A stretch of DNA of 63,804 nucleotides, counting the filler, from Bacteroidales bacterium (lineage in GTDB: Bacteria; Bacteroidota; Bacteroidia; Bacteroidales; CAIWKO01): assembly GCA_035389045.1 (NCBI GenBank). It is 4 parts of 4 records of this genome, joined end to end, with 100 filler letters (N's around TTAATTAATTAA, not from the genome) between each part and the next. Parts side by side here need not be neighbours in the genome. Positions count along the whole stretch, not along the records: positions 36,303 to 53,521 come from DAOORA010000081.1; 3 more parts are not named here. One strand, given 5' to 3'. Positions 1 through 63,804 of the stretch are shown in pieces. Within the stretch, counting starts at the first letter, position 1; every line of letters begins with the position of its first letter. The notes beneath the pieces were generated by a model. The model saw only the letters and a program-made list of their open reading frames with translations, was not told where the DNA came from and did not search any database. The translations under genes and the position numbers were made by a program.

Positions 1-468
1 TTGTGTCACCCTTTGCGCGCCTTAGTGGTAAAAGAACTTAACCACGAAGTCGCACGAAGGAAATTCACGAAGGGACACAAAGGAAAAATATAATAAATAT
101 CAAGAAATGATTCATGTCACCCTTTGAGCGCCTTAGTGTAACCCTTAGTGCGCCTTAGTGGTAAAAAAAGAACCACAAAGTCCGCCGCGGCGGACACGAA
201 GTACTTTCACGAAGGGACACAAGGGAATTTAAAAAAATAAATATCAAAAAAATGCTTTATGTAAACCTTTGAGCGCCTTTGTGCCATCCTTAGTGCGCCG
301 TAGTGGTAAAAAAAAGAACCACAAAGTCCGCCGCGGCGGACACGAAGTACAGTCACAAAGGGACACAAAGGAAGAATTAAAAAATAAATTAGAGTTAAAA
401 AAATATGTTTCCTGTAACCCTTAGTGCTCCTTAGTGTTACCCTTTGAGCGCCTTAGTGGTAAAAAAAA
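1..468. repeat. Tandem array of ~115-150 bp REP-like units built from CCTTAGTG/CCTTTG and CACRAAG motifs
   Basis: About 3.5 units, each CC(T/G)TAGTGGTAAAA followed by AACCACRAAG...CACRAAGGGACACAA and an AT-rich spacer. A perfect 16-bp palindrome GTCCGCCGCGGCGGAC occurs at 180-195 and 326-341. Confidence 0.9.
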
Positions 469-475
469 TTAAAAT

Positions 476-1531
476 ATGGCTTTTTCCAGAACCAAACATG
501 TAAAGATAGCCGGTATTGCGGCTTGTGTCCCAAAGAACATTGTTGAAAACTCGGTATACCCCTTGTTCGAAAACGACGAGTACGACAAATTTGTCGCCTC
601 GGTAGGCATTGAAAGGCGCCGTATCGTGGAGCAGGGCGTATGCACCTCCGATTTGTGTTTTCATGCGGCGGAACAACTGATAAAAGACCTGAACTGGACC
701 AAGGAAGAAATAGAATTACTGGTTTTTGTTTCCCATACAGCCGACTATAAACTACCGGCCACATCATGTATTTTGCAACACAGGCTCGGCTTATCCAACG
801 AATGTATGACTTTGGATATCAGCCTGGGATGTTCCGGTTATATCCATGGACTGAATACTGCAGCATCGCTGATGTCGTCCGGAATAATTAAAAAAGGACT
901 TTTACTGGCCGGCAATACACAATCCCTGTATGCTTCTTTTGAAGATAAAAGCGCTTATCCCCTGTTTGCTGATGCCGGCACAGCCACAGCTCTCGTATCA
1001 GACGAAAATGCTTGTGAAATGTTCTTTCATTTCGGTACTGACGGCAGCGGTTACCAGGCTATTATTTTGCCCGACGGTGGCTGTCGTAACCCTGTGACGC
1101 CGGAATCTTTCAAAATGGAAGATTGCGGGGCGGGTATCCGCCGTTCACGGCTGCATGAGGGCCTCGATGGGATGGAAGTGTTTTCTTTCGGTATCACGAA
1201 AGCGCCCCAATCCGTCAGAAAACTGCTGGAAAATTTTAACCTGGACATGGATACTATTAATTATTTCCTGTTTCATCAGGCCAACCGGTTCATGGTGGAG
1301 AAGATCCGGAAAAAGCTGAAAATTCCTGAAGAAAAAGTTCCGTATAACATCAAAGATTTTGGAAATACCAGTTGTGCAACTATTCCGTTACTGATGGTGA
1401 CCAATCTGAAGGAACAGATACAAAATAATAAACTAAAATTGCTTTTATGTGGATTTGGGGTGGGACTATCCTGGGGCGCTGCGGTGTTAACTACAGAAAA
1501 ATGCAGGGTTTCTGATTTAATTGAGATATGA
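476..1531 (+). CDS. fabH: 3-oxoacyl-ACP synthase III (FabH-like), glycan-locus associated
   Basis: Catalytic triad motifs LGCSGY, HQAN and FGNTS; C-terminal GFGVGLSWG. Confidence 0.9.
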   Translation: MAFSRTKHVKIAGIAACVPKNIVENSVYPLFENDEYDKFVASVGIERRRIVEQGVCTSDLCFHAAEQLIKDLNWTKEEIELLVFVSHTADYKLPATSCILQHRLGLSNECMTLDISLGCSGYIHGLNTAASLMSSGIIKKGLLLAGNTQSLYASFEDKSAYPLFADAGTATALVSDENACEMFFHFGTDGSGYQAIILPDGGCRNPVTPESFKMEDCGAGIRRSRLHEGLDGMEVFSFGITKAPQSVRKLLENFNLDMDTINYFLFHQANRFMVEKIRKKLKIPEEKVPYNIKDFGNTSCATIPLLMVTNLKEQIQNNKLKLLLCGFGVGLSWGAAVLTTEKCRVSDLIEI

Positions 1532-1543
1532 TTTTCTTCTTCA

Positions 1544-1643
1544 NNNNNNNNNNNNNNNNNNNNNNNNNNNNNNNNNNNNNNNNNNNNNNNNNNNNNNNNN
1601 NNNNNNNNNNNNNNNNNNNNNNNNNNNNNNNNNNNNNNNNNNN
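1544..1643. other. Scaffold gap (100 N)
   Basis: Run of N with no stop-codon linker. Confidence 1.
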
Positions 1644-1708
1644 TCAGCGTGACATAAAAAAGTCCCGCAAAACTCAAGTGAAATAATTAAAATCTTCCGT
1701 ATATAAAA

Positions 1709-2449
1709 ATGTCTGAAAAAAAAACTATAAAGGATCCGGTGAATGAGGGGCATCTTACTTTAAATATCCTGTCGTCAGCCAACAAATTTAATAAGTGGAT
1801 ATATGAGACCGTAAAGCCGTTTATTAAAGGTGATATCCTTGAAATCGGAAGCGGCATAGGAAATATTACGCAGTGTTTTATTGAGGACAGGCGCAGGCTG
1901 ACCTGCAGCGATATAAGTGATTCATACTGTTCCATATTGAAAGACCGTTTTAAAAACAGCTCATACCTGCATGAAGTCAGGTGCATTGATATTATTCATA
2001 AGGATTTTGATAATGAATATGCAGATTTAATTGGAAATTATGACAGCATAATTGCCGTCAATATGGTGGAACATGTTGAAAATGATCGGCTCGCTGTGCA
2101 GAATTGCGGAAAAATTCTGCGCAAAGGCGGTCGTTTGGTCATATTGGTACCCGCTTACCAGTGGCTTTACAATCGTTTCGACACAGAACTGGAGCATTTC
2201 CGGCGTTATCGTATTGAAGATCTGAAAACACTGGTTGCTCATGCAGGATTCAGGATTGATAGCGCCCGGTATTTTAATTTCATAGGCATTTTGGGCTGGT
2301 GGTTCAGCGGCAGTATGCTGCGCAGTAAAAACATACCGGAATGTCAGATGAGTTTGTTTGAATTCCTGGTTCCCCTGATAAAAGTTACGGACAGGATAAT
2401 AATGAACAAGGCCGGCCTGAGTATCATTATCAGCGGTACTAAAGAATAG
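1709..2449 (+). CDS. Class I SAM-dependent methyltransferase
   Basis: ILEIGSGIG motif I; NMVEHV; VPAYQWLY...EHFRRY, typical of glycan-locus methyltransferases. Confidence 0.85.
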   Translation: MSEKKTIKDPVNEGHLTLNILSSANKFNKWIYETVKPFIKGDILEIGSGIGNITQCFIEDRRRLTCSDISDSYCSILKDRFKNSSYLHEVRCIDIIHKDFDNEYADLIGNYDSIIAVNMVEHVENDRLAVQNCGKILRKGGRLVILVPAYQWLYNRFDTELEHFRRYRIEDLKTLVAHAGFRIDSARYFNFIGILGWWFSGSMLRSKNIPECQMSLFEFLVPLIKVTDRIIMNKAGLSIIISGTKE

Positions 2450-2490
2450 AAAGGTTACCGAACATAAAACAACGATGAAAGAAAAATTTA

Positions 2491-2818
2491 TAACTATTCA
2501 CCCCATTGAAGCACTTGAAAACAAAGAGATTCCTCATTTCGTACCGATAGTTCCGATAGTACCGATAGATATCGGTATCGGAATCGGTACTCTATTCGGA
2601 ATGACATTAAGGTTTGTTGCCAGGGAGGAGGAACGCAGCGGGGCGCAAAGCGCCCCGCTGCGTTCCTCCTCCCAATACCCTCCAAAATTGAATTGTCATT
2701 CCGAAAATCGTGAGGAATCTTTTTTAATCCATGAAACAAAACAAAACATTGTGAATAACAAGCATATGGCAAACCGGATAGAATTACTTTATGATGTTTT
2801 ATATGGGGTGAATAGTTA
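2491..2818. mobile_element. MITE-like palindromic element with 16-bp perfect terminal inverted repeats
   Basis: TAACTATTCACCCCAT (2491-2506) and ATGGGGTGAATAGTTA (2803-2818). Internal 24-bp-stem hairpin at 2623-2673. An inverted homolog lies at 7807-8006. Confidence 0.8.
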
Positions 2819-2866
2819 CAAAAATTATTTTTATCTCAAAACGACAAAGATTTAAATGTCCTGAAG

Positions 2867-4498
2867 ATGAATTTCACGGCAAAAAAATTATTCTCTGTGT
2901 TTACCTCAAAGCTGGCTGTCCGGGCACAGGACTGCCGCAGGCAGCCGCTAAAGTGTTTTCTTGTCACTGGCATTGTTCTGGTCACTATTTCAAAATTATT
3001 CCTTATCGGAGAAGGCGCCCTTGCGTTTTCCGATGAATTCAGGCACAGGTATTCGTTGATGGTAGCTTATGATCTGGCAAACCTGAATTTCAAAGATGCC
3101 GTGTCTTACATATTTTCTGCCATGGGCAGGCCACTGTATGTGCTGATCGATATGATCCCGGCACTGTTACAGTTCCTTACAGCAAAGATATTTCATCTGG
3201 ATGTTTATGAAAGTGATAATTCATATCCGCTGTTCATATTTAACTTTATCATTTATTGTTGCATCCTGATCATACATTACAAATTCTCAAAACGGGTAGT
3301 AAAAGATCAGTCACTGGCCTTGTTCAGTGTTCTGTTGTTCGCTACGCTCACCAACTCTTACCTTTATCTCCGTCATGCTTTTCCTTATGATGCCGGCTTG
3401 CTGATTTTATATGTGGTTTTATACAAAACGGTCATCTGCACCAGCAGGGGAGCATTATCCTTCAGACGGTCATTATTTTTGGGAATGGTTTCGTCTTTCG
3501 GGTATCTGACCTACCCGGGTTATTTTCCCCTTGTTATTATCATTGGCCTGTTGTTGTTTTTATATAAGCTGGAAAGGAAAGAAATAGTTAAAAAAATAAA
3601 ATATTTATTTTGTTTTGTCTGTGGGGCCTTGTTATGTTTGTTTGCTACTGAAGCATTGTCGAGGGTGGGGGAGTATTCATACATTAAAGTGGCGGTTTCG
3701 ATGTCGGATGCCATAAATATGGGCTCGTTTGACGAATCCTTTTCTTTTTTGATCAAATATCTGTTTGAAGTGGAGCGGTTGTCAGGAATTATAGTACTTA
3801 TTTGCCTGTTGATTTTTTATGTTGTTGTGATAAAACACATGATTCAAAAACGGGGAGGGATACATTCCCTCATCATTGTGTTGGCAATAATTGTTACGGC
3901 TATTTTTCTTTTTTATGCCGGAACAGGATATTTTTTTCATAAAATGATCTTTTATGGCCGCTTATTGCATCAATATTTTCCCTTGATCTGCATTTTTTCT
4001 GTGTATGCGATAGCGGCCCTGACGGGGAAAAAGTTGGGGAAAAGTATATGGATTGTAATGCTGTCGCTGATTTTGTTCGTGAATTATGGCTATAATTTCC
4101 TTGATTACCGTTCTTACGCCTATCCGCGCGACATTGCCTGGAATTTGTCGAAAAAATATCAACCCGTCCAGGTGGCCAATATCGCAGAATATCAAGATAT
4201 TTACCACGGAAGCGGCTCTGAAATGAATCATGTTTTTTTTCTTGCAGAAAATACGGCCGACAGTTTGTCAAAGGATGTGATCGTGACCAATGCGTATTTA
4301 TATCATTATTTTGACGATATTAATAAATATCATTTGTTTGATCCCGGGAATGATTATAAACGGATAGCATCGAAACCGTATTTTTTAAATTGTAAAGCCT
4401 ATCAGTACGAAGGGGCAGGTATGGAGCAGCGCAGCATTATTGACGAGATCAACCTGCATATACGAATTTATTCCAGAGTAGACACAACTCATCAATGA
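2867..4498 (+). CDS. Polytopic membrane protein, probably a GT-C (ArnT/PMT-like) glycosyltransferase
   Basis: Many hydrophobic helices, an acidic DE pair in the first loop (FSDEFRH), and glycan-locus context. Confidence 0.55.
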   Translation: MNFTAKKLFSVFTSKLAVRAQDCRRQPLKCFLVTGIVLVTISKLFLIGEGALAFSDEFRHRYSLMVAYDLANLNFKDAVSYIFSAMGRPLYVLIDMIPALLQFLTAKIFHLDVYESDNSYPLFIFNFIIYCCILIIHYKFSKRVVKDQSLALFSVLLFATLTNSYLYLRHAFPYDAGLLILYVVLYKTVICTSRGALSFRRSLFLGMVSSFGYLTYPGYFPLVIIIGLLLFLYKLERKEIVKKIKYLFCFVCGALLCLFATEALSRVGEYSYIKVAVSMSDAINMGSFDESFSFLIKYLFEVERLSGIIVLICLLIFYVVVIKHMIQKRGGIHSLIIVLAIIVTAIFLFYAGTGYFFHKMIFYGRLLHQYFPLICIFSVYAIAALTGKKLGKSIWIVMLSLILFVNYGYNFLDYRSYAYPRDIAWNLSKKYQPVQVANIAEYQDIYHGSGSEMNHVFFLAENTADSLSKDVIVTNAYLYHYFDDINKYHLFDPGNDYKRIASKPYFLNCKAYQYEGAGMEQRSIIDEINLHIRIYSRVDTTHQ

Positions 4499-5481
4499 AA
4501 AGAAAAACTAAAAAAATACTTGCGGCATCATACGAATATCCCAACCGGGTGAAAGAGCTCATCCCCGATCCCATGGTTCAGGTACAGACCATCACTTACC
4601 AACACGGCCCTTATATTCGCGACTGCATTGAGGGGATACTGATGCAAAAAACCACGTTCCCCTTTGAGTATCTGATCGGCGAGGACTGCAGCACCGACGG
4701 GACTCGCGAAATTGTGCTGGAATATGCCCAAAAATACCCCGGCAGGATCAGGGTGATCACGGCTGATGAAAATATGGGTATGATGGGAAATATCAGAAGG
4801 TGCCGCATGGCTTCGCGTGGTAAATATATTGCCTTGTGCGAGGGCGATGATTACTGGACCGACCCGTATAAATTGCAAAAGCAGGTTGATTTTTTAGAAA
4901 ATAATCCTGATGTGGCTATAACGTATCATGATGCCTCAAGAGTGGATAATAATAAAAATATTATTGAAGAATCGTTGCTTCCCGAAGACCGGAAAAGAGA
5001 TTTCAGCAGTGAAGAACTGAAAAAGGGAATATGGATCATGACAAATACGATGTGCTTCAGGAATGTAGTGGATCAATATCCCGAAAACTATTTTAAAGTG
5101 GTTAACGGAGATACGTTTATTACCTCTTTGCTTGGCAATTACGGCAGAGGGGCATATCTGACCGGTATTAAACCCAGTTGTTACCGGATCAGCAATACGG
5201 GGATATGGTCCATGAAGACCGATGTCGAACGTAAGATCAGGACACTGGCAACCCCATTGGAACTTATGAAATTCTATAACAAACGGAATGATAGGGCGTT
5301 TTATGAATACTATAAGGACAGCGCCAGGAAATTGATATTATCTTTACTGGAAAATAAATTATCAAAAAAACAAAAAAAACATATTATAAAAAAGATATGT
5401 ACCCATTTGAATGATTTGGGACTTAGAAATTCATTCTATTATATAAAAAAAACAATAACAACAAATAAATGTGCGGAATAG
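4495..5481 (+). CDS. Glycosyltransferase family 2
   Basis: GEDCSTDGTREI and YIALCEGDDYWTDPYKLQKQVDFLE. Confidence 0.92.
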   Translation: MKRKTKKILAASYEYPNRVKELIPDPMVQVQTITYQHGPYIRDCIEGILMQKTTFPFEYLIGEDCSTDGTREIVLEYAQKYPGRIRVITADENMGMMGNIRRCRMASRGKYIALCEGDDYWTDPYKLQKQVDFLENNPDVAITYHDASRVDNNKNIIEESLLPEDRKRDFSSEELKKGIWIMTNTMCFRNVVDQYPENYFKVVNGDTFITSLLGNYGRGAYLTGIKPSCYRISNTGIWSMKTDVERKIRTLATPLELMKFYNKRNDRAFYEYYKDSARKLILSLLENKLSKKQKKHIIKKICTHLNDLGLRNSFYYIKKTITTNKCAE

Positions 5482-7340
5482 CCGGAATATGTTTCAGTGA
5501 CAGGCCCCCGTCAGCAGAGGAAATAAATAAAATGACCGACGCCATTGCCCACAGAGGCCCCGATGGCTCGGGCATGCATATTCAGGGAAATGTGGGTATC
5601 GGGCACAGAAGGCTGTCAATCATTGACCTGCAGACAGGCGATCAGCCCATGTGCAACGAAGACAGGTCGGTATGGATCACTTTTAACGGTGAAATCTATA
5701 ATTATAAAAAATTAAGGGAGGAACTGAAGAGCTTAGGACATGTCTTTAAAACGAATTCCGATACCGAATGTGTTATTCACGGTTATGAAGAATGGAAGGA
5801 AGGTTTGTTGGGCCGATTGAGAGGGATGTTTGCTTTTTGCATGGTGGATTACAATGCGCATATGATGTTTCTGGCCCGGGACCATTTTGGGATAAAGCCG
5901 CTGGTTTACAGAAAGGAAAAGGATTATTTTGCTTTTGCATCTGAAATAAATGCTTTGCGGCAGGTTGAAACGCAAAAACCCTCAGGAAGTACGGATGGGC
6001 TGATCAGCTATTTAAGGCTCGGATATATCCCTGCACCATTGACTATTTATGAAAACATCCGGAAACTTCCCCCTGCGCATTATCTGACATATGACCTGAA
6101 AAAAAATGAGCTGACAGAGAAAAAATACTGGGCTCCTGAATTTATGCCGCAAAAGTTAAACAGCAGGGACTGGCTTGAATATGCGGGTTCAGTGATCGAA
6201 GACTCGGTAAAATGTCATTTAATATCTGATGTGCCTGTCGGCATTTTTTTATCCGGAGGAATCGACTCTACACTGATTGCCTTAAAAGCCGCCAAAATTG
6301 CAGGCAATGAAATTGAAGCATTCACCATAGGTTTCAACGAATCAGCATTTAACGAACTGACGTATGCACAGGAGGCGGCAAAAAAAATCGGGATAAAGCT
6401 GAATTATGAAATCGTACAAAAAACGGATATTGAAATTGTCCCCCAACTGATCACAGGGCATTATGGCGAGCCAATGGCCGACAGCTCCATTTTACCTACC
6501 TGGTACGTGTCCAAAATGGCCAGAGAAAAATTAAAAGTTGTGCTCACCGGCGATGGAGGCGATGAGTTGTTTGCCGGTTACCCGAAATATCTCAGATATA
6601 TCAATGAAAATGTTTGTAATGTGATCGAAAAAAAAATCAGGATGAATCAAATGGCAAGCATCCCAAGATATTTGCTCGGTACACTTAAAAAATACCTGAA
6701 AAACCGCGGTGTCTTGAATGATGTAGGTTTCTGGATGGATATTACGGCCAAATACGATGGGAACATTCAGGAGATCATGCCGAAAAAGTATCATTCAAAA
6801 ATAAATAAAAACATTTTGCAATTTCAAAATGCCCATTCATATTATAAACACTGTGATAAAATGTCTTATGTCCAGGCGCTGGATATCCTGACGGCTTTTC
6901 ATGGAAACATTCTTTCAAAAGTTGATATTTCCACCATGGCCAACAGTCTTGAATCACGTCCGCCATTAATTGATACCGAAGTCGCCCGTATGGCTTTTTC
7001 ATTGCCTTATCAGATGAAAGTTCATTACATTGACCATATCCCTGAAGGTAAATATGTATTAAAAAAAATATTGACGGAACATTTTCCCGCTGATTTCGTG
7101 AACAGGAAAAAACAGGGATTTGTCATGCCTAAGGACCAATGGTTAGAAAATGAGCATGTAAACAGGCTGTATAAAAATTATATTTTTGATCACAAAACGG
7201 GTATGTCGAGGTTTTTTGAAATGGATAAGGTGGAAAAAATGTTTTCAAAACTGGATCATCATGTCAATAAGGATATGGTCTGGCATTTATTTGTATTAGC
7301 GTCGTGGTTGAGTAAAAACTCAGACATTGAATTTGGATGA
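5469..7340 (+). CDS. asnB: Asparagine synthase (glutamine-hydrolysing) family amidotransferase
   Basis: N-terminal MCGIAG, HRGPDG, FNGEIYNY, LSGGIDS and TGDGGDELFAGY. Confidence 0.95.
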   Translation: MCGIAGICFSDRPPSAEEINKMTDAIAHRGPDGSGMHIQGNVGIGHRRLSIIDLQTGDQPMCNEDRSVWITFNGEIYNYKKLREELKSLGHVFKTNSDTECVIHGYEEWKEGLLGRLRGMFAFCMVDYNAHMMFLARDHFGIKPLVYRKEKDYFAFASEINALRQVETQKPSGSTDGLISYLRLGYIPAPLTIYENIRKLPPAHYLTYDLKKNELTEKKYWAPEFMPQKLNSRDWLEYAGSVIEDSVKCHLISDVPVGIFLSGGIDSTLIALKAAKIAGNEIEAFTIGFNESAFNELTYAQEAAKKIGIKLNYEIVQKTDIEIVPQLITGHYGEPMADSSILPTWYVSKMAREKLKVVLTGDGGDELFAGYPKYLRYINENVCNVIEKKIRMNQMASIPRYLLGTLKKYLKNRGVLNDVGFWMDITAKYDGNIQEIMPKKYHSKINKNILQFQNAHSYYKHCDKMSYVQALDILTAFHGNILSKVDISTMANSLESRPPLIDTEVARMAFSLPYQMKVHYIDHIPEGKYVLKKILTEHFPADFVNRKKQGFVMPKDQWLENEHVNRLYKNYIFDHKTGMSRFFEMDKVEKMFSKLDHHVNKDMVWHLFVLASWLSKNSDIEFG

Positions 7341-7454
7341 AATGTTTGGATCTTTTTTTGAGGTACTGGAAGAAATTATTTTAATTTTTAATTAAAATAA
7401 AAATTAAGCACCATTTGAAACGCAACTTGTTTAAAACTTGAGTAATTCCTTTTT

Positions 7455-7786
7455 ATGAAAATTCACTGTTATTACGTCTATATTCTAACAAACACTAATC
7501 ATACTGTTCTTTTACTGGAGTTACTAATGATTTGGCAAGAAGAGCTTTTGAACACGAAAAGAAAATTATTAAAGGATTTACTTCCAAATATAATGTTGAT
7601 AAGTTAATATATTTTGAATTATTTGATTTTATTAATATGGCAATAAAAAGAGAGAAACAGATTAAGGGTTATTCGAGAATGAAAAAACTTGCACTTATAG
7701 ATGCATTAAATCCAAAATGGGTCAATCTATATAATGACGGAAAAATTGATTGGGAAATAATACGAAACAAAAAAAATAATATGTAA
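7455..7786 (+). pseudogene. GIY-YIG nuclease family gene with a 1-nt frameshift
   Basis: ATG 7455 reads MKIHCYYVYILTNTNHTVL. After the TTTT run at 7510-7513, another frame continues TGVTNDLARRAFEHEK...FTSKYNVDKLIYFE...AIKREKQIKGYSRMKKLALI..NPKW. Confidence 0.85.
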
Positions 7787-7806
7787 AACTTTTCAAAAAA
7801 AATTAA

Positions 7807-8006
7807 AGATTCCTCGCTATGCTCGGAATGACAGTTCGATTTTGGTGGGTATTGGAGGAGGAAAGCAGCGGGGCGCAAAGCGCCCCGCTGCTTTCCTCCT
7901 CCCTAATAACAAACCCTAATGTCATTCCGAATGTAGTACCGATAGCAATCGGTACGAAATGAGGAATCTTTTTGTTTTCAAATGGTTCAGTGGGGTGAAT
8001 AGTGAC
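7807..8006. repeat. Palindromic repeat downstream of the GIY-YIG gene; inverted copy of 2491-2720
   Basis: AGATTCCTC..CGGAATGAC and GTCATTCCG..GAGGAATCT arms, a 23-bp-stem hairpin at 7854-7902, and the end GGGGTGAATAGT. Confidence 0.88.
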
Positions 8007-8178
8007 AAATCAGATCTTCTTTATGTTTTATGGATATTTATCCCCAAACGGGCAATTTGATTTTTTAAAGAAGTGCAATTTATAATGTCAGCACCTCAAA
8101 AAAAGATTTAACCGATAAAATAAAAAGTTTTTGTTATTAACGAAAACTAATTAACTTTGCAAACGAAAACTATTAGCA

Positions 8179-9381
8179 ATGATCACAAAATTAGTATTAA
8201 AGCAAATACTAGAATCTCAGAAAGAGAGGATTGATTCATTAAATACCGGTTTGCAAAGGAATGTTTATAATTATCAAAATATTGGTTCGAATGCTTATAT
8301 CTTAACGGGCGTTCGCAGATGCGGAAAAAGCACGGTTTTGCAGCAAATCAACAAATCAAATGAGTTTAATTCCATGTATATCAATTTTGAAGATCCAAGA
8401 TTATCTTCTTTTAACATGGATGATTTTAATCGTTTGCATGAAATTGCATTAGAAAACAATATAACTGCGTTTTTTTTAGACGAAACTCAAATTATTGAAA
8501 AATGGGAAAATTTTGTCAGATTCCGGGTAGATGAGGGGTATAAAATATTTATTACCGGGTCAAAAGCTTCTATGCTTAGCAGGGAATTAGGAACTAAGTT
8601 GGCGGGACGACATATATCTAAAGAGTTGTTTCCTTTTTCTTATGGTGAATATTTAGATTTTAAAACTAAAACCAAAAATAAAGATACTCAAACAGAATAT
8701 ATGACAGGGGGAGGATTTCCTGAGTTTATTAAAACAGGAAATGAAGAAATACTGATGCATACATTTAGCGATATTGTCATCAGAGACATCGCTGTCCGGT
8801 ATAATATTAAAAATGTATTAACACTAAAACAATTAGCGGTATGGATAGTTTCAAACATAGGAAAACCAATTACAGGAAATAGTTTGAAAAAAATATTTAA
8901 TATCGGCTCTTCTTCAAGTATAATGGAGTATTTGTCTTTTTTTTCGGATGCTTATTTGTTTTTCTTTGTTCCGAAATTCAGTTATTCAATAAAAAATCAA
9001 ATTGTGAATCCTAAAAAAGCGTATTGTATAGATAATGGATTTATAACAACAAATTCTGTTTCGTTTTCAGAGGATAATGGAAGACTTTTGGAAAATATGG
9101 TTTTTTTACATATCAGACATAAGACAAAAGAAATTTATTATTTTAACGAAAAAAAAGAGTGCGACTTTGTGGTTTTTGAAAATGCTAAGATTAAATATGT
9201 ATGTCAGGTGTGTTGGGAGTTAAATGAAAGTAATACCGATAGAGAGATAGGCGGCTTACTGGAAGCCATGGAATTTTTTAATCTTTCCATTGCGGAAATT
9301 ATTACTTATAATCAATCGGATTCATTTCATATAGATGGTAAAACAATTAAAGTTATTCCTTTTTACGCATGGGTAAATTAG
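8179..9381 (+). CDS. ATP-binding protein, AAA_14 + DUF4143 type
   Basis: Walker A GVRRCGKS, Walker B FFLDETQ, ITGS, KKAYCIDNG, LLENMV and C-terminal ECDFVV..QV. TAACTTTG promoter element at 8152-8159. Confidence 0.88.
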   Translation: MITKLVLKQILESQKERIDSLNTGLQRNVYNYQNIGSNAYILTGVRRCGKSTVLQQINKSNEFNSMYINFEDPRLSSFNMDDFNRLHEIALENNITAFFLDETQIIEKWENFVRFRVDEGYKIFITGSKASMLSRELGTKLAGRHISKELFPFSYGEYLDFKTKTKNKDTQTEYMTGGGFPEFIKTGNEEILMHTFSDIVIRDIAVRYNIKNVLTLKQLAVWIVSNIGKPITGNSLKKIFNIGSSSSIMEYLSFFSDAYLFFFVPKFSYSIKNQIVNPKKAYCIDNGFITTNSVSFSEDNGRLLENMVFLHIRHKTKEIYYFNEKKECDFVVFENAKIKYVCQVCWELNESNTDREIGGLLEAMEFFNLSIAEIITYNQSDSFHIDGKTIKVIPFYAWVN

Positions 9382-9383
9382 TT

Positions 9384-10388
9384 ATGAAGGTAATTTCATT
9401 TATAATTCCCGTAAAAAACCGCTCCGGTTTATTTGAACAGGCCATCAGCTCGCTGCTCACTCAATCTGATTCAGCATGGGAAGCCATTGTCGTTGATGAT
9501 CGGTCGGACAACCATGAGTTTGAGAAAATTCAGCAGATATGCATGGCGGATAGCCGCATAAAGCTCAAACGCAGGGACGGTACCAGGGGCGGAGCGCCGG
9601 TATGCCGCAACCTCGGCGTGCGTTATGCAACGTCTGATTATATGGTGTTCCTGGATTCGGACGATATGATCGGTAAAGACTTTGTCAAGACAAGGCTTGA
9701 AACGATGGCGAAAGAACCTGGCTGTCAGATGTGGATTTTTCCTGTCAGGGTGTTTATGGATATCCCGGGTGATTCCCGCCTGCTATGGAATGTCTTTAAT
9801 GAACATAATGATCTGGACCGGTTTTTGAATGCCGACCCGCCATGGCATACAGCCTCGCCGGTATGGGAGAAAAAATCGTTCCTCGATACAGGCGGTTTTG
9901 ATGAGGAGCTGCTTTGCTGGCAGGATTGGGAAATTCATGTGAAAGCGCTCGTATTGAATTTAAAATATATAAAAATTGATCAGAAGCCCGATATCTTTTA
10001 CCGCCTGCACGATCGCGATGCCATCAGAAAACATAATATATCCAAAGAATCTTTGTTAAGCAGGTTTGCCGCTGTAAAAAGTACTTTCCTGCTGATGAAA
10101 AACAATTCAACACTTAATAAAAGGAGGAAATACCTTTTTGGCAAATTGATAATAAATATTTATATATCTTTATATAAAACAGACTCCCGGGAAGCTGATA
10201 TCTTACTTGATTTTATAGCCCGGGAAAAAATACTTTCCGGTTTTGAAATGAAAATCTGGCTTGTACGGATAAAAAATAGTAATATAGAAATACTAAATAA
10301 AGTGATTGACAAAATGATCTACAGAAAACATAACGATCATTTTCTGGACACTAAAACGGATTATCTGCATACAGAAACAGTTGATTAA
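9384..10388 (+). CDS. Glycosyltransferase family 2
   Basis: SFIIPVKNR, VVDDRS, RNLG and FLDSDD. Start adjusted to ATG 9384. Confidence 0.9.
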   Translation: MKVISFIIPVKNRSGLFEQAISSLLTQSDSAWEAIVVDDRSDNHEFEKIQQICMADSRIKLKRRDGTRGGAPVCRNLGVRYATSDYMVFLDSDDMIGKDFVKTRLETMAKEPGCQMWIFPVRVFMDIPGDSRLLWNVFNEHNDLDRFLNADPPWHTASPVWEKKSFLDTGGFDEELLCWQDWEIHVKALVLNLKYIKIDQKPDIFYRLHDRDAIRKHNISKESLLSRFAAVKSTFLLMKNNSTLNKRRKYLFGKLIINIYISLYKTDSREADILLDFIAREKILSGFEMKIWLVRIKNSNIEILNKVIDKMIYRKHNDHFLDTKTDYLHTETVD

Positions 10389-10502
10389 ACAATTATCGGA
10401 TTATCAATACCGTGTTGTTAAGCGTTTTTCTCTCATAAGCCGGAAGAATGCTGCCTTTCTGCAGGGTGATAGCAGTCGGCACCGGAAGTGTCAGGGGCTA
10501 TT

Positions 10503-10688
10503 TAGTGCCTGTCCATAAAGTCAGAGTTTGGATCAGAATGTTCGAATTCGAGGCCTGACCGACTGCGTCATTCAGGCGGGCTTTCGAAGTTTTGAAAATC
10601 AAGGAGTCCGCCAACTGGCGGATCAGGCGGGCCTGTCTGACTGGCTCAGCCAGGCAGGGATGAAGTCGGACATTATGGACAAACTCTA
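10503..10688. mobile_element. MITE-like element with 20-bp imperfect terminal inverted repeats
   Basis: TAGTGCCTGTCCATAAAGTC versus the reverse complement of GACATTATGGACAAACTCTA (16/20 match); GC-rich interior with short palindromes. Confidence 0.7.
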
Positions 10689-10776
10689 TTTAGATACTTT
10701 TAAATCACAACCGGTCATTAATCTTATTAAATTTGCAGAGCCGTTCAATCACGCCTGTGTATAATTTCAGAACCGA

Positions 10777-11871
10777 ATGAAAAGTGCCATCCATATAAAT
10801 TATAAACTTCCTGAGAATTTTCAAACCGGATGGTCACATTTGTTCAGGTCTGATTATAAATACAAAAGCGTTGACCTTAAAGTCAGGGAGCTCAGTAATG
10901 TTTTTGTAAATCATTACGGGCTGGTCATAAAAAACGGGCTTCTGGTGCAGGGTTGCGCCCCCAATACCGGATTTTCAAATTATGATAATGGTTACTATTT
11001 TAAGCATTGGCGAAAGGCAACCGAACAGATGCTGGTTTGCAGGTATGGAAAAAGTTTGACCTCGCTCAGACTCGATGATAATAAAAGATATCTACTTATT
11101 CATTCTCCCTGGTTCAGTTATTATTTCTGGCTGACAGAATGTTTACCCCGCTTACTGATGGTGAAAAATGAACTGAAAGACCTCGTTTTGATTTATCCGG
11201 AAAACTGGAAATACTGTGCTTATGTCAACGATACCCTGGAATTATTTCCGGAACTGGACAAATGTCTTATTCCTGCCGACACGCATCTTTTTGTAAAAAA
11301 CCTGGTAATGCCCGAGGTTAAACCCTGGACACCGATGGTGATTCCTGAGCAGGTTTTTGAAGTCAGGGAATTCATCGTAAGTGAAGCAAAAAAAAGAATG
11401 AATTTCGGACATCAACATAAAAATGTCTATATTTCCAGGAATGATGCGAAATACAAAAAGATCGCCAACGAAGAGGATTTTATTGAATTAGCCGCCAAAT
11501 ATAATTATGAAGTGCATACTATGTCCGGAAAATCTGTCTTTGAACAAGCGGCGCTGATGCAAAGTACTCAAAATCTGATTTCCATTACCGGTGCGTCCAT
11601 GGCCAACTATGTATTTTTAAATGCAGATTCGGCAGCTCTTGATTTAACGAACAAAATGTATATTAACGATAAAAAGTACAAATTTCATTTCAAAAAAATA
11701 TTGGATTGTCTGAATGCAAAATATTATGTTCAGTTTTGTGATCCGGTAATTGATAAACAGCTTCCATCAGTAGCCATGTACGATATAAAAGTTGATTTAT
11801 CTGCCTGTGAATCTATATTGATCAGGATGGCTGCTCCGCGAAATTCGGACCGTTTGATTTGTGACCAGTGA
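10777..11871 (+). CDS. Glycosyltransferase family 61 (DUF563)-like protein
   Basis: YYFWLTECLPRL, VYISRNDA..KIANE, EQAALM and TGASMAN motifs. Confidence 0.8.
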   Translation: MKSAIHINYKLPENFQTGWSHLFRSDYKYKSVDLKVRELSNVFVNHYGLVIKNGLLVQGCAPNTGFSNYDNGYYFKHWRKATEQMLVCRYGKSLTSLRLDDNKRYLLIHSPWFSYYFWLTECLPRLLMVKNELKDLVLIYPENWKYCAYVNDTLELFPELDKCLIPADTHLFVKNLVMPEVKPWTPMVIPEQVFEVREFIVSEAKKRMNFGHQHKNVYISRNDAKYKKIANEEDFIELAAKYNYEVHTMSGKSVFEQAALMQSTQNLISITGASMANYVFLNADSAALDLTNKMYINDKKYKFHFKKILDCLNAKYYVQFCDPVIDKQLPSVAMYDIKVDLSACESILIRMAAPRNSDRLICDQ

Positions 11872-11950
11872 TGTAATGCACAGAAAACAGTATCAGTCAA
11901 TTCATTATTCGGCGTCAGAAAATAAAAAAATAAAAATGTCCGGCAAAAAC

Positions 11951-12838
11951 ATGAATCCATTTTTTTCCATCATAATTCCTGCTTATAACCGTGCCGGCGT
12001 GTTGGATAAAGCATTGCTGTCTGTCAGAGATCAGACTTGTCCTGACTGGGAATGTATTGTTGTTGACGATGGCTCTACTGATAATACCAGGGATTTACTG
12101 GTAAAATGGTCGGAAGCTGACACCCGATTCAGATATGTTTACCAGGAAAATGCCGAACGCAGCGCGGCCCGGAATAATGGCATCAGAAATGCCGGGGGAA
12201 AATATATATGTTTTCTGGACAGCGACGACGAATACCTTCCGTGCCATCTCAGCGTTTTATTTCAGAAGATAAAGGCAGAATCGGAACCCGAGGCTCTTTT
12301 TTTTACGCACACACTGTTCCGTAAAAACGGGGAGATTATAAGGGAAGAAATGCCTGAAATGAAGGAAGATATCTTCGGGTACCTGATGATCTATCCGGTA
12401 ATACCGGCAAGGGTGTGTATTCACAACCATATACTCAGAAGGTATAATTTCAGGGAAGATACCGTCATTGCCGAAGATCAGGTTTTATGGGGAACCATTG
12501 CTTTACATTACCCGGTGATTCAGGTGTCTGAATATACTGTCGTATACAATATGAGCGACGACAACTCTGTGAATATATCAAAAAATTGTCACAGGATCAG
12601 ACTAATAGCATTAAGGAGGTTTTTTGCACAGAAGGATGTTAAGAAAAAACTCAGAAGAAAACTAAAATGTAAACTGATAAGCGACTGTTATTTCGGCATG
12701 GCACGGTATCACAGTCATAAGAGGGCGTATTTTAAATCTGCCTTCAATTTATTGATTTCGGTTTTCTATTGCCCGGTACATCCGCAAACCAAAGCCAAAA
12801 TACACATGATATTGTTCCCGCACAGGCACCGGTATTAA
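11951..12838 (+). CDS. Glycosyltransferase family 2
   Basis: FSIIIPAYNR, VVDDGSTDNT, SAARNNG and FLDSDD. Start adjusted to ATG 11951. Confidence 0.92.
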   Translation: MNPFFSIIIPAYNRAGVLDKALLSVRDQTCPDWECIVVDDGSTDNTRDLLVKWSEADTRFRYVYQENAERSAARNNGIRNAGGKYICFLDSDDEYLPCHLSVLFQKIKAESEPEALFFTHTLFRKNGEIIREEMPEMKEDIFGYLMIYPVIPARVCIHNHILRRYNFREDTVIAEDQVLWGTIALHYPVIQVSEYTVVYNMSDDNSVNISKNCHRIRLIALRRFFAQKDVKKKLRRKLKCKLISDCYFGMARYHSHKRAYFKSAFNLLISVFYCPVHPQTKAKIHMILFPHRHRY

Positions 12839-12852
12839 TAATTGAAAAATAG

Positions 12853-14019
12853 ATGAAGCATATTTTGTTCATAAAACTCGGAGGATTTTCACATATTAAT
12901 GACAGGGTGCATCAGCAACTGTCTGAAAAATTCCCCCGCTTCAAAGTTGATACAATTGATATTGCTGAATTCATTGATTCTTACCAAACAAGAAAAGTTG
13001 CCAGTTGTTTTTATCTGTTATACGAATATGGATGGGACTTCTTAACCCGGAATAAATCAAGGTATGATTATAAGTCCTGGGAGATAGTTACATCTTATAA
13101 TTTTCGTAGGATAAAAAAAATGATCGTTAAAAAAATTGAAGAGAATCCCGGTAAGTATGTGTTCAGCTTTCAGACACAATCCATGTTTGATGGCAGTTCA
13201 GGTCTTATTCCTCATTTTGTGTATACCGATAGCACGGTACTTGCCAACCGGTATTATCCCGGAATTGACATGAAAAAAGTTTTAAAATCAAAGGCCTGGA
13301 TGCGAAAAGAACAGCAGATATATGATAATGCCACATGTAACTTTACTTTTTCCACTAATCAGTCCAGATCGCTTATCGACCAATATGGAATAGAGAAAAA
13401 CAAAGTCGAATGTGTTTTTGCCGGGAGCAATGTTATTTACAATGAATCTGATCATGTCAAAAAAAATTACGATACAAAGAATATACTTTTTGTTGGTGTG
13501 AATTGGGAAAGAAAGGGCGGAGATATTTTATTCAGGTCATTCATGAAAGTACTCGAAACGATGCCCGATGCTACGCTAACCGTTGTGGGATGTTCTCCCG
13601 GAATTAAGCACCCGAATGTCGAAATTACAGGCAGGATACCTTTAGAGGAAGTTGAAAAGTACTATCAAAAAGCCAGTGTATTTTGCATGCCTACCAAACA
13701 GGAGCCTTTCGGGATTGTCTTTGTCGAAGCGATGCAGCGGAAAATACCGGTGGTCGCTTCAAATATTGGCGCTCTGCCCGATATGATTAGCAATAATTAT
13801 AACGGATTTATCCATGAGTGGGATGATGTGGAAGGTATTGCCGGATCGCTTTGTGTCTTAGTATCTGACCCTGAAAAATGCAGATTGTTCGGGGAAAGAA
13901 GTTATAAAATAATGCAGGATAAGTTTACATGGGACAAAACAGGTTTTGCTATCAAGAAAAAAATTGAAACGTTTTTACCATCGTTGGCAGGTGAAAGTAC
14001 TACCGAAGTGTCTTTTTAA
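12853..14019 (+). CDS. Glycosyltransferase family 4
   Basis: FVG..WERKGG and EPFGIVFVEAM (Ex7E motif). Confidence 0.92.
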   Translation: MKHILFIKLGGFSHINDRVHQQLSEKFPRFKVDTIDIAEFIDSYQTRKVASCFYLLYEYGWDFLTRNKSRYDYKSWEIVTSYNFRRIKKMIVKKIEENPGKYVFSFQTQSMFDGSSGLIPHFVYTDSTVLANRYYPGIDMKKVLKSKAWMRKEQQIYDNATCNFTFSTNQSRSLIDQYGIEKNKVECVFAGSNVIYNESDHVKKNYDTKNILFVGVNWERKGGDILFRSFMKVLETMPDATLTVVGCSPGIKHPNVEITGRIPLEEVEKYYQKASVFCMPTKQEPFGIVFVEAMQRKIPVVASNIGALPDMISNNYNGFIHEWDDVEGIAGSLCVLVSDPEKCRLFGERSYKIMQDKFTWDKTGFAIKKKIETFLPSLAGESTTEVSF

Positions 14020-14032
14020 TAAATCTTAGTTC

Positions 14033-14815
14033 ATGAAGATCAAACCTTTCTTACTGAAAATCTATTATTGGCCTTACCTGTCGAAAGAAAAATATGATTT
14101 TAATCAAAAAAAAATCAGAGAAACAGAATGGGATGCGATCAGCGGTTTTATGCGAAAAAATATAAAATTTCTCGATGTGGGCTGTGGTACCGGGTATGTT
14201 ATGGAAAAAATAAAAAATGAATTTGCAGGAGATTGTTTTGGAATTGATCCGGAGCCGCTGACACATGGTGTTGACAAATTCCAGGACCATACTCAAAAAA
14301 AACTGAATATTGTTCGCGGTATAGCAGAACAAATCCCTTTTCCTGATGGATCATTTGACGTCGTTTATAGCTCCCATGTGCTGGAGCATGTGGATGATGA
14401 ACCAAAATCATTAATGGAAATCAAGCGGGTACTTAAGGATGATGGTATGCTGATTATCGGGATGCCCACCGCAGCTATGGCCTGGGTGAGTTTTATTACG
14501 AATTTGCTGTTTACTTCGCATATCCGTTTTTTTAATGTCATTTCTAAGCCTTTCCCTTTCATTCATAAGGGAGAAACGAAAATGATACACATGTTCATTC
14601 CCGGTTCACACAGCCCCAACAAGGCCGATACCGTTTTTTTTGATATGCGGTTTTACAGAATATCCCGCTGGAAAAAAGCCATCGAAAATTATTTCCAGAT
14701 ACAAAAAACCCTATTACCGGCTTTTTATCCTTATCCCGAGTTCCGGCAATTGTTTAAAATGAGGAAATACAAAAGTATTTCAAGCAGTGTTTTTTTTATA
14801 TGTAAGAAAAAATAA
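14033..14815 (+). CDS. Class I SAM-dependent methyltransferase
   Basis: FLDVGCGTG and IPFPDGSFDVVYSSHVLEHV..EIKRVLK. Confidence 0.9.
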   Translation: MKIKPFLLKIYYWPYLSKEKYDFNQKKIRETEWDAISGFMRKNIKFLDVGCGTGYVMEKIKNEFAGDCFGIDPEPLTHGVDKFQDHTQKKLNIVRGIAEQIPFPDGSFDVVYSSHVLEHVDDEPKSLMEIKRVLKDDGMLIIGMPTAAMAWVSFITNLLFTSHIRFFNVISKPFPFIHKGETKMIHMFIPGSHSPNKADTVFFDMRFYRISRWKKAIENYFQIQKTLLPAFYPYPEFRQLFKMRKYKSISSSVFFICKKK

Positions 14816-15013
14816 AGCGGGTCAGGAGAATTATAGGATTATGGCAAATGCCTGATAATTGTGTAAGAGCCGGGGTTACGGTGCGCAGGTTTTATACGGA
14901 TGCCGGCCATTCCGACACAACAGTAAGGAAGGCTTGTGTTTTGTTTTGACAGGTTAAGTAAAATTTACCAAATAAAATATTGTTTTCTTAGTAAATATTA
15001 CTAAATTTGTAAA

Positions 15014-16288
15014 ATGAAAGAAATAATAAAAAACATAATACTTGAAAACCAAAATACTGAACTGCCAGTTATTATAGAGCGCGATATTCAAATTCCCGTA
15101 AATCAAAATATTATAATCAGTCTAATAGGTGCCAGGCGAAGTGGAAAAACTTATATTCTCTATCAAACTATAAAAAAACTTGTAGAAAACGGAATTTCAA
15201 ATAAATACATATTGTTTATAAATTTTGAAGATGAAAGATTAAATCTTAATTCAGAAAATTTAGATTATATAATACAATCCTATCAGGAATTATTTCCGGA
15301 AATTAAAATTAAAGATGCCTACCTTTTTTTTGATGAGATTCAAAACATCAGCGGTTGGGAAAAGTTTATACGAAGGATATTTGATACAAAAACGCGTAAT
15401 ATCTTTCTAACGGGTTCTAACTCGAAACTTTTAAGTAGTGAGATAGCCACAGAACTTCGTGGGCGCACTATCACATATACGGTTTTTCCTCTGAATTTTA
15501 AAGAGTTTTTGAAGTTTAATAATACTCAGCCCTTATTATATCCGCAAAAAAACAAAAGCAAGATTATAAATCTGGCGCATAAGTATTTAACGGAGGGTTC
15601 ATTCCCAGAATCCCTGAATTTTAATGGCATTATAAAAAACAAACTTTTACAACAGTATTTTAATGTGATGATATTTAGAGACATCATTGAAAGATACCAT
15701 GTTAGCAATATTGAAACATTAAAGTTTTTTGTCAAAAAAATATTTGCAAACGTTACTAAACCACTATCAATAAATAAAATTTATAACGAGCTTAGGTCTC
15801 TGGGGTATTCCATAAGCAATAAATATTTATACGAGTTTTTAGATTATTGTAATTCTGTTTTTTTAATACAGAATATTAATAAATTTAATTATTCTGAAAT
15901 TAAGCAGGAAAAAAGTGATAAAAAAACGTATGTGATTGATAATGGATTAATTAGCGCCATTGAGTTTTCGGTTTCGCAAAACATGGGAAAACTGTTTGAG
16001 AATATGGTGGCCATGGAATTTATAAAGAATAACAAGAAAATTTTTTATTTTAAAAATAATTTTGAATGTGATTTTATTGTTGATGATAATCACAACTATT
16101 TACCTGTTCAGGCTTCTTTTGCATTTGCAGACAATGAAACAAAAAACCGTGAGATCAGAGCTTTGATTGAAGCCTGTAACTATATTAATTCGAATAATGG
16201 AACAATAATAACATTTGATACAGAAGAAAATATAGTTTATGACGGGATTAAAGTTACTATTGTGCCTTTTTATAAGTATTTTTTATAA
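15014..16288 (+). CDS. ATP-binding protein, AAA_14 + DUF4143 type
   Basis: GARRSGKT, FFDEIQ, LTGSNSKLLSSEIATELRGR, KKTYVIDNG and ECDFIV. TAAATTTG at 15002-15009. Confidence 0.88.
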   Translation: MKEIIKNIILENQNTELPVIIERDIQIPVNQNIIISLIGARRSGKTYILYQTIKKLVENGISNKYILFINFEDERLNLNSENLDYIIQSYQELFPEIKIKDAYLFFDEIQNISGWEKFIRRIFDTKTRNIFLTGSNSKLLSSEIATELRGRTITYTVFPLNFKEFLKFNNTQPLLYPQKNKSKIINLAHKYLTEGSFPESLNFNGIIKNKLLQQYFNVMIFRDIIERYHVSNIETLKFFVKKIFANVTKPLSINKIYNELRSLGYSISNKYLYEFLDYCNSVFLIQNINKFNYSEIKQEKSDKKTYVIDNGLISAIEFSVSQNMGKLFENMVAMEFIKNNKKIFYFKNNFECDFIVDDNHNYLPVQASFAFADNETKNREIRALIEACNYINSNNGTIITFDTEENIVYDGIKVTIVPFYKYFL

Positions 16289-16761
16289 TTGATGACACTT
16301 ATGTTTTTGAAATCGGAGGAAAAAATAAAACAATGAAACAACTTTTTTTACAAATAATCAAAAAGAAAAAAACTACGGTCAGTCAGAGTAGTAATTATGC
16401 AACGCATAAATAGAACATATTATGACAAAATTCAGGTCACATTGAGTCCCCGCCTTGGCGGGGTGTCCTTGCCTGTACTGCCGTTTCGGCAGGCAGGGAA
16501 ATGGGGCCTGTTTACTGAAGAATTTCTTCAAACATTTTTTTCGGTCGACTTCGACACGTTGTTCTTGGTGTTTTTTATAATAAAGAATTTTTATCCAGAA
16601 CAACGGCTCTGTCTGACCGAAAATACTGTCTTACAAATAATTAACATAAAGTCATCATTGGTAGCAGATTCTCCTGAAACAAAAGTGCCTGCTGCGGCAA
16701 GGCAGAGAAGGAGAAGATTGAGTGATATAAAAAAATCATGCGAAACTTAAGTTAAAATGAG

Positions 16762-17901
16762 ATGAAAATCCTTCACATCATACCTTCATTGCGTAAAGGA
16801 GGCGCCGAACGGCTCGCTCTTGATATGTGTAGCGGGCTCGCAAAGGTTTCGGGAATAGTCGTCAAACTGATTTGTTTTTCTGACTGCAATGACTATAAAG
16901 CCCTTTCGGCTCATCAGCAGGTCGCAGTCATTCCTTCGGGTATCAGTTTGTCACTCTACAAAAAAAACAAATTCAGAATTCAGGAATTACAAAGCGAAAT
17001 AGAGAGGTATGCCCCTGATGTTATTCATACCCATTTGTTCGAAGCGGAAATTATCAGCCGTTGTGTTCATTATCCCCGTGCTGTATGGTTTTCGCATTGC
17101 CATGACAATATGGTGCAGTTTGAGAACTTTTCCTGGAAAACCCTGTTCACCAAAAAAAGACTGACCAATTTCTATGAAAAAAAATTCTTACTGAAACGTT
17201 ATAAAGCCAACGGAGGAACACATTTTATCGCGATCTCTGAGGATACAAAAAAATATTTTGAAAAAACGGCGCCTGAATATCCGGTTACCTTATTGAACAA
17301 TGCCGTAGATTATAATAAATTTTACAGAAAAAAAGAGATAACAGATGGCAGTGACAGTTTAAGACTGCTAAATGTCGGTTCATTTGTGGCAAAAAAAAAT
17401 CAGGCATTCCTGCTGGATGTTTGCCGGGTGCTTGGGCAAAAAAATATTGATTTTGAACTTCATCTTCTTGGGGATGGAGAAAATCGCAAAGCTTTGGAAG
17501 AAAAAGCAAAAACCATGAAACTGGAAGGTAGGATTCTTTTTCATGGCAATGTGGATCATGTTGAGGAATTTCTGTGGAATGCGGATATATACTTGCACAG
17601 CGCCACATACGAACCTTTCGGATTGGTATTACTTGAGGCTATGGCGGCAGGGCTGCCGGTGGTAACTCTTGATGGCCGGGGCAACCGCGATGTGATGGAA
17701 CAGGGGAGAAACGGGTATCTGTTATATGAACAAAACCCTGAAACCTTTGCAGAAAAAATTACAGAACTATGGAAGGATAAAGAGAAATACCGTGAAATTT
17801 CAAGATATGTGCAGATGTATGCTAAAAAGTTTGATATAAAACAATATGTGACAGGGTTGCTGGAGATTTACAGTAAAGAGATCAAGGAGTTAGTAAAATA
17901 A
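16762..17901 (+). CDS. Glycosyltransferase family 4
   Basis: GGAER, DVIHTH and EPFGLVLLEAMAAGLPVV. Confidence 0.93.
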   Translation: MKILHIIPSLRKGGAERLALDMCSGLAKVSGIVVKLICFSDCNDYKALSAHQQVAVIPSGISLSLYKKNKFRIQELQSEIERYAPDVIHTHLFEAEIISRCVHYPRAVWFSHCHDNMVQFENFSWKTLFTKKRLTNFYEKKFLLKRYKANGGTHFIAISEDTKKYFEKTAPEYPVTLLNNAVDYNKFYRKKEITDGSDSLRLLNVGSFVAKKNQAFLLDVCRVLGQKNIDFELHLLGDGENRKALEEKAKTMKLEGRILFHGNVDHVEEFLWNADIYLHSATYEPFGLVLLEAMAAGLPVVTLDGRGNRDVMEQGRNGYLLYEQNPETFAEKITELWKDKEKYREISRYVQMYAKKFDIKQYVTGLLEIYSKEIKELVK

Positions 17902-17937
17902 AACCGTTGATCGAAAAAGGACGTTTTAATGAGGAAT

Positions 17938-17990
17938 ATGGAAAAAATCAGAAAACATTCGGATTTAAAAGTTTATCAACTTTTTTTAGG
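17938..17990 (+). pseudogene. N-terminal stub of a four-helix-bundle (23S rRNA IVP-like) protein
   Basis: GAGGA then MEKIRKHSDLKVYQL, matching the family's H.DL.VYQ start. It then degenerates into octamer repeats. Confidence 0.55.
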
Positions 17991-17999
17991 ACGACACAC

Positions 18000-18066
18000 C
18001 CTCTCGTTCCCTCGTTCCATCGTTCTCCTCGTCCCCTCGTCCCCTCGTCCCCTCGTCCCCTCGTCC
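18000..18066. repeat. Tandem octamer repeat (CCTCGTCC)n at the contig end
   Basis: About five exact copies at 18028-18066, preceded by degenerate copies. Confidence 0.9.
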
Positions 18067-18166
18067 NNNNNNNNNNNNNNNNNNNNNNNNNNNNNNNNNN
18101 NNNNNNNNNNTTAATTAATTAANNNNNNNNNNNNNNNNNNNNNNNNNNNNNNNNNNNNNNNNNNNN
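18067..18166. other. Artificial contig linker
   Basis: N44-TTAATTAATTAA-N44, with stops in all six frames. Confidence 0.98.
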
Positions 18167-18809
<643 letters not shown>

Positions 18810-18888
18810 AAATTTGATCTTAAATGTTCTCAAGATTTACTATTCTTCTCAGGTTATTGACAAGAGATATTCACTCTTTTCTTACCTT

Positions 18889-19121
18889 CTTCAATATTTT
18901 CAAAGAACTTTTTCTTCTGTTTTGTTCCCATCATTTTCAAATGGGGTTGCAAAATTACTCACTTTTTAGTTATCTCCAAATTTTTTTTCACTTTTTTTTA
19001 AAATATTTTTTAAAATATTTATTATCAGTGATTTAAAATAGAAAATAATTTATAAGAACGTTTTTTTCCCCTTTTATTCATTTAGGGAGTGCAAAGATAA
19101 TACATTTTTTCCGTTCTCAAA
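18889..19121 (-). promoter_or_regulatory. Tandem Bacteroidota sigma-A rRNA promoters and boxA-like leader
   Basis: TAATTTTG (18957-18950) with TTTG 19 nt upstream; TATCTTTG (19099-19092) with TTTG 18 nt upstream; boxA-like AGTTCTTTGA near 18900-18909. Confidence 0.75.
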
Positions 19122-19326
19122 GATTTTTTTTAGTTTTTTTTAAAAAAATGTATACCCGTCCCGCCGGAGAGTATGAAATATTGATATAAATGCCTCATTT
19201 CTAATACAAAGTATAAATTTATTTGGGGCTTTAATTTCTTTCAGCATACAATTATATTACATATTGCGAAAAATATGACATGCTTTTATTATTTTTACAA
19301 GCTCAAATCATGATCATATAATTCTG

Positions 19327-19896
19327 ATGAAATTAAAATTCCATTACAGTCTTATCTTTATCTTGTTATTATCTTTGAATGTTGTTGTAAAAGCCCAGCA
19401 GGAACATACAACACCCGCAACTATTGTCGATGAAGATCTGTTTAAAAAGACATTTTTTACGGGCGGAAATTTAGGCTTGCAGTTTGGAACTGTAACCATG
19501 GTAGACGTTTCTCCCCAATTCGGTTACTATGTCCTTGAAAATATTTCGGTAGGTGTTGGTTTTACCTATCAGTTCATCAGCGACCGCAGGTACTCTCCTC
19601 CTGCCACCATGCATGTTCTTGGTGGCAGGGTTTTCACGCGCCTGCATTTTCCGTTTTACAATAGCATATTTGGTTACGGCGAATATGAATACTTGGCTTA
19701 TAAAACAAATGTTTTCAGCTCAAACCTGATGCCCGAGTGGATATCATTATCGAATGTGCTGGCCGGCATAGGCTACAGACAGAGGATTACCGGAAGATCT
19801 GCCATAACCCTGATGATACTGTGGAATTTTAATGAATCGGAATACAACCTTTACCAAAACCCGGTGATACGGGCTGGCTTCGACATCGGGATATAA
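19327..19896 (+). CDS. Hypothetical small outer-membrane beta-barrel protein
   Basis: Signal peptide, alternating beta-strand pattern (FTGGNLGLQFG, VGVGFTY) and a terminal beta strand. Confidence 0.65.
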   Translation: MKLKFHYSLIFILLLSLNVVVKAQQEHTTPATIVDEDLFKKTFFTGGNLGLQFGTVTMVDVSPQFGYYVLENISVGVGFTYQFISDRRYSPPATMHVLGGRVFTRLHFPFYNSIFGYGEYEYLAYKTNVFSSNLMPEWISLSNVLAGIGYRQRITGRSAITLMILWNFNESEYNLYQNPVIRAGFDIGI

Positions 19897-19921
19897 TTTG
19901 TATCATAGCTGTGTTTATTTT

Positions 19922-21259
19922 ATGAATCAACACTACCCTCAAATCAATGCCAGCGAAAAAATCAATATTTTTTGGTTTCGCAGGGATCTCCGGATTGAGG
20001 ATAATGCAGGGCTTTTTCAAGCTTTGTCAGCACCGGCAAAAGTGCTTCCTGTCTTTATATTTGATACGGTTCCTGCTGAAAGTCCAGATAATAGTGAAGA
20101 TCCCAGGGTTTTATTCATACTGAATGCACTGAAAGCCATTGATACCAAACTGAGGCAACAGGGATCATCTGTTCTCATCCTTATCGGGAAGCCTCTGGAA
20201 ATCTTCAGGAAATTAAATGGCATGCTCAGTATCCATGACGTTTACGCTAATGAAGATTATGAACCCTACGCTATAAAAAGGGATGCGGAGATAACCGCAT
20301 TTCTTGCCACAAAGGGAATTACATTCCACTTGTTTAAAGACCAGGTAATTTTCGAAAAAAATGAGGTTGTCAAATCAGACGGAAAGCCATATACGGTATT
20401 TACTCCCTACAGCATTGCATGGAAGAAACGGTTATTATCGTATCCGGAAATAATATACGATTCCTCCCTGCTCAGCTCAAACTTACTGCGATTAAATCCT
20501 TCCCATGCTATTAATCCGCTTCTGAATAAAAAAGGCATACAGAATTATTGTGCCAGTCCGGACATACCTTACGACATCATAAAAACATACGACCAGACAA
20601 GAAATTTTCCGTCGTTGGAAGGCACCTCCAGGCTCAGTCCTCATTTAAGATTCGGTACCATCAGCATCAGGAAACTAGTGAGGACGGCAGCAGAAACGAA
20701 CAATATTTGGCTGAACGAACTTATATGGAGGGAATTCTTCATGATGATCCTCTGGCATTTCCCGGCTGTTGTGGTGAACAGTTTCAAATCAAAATACGAT
20801 GCTATTCACTGGCGTAATAATGAAGATGATTTCGGACGCTGGTGCCGGGGCGAAACGGGATACCCTATGGTGGATGCCGGGATGCGGGAGCTTAACGCAA
20901 CGGGATGGATGCACAACCGGGTAAGGATGATAACAGCGGGTTTCCTCGTTAAACATCTGCTGATTGACTGGCGGTGGGGCGAGGCCTATTTTGCAGAAAA
21001 ACTCCTCGATTACGAGCTGTCGTCGAATAACGGCAACTGGCAATGGGCAGCAGGATGCGGCTGTGACGCCGCCCCGTATTTCAGAATATTCAACCCTCAG
21101 GAGCAAATGCGCAAGTTCGACCCGGATCACTTATACATAAAAAAATGGGTGCCGGAATACGGGACACCACGATATGCCTCACCAATAGTCGAGCATGACT
21201 TTGCGCGCAAACGGGCGATTGAGGTTTATAAAACTGCAGTCGGAGCACGCCTTGGATAG
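19922..21259 (+). CDS. phrB: Deoxyribodipyrimidine photolyase (photolyase/cryptochrome family)
   Basis: WFRRDLRIEDN, TSRLSPHLRFGTIS, GYPMVDAGMREL..TGWMHNRVRM and NNGNWQW. Confidence 0.95.
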   Translation: MNQHYPQINASEKINIFWFRRDLRIEDNAGLFQALSAPAKVLPVFIFDTVPAESPDNSEDPRVLFILNALKAIDTKLRQQGSSVLILIGKPLEIFRKLNGMLSIHDVYANEDYEPYAIKRDAEITAFLATKGITFHLFKDQVIFEKNEVVKSDGKPYTVFTPYSIAWKKRLLSYPEIIYDSSLLSSNLLRLNPSHAINPLLNKKGIQNYCASPDIPYDIIKTYDQTRNFPSLEGTSRLSPHLRFGTISIRKLVRTAAETNNIWLNELIWREFFMMILWHFPAVVVNSFKSKYDAIHWRNNEDDFGRWCRGETGYPMVDAGMRELNATGWMHNRVRMITAGFLVKHLLIDWRWGEAYFAEKLLDYELSSNNGNWQWAAGCGCDAAPYFRIFNPQEQMRKFDPDHLYIKKWVPEYGTPRYASPIVEHDFARKRAIEVYKTAVGARLG

Positions 21260-21589
21260 TATTCGTTACTGTCGGTGATTCTTCGGACAGTTCTTTATGC
21301 GTAAGGGCAAATTGTTTTAGCGCTATAAAAACACGAACTTTTACAATATTTACCAGCGCCGTTTTTTTTTATAACACCTGAAAGTGTGCCTACCCACTGC
21401 TCAGTAAAAGCATGAGGCAAATAACGTCTTCCAACCTTTTTTCTGAGGTTTCATTATGCAACGTCGAAGTTTTACGCCTTTTTTCAGTATTTTTGAGGTT
21501 TCAATCTACAACCTCAAAGTTCCCCATTCATGGCTGGCAAGCTGAAATACAAAGTCCTCCGGAAAATGGCAAGGTCATAGGGTGAGTTT

Positions 21590-21626
21590 TTACTTATCTG
21601 ATGACTTGAAGTCATCAGATAAGTAA
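21590..21626. repeat. Perfect 17-bp-stem hairpin between convergent genes (REP-like or bidirectional terminator)
   Basis: TTACTTATCTGATGACT-TGA-AGTCATCAGATAAGTAA. Confidence 0.7.
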
Positions 21627-21690
21627 TACCTGGCTGATTACAATCAGTGCCGGCATTGCAGGCATTCAAACAGCAAGTGGTATGTAAAAA

Positions 21691-23193
21691 CTATGAAATA
21701 TCTTTCAGCACCTCAAGCAGCAGGTCATAACATTTCTGCACAGTATGAATCTCTATCTTTTCACCGGGAGCATGAACACCTAGCAACGTCGGGCCGAAAG
21801 AGATCATATCCATACCGGGATATTTTTCACCGATCAGTCCACATTCAAGGCCGGCATGTATGGCCTTAACCAGGGGATCGGAGCCAAATAGCTTTTTATA
21901 GGATTTTTTCGATACGGTCAGCATCTTAGAGTTCAGGTTTGGCTTCCATCCGGGATAGCCGGAGGCATGAGATATTTTAACTCCCTTATGCTGGAATGCA
22001 CAGTCCACCATGTCCACCATATCCTGTTTTGCCGATTCTACCGAACTGCGCTGGCTGGTGGCAATCTTAATCTCATTGTCTTTCAATAATGGAATTTCCT
22101 TGTCGTCGGATTCATCTTTTTTGTCGCCTTTCATTTTCACGGAGGCCAGATTAGTTGAGGTCTGCACCAGGCCCTGTATATCCGGACTCATCGTGATAAC
22201 ACCATGCGGACAGGCATACAGGCAATTCAGCAACGTCTGCTGTGTTTTGACATCAAGAACATGGGGTGGCTTTTTGGCAGCAATGCAGGTAATATTGAGT
22301 TTTGGCTCGTTAGTCTGATATTCAACTTTTATATCACTTGCAAGTTTATTAAAATAGACAGCAAAATCCTTAGATTTATCTTTAGGAATCAGGCATATGC
22401 TTTTTCCTTCGCGGGCAATGGCATTGCGCAGGTTTCCGGCTTTGATATAGGCTATTCTTGCTTCGAATTTATTGGATAGATTCCATAAGATACGGTTCAG
22501 CAGTTTTACAGCATTGCCCCTGTTTTTGTTGATGTCTTCGCCGGAATGTCCTCCCTGTAGATCGCAGACATTGATTAGAAATGCCTCGTATCTGGCCGGC
22601 ACCGGCTCTTTCCTGTACAGAAAACGTGCTACCGTATCGCCGCCGCCGGCACAGCCAATAGTAAATTCGCCGTCTTCCTCCGAGTCGAGGTTGATCAGCA
22701 TACGGCTTTTCAGAAAATCAGATTTTAATGAAAAAGCGCCTTTCAGCCCGGTTTCTTCATCAACTGTGAACAAACATTCAATCGGCCCATGCTCTATGTC
22801 TTTTGCTGCCAGGACAGCCATCTGCATGGCCACACCTATGCCGTTGTCGGCACCCAGCGTCGTTTCCTTTGCTATGAGCCAGCCTTTTTCGATAACAGCC
22901 TTGATGGGGTCTTTTTCGAAATCATGTTTAATATTGGAATTTTTTTCGCAGACCATATCCACATGGCTTTGCAGTACAACCGAAGGCCGTTTTTCCTTAC
23001 CCTTGGTCGCAGGTTTGCGGATTAACACATTACCCACTTCATCAACCAGAGTTTCCAACTTCAGCTTATCTCCGAAGGATTTAAGGTAAGCGGTTATCTT
23101 TTGCTCTTTGCCCGAAGGCCTTGGTATCTGCATTATTTCATCGAAATAGCCCCATACAGATTTGGGTTTCAGTTTTAGGATTTCCTGGTTCAT
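21691..23193 (-). CDS. pepD: Aminoacyl-histidine dipeptidase (M20C)
   Basis: QSHVDMVCEK, TTLGADNGIG, DEETGL, INLDSEE, GGHSG and IHAGLECG. Confidence 0.95.
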   Translation of the reverse strand: MNQEILKLKPKSVWGYFDEIMQIPRPSGKEQKITAYLKSFGDKLKLETLVDEVGNVLIRKPATKGKEKRPSVVLQSHVDMVCEKNSNIKHDFEKDPIKAVIEKGWLIAKETTLGADNGIGVAMQMAVLAAKDIEHGPIECLFTVDEETGLKGAFSLKSDFLKSRMLINLDSEEDGEFTIGCAGGGDTVARFLYRKEPVPARYEAFLINVCDLQGGHSGEDINKNRGNAVKLLNRILWNLSNKFEARIAYIKAGNLRNAIAREGKSICLIPKDKSKDFAVYFNKLASDIKVEYQTNEPKLNITCIAAKKPPHVLDVKTQQTLLNCLYACPHGVITMSPDIQGLVQTSTNLASVKMKGDKKDESDDKEIPLLKDNEIKIATSQRSSVESAKQDMVDMVDCAFQHKGVKISHASGYPGWKPNLNSKMLTVSKKSYKKLFGSDPLVKAIHAGLECGLIGEKYPGMDMISFGPTLLGVHAPGEKIEIHTVQKCYDLLLEVLKDIS

Positions 23194-23228
23194 ATTATTA
23201 AAATTTAAGAATTAGTTATTATTAAGGA

Positions 23229-23255
23229 TGGGACATTTCGTGAAATGTCCTTACA
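23229..23255. repeat. Single REP-like hairpin between fprA and pepD
   Basis: GGACATTTC-GT-GAAATGTCC, flanked by TTAC (GTAA on the minus strand). Confidence 0.5.
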
Positions 23256-23272
23256 ACGTATCCAACCATGGG

Positions 23273-24487
23273 TTACCCACTACATTTCATTTCCAGAACT
23301 CTGGCGGCAAAGTTTTTTCCGTATTCCCTGCAACGGGCAATATCGCCGGCAGAAGGGGTGAATTTTATGAAGATATTATCCGCAAACACTTGTAGTTTTA
23401 GCGCAGAAAGATTGGCTTCGATAATCTTTTGCGCTTCGCCGCTCCATCCATACGAACCGAAACATCCGGCCGGTTTGCCCTTGTCGCGCAGAGGGCTCAT
23501 CAATGCAAACATCGTGAAAATCTGTGGCAGCGTATTCTGATTTATGGTGCAACTGCCAATAATTATTCCGCTTGCTTCAGCAAGTTTTTCAGCCAGCACC
23601 CCGGCAGGCATTGTTTCAATATCACAAAGGTCAGCCTCAACACCTTCAACCTGTGAAACACCTTCGGCAATGCTTTCGGCAAGGATTTTGGTTTTACCGT
23701 AAGCCGACACGTAGCCTATCAATACCCTGCCATATTTCGGATAAGTAAGAGCTTCTTTTGCATATTGTTCCGACAGATCCACATAACGTTTCCAGTTATT
23801 AATGAGTAGCGGGCCGTGCCCGGTGCAGATGGCCTTAATTTCGAGCGGACGTATCTTTTCAATAGCTTTCAGCATGTATTTGCTGAACGGTTTCAGGATA
23901 ACATCATAATAATATTTGAACGCGTCATCAAAATTGCCAACCCTGTCATCATACATTTCTTCATGGCAATAGTGAGATCCGAAGGAGTCACAGGTAAAAA
24001 GAACCTTGTCTTCCAAGAGATAGGAATACATACTGTCGGGCCAGTGCAGGTTAGGTGCTCCGATAAAACGGACCTTTTTATTGCCCAGATCAAGCATATC
24101 GCCGTCTTTGACCACGATATGAGGAAAATCCATATTCATGAGATCGGCCATATACCTGATCACGTTGCCGGTGCCCACTATTTTAGCCTTAGGGGCAATT
24201 TTCATCAGCCTGATGGCATTTCCCGAATGGTCGGGTTCCGTATGATTCATGATAATGTATTCGATTTCAGCAGGATCTACCACCCTCCTGAGCTTTTCAA
24301 GGTAAACATCCCAGAATTTCTCTTTGGTTGTTTCAACAACAGCTTTCTTTTCCGCATTGATAAAAAAAGAATTGTAAGTTGCGCCGTATTTTGTTTCCAT
24401 CACGATATCAAAGGTACGGATATCGGGATCCAGAACGCCGATCCATTCCACATCGTCAGTGATTTTCAGTATTTTGTCATCTTTCAT
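23273..24487 (-). CDS. fprA: FprA family flavodiiron protein
   Basis: HTEPDHSG, LHWPDSM, FTCDSFG and TGHGP; flavodoxin domain with SAYGKT and FGSYGWSGE. Confidence 0.93.
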   Translation of the reverse strand: MKDDKILKITDDVEWIGVLDPDIRTFDIVMETKYGATYNSFFINAEKKAVVETTKEKFWDVYLEKLRRVVDPAEIEYIIMNHTEPDHSGNAIRLMKIAPKAKIVGTGNVIRYMADLMNMDFPHIVVKDGDMLDLGNKKVRFIGAPNLHWPDSMYSYLLEDKVLFTCDSFGSHYCHEEMYDDRVGNFDDAFKYYYDVILKPFSKYMLKAIEKIRPLEIKAICTGHGPLLINNWKRYVDLSEQYAKEALTYPKYGRVLIGYVSAYGKTKILAESIAEGVSQVEGVEADLCDIETMPAGVLAEKLAEASGIIIGSCTINQNTLPQIFTMFALMSPLRDKGKPAGCFGSYGWSGEAQKIIEANLSALKLQVFADNIFIKFTPSAGDIARCREYGKNFAARVLEMKCSG

Positions 24488-24511
24488 AATAGGTATTCAT
24501 ATGTTTAATGA

Positions 24512-27385
24512 TTAGAACTCAAATTCAATCTGTATAGCGCCCGGAAAGCCATTATTGCCTTTTGATTTCTTAGGTGCTTTTTTCTCTTTTACGTTTTTTT
24601 TAATTGGAGGGGTGGTCAGATCTTCTGTTCCCTTTGAGCTTTCAGGTTCTCCGGGCTTTTCTTTTATTGATTTTGGTTGTGTAGCGTCTGGCTTATCCTT
24701 AGTGTCGTCCGGTTTTTCAAACTCTTTCTGAACAGAAATATCAAAGAGATTAATACTGTTGCTCATCTCACCGTCTTCTGATTTTTCTTCATTTACTTGC
24801 TCTGCAGCCTTTTGTTCAACCTGAGGTACTGGCTCTTCCGGAGGGGTCTCAGGGATTATCGGGATTATTTTGAGTATCGTATTATTGGATAATCGTTTCC
24901 CCTTGGCCTTATAACTTTTAACTCCAATAAATTCAACCAGGTTAATGGTTTCAGACGGTTTGCTGCGGGCTGTTTTGACCTCATAGATAAGTTCGACCGA
25001 AGGATTGGGCTCGGGCATAAATTCAATCATATAAGACCCGGGGGTTTCACTGATGAAGTAAGACTTTTTGTCAGTCATTTCCAAATTAAAACGTTTGACG
25101 AAAGAAAATCCGTGTTCTCCGTCGAAATAGATCACGGTATAGACTCGCTCAGGGTCGTATTTTTCAATCCTGAAAAGGTCTTCATCAAAATGTATGGCCA
25201 GGTCGTTATTATAAATTTTAAACTGTCCCGATTTCATGAATGTAATGATCTTGTCTTCGGGTTCAAAGGCTCCGAGCAGTCGTCCCCGCTGTTCGGTATT
25301 GAGACGGTTAACGCTGTCGTCGAACCAGACATCGCGTGCGCTGAGTGTCGACACACCGGAATCCTTAAGAGATATCTTCCGCACAGGGTTTTTGGAAAGG
25401 ATATTACCGATAGAACCTCTGCCTTTTATAGCGAGGGTGCTGAAATCGAAATCAAAAGAAAGTATTTTAAGCCGGGGCTTGGGCCTCAGGCTCACATTGA
25501 TTATTTCCGCTTCTCCGTTGGGATTGGCGGTAAAATAAAGCACTTTGGAATCGGGTTTCCCTTTGGTAAGTATATACTCTTTATCGCGGTTGATGCCGGA
25601 AACGGCGAAACGTTTTACCATGGCCGGGCCTGCCTTTCCATCCCTGTATACCATATTATAAATGGTACGTTCGTCAAACCTCTTATATACCGCAGCATAA
25701 ATGATATTCTTCCCCACAAAAACCTTGTCGGCCACCTTGGTCAGCATAAAGGTTCCGTCTTCTCTAAACGTCAGTATATCATCAATATCCGAACAATCAC
25801 ATAAATACTCGTCTCTCTTCATGCCCGTACCGATAAAGCCTTCATCTCGGTTGATGTATAATTTATGGTTGGCCATAGCCACCATGGTAGCCTGTATCAC
25901 ATCAAAGTTCTTTATTTCAGTTCTTCGCTCCCGGCCTTTGCTGTACTTCATTTTGATGCGTTCGTAATACGTGATGGCATATTCGACCAGATGGTCAAGG
26001 TCATATTCCACCTGTTCAATGTCATCCTTTAAAGAACTGATTATGTCTTCGGCTTTATCGGAATTATATTTGGAAATACGGTCGATAGGGATTTTGCGCA
26101 GACGGTGAATATCATCAATGGTCACCTTGCGGATGAACAATTTTGCAAAGGGTTTCAGGCCTTTTTCAATAGTATCGTCAATATCTTTATCTGTTTTGGA
26201 TTTGCGAATAAGCTGATAGATCTCCTTTTCGATAAAAATACGTTCCAGGGTGGCAAAATGAAGCTGTTCAAGGCATTCAGCCTTTTCGATTTCGAGTTCT
26301 CTCTGAAGCAGATCGAGGGTATGCTGAACCGATTTTTCGAGTATTTCATGAACCGTGATAAACCGTGGCTTTTGGTCTTCAATAATGCAGCATATCGGCG
26401 AAACGCTGGTTTCGCAGGCCGTAAAAGCATATAAGGCATCAATAGTAGTATCGGGAGAAACCCCGGGGGCAAGATGAATCATTATTTCGACTTTTGCGGC
26501 TGTGTTATCCTCAATTTTGCGGATTTTGATCTTGCCTTTATCATTGGCGGCCACAATGCTATCGATCAGAGAGCCTGTGGTAGTTCCATAAGGAATTTCA
26601 TTGATGATCAGGGTTTTCTTGTCTTCCTGAGAGATTTTTGCTCTTATTCGTACCTTTCCGCCCCGGGCGCCATCGTTGTATTTTGAGACATCCACCATCC
26701 CTCCGGTCGGAAAATCAGGAAGTAATTCATATTCTTCGTTTTTGAGATGTTTTATGCAGGCGTCAATGATCTCAATGAAATTATGCGGTAATATTTTTGA
26801 AGACAAACCGACACCAATGCCTTCGACACCCTGTGCAAGCAACAAGGGGAATTTTACAGGCAGTGTTACCGGTTCTCTGTTTCTTCCGTCGTATGAATTC
26901 TGCCAGATAGTGGTTTTCGGATTAAATGCTACTTCAAGGGCAAATTTTGATAAACGTGCCTCAATATATCGTGGCGCTGCAGCACTGTCGCCGGTAAGTA
27001 TATTGCCCCAGTTTCCCTGGGTATCAATCAGCAGTTCTTTTTGTCCGAGTATTACCAGGGCTTCGCCGATGGATGCATCACCATGAGGATGATATTTCAT
27101 GGTGTTTCCGATGATATTGGCCGCTTTGTTGAAGCGCCCGTCATCAAGTTCCTTCAATGAATGCAATATGCGTCGCTGAACAGGTTTCAGCCCGTCGAGT
27201 ATGTCCGGAACAGCACGATCGAGGTTGACGTATGAAGCATAATCCAGAAACCAGTTCTTATACATGCCTGTAAGGTGCATAGTCTTGAACTGCACCGGTA
27301 CACCGCCCTGATTTTCGTCCTGATTATCTCCATGATTATCAGGCGGGGTTTCATCTTCACTGTTTTTCAGTTTTTCGTCATCCAT
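24512..27385 (-). CDS. parC: DNA topoisomerase IV subunit A (Bacteroidota type)
   Basis: DGLKPVQRRIL, YHPHGDASI and AAAPRYIEARL (catalytic Tyr); acidic/basic disordered tail. Confidence 0.92.
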   Translation of the reverse strand: MDDEKLKNSEDETPPDNHGDNQDENQGGVPVQFKTMHLTGMYKNWFLDYASYVNLDRAVPDILDGLKPVQRRILHSLKELDDGRFNKAANIIGNTMKYHPHGDASIGEALVILGQKELLIDTQGNWGNILTGDSAAAPRYIEARLSKFALEVAFNPKTTIWQNSYDGRNREPVTLPVKFPLLLAQGVEGIGVGLSSKILPHNFIEIIDACIKHLKNEEYELLPDFPTGGMVDVSKYNDGARGGKVRIRAKISQEDKKTLIINEIPYGTTTGSLIDSIVAANDKGKIKIRKIEDNTAAKVEIMIHLAPGVSPDTTIDALYAFTACETSVSPICCIIEDQKPRFITVHEILEKSVQHTLDLLQRELEIEKAECLEQLHFATLERIFIEKEIYQLIRKSKTDKDIDDTIEKGLKPFAKLFIRKVTIDDIHRLRKIPIDRISKYNSDKAEDIISSLKDDIEQVEYDLDHLVEYAITYYERIKMKYSKGRERRTEIKNFDVIQATMVAMANHKLYINRDEGFIGTGMKRDEYLCDCSDIDDILTFREDGTFMLTKVADKVFVGKNIIYAAVYKRFDERTIYNMVYRDGKAGPAMVKRFAVSGINRDKEYILTKGKPDSKVLYFTANPNGEAEIINVSLRPKPRLKILSFDFDFSTLAIKGRGSIGNILSKNPVRKISLKDSGVSTLSARDVWFDDSVNRLNTEQRGRLLGAFEPEDKIITFMKSGQFKIYNNDLAIHFDEDLFRIEKYDPERVYTVIYFDGEHGFSFVKRFNLEMTDKKSYFISETPGSYMIEFMPEPNPSVELIYEVKTARSKPSETINLVEFIGVKSYKAKGKRLSNNTILKIIPIIPETPPEEPVPQVEQKAAEQVNEEKSEDGEMSNSINLFDISVQKEFEKPDDTKDKPDATQPKSIKEKPGEPESSKGTEDLTTPPIKKNVKEKKAPKKSKGNNGFPGAIQIEFEF

Positions 27386-27399
27386 AATTTACTGCGGTA

Positions 27400-29448
27400 T
27401 CATTTCCATAAACGCAAAAGTAAGACTTCTGAAGCAAGAAACAGCAATGCCAGTAATACAAAAGTTTTCCACAATTTCCTCCCCTGGCTCAATTCAGTTA
27501 CAACATCTGTCAGCGATTTTGCTTTTCCTGAAAGAAGTGCTGTATTCTTTAAATTGTTTTTGTCAATGATATTCTTTATTTCATCAGCAGAATAGCTTTT
27601 CATATCTGATTCTGCCTTATCATAATTAAAGGCAAAACCAGTAATATCCTCTCCTCCGTTGGTCAGGGTATAATTTCCGTTGTTCCGCACCTGGTTATGC
27701 AACACCAGTGATATCCGCCCATAATAATTCTGTAGCTGAGGGATGATCTCGTTGCTGCCATCCGAACTTTTCAACTTCAGGACCAAATCTTTTTCTGAAC
27801 CCATGGCAGCAGGCACCTCCACCATATCGTCCCTGCCAATGACATAATACAGCGCGGGCTGAAGGCGGCTCATCATCGCAATTTTATATAGCGTAGGAAC
27901 AAAAAGAGCATGTTTGGGAAAGCTGCTGAATTCGGTTTGCAAGGGAACCGACAAAAGAAAAACCTTCCCCATGCCACAGTCCTGAATGGTTAAAAAAGGA
28001 TCGCCGTTCTGAAGTTTCATCAGATGATCCTGCACCGACCGGCTGATACGGCTAACAGAATAATACGAAGTCACCAGGGGCATATCCATATTCTCCGGCA
28101 CACTCTCGAAGACATCGGAATATACAGGATTGTTAAAATTCACATATGCAATTTTCTGAGACACTTTATTCAGTGCAATATAACAGTTTGATCCTAAGGC
28201 TGTTAAAAACTTTTTATAATGCTCCATATCTATTTTGGGAGCGGGAATAACCAATAAATGCCCTCCATTGCCTACAAATTTCTGAAGTTCCTGAGACAGT
28301 CCCGAAGATAATTCCGATAGTTCATTCATGATGATCAGGTTACAGGAGGCCAGCATATTATAATCGACCTGGTTGACCGAGACATTCCTGAACAAAAATG
28401 CCGAATCCTCAGCCAAAAGAGAATTCAGGTATTTATTGCTTTGAGCGCCATTGATGCACAACACCGGCACCGACGACTGAATGTCATAGGAAAAAAAGAA
28501 TTTATCATCAAAACTTACAGGACTGTCCATTATTTCGAGCACACCGCTGTGTATGCCCGGCTCTTTGTCAATGTAAGTAATTACCGTGCCTGCACTGCTG
28601 CCTGGAGCAATATCAAAACTGCTGACCGCCTTCTGTACTTTGTTAATAATGAGTTTGAGGGGCACTTTTTCGACCATTTCTTCCGCATTATTTTTTACGG
28701 AAACATAGAGTTTGACCTTTTGGCCCGAAAGGTGGACAGGCGATTCAAACCAGCAGGAATCAATGCTCAGATTGTTTGTTTTATTGGGTTTAACCGGGAC
28801 CAGGTAATAAGCATTTGCTGTATCGGGATTGATTTGAGCCAAAGCTGTTGTCGATCGCTGAAAATCGGAAATTATATAGGCCATATGGGTACTTCCCTGC
28901 ATTTCGCTGAAGCTTTCGGATTGCCGCCGGATAACATCGGGCAGGCTCCGCCGCACGGGGCTGAAATCCACATCACGGACCAACGCTACAAATTCCTCAC
29001 GGCTGACAAACTGAAGGTGGCGTGCTTCAAAATCGTTGGTCAGCAACTGAAAATGATCGCCACTGCGATAAGCAGACGCTATTTCAACAGCCTTTGCCCT
29101 GGCTTCTTCGAGCAGGTTTCCTTTACTGCCGGCGGCCTGCATACTGTATGAATTATCGAGGTAAACACTGATATAGTTAACAGACTTGGGGTTGATGACT
29201 TGTTTTGCTACCGGTATATAAGGCTGGGCAAAAGCAAATACAAGAGCTGCAATGGCCAGAATGCGGAGTGCCAGGATGATCAAGTGTCGTAACTGTGATT
29301 TCTTTTTGGTTTCCTGTTTTACTTCTTTAAGATAGCGGACATTGGTAAAAAAAACTTTTTTATATCTGCGAAAGTTGAACAGGTGAATTATAATCGGAAG
29401 AGCTACAGCAAACAGCCCAAACAGGAAGTATGGATTTAAAAATGACAT
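27400..29448 (-). CDS. BatA N-terminal domain / vWA-like membrane protein
   Basis: MSFLNP..LPIIIHLFNFRR, LRILAI..FAQP, YLDNSYSM and C-terminal TM LWK..LALLFL.SEVLL. Confidence 0.85.
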   Translation of the reverse strand: MSFLNPYFLFGLFAVALPIIIHLFNFRRYKKVFFTNVRYLKEVKQETKKKSQLRHLIILALRILAIAALVFAFAQPYIPVAKQVINPKSVNYISVYLDNSYSMQAAGSKGNLLEEARAKAVEIASAYRSGDHFQLLTNDFEARHLQFVSREEFVALVRDVDFSPVRRSLPDVIRRQSESFSEMQGSTHMAYIISDFQRSTTALAQINPDTANAYYLVPVKPNKTNNLSIDSCWFESPVHLSGQKVKLYVSVKNNAEEMVEKVPLKLIINKVQKAVSSFDIAPGSSAGTVITYIDKEPGIHSGVLEIMDSPVSFDDKFFFSYDIQSSVPVLCINGAQSNKYLNSLLAEDSAFLFRNVSVNQVDYNMLASCNLIIMNELSELSSGLSQELQKFVGNGGHLLVIPAPKIDMEHYKKFLTALGSNCYIALNKVSQKIAYVNFNNPVYSDVFESVPENMDMPLVTSYYSVSRISRSVQDHLMKLQNGDPFLTIQDCGMGKVFLLSVPLQTEFSSFPKHALFVPTLYKIAMMSRLQPALYYVIGRDDMVEVPAAMGSEKDLVLKLKSSDGSNEIIPQLQNYYGRISLVLHNQVRNNGNYTLTNGGEDITGFAFNYDKAESDMKSYSADEIKNIIDKNNLKNTALLSGKAKSLTDVVTELSQGRKLWKTFVLLALLFLASEVLLLRLWK

Positions 29449-29575
29449 ATATTAAATAAAAGGCAAATTTACACAAAAAACTGATACCATATGCAAATCA
29501 TGAAGCCGGCAGTAATACGTAATTTTTGTGTTGCGGGTTTATGCCAGTCCGGGTGTGATGATATCGCAGACTCTT

Positions 29576-29736
29576 AGAAATTGTTTTGATTTTATCTTTT
29601 CATATCTTTATGCGTCTTTTTTGCCGCAACTTCGTTAGATTTTTCGACATAGGATAAACTATGTCTGCAAAATCTGCCTCGTTTCGCTAAAAAATCCATC
29701 ATAAATCTTATGTAACATAAAATCAAAACAGTTTCT
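29576..29736. mobile_element. MITE-like element with 19-bp terminal inverted repeats
   Basis: AGAAATTGTTTTGATTTTA and TAAAATCAAAACAGTTTCT (18/19 match). The first ~49 bp recur identically at 53472-53520. Confidence 0.8.
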
Positions 29737-30875
29737 TAATATTTTACAAACTTCATACTGAAGGTACCCCGGACACCTGCCACTCTGGTAAAATAGATAC
29801 CCGAAGGCAGTCCGGCCAAAGAAATCTGTTCACTATTACTATGGCAGACATTCCGGTTGTATAACATCTGCCCCTGCAAATCAAAAATCTGCACAGAAAT
29901 TATGGCATCCTGTGACAAAGAAAAATTTATTACATCGGAAACAGGATTGGGATAAACGAAAAAAGATGTGTGATACATCTCGCTTAACCCTGCGTAAGCC
30001 GGATTTTCGTGTTTGCAGAAAAACCTCCATATTTCGGTACAAGCGTTAAAATCATTGCATGACGCTCCAAAAGGAAGGTAAAAAGAAGATCCAGGCCAGG
30101 TATGTCCGCCCCCGATGATCTTAAAATGTTCCACACCGGCACTATTTATATTGGATGAATATATATAATGTATCGCAGTGACATTATCACCTGGATCAAT
30201 ATCCGGGACGCTATCGGTTAAACATGTGGCCTGACAACTGTCAATTTCTACCCATCTGTTCATCAGATCGGCAACAGAAACCATAGCGATGTTTCCATTA
30301 TATGCCACAATATTGTCAGAAGTGCCGTGTATATGCATTACAGGCCTAGCGCTCACGGGAAAACATGTGTTAAAATGATCGTTCATCATGGTGCCGCTCA
30401 CAGATGCCACGGCAGCAAATCTTGTGCTTGAACAGGCAAGAAGATAACACATGAACCCTCCGTTGGAATATCCGGTTGCATATATGCGTGACGGATCAAT
30501 CTTATAATGCGCTGCAAGCGTATCAATAAGTGCTTCAAGGAAAGAAACATCATCGGCCGGTGATGAAGAGAATCCGGTGTTCCACGACTGATAACCCGAT
30601 TCGGTGGCTCCGTCAGGCAGTACAATGAGAAAACCGGCCGTGTCGGCTATCGGCCTGAAATCAGCAACCTGGGCCTGAATATCGGCATTGACAAATAAGC
30701 CATGCAAATTAAAGACTACAGGAACCGGATGCAAACCGTCATATAGCTCAGGAACATAAATTTTATAAAAGCGTTCTATTCCTTCATGAACAAAAGATCC
30801 GGCTACCGTCGTTTGTGCCCGTAAATACTGTCCAAAAAACAAAAAAATGAAGATGAAGAAAAACTTTCTCATCAT
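29736..30875 (-). CDS. LpqC/PHB-depolymerase-like esterase with T9SS C-terminal sorting domain
   Basis: VFNLHG, GYSNGG nucleophile elbow, IHGTSD and GGGHTWPG; C-terminal YPNP..IFDLQG..LPSGIYF. Confidence 0.85.
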   Translation of the reverse strand: MMRKFFFIFIFLFFGQYLRAQTTVAGSFVHEGIERFYKIYVPELYDGLHPVPVVFNLHGLFVNADIQAQVADFRPIADTAGFLIVLPDGATESGYQSWNTGFSSSPADDVSFLEALIDTLAAHYKIDPSRIYATGYSNGGFMCYLLACSSTRFAAVASVSGTMMNDHFNTCFPVSARPVMHIHGTSDNIVAYNGNIAMVSVADLMNRWVEIDSCQATCLTDSVPDIDPGDNVTAIHYIYSSNINSAGVEHFKIIGGGHTWPGSSFYLPFGASCNDFNACTEIWRFFCKHENPAYAGLSEMYHTSFFVYPNPVSDVINFSLSQDAIISVQIFDLQGQMLYNRNVCHSNSEQISLAGLPSGIYFTRVAGVRGTFSMKFVKY

Positions 30876-30938
30876 AGGAATATTTATAGCAAATATAATT
30901 ATTGCCCGTTTATTATGAAAATTATTATTCAGCTGCAT

Positions 30939-30962
30939 AAAAAAAGCCCTGCCGGGCCTTTT
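30939..30962. terminator. Probable intrinsic terminator for the small ORF
   Basis: AAAAAA-GCCC-TGCC-GGGC-CTTTT, giving a U-tract on the minus strand. Confidence 0.5.
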
Positions 30963-31070
30963 CTATTGTTTGTTAGCTTTTTTAGCTTTTTTTTCGTCTC
31001 TTTTTTCTTTCAGACTCTTGGTAGCTTTTTTCTTTTCTTCTTTCTGTTGCTTGGATTTTTCTTTGCTCAT
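30963..31070 (-). CDS. 35-aa lysine-rich small protein (below the ORF-track cutoff)
   Basis: MSKEKSKQQKEEKKKATKSLKEKRDEKKAKKANKQ*, with an AT-rich leader and a terminator directly downstream. Confidence 0.7.
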   Translation of the reverse strand: MSKEKSKQQKEEKKKATKSLKEKRDEKKAKKANKQ

Positions 31071-31141
31071 AATTTTTAATTTTAAAAATTAACGTATGTA
31101 AAATTACGGAACATTTTTTATTTCGTCAAAAAAATTCTTTA

Positions 31142-31726
31142 TTATTTAACATTTGCCATAGCAAAGTTCTTTCCAAGCGCCAGGGCATTGAGGTTGGTCT
31201 GAATCACTTCTTCGCCTTTTCTTCCGAATATCATTCGGATAGCTTTTTCAAGTTTTTCATAGTCAATGCCCAGGAATGGCGATGCCGCACCAAGAATAAT
31301 CATGTTGGCGGATTTGGCGGCGTTGATCTCTTTGGCCATCGTACCTGCATCCACAAGCAGATGACGCGGAAAAGCCCTGATAGCGTCATAAACTTTTTCG
31401 ATTTCGGGATAATTAGGAATATTGACAAATGGTTCGTTGTTGGTGATGAGCCAGCCCTCAGGCGAAAGCATGGGAATATAACGGAGCGATTCCATGGGCT
31501 CAACAGAAATGATCAGGTCGGCTTTTCCCTGGGGAATAAGGTCAGAGAAAATCTCGCTGTCGGAAATACGCAGGTTCGACGACACATCTCCCCCGCGCTG
31601 GCTCATACCATGCACTTCGGCCTGCTTAATATATAATCCCGTATCAATAGCTGCATAACCAATTACTGCTGCGATGGAGAGAATTCCCTGTCCTCCCACT
31701 CCGGCCAATATGATATCTTTTTTCAT
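31142..31726 (-). CDS. iorB: Indolepyruvate:ferredoxin oxidoreductase beta subunit
   Basis: LAGVGGQGIL and EVHGMSQRGG. Confidence 0.93.
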   Translation of the reverse strand: MKKDIILAGVGGQGILSIAAVIGYAAIDTGLYIKQAEVHGMSQRGGDVSSNLRISDSEIFSDLIPQGKADLIISVEPMESLRYIPMLSPEGWLITNNEPFVNIPNYPEIEKVYDAIRAFPRHLLVDAGTMAKEINAAKSANMIILGAASPFLGIDYEKLEKAIRMIFGRKGEEVIQTNLNALALGKNFAMANVK

Positions 31727-31822
31727 TTTTATTTATTTTTAATTAGTTCCCGCTGATTTAGCTGCTCTTCGCAGTTCCATAACAGCGTTTATCTGCGGAA
31801 AAATATTACTCATAATGTTTAA

Positions 31823-33442
31823 TTATACCTTTTCTTCTTTTTTATCTTTGAATTTTTGCTGCATACGCTTGTTAAGCGAAACGATACATTCACGGGTAGG
31901 AATAATCACCGATAATCCTTCATACGCCAGCTCTTTTTCAAAAATCTTTACATTTTCCTCATGATTTTTTCTCAGAGGCTTTATCACGTGCACATGTTCA
32001 GGATGGGCGCCAAGTCCTTTGACAATATTTTCCACTTTTCCTGTAGCTGCGGATTTCTGACCGCCGGTCATGGCAGTAATGCTGTTATCCAGGATAACCA
32101 CAGTAATAGGCGTATTGTCGTTGATAGCATCCAGTAAGCCCGTCATGCCGGAATGTGTAAATGTAGAATCGCCAATAACAGCCACAGAAGGAACCAGCCC
32201 TGCATCGGCAGCGCCTTTTGCCATAGTGATGGAAGCGCCCATGTCCACACAGGAATTGATGGCATTGTACGGAGGCAGCGCGCCCAGCGTATAACATCCG
32301 ATATCAGAGAAAACACGCCCTTTTCCATATTTTGCAATAGCTTCATTTAAACCCAGGTAGGTATCAATATGCGGGCATCCGTTACATAGTGAGGGGGGGC
32401 GGCCAACAACGATGCCGGGGATAACACCCGGTTCGTTTTCAATAATTCCAAGCGCGGCAGCAACAATGTTGGGAGTCAGTTCGCCGTCACGAGGCAGGGT
32501 GCCATCGAGTTTTCCTTTGATTTTCAAGCTATTATTAAGGTAGCCTCTGAGTAATTCTTCAATCATCGGAGCCCCTTCTTCAAGTATCAGAATTTCTTTA
32601 CACTCGCTGCACAGTTTTTCTATCAGTTTGCGCGGTGCAGGATACTGGGAAATTTTCAGTAAGGGATAAGGTACCACCCTGTCGGGGAAATTTTCCAGCA
32701 GATAATTATAGGCAATGCCGAAAGTGATGATCCCCATACTTTTATCATGACCTTCGATATACCTGTTAAACGGCGACTGCTCTCCTTCCTCAACAAGGCT
32801 GACCTGTGTCCCGAGCAACAGCTTGTATCTCTTGCGGGCAATAGCCGGTAACAACACATACTGCCTCATATCCTCAGGAAGTTTTAATTCGTTCTGAGCC
32901 CGAGAAGGCCTGCGTACAACCCCGGAGCGCGAATGGGCAAGCCGGGTAGTAATACGCATCAGGACGGGAATGTGGTATTTTTCTGAAAGATCAAAACCAT
33001 AATGCACCATATCGTAGGCTTCCTGCTGATTGGCCGGTTCAAGTATCGGCAGTAACGAAAACTTGGCATAAAACCTGGAATCCTGCTCATTCTGTGAGGA
33101 ATGCATCGAAGGATCATCCGCTGCAACTACGATCAGCCCGCCATTGGTACCTGTTATTGCAGAATTTACAAAGGCGTCGGCGGCAACATTCAGTCCGACA
33201 TGTTTCATGCACGTGATGGCGCGTTTACCGGCATAAGCCATTCCGATAGCCCCTTCAACAGCGGTTTTCTCATTGGCAGCCCAGTTGGCTTTAATATTTT
33301 TTTCTCTGGCTTCTTTAGCATGTTCGATGTACTCCGTAATTTCAGTCGAAGGCGTTCCCGGGTATGCATACACTCCTGAAATACCTGCATCAATGGCGCC
33401 CTGGGCTATTGCTTCGTCTCCCAGCAACATTAATTTTTGCAT
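31823..33442 (-). CDS. iorA: Indolepyruvate:ferredoxin oxidoreductase alpha subunit
   Basis: YPGTPSTEI, MKHVGLNVAAD, SSQNEQDSR, LCNGCPH, DIGCYTL and IGDSTF. Confidence 0.95.
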   Translation of the reverse strand: MQKLMLLGDEAIAQGAIDAGISGVYAYPGTPSTEITEYIEHAKEAREKNIKANWAANEKTAVEGAIGMAYAGKRAITCMKHVGLNVAADAFVNSAITGTNGGLIVVAADDPSMHSSQNEQDSRFYAKFSLLPILEPANQQEAYDMVHYGFDLSEKYHIPVLMRITTRLAHSRSGVVRRPSRAQNELKLPEDMRQYVLLPAIARKRYKLLLGTQVSLVEEGEQSPFNRYIEGHDKSMGIITFGIAYNYLLENFPDRVVPYPLLKISQYPAPRKLIEKLCSECKEILILEEGAPMIEELLRGYLNNSLKIKGKLDGTLPRDGELTPNIVAAALGIIENEPGVIPGIVVGRPPSLCNGCPHIDTYLGLNEAIAKYGKGRVFSDIGCYTLGALPPYNAINSCVDMGASITMAKGAADAGLVPSVAVIGDSTFTHSGMTGLLDAINDNTPITVVILDNSITAMTGGQKSAATGKVENIVKGLGAHPEHVHVIKPLRKNHEENVKIFEKELAYEGLSVIIPTRECIVSLNKRMQQKFKDKKEEKV

Positions 33443-33631
33443 ATCTTATATCATTTAATATTAATTCGATGTTTACAAAACTACATATTTTTTTATTTCT
33501 GCCAAGACAATTTCATTTTGAAAAAAGAAAAAAAAATATAGTAATAATGAACTATGTATGTAATAACTATTAATATCTAATATCTAAGCCAACAGCTCGC
33601 TTATTTCATATGAGATACAACATAATCTAAT

Positions 33632-34138
33632 TCAATAAATAATACCGTGTTCTGCTTTGGCTGGCCACACAAACAAACAAGCGCTCTCTGCCTGACGGAT
33701 ATCTGACCATTTATCTGTTTGAAAGCAAAAAGAAGCCATATTTGCAGGAAACAAAAAAGTTTCTTTTTCTTTCAGAAAACCATTGGCCAGGCCGGTAATC
33801 TGCGGATTATGGCCAACGACTAACAGGTGAGCAATAGCATCGGATTGTTCAAAAATGACATCGTAATAGCTATCGATACCCGAATTATACAGACGTTTAT
33901 CTTCGATAATCTGAGGTTCAGGAAAAGCTGTCTGCCCGGCTAAATGCAGCGCTGTTTCAAAAGCCCTGACGGCATGGCTTGTTATTATGCTATCAAAACC
34001 AATATTTTTGTTTTTCAGGAATTCACCTATTAGGATGACGCTCTGAACGCCATCGTAAGTCAGGGGCCTCAGATAATCAGGCATCTTTCCTTTTCCCGGC
34101 AATGCTTCTGCATGCCGCATCAGGTATAATGTTTTCAT
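33632..34138 (-). CDS. sixA: SixA-like histidine phosphatase
   Basis: LMRHAEA, RPLT, SHAVRAFETA and VVGHNP. Confidence 0.85.
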   Translation of the reverse strand: MKTLYLMRHAEALPGKGKMPDYLRPLTYDGVQSVILIGEFLKNKNIGFDSIITSHAVRAFETALHLAGQTAFPEPQIIEDKRLYNSGIDSYYDVIFEQSDAIAHLLVVGHNPQITGLANGFLKEKETFLFPANMASFCFQTDKWSDIRQAESACLFVWPAKAEHGIIY

Positions 34139-34151
34139 ATTATGTTGTAAA

Positions 34152-34298
34152 AAAGAGGATGTCCCGAAAGCACTTCATGCTACCAAAGTGTTAACCTTTG
34201 AGTCCTTTGTTGTTAATCCATAATATCGAACCACAAAGTCCTCCACGGCATACACAAAGGAAAACTCAAACAAAAATATCTTTTGAGGCACCCTCTTT
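34152..34298. mobile_element. MITE-like element carrying a copy of the 1-468 repeat core
   Basis: Ends AAAGAGGATGTCCCGAAAG and CTTTTGAGGCACCCTCTTT; interior CCTTTGAG..AACCACAAAGTCC..CACAAAGGAAAA. Confidence 0.6.
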
Positions 34299-34314
34299 AT
34301 CAAAATGTTCAGTC

Positions 34315-35595
34315 TCAGTATGCAAACAAGGGAAAATCCCTCATCATTTTCTGTACACGTTCGCCCACTGAAACTATCACTGTTTCATTTTCAATATTGG
34401 CTATCACTTCATCAAGCAGGTCGACGATCACGGGCATATGTTCTTCCTTCATGCCCCTGGTAGTTATGGCAGGAGTGCCAACGCGCAGGCCGGAAGTGGT
34501 AAAAGGTGAACGGCTGTCGAAGGGGACCATGTTCTTGTTCACGGTGATATGTGCCCTGACCAGCGTGTTTTCAACCAGTTTGCCTGTTATTTCCGGGAAT
34601 TTTGTACGCAGGTCAATCAGCATCAGGTGGTTATCGGTGCCGCCGGAGATCACTTTGTATCCCTTGTCAGTAAAGCATTTCGACATTACCGCGGCATTTT
34701 TCTGAACCTGAACCATGTAACTTTTATAGGAGTCCGTCAGCGCTTCACCAAAAGCAACGGCCTTGGATGCGATCACATGTTCCAGCGGCCCGCCCTGAAT
34801 GCCCGGAAATACAGCTGAATCAAACAGTGCCGACATCATCTTTATTTCGCCTTTGGGTGTTTTCAATCCCCAGGGGTTTTCAAAGTCTTTTCCCATGATG
34901 ATCATGCCGCCACGGGGCCCGCGCAGGGTTTTGTGTGTGGTGGTGGTAATGACATGGCAATGCGGAACAGGGTTGTTCAGAAGCCCTTTTGCAATAAGTC
35001 CGGCAGGATGTGCAATATCCGCCATTAAGATGGCGCCTATCTTGTCGGCAATTTCGCGCATGCGTTTGAAATCCCAGTCGCGTGAATAGGCAGACGCACC
35101 GGCAATGATGAGTTTCGGGCGTTCGCGCAGCGCCACTTCTTCCATCGTATCATAATTCACAGTCCCGGTTTGTTCTTCCACACCATAGTCCACAACCCGG
35201 TAAAGTATCCCCGAAGAGTTCACCGGTGAGCCATGCGACAGGTGTCCTCCATGCGAAAGATTAAGTCCCATGAACGTATCCCCGGGTTTCAGGCATGTCA
35301 TCAGGACAGCCATGTTGGCCTGTGCCCCGGAGTGCGGCTGAACGTTTGCCCATTCCGCACCAAAAAGCTCTTTGGCACGGTCTATGGCAATCTGTTCGGT
35401 TTGATCCACTACCTGGCAGCCGCCGTAGTAACGCTTGCCGGGATAGCCTTCAGCGTATTTGTTGGTGAGTACCGACCCCATAGCTTCGAGTACCTGCTGG
35501 CTTACAAAGTTTTCGGAAGCAATAAGTTCTATTCCGTGTAATTGCCGTTCATATTCTTTCTGAATAAGATCAAATATTTTACTATCTCTTTCCAT
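34315..35595 (-). CDS. glyA: Serine hydroxymethyltransferase (426 aa)
   Basis: [27 protein letters not shown] and [14 protein letters not shown]. Start adjusted to ATG 35595. Confidence 0.98.
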
Positions 35596-35777
35596 TATGA
35601 TAAGTTTTGATTTCGAGGCAAAAGTATAAATAAATCTAATACGAAATATTGTATTGAGGCAAGTGTTCAGTGCCAAGAAACAGCTTGCATAAACCGGATA
35701 TGAAATACAGGTAAGATAAAGGGCAGGTTGCAATTCATAAAAAAAACTTATTTTTGATTTTCAAATTCAAAATAATA

Positions 35778-35867
35778 ATGAAAATTTTTCCAAAAATATC
35801 CCTCACCGGCGACCTGGGAAGCGGTAAAAGCCATGTCAGCAGGCTGCTTTCTGAAAAACTTACTTAA
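35778..35867 (+). pseudogene. 29-aa N-terminal stub of a P-loop (cytidylate-kinase-like) protein
   Basis: MKIFPKISLTGDLGSGKSHVSRLLSEKLT*: beta strand, Walker A and following helix, then a stop 9 nt before the transposase. Confidence 0.65.
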
Positions 35868-35876
35868 AATCTTGAA

Positions 35877-36202
35877 ATGAATTTTGAACAAGATCATATT
35901 TATCACATTTATAATCAGGGAAATAACAAACAAAAAATATTTTTCATAAAGGAGAACTATTACTTTTTCATCAATAAGATTAAAACTAATGTATTACCTT
36001 TTGCAGATATTCTGGCATGGTGCCTGACGCCAAATCATTTTCATATCATGGCCTATGTGAATTATCCAGAGATAATTGCCGGGGTGATTGGCAACAGCAC
36101 TGGCCATTCGCGCAGTAAAACTGTCGGGGTGACTGACAACAGCACAGGCCATGCGCGTAATGAAACTGTCGGGGTGACTGACAACAGCACAGGCCATGCG
36201 CG
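35877..36202 (+). mobile_element. HUH/Y1 (RAYT-like) transposase, truncated by the contig end
   Basis: YHIYNQGNNKQKIFF..NY..F and AWCLTPNHFHIM (HUH motif), followed by in-frame tandem repeats. Confidence 0.85.
36081..36202 (+). repeat. 45-bp in-frame tandem repeat inside the transposase
   Basis: Units start at 36081, 36126 and 36171 (GGGGTGACTGACAACAGCACAGGCCATGCGCGTAATGAAACTGTC). Confidence 0.9.
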
Positions 36203-36302
36203 NNNNNNNNNNNNNNNNNNNNNNNNNNNNNNNNNNNNNNNNNNNNTTAATTAATTAANNNNNNNNNNNNNNNNNNNNNNNNNNNNNNNNNNNNNNNNNN
36301 NN
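36203..36302. other. Artificial contig linker
   Basis: N-TTAATTAATTAA-N, 100 nt. Confidence 0.98.
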
Positions 36303-36665
36303 GAAGGAGCCACTTATTCGTAATATACGGTCGGTTGTTTACCGTGAAAATCTATGTCTAATGAAAAATAAAGGCCCGCAGGTGGCGATATATTGTAAAT
36401 GTTGTGAAAATAAATCTATTCAGCATATTTAAAATATTTTTACCGGACAACAGTGAATTTTTTTATTGAATTAGGAGCATGAAGAATATCATCAATAGCC
36501 CGTGGGGTTTTAATATCAATATAATACTATGCCCCAGGAAAAAGGGTTGCTCATTGGGCATTAACGTTTTTTGATTATATGGGTTAATTCCATGACGGGA
36601 AACTATGGAATAATTTTGTGAACTCAGGATTATTAAGTAAATTTGTAATACCAATCATCATAGTT

Positions 36666-36887
36666 ATGACCATTTATTCAATATTGTTAGGTATTATCGG
36701 CGGGCAGGAAATCATCATCATCGCCATTATCATCCTGGTGTTATTTGGCGGAAAAAAGATTCCCGAGCTGATGCGCGGCCTGGGACGTGGTGTCGGAGAG
36801 TTTAAAAAAGGCAAAAGCGATGTAATGGACGAGCTTAAGGATATTACCGGAAAAGGTGATTCCTCTTCAGAAAAACCGACTGAGTAA
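36666..36887 (+). CDS. tatA: Twin-arginine translocase TatA/E
   Basis: GGQEIIII..LVLFGGKKIPELMRGLGRGVGEFKKG. Start adjusted to ATG 36666. Confidence 0.95.
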   Translation: MTIYSILLGIIGGQEIIIIAIIILVLFGGKKIPELMRGLGRGVGEFKKGKSDVMDELKDITGKGDSSSEKPTE

Positions 36888-36898
36888 AAGGCCCTGAT

Positions 36899-37729
36899 AT
36901 GTTTAGGTTCCTGCTGAGCCACCTTGCCGGTAAAAAGGAAGATGCCACGTTTTGGGAACATGCCGAAGAGCTTCGGATATTGATAATAAGGTCGCTGGTA
37001 ACTGTTTTTGTGCTGGCTGCAACTGCTTTTTTCTTTAAAGATTTTATTTTTGATTCGATCATCCTGCCGCCTAAAAACGATGATTTTATCACATACCGGC
37101 TTTTATGCAAACTCGGAGCGTTGCTCCGCACCGACGCCCTCTGTGCCGGTAATGTCAGCTTTCCGTTGATCAATCTCAGCATAGCCGGGCAATTCCGCTG
37201 GCATATCATCATCTCGCTGATAGCAGGTTTCATTATTGCTTTTCCCTTTATGTTATCGCAGCTCTGGATATTTATCAGGCCTGCCCTGAGCGCAAAAGAA
37301 AGAACCTACGCAGGCAGAGCTGTTTTTTATATCTTTTTTCTGTTTGCGGGCGGCTTGCTGTTCGGTTACTTCCTTATACTGCCTTTAAGTGTTCAGTTTC
37401 TCGGTAATTATGTGTTAAGCCCATACATCACCAATCAGATCACCATCCAATCGTACATTTCCACGGTGGCCGTCATTCCATTATCATTAGGGTTGGTGTT
37501 TGAACTGCCGGCGCTGATATTTTTCCTGGCAAAAACCGGCTTAATCCATGTTGGCTTTTTGAGAAAAAACAGGAAGTATTCCATCATCATCGTGTTGATA
37601 CTTGCCGCTATCATCACCCCTTCTACCGATGCTTTTACCATGATGATGGTTGCACTACCGCTGTATCTGCTTTACGAAATGAGCATTTTAATAGCACGCA
37701 GGGTGGAAAAAAAAGCCCTGGCAGGTTAG
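36899..37729 (+). CDS. tatC: Twin-arginine translocase TatC
   Basis: FWEHAEELR, QLWIFIRPAL, FELP, AAIITPSTD and LYEMSI. Confidence 0.95.
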   Translation: MFRFLLSHLAGKKEDATFWEHAEELRILIIRSLVTVFVLAATAFFFKDFIFDSIILPPKNDDFITYRLLCKLGALLRTDALCAGNVSFPLINLSIAGQFRWHIIISLIAGFIIAFPFMLSQLWIFIRPALSAKERTYAGRAVFYIFFLFAGGLLFGYFLILPLSVQFLGNYVLSPYITNQITIQSYISTVAVIPLSLGLVFELPALIFFLAKTGLIHVGFLRKNRKYSIIIVLILAAIITPSTDAFTMMMVALPLYLLYEMSILIARRVEKKALAG

Positions 37730-37739
37730 AATTTGTTTC

Positions 37740-38831
37740 TTAATCTTTTTTGTCTTTGGCAGGAGGTTTCATAATTTTAAAATCGGCGGCTTTGATGCCC
37801 GTAGCCATATATTTGCGCCAATAGCGAGTCAGTGAGGTATATTCAAATAACAGATTGAATATTTTGAATTTCAGAAGAAAAAATACGAATGCATAAACAA
37901 CAATATAAATCAATAGTGTTATACCCCAATTCAGCAGGCTTTCGGTAATTTTAAAAGCCGGATCGGGCAAAGTTCCAAAAAACCTGAAGATCAGAATATA
38001 TACCGGCAGCGCCGACACTGTTATCAGGATCATCGCTAAGAGCAGATGAGAAACCTGTATGGCTTTCTCTGGGCAAAGATTGATGCACCTCATGCAGCTT
38101 TCGCAATGAAGCGTCCAGTATGGTTTGCCTCCATACATCCTGATGGCATTTGCAGGGCATTTTTCATAGCAGATACCACAGGCATTGCATTTGTCGGTGG
38201 CAATAAAAAGCTTTGCCAGAAAGAAGCGCCCGTATAGCTGATACGCAAAAGTGACCGGAATTAATGCTATGTCCAGGGGCAGCATGACAAATACCCAATA
38301 GTGAAAAAAACTTTTTCCATCCATTACCTTTTCGATAAAGCGCTTAACAATGCCTTCGCAACGCCTGAACATCGAAGCAATGACTTTTTTCCTGTATCCC
38401 GGGTGTATGCTGATCCAGTTTGAAGGCAGGTCTATCGGTAACATTCCTTTTATCCGATACCCTTTCAGCAACAATATGATAAAAGGTATCCACATGGCTA
38501 TGCCACTCATACCCGGTATAAATAGTTTGCTGAGTTTGGAACCTGCGCGGGTGCTGCTCAAAAAGACATCCGCGTTTTTGATTTTGGGAAATCTCCAGAA
38601 AAATTTCAGTATCAGCCAGGGAGTGCCGAAACCATGTGTGGGATAACAAAATCCTATCAAAGCCTTTCCTTTTATATCAGGTTTTTCGATGAACTTTTGC
38701 CTGTCGACAGGCATCAACTGAACAGCCATGCCTTTTTCTAAAGCTTTTTCAGCCATCCAGCGGCACGATGTCAAGGCATTTCCTGTCCCGCTGAGGTAAT
38801 ACACCAATAGCCCGGTATATGGCTTATCCAT
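37740..38831 (-). CDS. EFR1-family flavodoxin/ferredoxin fusion with C-terminal membrane helices
   Basis: YLSGTGN and YPTHGF; two 4Fe-4S motifs, CNACGICYEKCP and CESCMRCINLCP. Confidence 0.85.
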   Translation of the reverse strand: MDKPYTGLLVYYLSGTGNALTSCRWMAEKALEKGMAVQLMPVDRQKFIEKPDIKGKALIGFCYPTHGFGTPWLILKFFWRFPKIKNADVFLSSTRAGSKLSKLFIPGMSGIAMWIPFIILLLKGYRIKGMLPIDLPSNWISIHPGYRKKVIASMFRRCEGIVKRFIEKVMDGKSFFHYWVFVMLPLDIALIPVTFAYQLYGRFFLAKLFIATDKCNACGICYEKCPANAIRMYGGKPYWTLHCESCMRCINLCPEKAIQVSHLLLAMILITVSALPVYILIFRFFGTLPDPAFKITESLLNWGITLLIYIVVYAFVFFLLKFKIFNLLFEYTSLTRYWRKYMATGIKAADFKIMKPPAKDKKD

Positions 38832-38843
38832 CAGTGCCGGTCG

Positions 38844-39293
38844 TTATTTGGGCAGTCTTCCGAAAAACTTCATGATGGACCGGTGAAATTTATGCATACC
38901 ATCCGGTTGAGAGAACATCATGATACATTTGCCGTGGATCAGGTTTACCTTGTTTTTGCCGGCATAATCCAACACCTCTTTGGTATGTGAGCCTTGCTGT
39001 ACCCAGATATTTGTTATCCCTTTTCCGGCACATTGCTGCACAACTTCCAGTGTTTTGGGTTTCGGGGTAAGTACGACAGCAGCTTTTATCTCCTGCGGCA
39101 GGTCAGCAATATCTTTATAGCACTTCTCCCCTTCGATATGGTCGGTATTCGGGTTAACCGGAACCACGCTGTAGCCTTTTTTCTTCAGTTCATCATAAAC
39201 CGTACGTCCGAATTTTCTTTTATTTCTTGAAACGCCAATGATGGCGATGGTTCCATGTTTATAGAAATCATCTATTTGTGCTTTTGTGATCAT
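38844..39293 (-). CDS. CoA-binding protein (YccU-like)
   Basis: IAIIGVSRN, VPVNP, IWVQQG and CIMM. Confidence 0.88.
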   Translation of the reverse strand: MITKAQIDDFYKHGTIAIIGVSRNKRKFGRTVYDELKKKGYSVVPVNPNTDHIEGEKCYKDIADLPQEIKAAVVLTPKPKTLEVVQQCAGKGITNIWVQQGSHTKEVLDYAGKNKVNLIHGKCIMMFSQPDGMHKFHRSIMKFFGRLPK

Positions 39294-39395
39294 AATTAAA
39301 AAATTTAGTAAGCAAAGTTACATTCTTTAGGTGGAGAATCAAAACAAAAAAACATCGGTATAATTCAGCGAGAATTATTATTTTTGCAAGCGATT

Positions 39396-39472
39396 GGCTC
39401 CGTAGTTCAATTGGATAGAATAGCAGATTCCGGTTCTGTCGGTTGGGGGTTCGAGTCCCTCCGGAGTCACCA
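39396..39472 (+). tRNA. tRNA-Arg (anticodon CCG)
   Basis: Acceptor stem GGCTCCG/CGGAGTC, anticodon arm GCAGA-TTCCGGT-TCTGT, T-loop GTTCGAGT and encoded CCA. TATTTTTG promoter element at 39379-39386. Confidence 0.97.
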
Positions 39473-39482
39473 TCCAAAACAC

Positions 39483-39519
39483 AAATCCCTTGAAAGCTAA
39501 AAGTTTGCAAGGGATTTTT
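39483..39519 (+). terminator. Stem-loop with U-tract after the tRNA
   Basis: AAATCCCTTG...CAAGGGATTT followed by TTT. Confidence 0.65.
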
Positions 39520-39696
39520 TACATCAGGGGTAAAACATAGGTAAAAGATTTCCCCATAAATACAGATTATTTGAATTCCGGGAAATTATGATACCGACTA
39601 TTTGATTTTTATTATAACAAGTATCAGCCTATTCTGCTTGTCTATTTTTGTTGATATACTCAATCAGCCGGGTGAAGTACGATTCAAGGGATTCAT

Positions 39697-39798
39697 CCTC
39701 ATGTACGCTCAGAGTACACTGCGGTTTTCAGAAATTCGACTGCCTCGGACTTTTTTGTTTTTAGAGGCGCCCGATCCAGGTTATTAAAGATGCCCTTA
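39697..39798 (-). repeat. Partial inverted copy of the element at 48641-48818
   Basis: The reverse complement TAAGGGCATCT..GATCGGGCGCCTCTAAAA..GAGGCAGTCGAA.TTCTGAAAACCGCAGTGTACT matches 48642-48737. Confidence 0.85.
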
Positions 39799-39806
39799 TA
39801 TCATTA

Positions 39807-40445
39807 TTAAAAAAATTTATCATCCTGCCATTTTGCAGGGTTGTTTTTGATATATTCCGAAATACGTTGATACGATTGTTCATCGCGGATGATGTGGTCG
39901 TAATAATTAGGTTGAAAAAAATGGTTATGCCTGTTGTATTTGGGAATATTCAAATGGTTTGCATCAATATAATCGTCAATTTTGGAATTTACCGCCGATT
40001 TAAAACCCGCCAAAAACGATGATATGGATTTTGGCAAACGATAAAATGGGTGCAATGGTACAAATGGGTGCAATGGTAAATATGGCGGAAATTGTAGGGG
40101 CGCACGGCCGTGCGCCCCTACAATTTCCGCCCCAACGGTATCCGCCATTGTTTTATCGTTTTTGTCTATGACTACTATGGCGTGCAAATGATTGGGCATA
40201 ATTATATATTCGTCCAAAAATAATTCCTTGCGAATTTCAAATGATTTATGCCATTCGGCATCCACAATTTGACCAAATTTCGATAATTGCATACAGGCAT
40301 TGCAGGACGTATTAATAATTTTACCCAGATTACAAATCCTGTCTTGCGTTACCAGGGTAATATAATACATACCATCCGACGAATAATCCCAGCCCGGTTT
40401 ACGGTGTGATGTTCTGCGATATTTATTCTTAAATGTTTCGGGCAT
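39807..40445 (-). mobile_element. REP-associated tyrosine transposase (RAYT, HUH/Y1)
   Basis: R.PGWDYSSDGMYYITLVT, IMPNHLHAIV, FKSAV and FQPNYYDHIIRD..YI.NNP..W. Confidence 0.92.
40084..40131. repeat. 48-bp perfect palindrome (GTAG-type REP) within the RAYT coding sequence
   Basis: GGCGGAAATTGTAGGGGCGCACGG|CCGTGCGCCCCTACAATTTCCGCC. Confidence 0.92.
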
Positions 40446-40448
40446 TAT

Positions 40449-40541
40449 TTATTCATTTTCTGATTCCACTGTGCCGCGGAGTTTGTTGGCAGAATCCCAT
40501 AAGGTTTCTTCGATGCTTTTTTGTTTTATTTGTTTGGCCAT
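40449..40541 (-). pseudogene. hsdM: 30-aa N-terminal stub of a type I restriction-modification M subunit
   Basis: MAKQIKQKSIEETLWDSANKLRGTVESENE*, containing the LW..A..LRG motif of HsdM N-termini. TACATTTG promoter element at 40569-40562. Confidence 0.75.
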
Positions 40542-40685
40542 TATAAATTATTTACACATCACAAATGTATAAAATTAAGATTAATTCAATAAAAACAAAC
40601 CGAAATTTAATTTCATTTAGCTGTAATTTCTAATATCAAATAAATCGGCAGCAAAGTAATGTTTGCTGCCGAAAATTTGATAATT

Positions 40686-40865
40686 GAGCCCACTCCGAAA
40701 AGTATGATTTTTGAAAATCAGCATTGCCCCGGCCCAAAAGCCAGCCTGACTTGCCAGGCTGCGCCATGTAGTCAGGGCAGGGAGGCAGATTATCTGCGAC
40801 TTCCCTCTGGGATAAAAGGCAAAAAGTCGCAGGATAAGAAAAACGGGGCTTTTTGGAGTGGAATC
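40686..40865. mobile_element. MITE-like element with imperfect 17-bp terminal inverted repeats
   Basis: GAGCCCACTCCGAAAAG and CTTTTTGGAGTGGAATC; internal palindrome GCCTGACTTGCCAGGC. Confidence 0.65.
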
Positions 40866-40927
40866 GACCACTTAAAATGTCCATTACTCCAAAAAATCAA
40901 TTAAAAGCAGTTAATCAAACCGAATGA

Positions 40928-41947
40928 TCACTCCCCGCTAATAGTTTCTGAGGTAGTATTGCTTAAATGCTTCTGATAACCCTTACGGGCTTTTTCGGCG
41001 TTGTCGTTGGCATAACAATACCTGCAAAGATGCGGGCAGGTGTTATATTCGCCAATGTCTTTGCTCACTATGCAGCCGCAGTATTTGCGCTGACCTTTAT
41101 CTTTATTGTTTTTTTGTTTTACGATGCATGTTTCAGGATTCAATAAATCCGGAGCTATAATTTTTACATTCAGAAAATCCATCAACACCTTATCGGCATT
41201 GAACAAGCGAATGATCAGATCATCATCAATACATTTGTTATGAATGATGCCATACTGCTCTAACGGCAGTTTTTCAGCACAGGAGCCGATTTCAAAGTTC
41301 CAGCGCTTATTCAACTGCTGAAGGCCGGCTGCAAATTCATTCATGGCCTTTTCGTCAAACTCGAGGTAGCGGACAGCATGATGCTGAAGGTTGTGCTGTA
41401 CTTTTTTGTATGGGCCGATATCAGCAAAGCTGAACACCATTTTTGAGGTGTGATCCTTTAATTTGTCACCTGCGTTTTCGGCTTTCCGCAGCAATTCGTC
41501 AACACCCATCTTATCCGTGAGTATCAGCGGGTCGAAACGCCAGATGACTTTATCCCTGCCGGTTTTTTCCGAAAGTTCCATAAAAGTTTCAATTCTTGAA
41601 TCAAGCGGAGGAACATGCGGTTCAAGGTTCTCAGCATCATAATCATTCAGCGTGTACTGAAAATAGTAGTTCATCTTTCTTTCATCAAAAAAATCAAGAT
41701 GTTCTATCAGTGGCTTGGGATTTTTAGACCAGAAAACCATCAGGCGTGCCGAGGCTAATGACACATAACATACTTCACCATTAAAACGGTTTTTCCATTT
41801 CAGGTAACCCTGCTTAATCCGGTTGATGAGCCAGCCGGAATAAAAAGCCGGGATATCGGTGGCCCGGCTGGCCGAAATGATCACAGGCGCACGTGCCTTC
41901 ACGAAGGAGCCATCGGCAATTTTTAACTGTGTTTCCGGCCAGAACAT
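40928..41947 (-). CDS. DUF1848 family protein (C-terminal CxxxCxxC, radical-SAM-like)
   Basis: IISASRATDIPAFYSGWL, VFWSKNP, WRFDP and CGCIVSKDIGEYNTCPHLCRYCYAN. Confidence 0.88.
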   Translation of the reverse strand: MFWPETQLKIADGSFVKARAPVIISASRATDIPAFYSGWLINRIKQGYLKWKNRFNGEVCYVSLASARLMVFWSKNPKPLIEHLDFFDERKMNYYFQYTLNDYDAENLEPHVPPLDSRIETFMELSEKTGRDKVIWRFDPLILTDKMGVDELLRKAENAGDKLKDHTSKMVFSFADIGPYKKVQHNLQHHAVRYLEFDEKAMNEFAAGLQQLNKRWNFEIGSCAEKLPLEQYGIIHNKCIDDDLIIRLFNADKVLMDFLNVKIIAPDLLNPETCIVKQKNNKDKGQRKYCGCIVSKDIGEYNTCPHLCRYCYANDNAEKARKGYQKHLSNTTSETISGE

Positions 41948-42180
41948 ATTTGCAATTAGTTTATATCAATAACTCCCTGCATGGCAGTAATGCGTTGAAC
42001 AAAGGTAGCACCATTTTGCAGAAATTCATTTACAAAATCAGTTCTGACTCAATCACCAAAACTTTTTGAATGTCAAAGAAAAATATATTTTAGTGCCCAC
42101 TGGAACAAGGATATTTTATGTTTAATTTTGTCGGGTTAAAGACTTGTCAGTCAATATTAATTACACTTTTATCCGTTTTT

Positions 42181-42576
42181 ATGAAGAACATCCTGATTTT
42201 TGCCCTGGTTGCGCTTATATCTGCCGGGCTTTTTATCTCATGTGAAAAGAAAACAATCGACAGGGGCTCTTACAACCAGCCCTTTAATCCCTACCACACG
42301 GATTCGGTCCGGTTCAGCGCCGACATCATCCCCATTTTTACGGCAAGCTGCCTGAGCTGCCATGCCCAGGGGTTTTCCAATCCCATTCTGGATGCCGGCG
42401 TCGCCTACACCAACCTGACAGCAACTCCCGGACAGTATATCAATCTGGCTGACCCTCCTTCCAGTGTCCTCTATACCACCATCGTTTCCACACAGAGTGT
42501 TCACGGCAGCGGCCCCTATACTGTCGAAGGAGCAAAAATACTGACCTGGATACAGCAGGGAGCAAAAAATAATTAA
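42181..42576 (+). CDS. Monoheme c-type cytochrome lipoprotein
   Basis: Lipoprotein signal ending LFISC, FSADIIPIF...CLSCH and C-terminal ILTWIQQGAKNN. TAATTTTG at 42123-42130 supports a start at 42181. Confidence 0.85.
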   Translation: MKNILIFALVALISAGLFISCEKKTIDRGSYNQPFNPYHTDSVRFSADIIPIFTASCLSCHAQGFSNPILDAGVAYTNLTATPGQYINLADPPSSVLYTTIVSTQSVHGSGPYTVEGAKILTWIQQGAKNN

Positions 42577-42598
42577 CAAATCAAAAACACATTTTCAG

Positions 42599-43597
42599 AT
42601 GAGACAAAAATATACATACCTGCTTATTGTATTCCTAATGGTTTTTACTCTACTCTCCCCCGACACCTTATTCCCGCAAGATAACGACAGTACTGCTGCA
42701 TATCCGACAGAGCAGGTTGACACGCTTGCTTTTCAGATAGCCCAGGGCAAAAAACCCGTGCAGGATGCCTGGACAGGCGCTACCCTGGTGGATATGCCGA
42801 CGGCCTATATCCCATCAAAAGGGAGTTTAGAGTTTCATATCCAGCATCGGTTTTCCAATCTTGACAACGGTATTCATGATCTTTTCGGACTTTATGGCGC
42901 TTCCAATATAAGACTTGCGATGACCTACTCCATACTGGACAGGCTGCTGGTGGGTTTTGGCACCGAAAAAGACCATAAATACCAGGAACTTTTTGTCAAA
43001 GCCAACCTGCTCGAACAGACACGTAACGGTAAGATGCCCCTGTCGCTTACTTTATACGGGAACACCAGCCTGGCTGCCCGGGGTAAAAACTACTGGGGCC
43101 AGGGATACAAATTCATCGACAAACTGTCGTACCACGGGCAACTGATCGTTTCACGGAAATTCCATGACATGTTTTCGTTGGAAGCCGGCATAAGTTACAG
43201 CCACTTCAACAAAACAGAGAGTGTTCAGGTGTCCGATACCATCATCAATCAGGCCGACACAGCCAACTCTGTAATACATTCATCTTACACCGGAATTACA
43301 CAAAACGATATCCTCGGGGTGTCTGCAGGAGCACGTATCCGGTTTTACCGCAACATGTCGGTGATTCTTGAATACGATCAGGGATTTTTCCTGAAGAAAG
43401 CTTCGGGACAACAACTGAAACCCAAGCCCAACCTGGCGCTCTGTTACGAAATAGGCACTTCCACCCATGTGTTCCAGGTCTTTGCCTCCTCTTACCGAGC
43501 ACTCAATCCTCAACATAACTTTGCTTATAACCAGTTCGACTTCACCAAACTCAAAGGACTGATGATCGGCTTCAACATCATTGTACGACTGAATTAA
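42599..43597 (+). CDS. DUF5777-like outer-membrane beta-barrel protein
   Basis: Signal peptide; LEFHIQHRF, LFGLYGASNIRL, QLIVSRKF, EIGTSTHVFQVF and terminal IGFNIIVRL strand. Confidence 0.75.
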   Translation: MRQKYTYLLIVFLMVFTLLSPDTLFPQDNDSTAAYPTEQVDTLAFQIAQGKKPVQDAWTGATLVDMPTAYIPSKGSLEFHIQHRFSNLDNGIHDLFGLYGASNIRLAMTYSILDRLLVGFGTEKDHKYQELFVKANLLEQTRNGKMPLSLTLYGNTSLAARGKNYWGQGYKFIDKLSYHGQLIVSRKFHDMFSLEAGISYSHFNKTESVQVSDTIINQADTANSVIHSSYTGITQNDILGVSAGARIRFYRNMSVILEYDQGFFLKKASGQQLKPKPNLALCYEIGTSTHVFQVFASSYRALNPQHNFAYNQFDFTKLKGLMIGFNIIVRLN

Positions 43598-43607
43598 ACA
43601 AAAACCT

Positions 43608-44636
43608 GTGGAGGAAAAGGAAAAAAAACACCTGATACGCAATGTCGGAGCGATAGCCCTGATGATCGGGCTTACCCTGATGATCGTTTTCTGTTTCCGG
43701 TACTATAATACTTCAATAAATATAACAGCAGCTGATATCAGGGAATTTACGTCTAAAAAAGATAATGCACAGTGCCTGAAATGTCATTCCCGCAGCAGTT
43801 GTGAAATTCCCGGTTCTAAAAATATATCAAAAAACAAAATATATTCCATCCGGCCACAGAACAGGATCGACACGGTGAGATATTACAACTCAAACCATTG
43901 GGACTTTAAATGCACCGACTGCCATTCAGATGAATATCTGAACGTACCCCATGATTCATCGCTGAAAGAAAATGCTATGATCACCTGCCTCGACTGCCAC
44001 GGCGGAGATGAAACCTTTGCACATTTTCATTTTGAAGACATAGATACGGCCTGTATGCACAGTGTTCATTATATGACAGACAGCATCAACTTTTCCTGCT
44101 GGAACTGCCATATTGCCCATTATGACAAGCTGCACAGCAGGGATACCATACAACCTCTGCGAAGGGTTATCAGCTACGATAACATGATGTGCCTCACTTG
44201 CCACAGCAAGGAACCCTCATACCGGGGAACATTCCGTACCGGCAACATCAAAACTGATATGGCTACAATACATGCCTGGTTGCCCGAAACGGAACTACAC
44301 ATGAATAATGTACGTTGCATTGACTGTCATGCCGCTTCAAATGACAACATGATGGTATCTCATCGTATTGAACCCAAAACTCTCGCCTTAAAAGATTGTA
44401 AGGCTTGCCACTCCGAAAACTCCGTGCTGCTCAATACCCTTTACAAAAACAGAAAACAAGCCGGATTAAAAAAGATCAGCATTCTGAAAGACTTATCTTT
44501 AGACGGCAAGCCTGTATCCAAAAAAATGGATGATCCCGTCCTGAATACTGTCCTGATCGCACTGACCGCGATAATTCTTTTCATAATTCTTTTTTATGTT
44601 ATTCGTCATATGATAACTATTGTTGAAAAAAAATAA
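43608..44636 (+). CDS. Membrane-anchored multiheme c-type cytochrome (7 CxxCH)
   Basis: CLKCH, CTDCH, CLDCH, CWNCH, CLTCH, CIDCH and CKACH; hydrophobic helices at both termini. Confidence 0.9.
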   Translation: MEEKEKKHLIRNVGAIALMIGLTLMIVFCFRYYNTSINITAADIREFTSKKDNAQCLKCHSRSSCEIPGSKNISKNKIYSIRPQNRIDTVRYYNSNHWDFKCTDCHSDEYLNVPHDSSLKENAMITCLDCHGGDETFAHFHFEDIDTACMHSVHYMTDSINFSCWNCHIAHYDKLHSRDTIQPLRRVISYDNMMCLTCHSKEPSYRGTFRTGNIKTDMATIHAWLPETELHMNNVRCIDCHAASNDNMMVSHRIEPKTLALKDCKACHSENSVLLNTLYKNRKQAGLKKISILKDLSLDGKPVSKKMDDPVLNTVLIALTAIILFIILFYVIRHMITIVEKK

Positions 44637-44723
44637 TAAAAAACTTAAGAATTGTGTAGTTTTTGTAAATTTGTCTTTATTAATTCTGATAATCAGGTAT
44701 GAAATTATTTAATTAAAAATATT

Positions 44724-45128
44724 ATGAAACTGAAAATAATAATTTTGAACATCACAGCCATCTGTCTGGCCGTGTTAATCATGTCGGCCAATCTGCAGCA
44801 TAAACCCTGGGTGATCCCTGCCAAGTATAAAACGCTGAAAAACCCCGTAAAAATGAGTTCGGCGAGCACTTCAGCAGGTAAGCTTACGTATGACAAACAC
44901 TGTAAATCGTGCCACGGCAGCACCGGCAAAGGCGATGGTGTAAAAGCCAAAACCCTGAAAACTCACATCAGCGATCTCGGCACAACAAGTGTACAGACCG
45001 CGTCAGACGGAGAAATTTATTATAAAGCTTTTATCGGCAGAGATGAAGCTCCCAACCTGGAAAAAAAGATTCCCGACGAAACCGATCGCTGGAATATTGT
45101 AAATTTTGTCCGTTCCTTAAAGAAATAA
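44724..45128 (+). CDS. Periplasmic monoheme class I cytochrome c
   Basis: Signal peptide, LKNPV, CKSCHG..GKGDG, SDGEIYYK and RWNIVNFVRSL. TAAATTTG at 44666-44673. Confidence 0.9.
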   Translation: MKLKIIILNITAICLAVLIMSANLQHKPWVIPAKYKTLKNPVKMSSASTSAGKLTYDKHCKSCHGSTGKGDGVKAKTLKTHISDLGTTSVQTASDGEIYYKAFIGRDEAPNLEKKIPDETDRWNIVNFVRSLKK

Positions 45129-45147
45129 AACATAAAAAGCTATAACT

Positions 45148-45948
45148 ATGAAATCAAAACGACTAGCACTTTTACTTGTTTGTATTATGGCGATATACGC
45201 CACCGGTTTTGCGCAGACAGCCGGTACCCTTACCTTTACAGTAAAAACAACTGCCCCCTCCGGACAGTATAATCCGCGCCATCTTGTTGCAATATGGATA
45301 CAAAACAGCAGCACATCGGGCTCTTCAGCATCATTTATTAAAACCAAGATAAAATACGGTTATAGTTACCTGCAGTTTCTTAATGCCTGGGTTTCTGCCT
45401 CCGGGCAGAATACCACCGATGCCGTTACCGGAGCTACAAGGACTAATTCCCCCGAAACCCTGAGTTTTTCATGGAATGGCACCAACGCCAGCGGCGTCCT
45501 GGTTCCTGACGGCACCTATTATATCTGGATGCAGATGACGGCACAGAATATGAATGGTGCAACAGCTTATATTTCTTTCACCAAAGGACCTTCGGAAGTT
45601 ACGCTCACCCCTGCCAACACCGGTAATTACAGCGATATGAGCCTGACCTGGACTCCATCGACCTTTGGATCGGAAGAAAACAACCCTGAAAAACCGCTTA
45701 TGACCATTACTTCCAACCCGGTTTCCGGCTCAAGTATGATCCTCTATACCCTTGACGAACCGTCGGATGTTACCCTTACCCTGCATGATGTGACGGGAAA
45801 ACTGGTGAACGTAATTCTTGATGGCAACCAAAATGCCGGTGCGCATACCCTTCCGCTTACCGGAACTTCCGGTTTGAAATCAGGTATATATTTCGTTAAG
45901 ATATACACTGGTAAAGTTCAGCATACCGTGAGGATTTTTGTTCCCTGA
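45148..45948 (+). CDS. DUF2271-like protein with flavinylation motif and T9SS C-terminal sorting domain
   Basis: VAIWIQ..FIKT, DAVTGAT and WNGTN..G.LVPDGTY; C-terminal SNPV..LHDVTGKLV..LKSGIYFVKI..TVRIFV. Confidence 0.8.
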   Translation: MKSKRLALLLVCIMAIYATGFAQTAGTLTFTVKTTAPSGQYNPRHLVAIWIQNSSTSGSSASFIKTKIKYGYSYLQFLNAWVSASGQNTTDAVTGATRTNSPETLSFSWNGTNASGVLVPDGTYYIWMQMTAQNMNGATAYISFTKGPSEVTLTPANTGNYSDMSLTWTPSTFGSEENNPEKPLMTITSNPVSGSSMILYTLDEPSDVTLTLHDVTGKLVNVILDGNQNAGAHTLPLTGTSGLKSGIYFVKIYTGKVQHTVRIFVP

Positions 45949-46229
45949 TAAAAAAGATTTCTTATCGTTTAACCACGGCAGGTGGATTTTACTTTCGTAG
46001 CTGCTGCCGACATCGAACAAACCTATCCCCCAAGCTTATGCCCAGAAGTAAAGCACGGGTAGATGGTTTTCACTGAAATCCGCCCGGAGCACAACCTTTT
46101 AGGCCAGTTTCAATCCAGACACGACTCTGCTATCAGCCAAAGGCTGCTTTTTCTGCATCAAAAATTGATTTGTTGATGTTTTTGCATAAAAAAACATGTT
46201 CTGATATCATTTTAGTACCTTTGCAAAAT

Positions 46230-48623
46230 ATGCTGAAGGACATCGTTGCACGGATAAAACAGGGATACACACAATTAAGTGCAAAATGGCAGGTCATCTG
46301 GTCGCGGATAAAGCCCTGGCTGCAGTCTATTAAGGAAGTATGGAGAAAAAGCCGCTGGTATTTGAAAATATTGTATTCCATCATTGGCTCGTTCATACTG
46401 TTTATTTTCCTCCTGTTTCTGATCAACATCAATTTTCTCTGGTTGTTTGGTAAATCGCCGCGCATATCCGAGATACGCAATCCGCAGCAAAGCATTGCCT
46501 CGGAGGTGTACAGCGCCGATGGCAAAATGATCGGTCGTTTTTTCAGGGAAAACCGCACCCCCGTTGAACTCAGAGATTTGTCGCCCATGCTGCTCAAAAC
46601 ACTCGTTGCCACTGAAGACGAACGTTTCTATTCGCATATGGGGATAGATTTCAGGGGGTTGTTTTCGGCTTTTTACGACTGGTTTTCAGGAAATTACCGT
46701 GGAGCCAGCACCATCTCACAGCAACTGATCAAAAATATGTACAAATCACGCACCGCCTATTCCAGAGGCTTGCTGGGACACATTCCCTATGTGCGGCTGG
46801 TAATCATGAAACTAAAGGAATGGATAGGCGCTTTAAAAATAGAAGTGTACTACTCCAAAGAGGAGATCCTTGTCATGTACCTCAATACCGTGGATTTCGG
46901 GAATAACACCTTCGGCATAAAGACGGCTTCACGGGTTTATTTCAGCACCACACCCGATAAGCTGAAACCCGCACAAATTGCCATGCTGGTAGGTATGCTC
47001 AAGGCGCCCACCACTTACAACCCGCTCCGTAATCCAAAGAATTGCAACAAGCGCAGAAATGTCGTGCTGGGAATCATGAAAAGAGAGCATCTGATAACAG
47101 AAAGCAGTTACGACACACTTAAAAAACGTCCCTTAGGGCTTACCTATAAGGTCGACGACCTGTCGGACGGACAGGCGCCCTATTTCCGTATGGCTGTTGC
47201 CGATGCCATCAGCGACTGGTGCCGCGAAAACAACCTGGACGTATACACCTCCGGCCTGAAGATTTATACTACGTTGGATTCACGTATGCAGCGCTATGCC
47301 GAAGAATCCGTTAAAAAACAAATGAAAATTCTTCAAAGCGAATTCAACAGGCAATGGGGACGTGAAAATCCCTGGCGGGATGCTAATTATCGTGAAATCC
47401 CTGATTTCATCAGGAACAACGCCATGGAGTGTCCGCGGTACAAAGCTTTCCGCCGGCAAACCGGTAACGGTGACAGCGCCATGGCGCTCATGGAAAAGCC
47501 CATTTCCATGAAACTTTACGATTTAAGAAAGGGAGCCATAGATACCGTGCTCAGTCCCATGGATTCCATACGTTATGTTAAACGGCTCCTGCGTATCGGC
47601 TTTGTGGCTGTGGAACCGGAAAACCGTTATGTGAGGGCATGGGTCGGGGATCTTGATTACCGTTTTTTCAAGTACGACCATGTATCACAGGCGCAGCGCC
47701 AGCCTGGCTCGACGTTTAAATTGTTTGTGTATACCGCAGCCATTGCTTCGGGGCTCAGCCCGTGCGATATGCGCCGTGATGCCTATGTGGAATGGAGATA
47801 CCGGGAAAAAGGTCAGGAGAAAATCTGGCGGCCACACAATGTGAACGGTGTGTTTTATAACATACCGGTCAGCCTGCGCTCAGCCTTTACCAATTCGATC
47901 AACGGTATCGCCGTAACCCTTGCTAAGGAGGTAGGTATCATGAAGGTCATCGAATATGCTTACCGGCTTGGCATCAGGACAAAGCTCGAAGTGGTGCCGT
48001 CAGTATGTTTAGGCTCCGGCGAAGTAAAACTGCTCGATCTGGTCAACTCTTACGCCTCGGTGATCGCCGACGGCATGTATGAAGCCCCTGTGCTGGTAAC
48101 CCGTATTGAAGACCGCAACGGCAAAGTGCTCTGGAAATATAAACCGCTGAGAAAACAGGCGATAGACTACGAAACAGCTTTTCTGATGCAGGAAATGCTC
48201 AAAGCCGGCGTCAAAGAACGCGGCTCTACGGTGCAGAACCTGTGGTCGTACGATATTTTCAGGTACGGGACAGAATTAGGCGGTAAAACAGGTACCTCAT
48301 CCAATCACAGCGACATGTGGTTTGTAGGCGTCTCGCCCGCTCTGGTTGCCGGTGCATGGGTGGGTGGAGAACAACGCTCCATACACTTCAGGCCGGGGAC
48401 CAGAATTGGTGAAGGCGGCCATGCAGCCCTGCCCGTCTTCGGGTATTTTATGGAAAAAGTCATGAAAGACGAATCGCTGAAAGCTTACAGGCAGAAATTC
48501 CCGGGACCCAAAGAAAAAATTTCCAAAAACTATAACTGCGTAACTTCCATACCGGATTCTATCCTCAGGGCAGTGGATTCCATGATGCACCGTAAAGATT
48601 CCCTGCCGGCAGACAAGCCGTGA
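46230..48623 (+). CDS. Class A penicillin-binding protein (PBP1A-like transglycosylase/transpeptidase)
   Basis: ATEDERFYSH.GID, GASTISQQL, QPGSTFK (SxxK), SIN and GKTGT. Confidence 0.93.
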   Translation: MLKDIVARIKQGYTQLSAKWQVIWSRIKPWLQSIKEVWRKSRWYLKILYSIIGSFILFIFLLFLININFLWLFGKSPRISEIRNPQQSIASEVYSADGKMIGRFFRENRTPVELRDLSPMLLKTLVATEDERFYSHMGIDFRGLFSAFYDWFSGNYRGASTISQQLIKNMYKSRTAYSRGLLGHIPYVRLVIMKLKEWIGALKIEVYYSKEEILVMYLNTVDFGNNTFGIKTASRVYFSTTPDKLKPAQIAMLVGMLKAPTTYNPLRNPKNCNKRRNVVLGIMKREHLITESSYDTLKKRPLGLTYKVDDLSDGQAPYFRMAVADAISDWCRENNLDVYTSGLKIYTTLDSRMQRYAEESVKKQMKILQSEFNRQWGRENPWRDANYREIPDFIRNNAMECPRYKAFRRQTGNGDSAMALMEKPISMKLYDLRKGAIDTVLSPMDSIRYVKRLLRIGFVAVEPENRYVRAWVGDLDYRFFKYDHVSQAQRQPGSTFKLFVYTAAIASGLSPCDMRRDAYVEWRYREKGQEKIWRPHNVNGVFYNIPVSLRSAFTNSINGIAVTLAKEVGIMKVIEYAYRLGIRTKLEVVPSVCLGSGEVKLLDLVNSYASVIADGMYEAPVLVTRIEDRNGKVLWKYKPLRKQAIDYETAFLMQEMLKAGVKERGSTVQNLWSYDIFRYGTELGGKTGTSSNHSDMWFVGVSPALVAGAWVGGEQRSIHFRPGTRIGEGGHAALPVFGYFMEKVMKDESLKAYRQKFPGPKEKISKNYNCVTSIPDSILRAVDSMMHRKDSLPADKP

Positions 48624-48640
48624 TAAAGGAAAAAATAAGT

Positions 48641-48818
48641 TTAAGGGCATCTCTGCTAACCTTGATCGGGCGCCTCTAAAACAAAAAAGTTCGAGGCAGT
48701 CGAAGTTCTGAAAACCGCAGTGTACTATGCGTACATGCCTGTGCTGAGCCTGCCGGAAGCAAGGATTTGAAGAACGAAGATGAACGAAGAAATTTGAAGT
48801 TTTTAGAGGTGGCCTTAA
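48641..48818. mobile_element. MITE-like element with nested inverted ends
   Basis: TTAAGGGCATCTCT..GGGCGCCTCTAAAAC and GTTTTTAGAGGTGGCCTTAA; second partial copy at 39697-39798. Confidence 0.75.
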
Positions 48819-49042
48819 GTTTTTTTATGGCAGGATCAGTAACCACCATTATGGTTTTATATGGGTTGTAGAAAGGGTAAAAGACTTGTTATATATTCCC
48901 TTGATGAACACCTCACATGTATAGACAAAATGAAAAACATAAATAATTAATAATAAATCATCTAAAAGCTGTTACTTAAATTTTTAGTTGAATAAAAAGA
49001 GCATTGCATCCGGTATCCAGTAAACCGGTTATTAGCCTTTCA

Positions 49043-49693
49043 CTACAACTCTTTGACATTTTCCATCACCTTTTTTGGGCAAAGCGGCGATTCCACAATC
49101 TTTTTCAGGTTAAGCAGGTTGTAATAAGGTGTGTCGGTAATAAACGAATTGACAACAGACGATGGTATATACCCACCGGATTCACTATGTACCTGATAAA
49201 CAATTTTAGTGACTCCTTTTGACAGGGGTATGAGCTGCCACGAACCTTTTAACTTGGGTATCCGAACCTTTCCGGGCTTCTCAGGTATGTAATCTCTGAC
49301 GCATTTGATTTCTATGGAAATGACCTTGGTTTCGGGGTCCTGGCTGACGTTATAAAATGTACACAGATCCCTGTCGCTGACCGGCCATGACTGACTAAGC
49401 ACACTATAGGTATAACCCGACGATTCATTTTTTTTCAATAAACGCTCCGCATAGGTGCATTTATACATCCACTTGGGATAATCCGAAACATTATCGATGA
49501 CAGACAATATAGATGAAAGATTGGATTTGGCAATGACTTCTCCCTTAAATTCCTGAATATCTGATCCATTAACCTTACGGGTGTATACCTTTACCCCCTC
49601 TCCTTCCTTTCGCAATTCCCAGGTCTGACTGCAAACCTCAAAGGCAAACAAGACAGAAACAAATAGTATTGTACAAAGTTTCCGTACAGGCAT
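49043..49693 (-). CDS. START-domain (lipid-binding) exported protein
   Basis: WELRKE.EGVKVYTR, WPVSDRD and GSWQL.P..TKIVYQVHSESGGYIP. Confidence 0.85.
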   Translation of the reverse strand: MPVRKLCTILFVSVLFAFEVCSQTWELRKEGEGVKVYTRKVNGSDIQEFKGEVIAKSNLSSILSVIDNVSDYPKWMYKCTYAERLLKKNESSGYTYSVLSQSWPVSDRDLCTFYNVSQDPETKVISIEIKCVRDYIPEKPGKVRIPKLKGSWQLIPLSKGVTKIVYQVHSESGGYIPSSVVNSFITDTPYYNLLNLKKIVESPLCPKKVMENVKEL

Positions 49694-50155
49694 AAGCAGT
49701 ATTTTTAAATGAAGTCACAAAAATAGAAAAATAATCAATAGTAATTCACATCGTTACATTTTTGAAATATCCGACTTGAAGGAAACAATGGAAATTTTTT
49801 TTTGAGATGCTATAAGAAAAGATTGTTACTATGAGTAAGGAAAAAAACATCATATTCATGAGAAAAAGATATAGGAAACCACCTAAGTTTCATCCTTCTT
49901 TCATACAACATAGATTTTCATGGTATTTATTCCCCGCATTCGTAAACATTTAATTTACAGAAATATAGCAAAGATGATATTTTTTATTTAATAATTATTA
50001 TTCACTATGTATCAGGCACTTGTCATTACAGTTATATTTTACCCTGAAAATCTATGATGATAACTAAACGCCTATACCAAAAAATGAATTCATGGAAGCC
50101 GGGATTATTTTTCTTTGTTGATAAACTTGTGTATTTTTGTTTTAAATACTAATTT

Positions 50156-51712
50156 ATGAAATCATTTAAAGTATTTGTTTTACTGTTCATCACGCTCATG
50201 ATCAGAAATAGTGGTGCCTTTGCCCAGCTAAGCGAGGGCGACACCATGTCGTTCTGGTCAGTCACCTATATTGACTGGCCGCCGCTGGCAGGAACCCCGC
50301 AGCATGTAATACATGCAACCTGCGATAAGGTTGGCCAGTATTGTTATATTTTCAGGGAAAGCAGCCTGCCTCCTTTTCAGCAATGGCAGTTAGATACTCT
50401 GGTGCATAAGTTCGACTACCATTTTGTCCCCGAATTGACAGCCGTTTACGGGCCTTTACCCGACACCCTGGATAACGACCCCCGTGTTTATATACTTATC
50501 CATGACGAACCTGACTGGTGCGGATATTTCGACCCCGCACAGCAAATGACCGACGGTTTTGTTTATTCTACATGGGGAAGACACAGCTCGGAACATGAAA
50601 TAATATATATTGCAGCCAGCTGTTTCAACAGCGCTGTATGGATCACAGCTCATGAATTCGGACACATGCTTCATTCGCTGCAGGACCATTCCCCCGAACC
50701 ACCCTCAAACCCCGTCATGTATTGGGAAGAAGCCTGGATCGATGAAGGTTTTTCCACGTTTGCAGCCATGTACCTTACTGAAAACATTTTCGAACCCAGT
50801 GTAACCGATCACAGCGCCTTTTTTTCTCATAATCCTGATATCCCGCTTATCTATTTTTCTAATTATAATCAGGTAAAACTCTGGACTTTATTCATGTTTG
50901 AACATTATGGCGGATGGAATTATATCTCGGCGCTGATCAGCAACCAGCTTAACGGAATAGCAGGCATGGATAGCGCTTTGCGGCAGATCAATGCTCCGGC
51001 AACCTTCGATGAGGCTTTCCTGCACTGGTCCGTGACAAATTTTTTAGACGATTCCGTTTTTGAAGGCGGAAAATACAGCTATAATCATTATAACTTCGAT
51101 TCATGTGTGGTCACGGCCACGCATAATACTTACCCCACGGGCGTCTGCACGCAATCGGTAAAAGCCTTTGGCACTGACTATTTATGTTTCGACAGCCCGG
51201 GACCGAACCCGATGATCGTTTCATTTTCAGCCGCTACAAATTCAGAATTCAGGCTGGCCGCTATAAAAATGATCGCGCCATCCGGCTATGTCACAAACAT
51301 TGATTATATAATTCCCGATGGAGACGGCAATGCAATAGTAAATGCCGATAGTTTCGGAGTCGCCTATAATAAACTGGTACTTGTGGTTTGCAGTACCGAC
51401 TCTTCAATACATGAAGGAAATTCCGCTGCCTATGCGTATTTCACCGAAAGCACAGCAAACATTGAAAACCTGAACCCGACAGCCTATGCTTATCTTTACC
51501 CAAACCCGGTTAAGGATGTGCTCAACTTACACCTCCCCCTTTCCGGAAAAGCTGACATATGCATCTATGACCTGCCAGGAAAAGAAATTTATACTTCATC
51601 AGCTGAAACAGGCAGCATTTCTATAGATATCAGTAAATTTAAAAAAGGCATCTATATACTGAAATACTCAAACACAGCCGGAACAATTTACAGGAAGTTT
51701 ATAAAAGAATAG
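50156..51712 (+). CDS. Secreted zinc metallopeptidase with T9SS sorting domain
   Basis: AHEFGHM plus downstream WIDEGFS; C-terminal YPNP..IYDLPGK..KGIYIL..KFIKE. Confidence 0.8.
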   Translation: MKSFKVFVLLFITLMIRNSGAFAQLSEGDTMSFWSVTYIDWPPLAGTPQHVIHATCDKVGQYCYIFRESSLPPFQQWQLDTLVHKFDYHFVPELTAVYGPLPDTLDNDPRVYILIHDEPDWCGYFDPAQQMTDGFVYSTWGRHSSEHEIIYIAASCFNSAVWITAHEFGHMLHSLQDHSPEPPSNPVMYWEEAWIDEGFSTFAAMYLTENIFEPSVTDHSAFFSHNPDIPLIYFSNYNQVKLWTLFMFEHYGGWNYISALISNQLNGIAGMDSALRQINAPATFDEAFLHWSVTNFLDDSVFEGGKYSYNHYNFDSCVVTATHNTYPTGVCTQSVKAFGTDYLCFDSPGPNPMIVSFSAATNSEFRLAAIKMIAPSGYVTNIDYIIPDGDGNAIVNADSFGVAYNKLVLVVCSTDSSIHEGNSAAYAYFTESTANIENLNPTAYAYLYPNPVKDVLNLHLPLSGKADICIYDLPGKEIYTSSAETGSISIDISKFKKGIYILKYSNTAGTIYRKFIKE

Positions 51713-51829
51713 AAACGGCATTTACCATAATGTATTGCAGACAGAAGGTTTTCAGTTGTATGGAATGTTGCTGTTTTTCATGTGTTATCGCATAAAACAT
51801 AAATAAATCAAACGATTAATAAACATGTT

Positions 51830-52312
51830 ATGAGAGCCTCGTTTACCAATCTTCAGTTCCTTTGGCTGACTGTGATAATCAGTTGTACAATAGTGTCATG
51901 CAAACAAAAAACAGCACCGATCGGCACAACGGACAGGGATTTTATTGAAACATATCTTGACACCAAAGTTATGGAGCCTTCATACGGCGGCAGGATATTC
52001 AGTTCCTATAAGGTTTTCCTTGAAGAAGGCGACAAAATCTATGTCTGGGCCTTTATGCAGGAAAAATACAAAAAAGACGGCAGTATGTTGCCCGGCAGCG
52101 GATGGTCTGTGCCTTTGGTTTTGAATATCGGAAACGTTTCCGGAAATAAAACGGTTATCAGCCATACCGCCCCACGCGACGGAGAACTCTTTAGCAAAGA
52201 TATAGAAACATTATTTCCTGAAAAAATAAGGAATGAAGTATTAAACTTCACCGGGTCAGAGGAAATGCAAAAACTGGAAGAAAAGAGCAGGCTCCGAAGC
52301 AAGAACTTCTGA
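51830..52312 (+). CDS. Hypothetical lipoprotein
   Basis: Hydrophobic signal ending IVSC followed by KQK; 160-aa open frame. Confidence 0.65.
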   Translation: MRASFTNLQFLWLTVIISCTIVSCKQKTAPIGTTDRDFIETYLDTKVMEPSYGGRIFSSYKVFLEEGDKIYVWAFMQEKYKKDGSMLPGSGWSVPLVLNIGNVSGNKTVISHTAPRDGELFSKDIETLFPEKIRNEVLNFTGSEEMQKLEEKSRLRSKNF

Positions 52313-52316
52313 CAGA

Positions 52317-53354
52317 TCAGATCTTTACGATCTTCTGAACATGCACTTTGTTGTCGAAAATAAAACGAAGGTAATATACACCTGGCACCAGTCCATAGGC
52401 TACTGCATCAATATCAAAAGAGTGCATACCCTCAGCCTGTGCCTGATCTTCCATGATGAAAACGCTGAGTTTTCCTGAAACATCGTACAATTCAATAGTC
52501 ACAGCAGCTGGTTTTTTCAGGAAATAAGTACAATTCATCAAATCCTCAAACGGATTGGGGTAAGTGCTCACAGCAAAGCTGTTATCCGTGGTTTCATCAA
52601 GGGATGCAAGATCCTCTTTGGCCAGTGTGGTTTGAGGACTGTAAAGCCCGGTATTGGTAACAACCTGTGCCTGCACATCATTTTGAAAAGTATTGCTTGA
52701 CATCACCAGGATGGGATAACGGTAACCTTTTGCATACCACATGTAGATGGTTTGGTCGTTTTCAACCCTGGCACAGGGATGTGTTTCCTCGTGAACTTTA
52801 TGTATCTTGATACGAAGCACATTGTTCAGCCTTCTGCCCGGCAGGTAGAGTTTACCAAATCCATCGGCGGTAACGGTGTATGTGCCGAAAAAAGTAACCT
52901 CAGAATAAATCTTATAAATGGCATCGCCGGAAAAATTGTCAGTAAATGTATTGCCATAAGCAAAAGGATATTTCATTTTGGTGATGGCATCAGTATACAC
53001 CAGTGAGATATCGCTGTTGGTGTAACCTTTCAACTCGGTATAGGCCGGTGTAACATTATAATAACATTCATTGCCGTTTTCGGAAGTAACTGCATTGTAG
53101 AGGCCAACACCCGGAAGATATGATGTGGGCTGTGCATAAAGATGATCCGTCCGTGCGGCAGAGGTATAGGTCAGATTTGAAAAATCCCAGATCTTATTGG
53201 CTCCAGCCGGCCCCGGATTCATATAAACAACTTCATAAACCTGAATAGAATCACCAACTCTCGGCGCATTTTTTTCATAAGTAAGTACGTTCGTCTGAGC
53301 CAGAACGCTGGTAAACAATACACATGCTGTTAACAGTGAAAATATTTTTTTCAT
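52317..53354 (-). CDS. T9SS type A sorting domain-containing protein
   Basis: Signal peptide MKKIFSLL and PGPAGANKIWDFS; C-terminal YPNPF..LYDVSGK..PGVYYL..KIVKI. Confidence 0.85.
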   Translation of the reverse strand: MKKIFSLLTACVLFTSVLAQTNVLTYEKNAPRVGDSIQVYEVVYMNPGPAGANKIWDFSNLTYTSAARTDHLYAQPTSYLPGVGLYNAVTSENGNECYYNVTPAYTELKGYTNSDISLVYTDAITKMKYPFAYGNTFTDNFSGDAIYKIYSEVTFFGTYTVTADGFGKLYLPGRRLNNVLRIKIHKVHEETHPCARVENDQTIYMWYAKGYRYPILVMSSNTFQNDVQAQVVTNTGLYSPQTTLAKEDLASLDETTDNSFAVSTYPNPFEDLMNCTYFLKKPAAVTIELYDVSGKLSVFIMEDQAQAEGMHSFDIDAVAYGLVPGVYYLRFIFDNKVHVQKIVKI

Positions 53355-53471
53355 AATACTTATTTTTGTACAAAAGTAATAAATATTATGATGAAATGCA
53401 ATTTCCGGCACATAGATTTATCAACAATGAATTATTAATATTTACTGTAACCATCACAGATAAAAACAATA

Positions 53472-53521
53472 AGAAATTGTTTTGATTTTATCTTTTCATA
53501 TCTTTATGCGTCTTTTTTGCT
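53472..53521. repeat. Left end of the 29576-29736 element at the contig break
   Basis: AGAAATTGTTTTGATTTTATCTTTTCATATCTTTATGCGTCTTTTTTGC is identical to the sequence from 29576. Confidence 0.9.
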
Positions 53522-53621
53522 NNNNNNNNNNNNNNNNNNNNNNNNNNNNNNNNNNNNNNNNNNNNTTAATTAATTAANNNNNNNNNNNNNNNNNNNNNNN
53601 NNNNNNNNNNNNNNNNNNNNN
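53522..53621. other. Artificial contig linker
   Basis: N-TTAATTAATTAA-N, 100 nt. Confidence 0.98.
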
Positions 53622-54095
53622 GAATTTATCTTTATTGCAGTTTTTCAGGTCGTTTTCTATCCAGCGGTATTGTTCCGAGCCGGTTTTATAATCCGAAAAG
53701 TTGTCGATAATGACAAAATGAATATTCATTACATCCACCGAATACCATTTGCCGTTGTTGGGGAGTTTAAAGTCACGGGACACCGTTTTTGAGTGAAGTT
53801 CATGATTGCCATAAGCCGGATAAAATTTACTGCCATTTATAATCGGAGAACAGAATTCTTCGAATCTTATCCAGGCAGATTTTTTCAACCCGTTGAATAC
53901 AATGTCGCCTGTATGAAAAACTGCCAGTGGTTTGAATTGCATCAGTTTGTTTATGACGCTTTTATTTATGGTATTGTTGGTATGAGTATTTCCGGAAATT
54001 TTAGTTCGCGTATCGCCAAAAATCACCACCACCGAATCGGTTTGGGCAAACAGTACAGCATGGCTGAAAAACAAGCAGAAAGCAAAAAAGATCAT
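53622..54095 (-). CDS. Metallophosphoesterase (purple acid phosphatase-like), 3'-truncated; start uncertain
   Basis: FGDTR, HTGDIV, YGNHE and EQYRWIENDL. Confidence 0.85.
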
Positions 54096-54286
54096 GAACA
54101 GTGTTGAGGGTATTGGGTTCCGGTTCACAGGCAAGGGGTTAAAATTTATTGTCGCTTTGTTTTCTCCCGCAAATATAACCGGAAAAGATCCATATGGTAC
54201 ATAATAATGAGAAAAAGTTCCGTGTTTAGATCTTTTCACAGCAGCCATCCCGATAGTTCTCCGCATCAATAATCCAGCCCTCACTA

Positions 54287-54646
54287 TTAGGCTAATACTT
54301 CTGAAAGCAGGCAGGCCGATACAATTCCTTGCGTTTGATTAGATACTGCTGTACTTTTTGTTGCGGATTTTTTTCGTATCCCAAGGCTGACAACTATGTG
54401 TTTCCAATTGTTCAATATCAGGGTAAGGTCCCGCATCAAAAAATTCCAGTTTCCCGTTATGATGCTCACTTTTTTTAACAATAAAAGGAGAGATCAATAT
54501 TGCCTTTGCTTATTTTTTGTGTGATAACACCCATCGAGGCCTTATTGTAGCCATATTTGCTGAAAACCTCCTGTGCTGTTTTTTGAACATTGTCTGTGAT
54601 TCCGACACTTCTTGTTAGCTATGAATTGATTTTTAGTTTTGACCAT
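54287..54646 (-). pseudogene. Degraded TetR/AcrR-family regulator remnant
   Basis: The frame from 54600 reads ITDNVQKTAQEVFSKYGYNKASMGVITQKISKGNIDLSFYC*KK*, resembling a TetR HTH with stops and frameshifts. Confidence 0.45.
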
Positions 54647-55026
54647 TTTATTTACATGTTTAATTTCTTAATGTTTTTTTAAAGGCAGATAAATGCTGTA
54701 GTAAAGTGTTTTATTCAAACCATATACACATGACCACTAATTCATTAAAACATATAATTAGATATAAACATATTGTGATAATACATGATTAATAAAAATT
54801 TAATACTAATTGGAAATAATAAAAAATTAACCATTACAAAAAGCCTTTTTAGTCAACTTTATATATATTTCAAAACGTCAATAAGTTGTATTTCGTAGGT
54901 CTTTTATTGTATTTTGGTATTTTTATATCAAAATATGTATAGAAAATAAATGACATTTTTCTTGCTTTTTTATTTTATGATAGTAAATTTGCAAATAACT
55001 TTTATTATTAATTAAATTTTTGAAAA

Positions 55027-58000
55027 ATGGAAAAATTTATTCTTTCTTCATTAAGAAAAATGCTTAACAGTATTTTTTTTATCTTATTGTGTAGCTTGAT
55101 TCTTATATCATGGGATCAAAGTGTATCTGCACAAACACCGGGTTGTTTCAATCTGCAGTCAAATAACCGCAACTTTAATACGGACCCGGGCAGTTGTAAT
55201 TACATTGTACAGCCCGCCAACCTCATGGATGTGGCGTCGCAATCGACTACACTCTGTAAGCTGGAAAAGAACGAGTGGACCTTTACCTATGTTTTGGATG
55301 GTGTTACAAACGGCACCGGAACAGGGACATTGGTGAATAAAACGCTGAATAAAGGTAATACCGGAGTTCTATGGACAGGTGTGCATAGTTCAGGTTATGT
55401 GTTGAATTTCCCCAAATTTTATGTGCTTGTAGAAGACAAAGAAGCCCCTGTGGTTGTTTGCGGCCCAAACATCACGGTTTATACCGATGCTGATACCAAT
55501 GGGGCCATTGTCAGTTATGTGCAGGTTACAGCAACAGACAATTGCATCCTGGACACCCTTTATCTGGATGCGGGATTGCCGAGCGGTTCCTTTTTTCCTG
55601 TAGGAACGACACTGGTGAGGTATGCTGCCAAGGACGTGGATAATAATGAGGGTTACGGAAGTTTTACGGTAACGGTTATTGATAATCAGGCTCCTAAGAT
55701 TAACCTTCCTTCTTTCATTAATAAAAGTGCCAATGTAACAAACGGAAGACATATTAATTATGACATTACAGCTACAGACAATTCAAATATGCCGGTAACC
55801 ATCGAACTGATAGACGGGAAACCAAGCGGAGAACTGTTTGATCCTGATTCAACATTTTGTATCTACAAAGCCACCGACATATACGGTAATTATTCTTATG
55901 ATACTTTGTTAGTATCGGTTTACGATACTGTAGCGCCAACCCTGACCTGCCCTGATACCGTAATTAATAAAAATGCCCCGTCCGATTGCGGGGTTCCCGT
56001 TGATTATATTGTGATAGCCAATGATGACTGTCCGGCGTTTCTGAATTTCAAGAAAATAGGCTCCGGCCCTCTGCCGGGCGATATCGTACCTGTTGGCTCC
56101 ACCTACCAGGTTATATGGGAAGCCAGGGATAACGGCAATAATGTCAAAACCTGCACCATCACCGTTATTGCAATAGACGATGATGATCCGGTGCTCATTG
56201 TACCCTCCGATACGACCATAGCGCCCGACACCCCATTCTTATATGACATTACTGCCACTGATAACTGCCCGGGTGTCACCTGGACACAGACAGCAGGGCT
56301 GCCCTCCGGCTCTGTATTTCCTTCAGGAACGACCACTGTAAATACATTTGTAGCTACAGATGCTAACGGAAAAACGGTAACTAAAAGCTTTAGTGTTACG
56401 GTTCCGGCTTCATGCTGCGACGGATATAATGTGGACATTTATGAAAACAGAGCCTCTCAGTTTTGTCCTGATGCTAATGTAACTTTAATGGCCAATGCTT
56501 CAACATATTCCTGCCCGACGGCCACGGACACCAATCAGTTATGCTTTGTAAGCCCAACGAATCCTGGCTCTGTAAACGCAGCAATAAAATGGACGCGCTG
56601 GACTTTTAACGATGATAAGACCATAACCATACGCACCACCTTTTCAAAGGAGTTTGTTGATAACACATATGGCGAAAATGCAATCGGATGGGGTTCCAGA
56701 GGACATACCTTCAGCAATCTTCTGGGTTCCGACAGATTGGCATTGGCTTTATATGATAAATCCAATTCGTTGAAAATGCAGTTTTACATGGATTACTTAA
56801 CGGTTTCAACAGCAGCTCCGTCAGGATACAAATGCCTGGGGGTAACAGGCGGTGAAGGCAGCATGGTTATGGGTAATGTCAGTGATATAATCAGTGTCAC
56901 GACATCCCTGGATAAAAATTTCAATGAATATGGTTATGTTCTGCCATTGAGCTCACCTGCCACTGACGCCAACTACACCCCGAATCCCAGCTATCCAAAT
57001 TGGGATTATGATGTCTGGTACGAAGTTACGGTTAAGGAAAGCGCTTTCGGAACAGCCGGTTTCGGCAAGCCCGACATCACCTATATTCATGCAAGCCCCA
57101 GCAAAACAGGCAACAACAGTGAGGATGTGGTTCCTGTTGATTGCAGTAATGCTAATGTCAACCCAAGCCCGGCAACAACCTCCTATATCTGGTCGACTGG
57201 AGCAACAACCTCAAATATCAATATTGCCAGCCCGGGAACTTATGCTGTAACGGCAACCAGCAGTGACGGATGTCAGAGTACCGCCTCTTTTGCTGTAAGT
57301 TCAAGTCCACAGTCGGCTTTATCAAATTATGTGATCCTGACCCGCACTCATGCGCAAATCAACAATTCTACTATTTATTCAGGCGGAGTAGGTGTCACCA
57401 ACGATATTGATTATGATGGCAACATCAGGGAAGGAAAGATTGAAGTCAAAAATAGTTCTGTGATCACTTCTGCCGGAACCTTTATTGAAGGCAGCAACAT
57501 TACCCTGGATAACACGAGCCAGGTTTCGACCATAATCAACTCAGCTGCAGATGTGAAGTTACCGGTTTTTGAAGCCATGCCATATATCGGAACGACTGTT
57601 GTAAAAGTTCCTAAAGAAACTACGGTATTTTTAAATGACACCTTATATAAAGAAGTCAACGTTGGTAAAAATGCAACAGCCGTATTTACAAAGCCTGTTA
57701 TAAATATTGAAAAACACATTAAACTTGCCGATGGCGCTACATTGAGATTTACCCAGTGCGGAAAAGTACGAATGAATAATTCTATTCATGCAGGTCAGAA
57801 TGTGACCATCAATCCGGACGAAAAATCCATCATATTTTATTGCGGGGATGATGTGAGTTTTAATCAGGGCGCTCATGTATCAGGATTCTTTGTTTTAGGC
57901 GATGTTAAAAACAAGCATAATCAGGATACAACGTATAATCACCTGCATATAAAAAACTCAAAGTCCACACAGCCCGCCGTTTTTAAAGGTGTGTTTGTTG

Positions 58001-59544
58001 CCGAATGTGTTCATTCAGGAGAATATACCCATTGGTACAAAGGCGATTTCTGTGGCAACTGTCCGGTTGATGCTCCTTATGTCTGGACATGTCCGGAAGA
58101 TATTGTCCTGTGCGACGGTGAAGAAGACTTTAACCTGAGAAACCAATATCCCCTTGTGATACCTGGTATTGCAAGTGTAACCAACAATCAGCCGGCTGTT
58201 TTCCCGTTAGGTGTTACATTGGTTACCTGGACGGTTTATCATAACAATGGAGATGTAGAGCAGTGTACCCAGAAAGTAACCCGCAGCGCGCCTATCACGG
58301 TTGCCATTAATAAAAACGGCTTATTCTGCGACAATTCATTTAACCTGACAACTATTGTAACAGGTACACCTGCAGCAAGTTATCTTTGGTCAACCGGTGA
58401 AACCACACCAAATATAATTGCCAATCCAAACGGCGGAGAATATTCTGTAACGGTCACCAATGCCCTGGGATGCGATACTTCAACCACAGCGCTTGTATCC
58501 ATAGATCCCACCAATTTTATACAGCCCTATGTATTGTTTGGTAAGGATAATGTAAGTTTAATGCAGACTACTGTTGATTATGGCGCATTAGGAGTAAGCA
58601 AAATAGACGGTGTTGCTGATATACTTGAGGAGTCGCCTTTGGTAAATTATTCGGGAAATTTCGCAAAAGCACCCATAGTAAATGTGGATCTATCATCCGT
58701 TGTGCCCAACGTAATCCTTTCTCCCGCCAATGTTATTTTACCTGTATTTGAAGCAAATACACTCACATCAACTGTTAATGTAGTGGTTCCTGAAAATACA
58801 ACAATGGAATTAACCGGAGTGTTATACAACGATATCACGGTTGGCCCCAATGCGTCAGTGACCTTTACACAAGAAGATATTAATTTGAATAAACTTATCA
58901 TTGGCCAGGACGCATCCGTCCATTTTTCAGCTCCTTGCGGCAAGGTTCGTATTAAATCACAGTTATCGGGAGGAAAATCCATTAACCTGAATACTGAGAT
59001 GAAATCTTTTATTTTTTATGTGGGAAATAATGTTGTTTTCAATGAAGGTACCCATGCAAAAGGGGTATTTTATCTCGGTCAGCCAGGCAGGGTAGATTAC
59101 ACGTTTGAAGTTAGAGACTATACAAATACCAGACAAAGTGAATTTGAGGGAATGGTCATTGCAAAAAACATCAAATCAGGTAAAAGAACAAAATGGACAC
59201 TGAATAACTTATGCTCAGGATGCTCCGTATTGAGATCAATGGAACAAACCCCGGCAGGTAATGCATATAATGAAACCAGTGAAATTACCGTAAATAATTA
59301 TCCTAACCCGTTTGTAAACAGCACCTCAATTTACTTCACACTTCCTGCGGATGAGCATGTATTGATTGATGTTTATGACAATGCCGGCAAAAAAGTGATC
59401 ACGTTGTTTGATGCCAATGCTATGAAGAACCAGGAATATAAAATTGATTTTGACGGGTCGGTATTCCCGGCAGGTATTTATATCTACAAAATGACGACCA
59501 CCAGCAAAACCCTTACAGGAAGAATGACAATGATCAAATTATAA
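55027..59544 (+). CDS. 1505-aa multidomain surface protein: HYR repeats, Ig-like repeats, duplicated beta-rich domain, T9SS sorting domain
   Basis: Repeated ATDNC..GLPSGS.FP.GTT.V...A.D units; YxWSTGxTT repeats; C-terminal NYPNPF..YDNAGK..PAGIYIY. Confidence 0.85.
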   Translation: MEKFILSSLRKMLNSIFFILLCSLILISWDQSVSAQTPGCFNLQSNNRNFNTDPGSCNYIVQPANLMDVASQSTTLCKLEKNEWTFTYVLDGVTNGTGTGTLVNKTLNKGNTGVLWTGVHSSGYVLNFPKFYVLVEDKEAPVVVCGPNITVYTDADTNGAIVSYVQVTATDNCILDTLYLDAGLPSGSFFPVGTTLVRYAAKDVDNNEGYGSFTVTVIDNQAPKINLPSFINKSANVTNGRHINYDITATDNSNMPVTIELIDGKPSGELFDPDSTFCIYKATDIYGNYSYDTLLVSVYDTVAPTLTCPDTVINKNAPSDCGVPVDYIVIANDDCPAFLNFKKIGSGPLPGDIVPVGSTYQVIWEARDNGNNVKTCTITVIAIDDDDPVLIVPSDTTIAPDTPFLYDITATDNCPGVTWTQTAGLPSGSVFPSGTTTVNTFVATDANGKTVTKSFSVTVPASCCDGYNVDIYENRASQFCPDANVTLMANASTYSCPTATDTNQLCFVSPTNPGSVNAAIKWTRWTFNDDKTITIRTTFSKEFVDNTYGENAIGWGSRGHTFSNLLGSDRLALALYDKSNSLKMQFYMDYLTVSTAAPSGYKCLGVTGGEGSMVMGNVSDIISVTTSLDKNFNEYGYVLPLSSPATDANYTPNPSYPNWDYDVWYEVTVKESAFGTAGFGKPDITYIHASPSKTGNNSEDVVPVDCSNANVNPSPATTSYIWSTGATTSNINIASPGTYAVTATSSDGCQSTASFAVSSSPQSALSNYVILTRTHAQINNSTIYSGGVGVTNDIDYDGNIREGKIEVKNSSVITSAGTFIEGSNITLDNTSQVSTIINSAADVKLPVFEAMPYIGTTVVKVPKETTVFLNDTLYKEVNVGKNATAVFTKPVINIEKHIKLADGATLRFTQCGKVRMNNSIHAGQNVTINPDEKSIIFYCGDDVSFNQGAHVSGFFVLGDVKNKHNQDTTYNHLHIKNSKSTQPAVFKGVFVAECVHSGEYTHWYKGDFCGNCPVDAPYVWTCPEDIVLCDGEEDFNLRNQYPLVIPGIASVTNNQPAVFPLGVTLVTWTVYHNNGDVEQCTQKVTRSAPITVAINKNGLFCDNSFNLTTIVTGTPAASYLWSTGETTPNIIANPNGGEYSVTVTNALGCDTSTTALVSIDPTNFIQPYVLFGKDNVSLMQTTVDYGALGVSKIDGVADILEESPLVNYSGNFAKAPIVNVDLSSVVPNVILSPANVILPVFEANTLTSTVNVVVPENTTMELTGVLYNDITVGPNASVTFTQEDINLNKLIIGQDASVHFSAPCGKVRIKSQLSGGKSINLNTEMKSFIFYVGNNVVFNEGTHAKGVFYLGQPGRVDYTFEVRDYTNTRQSEFEGMVIAKNIKSGKRTKWTLNNLCSGCSVLRSMEQTPAGNAYNETSEITVNNYPNPFVNSTSIYFTLPADEHVLIDVYDNAGKKVITLFDANAMKNQEYKIDFDGSVFPAGIYIYKMTTTSKTLTGRMTMIKL

Positions 59545-59556
59545 GAAGGAATATAT

Positions 59557-59719
59557 GAGGGTGTTTCAAAAGAAATTTTTGTTGGATTTTTCCATGGCGC
59601 CCATCGCGGCGGACTTTGTGTGCGTTTTGTTAATCATTTGTTTTTCAATGCGATTAATCAAGTTCGATGAGGCCAAAGGTTGACACGATGGAAGCACAAA
59701 AGACTTTTGAGACACCCTT
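59557..59719. mobile_element. MITE-like element of the same end family as 34152-34298
   Basis: GAGGGTGTTTCAAAAG and CTTTTGAGACACCCTT; interior CGCGGCGGACTTTGTG is the reverse complement of the 1-468 core. Confidence 0.7.
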
Positions 59720-59896
59720 ATTTTCTTTTTTTTGACATGTAAAGGGTCAATGCATTACACAGATAAAGTATTTATAACAAGAACCTTATCTTTTTGTACA
59801 CATATTAATATGAAAATATTATGATTGAACAACTATGTGGTTAATTTGTAAAAAGAAAGCATGTAACAATAAGATAAAATATCACTATAATTCATT

Positions 59897-62233
59897 ATGA
59901 ACCACAACAGGGACATTGTCATAACCAAACTAAAATTAGCAGTCATCTTATTTTTTGTTGCTTTTATCAGCTTTAATGAATGTCAGTCTCAGAATATAGG
60001 TATCAATAACGACGGAACCGCTCCACACAAGTCGGCCTTACTGGATTTAAAAAGCAATAATAAGGGATTTCTTGTTCCAAGGATATCTCTTATTTCGGAT
60101 ACTGATGCTGTAACAATAGCAAGCCCGGCCCATTCGATGTTTATATATAACACGAACGAATTGTTGCCTTTTGGTAAAACTTTTTATTACAACGAAAAAG
60201 ATTCTATCAATCCTCACTGGGTTCCTTTTTTTCAAAAATATGATGCCTGGCATACCATAGGAAACACCGGGACCACCCCGGGTCCAAATTTTCTGGGTAC
60301 GATTGACGAAAAAGATTTCATAATAAAAACATTCGGAAGCGAGCGAATGAAGTTTGATAAAAACGGCGGTACAACAAATCATACTCTATCTATTACCAGC
60401 CGTGCCAAAACATTCGACGGGGTAAATATTAATACCGACTCGGTTACCAGTGGCAATGGATTGAAAATTAGTGCCAATGCTCTTACAAATGGCAATGGAT
60501 TGAAAATTTTTTCCAATTCAACTGCAGGATTAACGGGTGAATTCACCAACATGTTGCAAATCACAAAAAACGGGACGAATGTTAATCCAGATCATATTTC
60601 TTGCGGAATTTTGGCAATGATTTCAAATGCAGGGGAGGACTCTAATCCCTTTAGCAATGGGTATACCAGTAATTACGGAGGCTCATTTTTATTGAGCGGG
60701 GCTCATTTCAGCGTTGGTGTGGATTCCTATGTGTTAGGGGTTCAGGACTCTAACCAGCAAAGGCTTACAGGAAATAATATTCTTATTGACGGAAATAATA
60801 ATATGAATCCCGCATCATGGACCACCGGATTATATGTGACTTGTATCGGAAACAGCGTAGGAGCGGCTCACGGATTAAACATGACTGTTGACGGCTCCAG
60901 GGTAATGGAGGGCATCCAAACTTCTGTACATAATGACACCCTTGGTTGTGGCACACCCAGTCATGGGGTTTCCTGTGGTATCAGTGGTTATGCCCCGAAA
61001 AATTCGGGAGAACACGCAGCCGGTTTGTTTACCAATGGTATTACCTCAACCACAGCCACCTCAGATTCCTGGAAATATGCTGTCAGGGCAACCAGTACAG
61101 GGGAGTTTTCAGGGACGAATATCGGGGGGTTCTTTTCAGCCTATGGCGCTCCTGAGGGACGTAATTTCGCGCTTATCATTCCTCAGAAAAGCGACTCCTC
61201 ACAATGGGGCGGATGGGTAGGCATAGGCACCATTAAGCCGGAACGGCTACTGCATGTTAATGGAACGGTACGTGTGGGCGGTTTCCTCACCCGGGGAAGG
61301 ATAGAAATAATGGCGAATGGGGGTTATGTATCTTTGAATGCAGGTAATAATTATCTGGGCGGTGAAATCAATTTATTATTGCCAACCACAATTGGTAATG
61401 CAGGAGATTTTCTTCAGGTTACCCCAATTACTGCAGATTCTGCCACCTTAAGCTGGGCAGCGCCAACAACGGGCTGGGCGCTGACCGGAAATTCAGGTAC
61501 AAATCCCACCGCAAATTTTTTCGGAACTTCTGACCCAGCCGATTTGGTGATAAAGACCAATAACAATGAACGGATGCGGATTGGATCCGGCGGTAATGTC
61601 GGTATAGGAACTACTATCCCTAATTCGTTGCTTCATGTTGCAGGAGAAGCACAAGTGGGTACAGCAAATGTCCAGGAAGGAAAATTAAGTTTTTATAATA
61701 CCGGAGGCTCTAATGCCATTACGCTTAAGGCACCCACGGGCGCAACGGCAACAGAATACACATTGCCTTCAGCAGATGGTGCTGCAGGGCAGGCATTGAC
61801 AACTGATGGAACAGGGATTTTACAATGGACTGCGGTAAGCCCTTCATTAAGTTCTGTTTCTGAGGCTTGTACTGCTGACGTTACTATGACAAATGCTAAT
61901 ACCTATTATACTGGAACTTCTGTAAATTTATCTTCTGGAACTTGGTTGGTAATAGGGCATATAACAGTTGCAAGAGCTAGTTCTGCTTTAATTTTTTATG
62001 CTAAAATGACAAACGGTACAACAAATTATGCTTCGGGTCAAGGAACAGTAGCAAATACTAGTGGTTATGCGACAACTGTTACTATCTCTGCAATTATAAC
62101 ACTTACAAGTGCAACTACGGTATACTTGCAAGGTGCATCTAATGTCGCAAATCAACGAATTAAAGCAGCACTAGTTACAAATGGTGCAGGAAATAACGCC
62201 ACTATGTTAAATGCAATAAAAATTGCCCCCTAA
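59897..62233 (+). CDS. Exported tail-fibre-like (putative trimeric beta-fibre) protein
   Basis: Signal peptide, QNIGIN..SALLDL..KGFLVPR head, two W..GN.GT.P..NF.GT.D..D..IKT...ERM repeats, VGIGT..P..LHV.G repeats, and YTLP..DG..GQ.LTTDG.G.L.W. Confidence 0.7.
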   Translation: MNHNRDIVITKLKLAVILFFVAFISFNECQSQNIGINNDGTAPHKSALLDLKSNNKGFLVPRISLISDTDAVTIASPAHSMFIYNTNELLPFGKTFYYNEKDSINPHWVPFFQKYDAWHTIGNTGTTPGPNFLGTIDEKDFIIKTFGSERMKFDKNGGTTNHTLSITSRAKTFDGVNINTDSVTSGNGLKISANALTNGNGLKIFSNSTAGLTGEFTNMLQITKNGTNVNPDHISCGILAMISNAGEDSNPFSNGYTSNYGGSFLLSGAHFSVGVDSYVLGVQDSNQQRLTGNNILIDGNNNMNPASWTTGLYVTCIGNSVGAAHGLNMTVDGSRVMEGIQTSVHNDTLGCGTPSHGVSCGISGYAPKNSGEHAAGLFTNGITSTTATSDSWKYAVRATSTGEFSGTNIGGFFSAYGAPEGRNFALIIPQKSDSSQWGGWVGIGTIKPERLLHVNGTVRVGGFLTRGRIEIMANGGYVSLNAGNNYLGGEINLLLPTTIGNAGDFLQVTPITADSATLSWAAPTTGWALTGNSGTNPTANFFGTSDPADLVIKTNNNERMRIGSGGNVGIGTTIPNSLLHVAGEAQVGTANVQEGKLSFYNTGGSNAITLKAPTGATATEYTLPSADGAAGQALTTDGTGILQWTAVSPSLSSVSEACTADVTMTNANTYYTGTSVNLSSGTWLVIGHITVARASSALIFYAKMTNGTTNYASGQGTVANTSGYATTVTISAIITLTSATTVYLQGASNVANQRIKAALVTNGAGNNATMLNAIKIAP

Positions 62234-62254
62234 TAATAATAAAATTAACAAATA

Positions 62255-63544
62255 ATGTTAGTTCGTAATAAGATAGGATTTTTAATAAGTATCTTTTACA
62301 TCCTTGATTGCGGATTTAACCATAGTATCTTATCCGCCCAGGCCCGCCTTGTTTTCAACGGTGATGGAAGTACAAAAACATATATGGTAATGAGCAACGG
62401 AACTCAGGCCACACCCATTTACTTAGTGGTGGATAATCCAGATGAAAATGCTGTAAGCCGCACCGGAACAGAGGCTGGATGGATCATTTCCGAGAATGAG
62501 TTTCATATCGTACGATGGAACTTGCAGGCAAACACAGGCAATTACCCGGTACCTTTCGGAGCTGCTGCAGGATCTGAGGCAGAGGAATATATTCCTCTTA
62601 CTTTCGGGAAAACATCCAGCGACCCGACAGATGTATTGTTTGCCACGTATGGCACCGACGTGGAAAATTCATTATTCCCTTCCATCGTGACAAATATGTA
62701 TGATCCATATGGCGGCACTCCTTCAGGTACTATAATTGACAGGTTCTATCTGGTGGATGTCACCGGTTTGGCAACAGCCACAGTAAATTTCTCATACCGT
62801 TCCATCGAAAATATCACCACTTCATTTCCTGCCGGCCTTACTTATGCTCAGCAATGGAATGATGCTGCACAGCAGTGGATGCAACCGGTAGGCCCCGGAG
62901 TCGCGGGAGTTACAGTAAACACCGGTAGTGTTCCGTCGGGCAGTATTTCCTCGTTCGCCTACTCTAAGGCCTGGGTGTTAAACCGGACGGATAATCCTTT
63001 ACCCATTGTGTTGCTTGACTTTTTTGCTGAATGTGATGAAACCCATATAGATTTAACCTGGAGTACCGCCAGCGAGATCAACAACGATTATTTTACAATC
63101 CAGCGAAGCCTTGACGCACAGAACTTTATAGATATTGGCTACCTGCCCGGAGCGGGTAATAGTAACGGTGTGCTTTATTATCATTACACTGACAACAATA
63201 CATTTAACAACACCGTATATTATCGTCTGAAACAGACGGATTATGACGGTAGTTTCTCTTATTCCGGCATTGTTGCCGTCCTTGCCTGCAATACCTACAC
63301 GCCGGAATACAATGTTTTCTTCAGCCAACACGCCGGAAAAATTGTGGTTCAGCATGAGGGAGAGGATGCATCGCCGTTTACTGTCAGCATGCAGAATGTG
63401 ATAGGCCAGCAGATCATTGCTGAATCCGGCAAAAACCTGAATCGTGCTGAACTGGACGTCAGTTACCTTGCCTTTGGGATATACCTTGTGGTGGTCAGGA
63501 CAGACAAGGAAAATTTTACCCAAAAAGTCTACCTGACGAGGTGA
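62255..63544 (+). CDS. T9SS type A sorting domain-containing protein, probably co-transcribed with the fibre gene
   Basis: PLPIVLLDF..LTWSTASEINNDYFTIQRS..YYRLKQTDYDG domain and C-terminal NVIGQ..GIYLV..TQKV. Confidence 0.85.
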   Translation: MLVRNKIGFLISIFYILDCGFNHSILSAQARLVFNGDGSTKTYMVMSNGTQATPIYLVVDNPDENAVSRTGTEAGWIISENEFHIVRWNLQANTGNYPVPFGAAAGSEAEEYIPLTFGKTSSDPTDVLFATYGTDVENSLFPSIVTNMYDPYGGTPSGTIIDRFYLVDVTGLATATVNFSYRSIENITTSFPAGLTYAQQWNDAAQQWMQPVGPGVAGVTVNTGSVPSGSISSFAYSKAWVLNRTDNPLPIVLLDFFAECDETHIDLTWSTASEINNDYFTIQRSLDAQNFIDIGYLPGAGNSNGVLYYHYTDNNTFNNTVYYRLKQTDYDGSFSYSGIVAVLACNTYTPEYNVFFSQHAGKIVVQHEGEDASPFTVSMQNVIGQQIIAESGKNLNRAELDVSYLAFGIYLVVVRTDKENFTQKVYLTR

Positions 63545-63804
63545 TAATGTTATTGCATTTATTAAATCCTGACGCAGCTCAGCGGTTTCTTAGTGTATAT
63601 TCCGGTTTTGCAGATTCTTGTTTCCAGCGTTATTGCTTCCCATTAAAAATAGATTTTGAAAAATTATGTGCAAAACGAAAAAAAAATAACACAATCTCAA
63701 GCAACTAAGGGGCGTCTGGTCGCATCAAAATGTTTCAATGACAGCGCAAGCCTCCTGGGTTTGACACTTGAACCGCCCATACCCCTCTGAAACCCTTATT
63801 CAGC

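Follow-up and report, generated by a model that had tools for sequence, protein, structure and literature searches.

Can five adjacent genes of a Bacteroidales bacterium carry electrons through the envelope of the cell to the outside? The question is raised by a locus in a joined stretch of DNA of 63,804 nt (the window; all positions are along this stretch), in the part that comes from DAOORA010000081.1 of assembly GCA_035389045.1 (G000 hereafter; 96% complete). The answer that we favor, with confidence a little short of even, is that the locus would be a derived, still functional variant of an envelope redox cassette that is widespread in Bacteroidales, for which we infer electron flow and localization.

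Layout of the locus

ORF calling places five genes, A to E, on the + strand between positions 42181 and 45948, with nine CxxCH motifs altogether (A/B/C/D/E, 1+0+7+1+0), both as described in an earlier, sequence-only reading of the window. The features are as follows.

42123..42130, + strand: possible promoter TAnnTTTG for A-B-C (weak motif match)
42181..42576, + strand: A, monohaem lipoprotein (lipobox, CxxCH)
42599..43597, + strand: B, DUF5777 outer-membrane beta-barrel (Pfam, structure model)
43608..44636, + strand: C, heptahaem cytochrome c (7 CxxCH, 7 conserved distal His)
44637..44723, + strand: 87-bp gap, the position of cytochrome b (~205 aa) in relatives, with TAnnTTTG at 44666
44724..45128, + strand: D, c552-like class I cytochrome c of the periplasm (Pfam, alignment)
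45148..45948, + strand: E, DUF2271 with type A sorting domain of the type IX secretion system, T9SS (Pfam, TIGR04183)

The proposed division into two transcription units relied on the matches to TAnnTTTG, which we take to be the consensus of the Bacteroidota -7 promoter element. Both sites are present, but the motif has 35 matches on the window's + strand, or 0.55 per kb, including sites inside genes, at 43516 and 44740. At such a frequency, the assignment of the two sites as promoters is plausible, if weak. The match at 44666 is, accordingly graded, a possible internal promoter for D-E.

The cassette in Bacteroidales

Genes of the C family were detected in 90 of the 401 genomes of the order. 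Where 2.5 kb or more of sequence precedes C (86 loci), the A-B pair lies upstream of it in 80, and cytochrome b accompanies C in 85 of 89 loci (82 within 3.5 kb, 2 fused, 1 further off), with neighbors counted on all six frames. The apparent absence of cytochrome b in L141 and L142 reflects fusions, the C-cytochrome b fusion proteins being 540-551 aa long. Among the 70 loci that extend 4 kb or more to each side, 57 contain a Crp/Fnr regulator, 51 contain D, and 22 contain ccsA. A 5/6-haem lipoprotein with an MtrC-like domain is encoded in 51 of these 70; in a count over 71 loci it is encoded in 52, and in 7 of the 19 loci that lack it, E or a haem-Reeler T9SS protein is found. In G000, the profile of this lipoprotein yielded weak matches only, the best one (E 1.2e-7) to NrfA, and no surface multihaem orthologue was found. 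A contig scan with C alone recovered 2 loci; a metagenome scan with D recovered 34, with C present in L049 and L073 only, and L049, which has the layout of L020, was not counted as independent. Homologues come from named genera including Lentimicrobium and Ancylomarina, which suggests that cultured hosts already exist.

Thus, the co-occurrence predicted from the window extends to many Bacteroidales, in which the cassette genes are found together, and the DUF2271-T9SS gene is a recurrent partner in other families. As a unit of exactly five, however, A-E turned up in no more than one clade within a single genus, the clade in which cytochrome b was not found. Judged by gene content, the five-gene set derives by reduction from a larger cassette, without cytochrome b and the 5/6-haem lipoprotein. 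The cassette is common in Bacteroidales yet unstudied, and its probable role is electron transfer to the outer membrane and the cell surface. A literature search, with subscription papers mostly outside its coverage, gave no match for DUF5777, nor for Bacteroidota multihaem cytochromes combined with type IX secretion and extracellular electron transfer. No published equivalent of the cassette was found, and the large gene-cluster table of PMC8238504, which lies outside this search, may list such clusters.

In the common form of the cassette, quinol would be oxidized by cytochrome b and the electrons would pass to the heptahaem C, from there to D, a soluble His/Met cytochrome c, and on to the haem lipoprotein A at the small barrel B. 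The surface carrier would be one of several candidates, namely, the 5/6-haem lipoprotein, the haem-Reeler T9SS protein, or a flavinylated DUF2271-T9SS protein such as E.

The heptahaem cytochrome and the proposed loss of cytochrome b

The C protein combines 7 CxxCH motifs and 7 conserved distal His with hydrophobic helices at residues 12-30 and 314-332, and makes up the multihaem portion of a CbcL-like module that is split in two. Its AlphaFold model is of low confidence (pLDDT 55.7, 12 sequences) and was left out of the fold search; a profile search against solved structures gave weak multihaem matches only (best E 4.5e-7). In CbcL, MtrH and MtoC, as presented in the available text of PMC6295460, an N-terminal multihaem domain is joined to a HydC/FdnI-type cytochrome b, which matches the two adjacent genes, or the fusions, of the relatives; the table in that text lists 5 Bacteroidetes homologues. 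Unlike CbcL, the cassette is split in nearly all relatives and has 7 haems. At this locus, moreover, the cytochrome b half and the transmembrane His are both missing, so that C alone is not a CbcL. This His is conserved in 89 of 95 aligned rows, the exceptions being five rows from the clade and one truncated row, also from the clade.

No cytochrome b is encoded at the locus or was found elsewhere in G000, and none was found in G007, G002, G016, and G013 (77-89% complete), with the control genome G006 positive in the same search. These genomes form a single clade among the cytochrome b bearers, with support of 100/99 in the trees of B (5 rows) and C (4 rows). For this clade, we propose a single deletion of cytochrome b; C lost the putative docking His and kept its seven haems, and so is probably a membrane-tethered haem wire. 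It would probably be fed by another quinol dehydrogenase, and the sole candidate found in G000 is NrfH. This genome also encodes NrfA and cytochrome bd; a haem-copper oxidase was not found in it. NrfH is present in G016 and G013 and was not found in G007 or G002 (79% and 89% complete); NrfD is absent from the 4 clade genomes searched.

A locus that lost its quinol oxidase could simply be decaying. Upstream of A, a transposase-like gene and a DUF1848 gene have taken the place of the Crp/Fnr gene, and the dN/dS of C is 0.13-0.22 in the clade against 0.06, an acceleration that also fits partial relaxation. However, the frames are open in each of five species, C retains every haem ligand at 44-54% identity, and dN/dS of 0.05-0.29 (clade pairs with estimable dS) indicates purifying selection on all five genes. 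A decaying relic is thus largely refuted and hardly credible.

A cytochrome c without the axial methionine

D belongs to the Cytochrom_C family (Pfam, E 6.6e-9), and its closest solved homologue is CytC552 of Thioalkalivibrio paradoxus (PDB 7o9u, E 2.5e-14), described in the available text of PMC9456337 as having a solvent-exposed haem and the axial ligand Met103. In D, the residue aligned with Met103 is Ala109. Across 75 rows, this position is occupied by Met in 67 and by Ala in 7 (all from the clade, 2 of them redundant), with one gap; among the 120 best database homologues, 116 have Met and 4 have Ala. The Ala is encoded by three different codons within the clade and persists across saturated synonymous distance. 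Cytochromes c with a Met-to-Ala replacement are known to bind external ligands. From the alignment, D is predicted to possess an open sixth haem site, probably occupied by an external ligand or by a residue of a partner. With Ala in place of the axial Met, D is, on this sequence comparison, not an ordinary His/Met shuttle in this clade. The loss of cytochrome b and the two substitutions, in C and in D, amount to one evolutionary event, and therefore their correlation is a single observation.

The conservation of the axial Ala invites a different view, in which D and E are separately transcribed and NO, O2 or peroxide would be bound by the haem with the open site, with electrons supplied by C. 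The putative internal promoter at 44666 would suit such gas or oxidant chemistry, as would the presence of cytochrome bd and NrfHA in a genome without a detected haem-copper oxidase and the RNA-library contigs, which cover D in 3/3 runs, E in 2/3, B partly in 1/3, and neighboring genes as well, with no coverage of A and C in these three runs. Yet such contigs are uninformative on expression and cannot rank it, TAnnTTTG was not seen in the corresponding gap of G007, and we saw no clade-specific conserved distal catalytic residue in D; overall, repurposing of this kind appears quite improbable.

The haem lipoprotein and the small barrel

A has a lipobox Cys21, a CxxCH motif at residue 57 and a probable distal His115, and resembles PSCyt1/PccH/FoxE. 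Its description as a lipid-anchored monohaem protein stands, but without a sign of surface export: under the LES rule (K-(D/E)2 or an acidic patch after the lipidated Cys), defined in other genera according to the available text of PMC5080379, no surface-export signal is apparent at its N-terminus, where positions +2 to +8 have a net charge of +1. Among the homologues of A, 69 of 89 have a net negative N-terminus, similar to export signals.

B is a DUF5777 protein (Pfam, E 2.5e-59), in agreement with the initial assignment. The structural model (pLDDT 94) predicts 12 strands preceded by an N-terminal segment, and places the conserved His83, His202, and His290 each on a different strand. The top structural matches are KdgM (Z 18.2, rmsd 1.9, 167 aligned residues), FapF (Z 18.0), and COG4313 (Z 17.2), scores that are effectively tied. 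The fold is shared with the KdgM/NanC, FapF and COG4313 channels at Z 16.8-18.2 with 7-9% identity, and fold alone shows no function. To our knowledge, no 12-strand channel of these types pairs with a haem lipoprotein. B contains no CxxCH, and A and B are separate ORFs, so that this is not a monohaem-barrel fusion of the Cyc2 type. The sequence DAWTGAT in B was considered as a flavinylation motif and attributed to chance, given that the window's B is the only one of 120 barrel homologues to carry it. A feature search of the Atlas with B returned unnamed clusters and one COG4313-type lead.

The locus shares with MtrCAB and OmaB-OmbB-OmcB a barrel gene in an operon with c-type cytochromes (available text of PMC6344600), and a lipoprotein that has an MtrC-like domain is often present as well in the full cassette. 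In contrast to the Mtr and Pcc systems, the predicted barrel has 12 strands, its lipoprotein partner is monohaem, the multihaem cytochrome is membrane-anchored, and a surface multihaem protein is missing here. No soluble multihaem cytochrome of the periplasm that sits inside a large barrel was found, the sole multihaem protein, C, having hydrophobic helices at both ends. MtrB has about 26 strands. Because only 12 strands are predicted in B, an MtrAB-style wire is unlikely on this model, and the notion of B as an equivalent of cytochrome-housing porins is not supported. In the variant that we favor, the most likely role of A, B, and E would be electron exchange at the outer membrane with redox-active molecules outside the cell, by way of a narrow barrel and not of a cytochrome threaded through it.

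The same structural matches could instead signify that B is a channel for hydrophobic or redox-active molecules, such as quinones or humic fragments, that A oxidizes or reduces at the periplasmic exit, with no electrons delivered outside. In other Bacteroidota, YceI adjoins the barrel in 4/4 neighbors scanned and an A-like gene accompanies it in 21/30 loci, and the N-terminus of the window's own A is compatible with a periplasm-facing role under this explanation. On the other hand, candidate surface partners of the barrel recur across the order, in most loci as the 5/6-haem lipoprotein and in part of the others as E or the haem-Reeler T9SS protein, and the prevailing negative N-termini of the A homologues point outward; we consider such a channel unlikely.

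A putatively flavinylated T9SS protein

E matches DUF2271 (29.1 bits, cut-off 27.3) and Por_Secre_tail in Pfam, as well as TIGR04183 (39.1 against a cut-off of 23), and contains DAVTGAT from residue 91, with the TGAT flavinylation motif at residues 94-97, all in agreement with what was first read from the sequence. With a hydrophobic N-terminus, the sorting domain, and SprA encoded in the genome, E has the attributes of a type A T9SS cargo. The genome check suggested by that reading was positive: G000 encodes ApbE (G000 C4, E 2.8e-81) and the haem maturation protein CcsA elsewhere, and SprA as well. ApbE is also found in 3/4 other clade genomes; in G017 and G179 it is close to the cassette, and in G006 is on the same contig, ~8.5 kb from E. 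The flavinylation motif is non-canonical in G006 (TGST) and G017 (TSST); a link between intact TGAT and cytochrome b loss was ruled out, given that G179 has both TGAT and cytochrome b.

Among the 28 top-ranked loci with E-type genes, 11 have, within 1.5 kb, DUF5777 (6), a 6-haem cytochrome (3) or ApbE (2), and 5 of 20 further loci have such genes within 6 kb. The random background is 1.3%, a value taken from one cytochrome-poor genome, G000. The pooled count of 15/40, for which 40 of 66 other genomes with E were used, is inflated by 10 loci picked after their neighbors had been seen, so that 11/28 and 5/20 are the less biased figures; in 25 of those 40, the E-type gene has no such neighbor within 6 kb. 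Since E-type genes of other families recurrently neighbor the barrel, a multihaem cytochrome or ApbE, we dropped the explanation of E as an unrelated neighbor, and this recurrence supports a putative flavin link.

E shares the DUF2271 fold and the [S/T]GA[S/T] motif with ApbE-flavinylated proteins (available text of PMC8238504), but has a T9SS tail and, for partners, cytochromes c and a barrel instead of PepSY/DUF4198; Bacteroidetes, type IX and porin are unmentioned in the searched text of that paper. Given that the DUF2271 proteins covered in this text belong mostly to PepSY-like clusters tied to iron uptake, assimilatory iron reduction, as proposed for such clusters, might be considered for E as well. 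However, Pfam searches of 14 ORFs in and around the locus detected no PepSY, TonB receptor or iron transporter, and the cassette is costly in haem and usually adjoins a Crp/Fnr regulator, which makes an assimilatory role very unlikely.

There remains the original proposal that the five genes alone constitute a full quinol-to-surface respiratory conduit ending in the flavoprotein. The predicted locations do span the envelope, the maturation, ApbE and T9SS genes are in place, and E is recurrently linked to A-B. Nevertheless, the locus lacks a quinol-oxidizing subunit, and the usual one was not found in G000; together with the missing axial Met of D, the predicted 12-strand barrel, and the missing surface multihaem orthologue, this renders a self-sufficient conduit improbable.

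Implications for Bacteroidales

Combinations of a barrel with cytochromes have been proposed to mediate extracellular electron transfer for a Bacteroidota MAG enriched on an anode and for MAGs from humic lakes (available text of PMC8258643 and PMC6344600, in neither of which DUF5777 is named). The anode MAG, of class UBA10030 with six multihaem genes (PMC8258643, same text), is likened to the cassette by description only. A broader but doubtful reading is that Bacteroidales would possess a trans-envelope system of their own, in which a split CbcL-type quinol oxidase would feed a minimal 12-strand barrel with a haem lipoprotein and interchangeable surface terminals, one of them T9SS-exported and covalently flavinylated. 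The window's locus would then be a natural experiment, with the quinol oxidase lost, an open-site cytochrome c, and a flavin terminal replacing the surface multihaem protein.

Bacteroidales are usually regarded as fermenters. Roughly one in five of the order's sampled genomes carries the C family, mostly in a barrel-containing cassette, and the clade described here offers a natural cytochrome c without the axial Met along with a natural deletion by which the heptahaem protein's contact with cytochrome b is marked. If the cassette sends electrons outward, it would name the genes that make claims of electroactivity in Bacteroidota testable, and would link T9SS export to protein flavinylation.

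The cassette and its genome

Contig C81, from a genome that is 96.3% complete, carries the locus, and ORF reading of the window bore out the five genes of the sequence-only reading, with their coordinates:

42181-42576, + strand: A, monohaem lipoprotein
42599-43597, + strand: B, DUF5777 barrel
43608-44636, + strand: C, heptahaem cytochrome c
44724-45128, + strand: D, cytochrome c
45148-45948, + strand: E, DUF2271 protein with a T9SS tail

A motif count likewise returned the nine CxxCH motifs (A, 1; B, 0; C, 7; D, 1; E, 0), and domain searches identified B as DUF5777 (E 2.5e-59) and E as DUF2271 plus a T9SS tail. The proposed TAnnTTTG promoters are present ahead of A and D, but this motif is frequent in the window (35 sites on the + strand). 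The source labels of close homologues are Bacteroidales or Bacteroidota. The N spacers at 18067-18166, 36203-36302 and 53522-53621 join separate contigs (C78, C79, C81 and C100), so genes on either side of a spacer are not true neighbours.

ApbE and haem maturation (CcsA with a ResB-like neighbour), missing from the window, are encoded in the genome, together with SprA, cytochrome bd, an NrfH/NrfA-like pair recognised by sequence and haem count, and a single DUF5777; neither a haem-copper oxidase nor NrfD was found there. The multihaem proteins outside the locus are NrfHA, an unexplained 487-aa protein with five CxxCH motifs (C14:519-1982) and a dihaem lipoprotein of peroxidase-like appearance (C10:42907-44094). 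An element of ~165 bp (window 29566-29750), with dozens of copies genome-wide at 94-99% identity, often at contig ends, is possibly a MITE or REP-like repeat. Three RNA runs labelled activated sludge contain identical pieces of D (3/3), E (2/3) and B (1/3); the flanking genes are likewise covered and such contigs cannot exclude DNA; this is weak evidence of expression.

A common cassette in relatives

Of 401 genomes from the order, 90 encode the C family; at the level of the phylum, DUF5777 occurs in 86 of 201. We compared 94 C-bearing loci (80 regions from order-wide matches, 12 from another search and 2 metagenome contigs). Where the flank extends for 2.5 kb or more (86 loci), A and B are found upstream of C in 80; where 1 kb or more is available downstream (89 loci), 82 have a cytochrome b (PF01292) within 3.5 kb of C. 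The other seven comprise four loci of the window's clade (one redundant), one with cytochrome b further along the operon, and two natural fusions, of 540 and 551 aa, which unite C and cytochrome b in a complete CbcL-like protein of Bacteroidales:

L141 9107-10729: C-cytochrome b fusion
L142 9112-10767: C-cytochrome b fusion

CbcL-type modules exchange electrons with quinol. C and cytochrome b of the relatives have the CbcL/MtrH/MtoC architecture described in the available part of PMC6295460, although the module is usually split into separate genes. The window's cassette would resemble quinol-linked porin-cytochrome systems in its manner of working but belongs to none of Mtr/Pcc, CbcL and Cyc2.

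Seventy loci have 4 kb or more on both sides; of these, 57 encode a Crp/Fnr regulator, 51 encode D, 51 a 5/6-haem lipoprotein that contains an MtrC-like domain, and 22 ccsA. Many loci additionally encode one or more of the following: an NrfC/NrfD module, a NapC/NirT-matching 6-haem protein and a cytochrome b fusion with 19 haems. Cytochromes with 19 (L105 10673-13468, including a cytochrome b domain), 23 (L106) and 20 (L249) haems are encoded in or near cassettes. A 469-aa protein of L130 (10281-11690) combines the cytochrome b partner with a domain resembling glycine-cleavage H-protein, and in two genomes a dihaem lipoprotein-like gene of 152-154 aa directly precedes apbE near the cassette (L023 1553-2017 and L119 13616-14074).

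Loss of cytochrome b in the window's clade

In five species (the window's genome G000, G007, G002, G016 and G013, where the cassette is divided between two contigs), C is directly followed by D, and searches of the whole genomes did not find the cytochrome b partner; four of these genomes are only 77-89% complete, and the control, G006, was positive. Midpoint-rooted trees of a subset of loci nest this clade among cytochrome b bearers for both B (41 rows, support 100/99) and C (22 rows, support 100/99). Two changes go with this loss. In C, the C-terminal helix lacks a His that 89 of 95 rows retain, and a preceding NRN-type motif is gone as well. In D, Ala replaces the Met seen in 67 of 68 other rows, the remaining truncated row having a gap; among D's 120 best database homologues, 116 have Met and four Ala, these being the four closest to the query, itself included. 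Because the loss and the two substitutions amount to one event, they represent a concerted change, without a statistical correlation. Ala109 of D aligns with Met103 of the closest solved homologue, CytC552 7o9u, an axial ligand according to the accessible text of PMC9456337. That the cassette handles a gas or an oxidant is, in our estimate, improbable.

The Ala codon occurs in three variants across the five species, and dN/dS is 0.05-0.29 for all five genes wherever dS could be estimated within the clade. Thus, the cassette is not decaying but is under purifying selection, which leaves a relic barely credible.

The site of the upstream regulator has also changed:

Window 39396-41947: tRNA-Arg(CCG), IS200-like Y1 transposase and DUF1848, at the place of the G017 regulator
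L023 10627-11364: divergent Crp/Fnr regulator of the related genome G017

Both loci share ferredoxin and CoA-binding genes in syntenic flanking positions; the best G000 homologue of this regulator (C10:29381-30097) lies ~11.5 kb from ccs genes.

Components of the proposed path

C contains seven CxxCH motifs and seven further His residues, conserved in at least 94 of 95 rows apiece except for the first CxxCH His (90/95), a pattern that fits seven bis-His haems; its hydrophobic helices span 12-30 and 314-332. A has a lipobox, a CxxCH at 57 and a probable distal ligand, His115; profile matches to FoxE, PccH and hydrazine synthase alpha are weak (E 2e-4 to 2e-3). By the rule for residues after the lipidated Cys in the available text of PMC5080379, the net charge of +1 at +2 to +8 should place A facing the periplasm, whereas this region is net negative in 69 of 89 homologues.

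The model of B is confident (pLDDT 94, 113 sequences), and we interpret its 14 long strands as a barrel of 12 strands with one additional extended hairpin. Three His residues are conserved among 29 distant DUF5777 proteins (His83, 29/29; His202, 27/29; His290, 29/29). Unlike MtrB, judged by barrel size, a barrel of 12 strands is unlikely to house a cytochrome; electron transfer would therefore need a cofactor inside the barrel or a diffusing shuttle. The top structural matches are KdgM, FapF, COG4313 and NanC (Z 16.8-18.2). A solute channel with periplasmic redox processing is an unlikely though serious alternative, and iron assimilation a very improbable one. In more distant Bacteroidota, an A-like gene lies within 1.5 kb of the barrel in 21 of the 30 top loci, and YceI also accompanies it. 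The barrel gene of G019 (69% complete; L024 2153-3091) is in two pieces, a frameshift or assembly error.

Candidate surface terminals

ApbE flavinylates DUF2271, and T9SS tails direct export. E matches DUF2271 by sequence and predicted structure (TM 0.89) and bears the [S/T]GA[S/T] motif, an ApbE target according to the part of PMC8238504 available. Among C loci, E directly behind D is seen only in genus g1, yet E-type genes (67/401 genomes) recur in redox settings elsewhere. In the 28 top-ranked E loci outside G000 and G017, neighbours within 1.5 kb include DUF5777 (6), a six-haem cytochrome (3) and ApbE (2); in a further set of 20 loci, 5 have a neighbour of this kind within 6 kb, compared with 1.3% of random positions in G000. 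E lies within 12 kb of C in five genomes outside the genus, and four loci have the order A-B-Reeler-type protein-E, three of them with a CxxCH in the Reeler protein. Against the link, most E genes lack such neighbours, and the motifs of G006 and G017 are non-canonical. A self-contained conduit ending in a secreted flavoprotein, as the sequence-only reading held, is quite unlikely.

Of the 71 C loci compared, 52 have a 5/6-haem lipoprotein and 19 lack it; E is found within 2.5 kb in 1 of the former and 4 of the latter (these four being related). This distribution agrees with interchangeable surface terminals and with the modular use of cytochromes and flavins for which the accessible part of PMC8238504 argues. 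Reeler-type domains with CxxCH (L024 3681-4478, L112, L116, L123 and L223-L226) occur in two forms: upstream of the cassette with a T9SS tail of their own, or tail-less and immediately ahead of a DUF2271-T9SS gene. G093, G217, G115 and G321 encode 3-7 DUF2271-like domains, several of them in open frames 1,200-4,400 aa long; these are candidates for surface proteins with multiple flavinylation.

In the literature searched, we found neither DUF5777 nor the combination of Bacteroidota, multihaem cytochrome, type IX secretion and EET; the available portions of PMC8258643 and PMC6344600 mention unnamed barrel-cytochrome EET candidates in Bacteroidota. In the full cassette, electrons from quinol would travel via C, D and then A, reaching the barrel and a surface carrier. 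We tentatively favour a derived form of this quinol-to-surface path in the window's clade, rewired to take its input from another dehydrogenase (NrfH, a candidate, is encoded in 3 of the 5 genomes) and with a haem on D that would be open.
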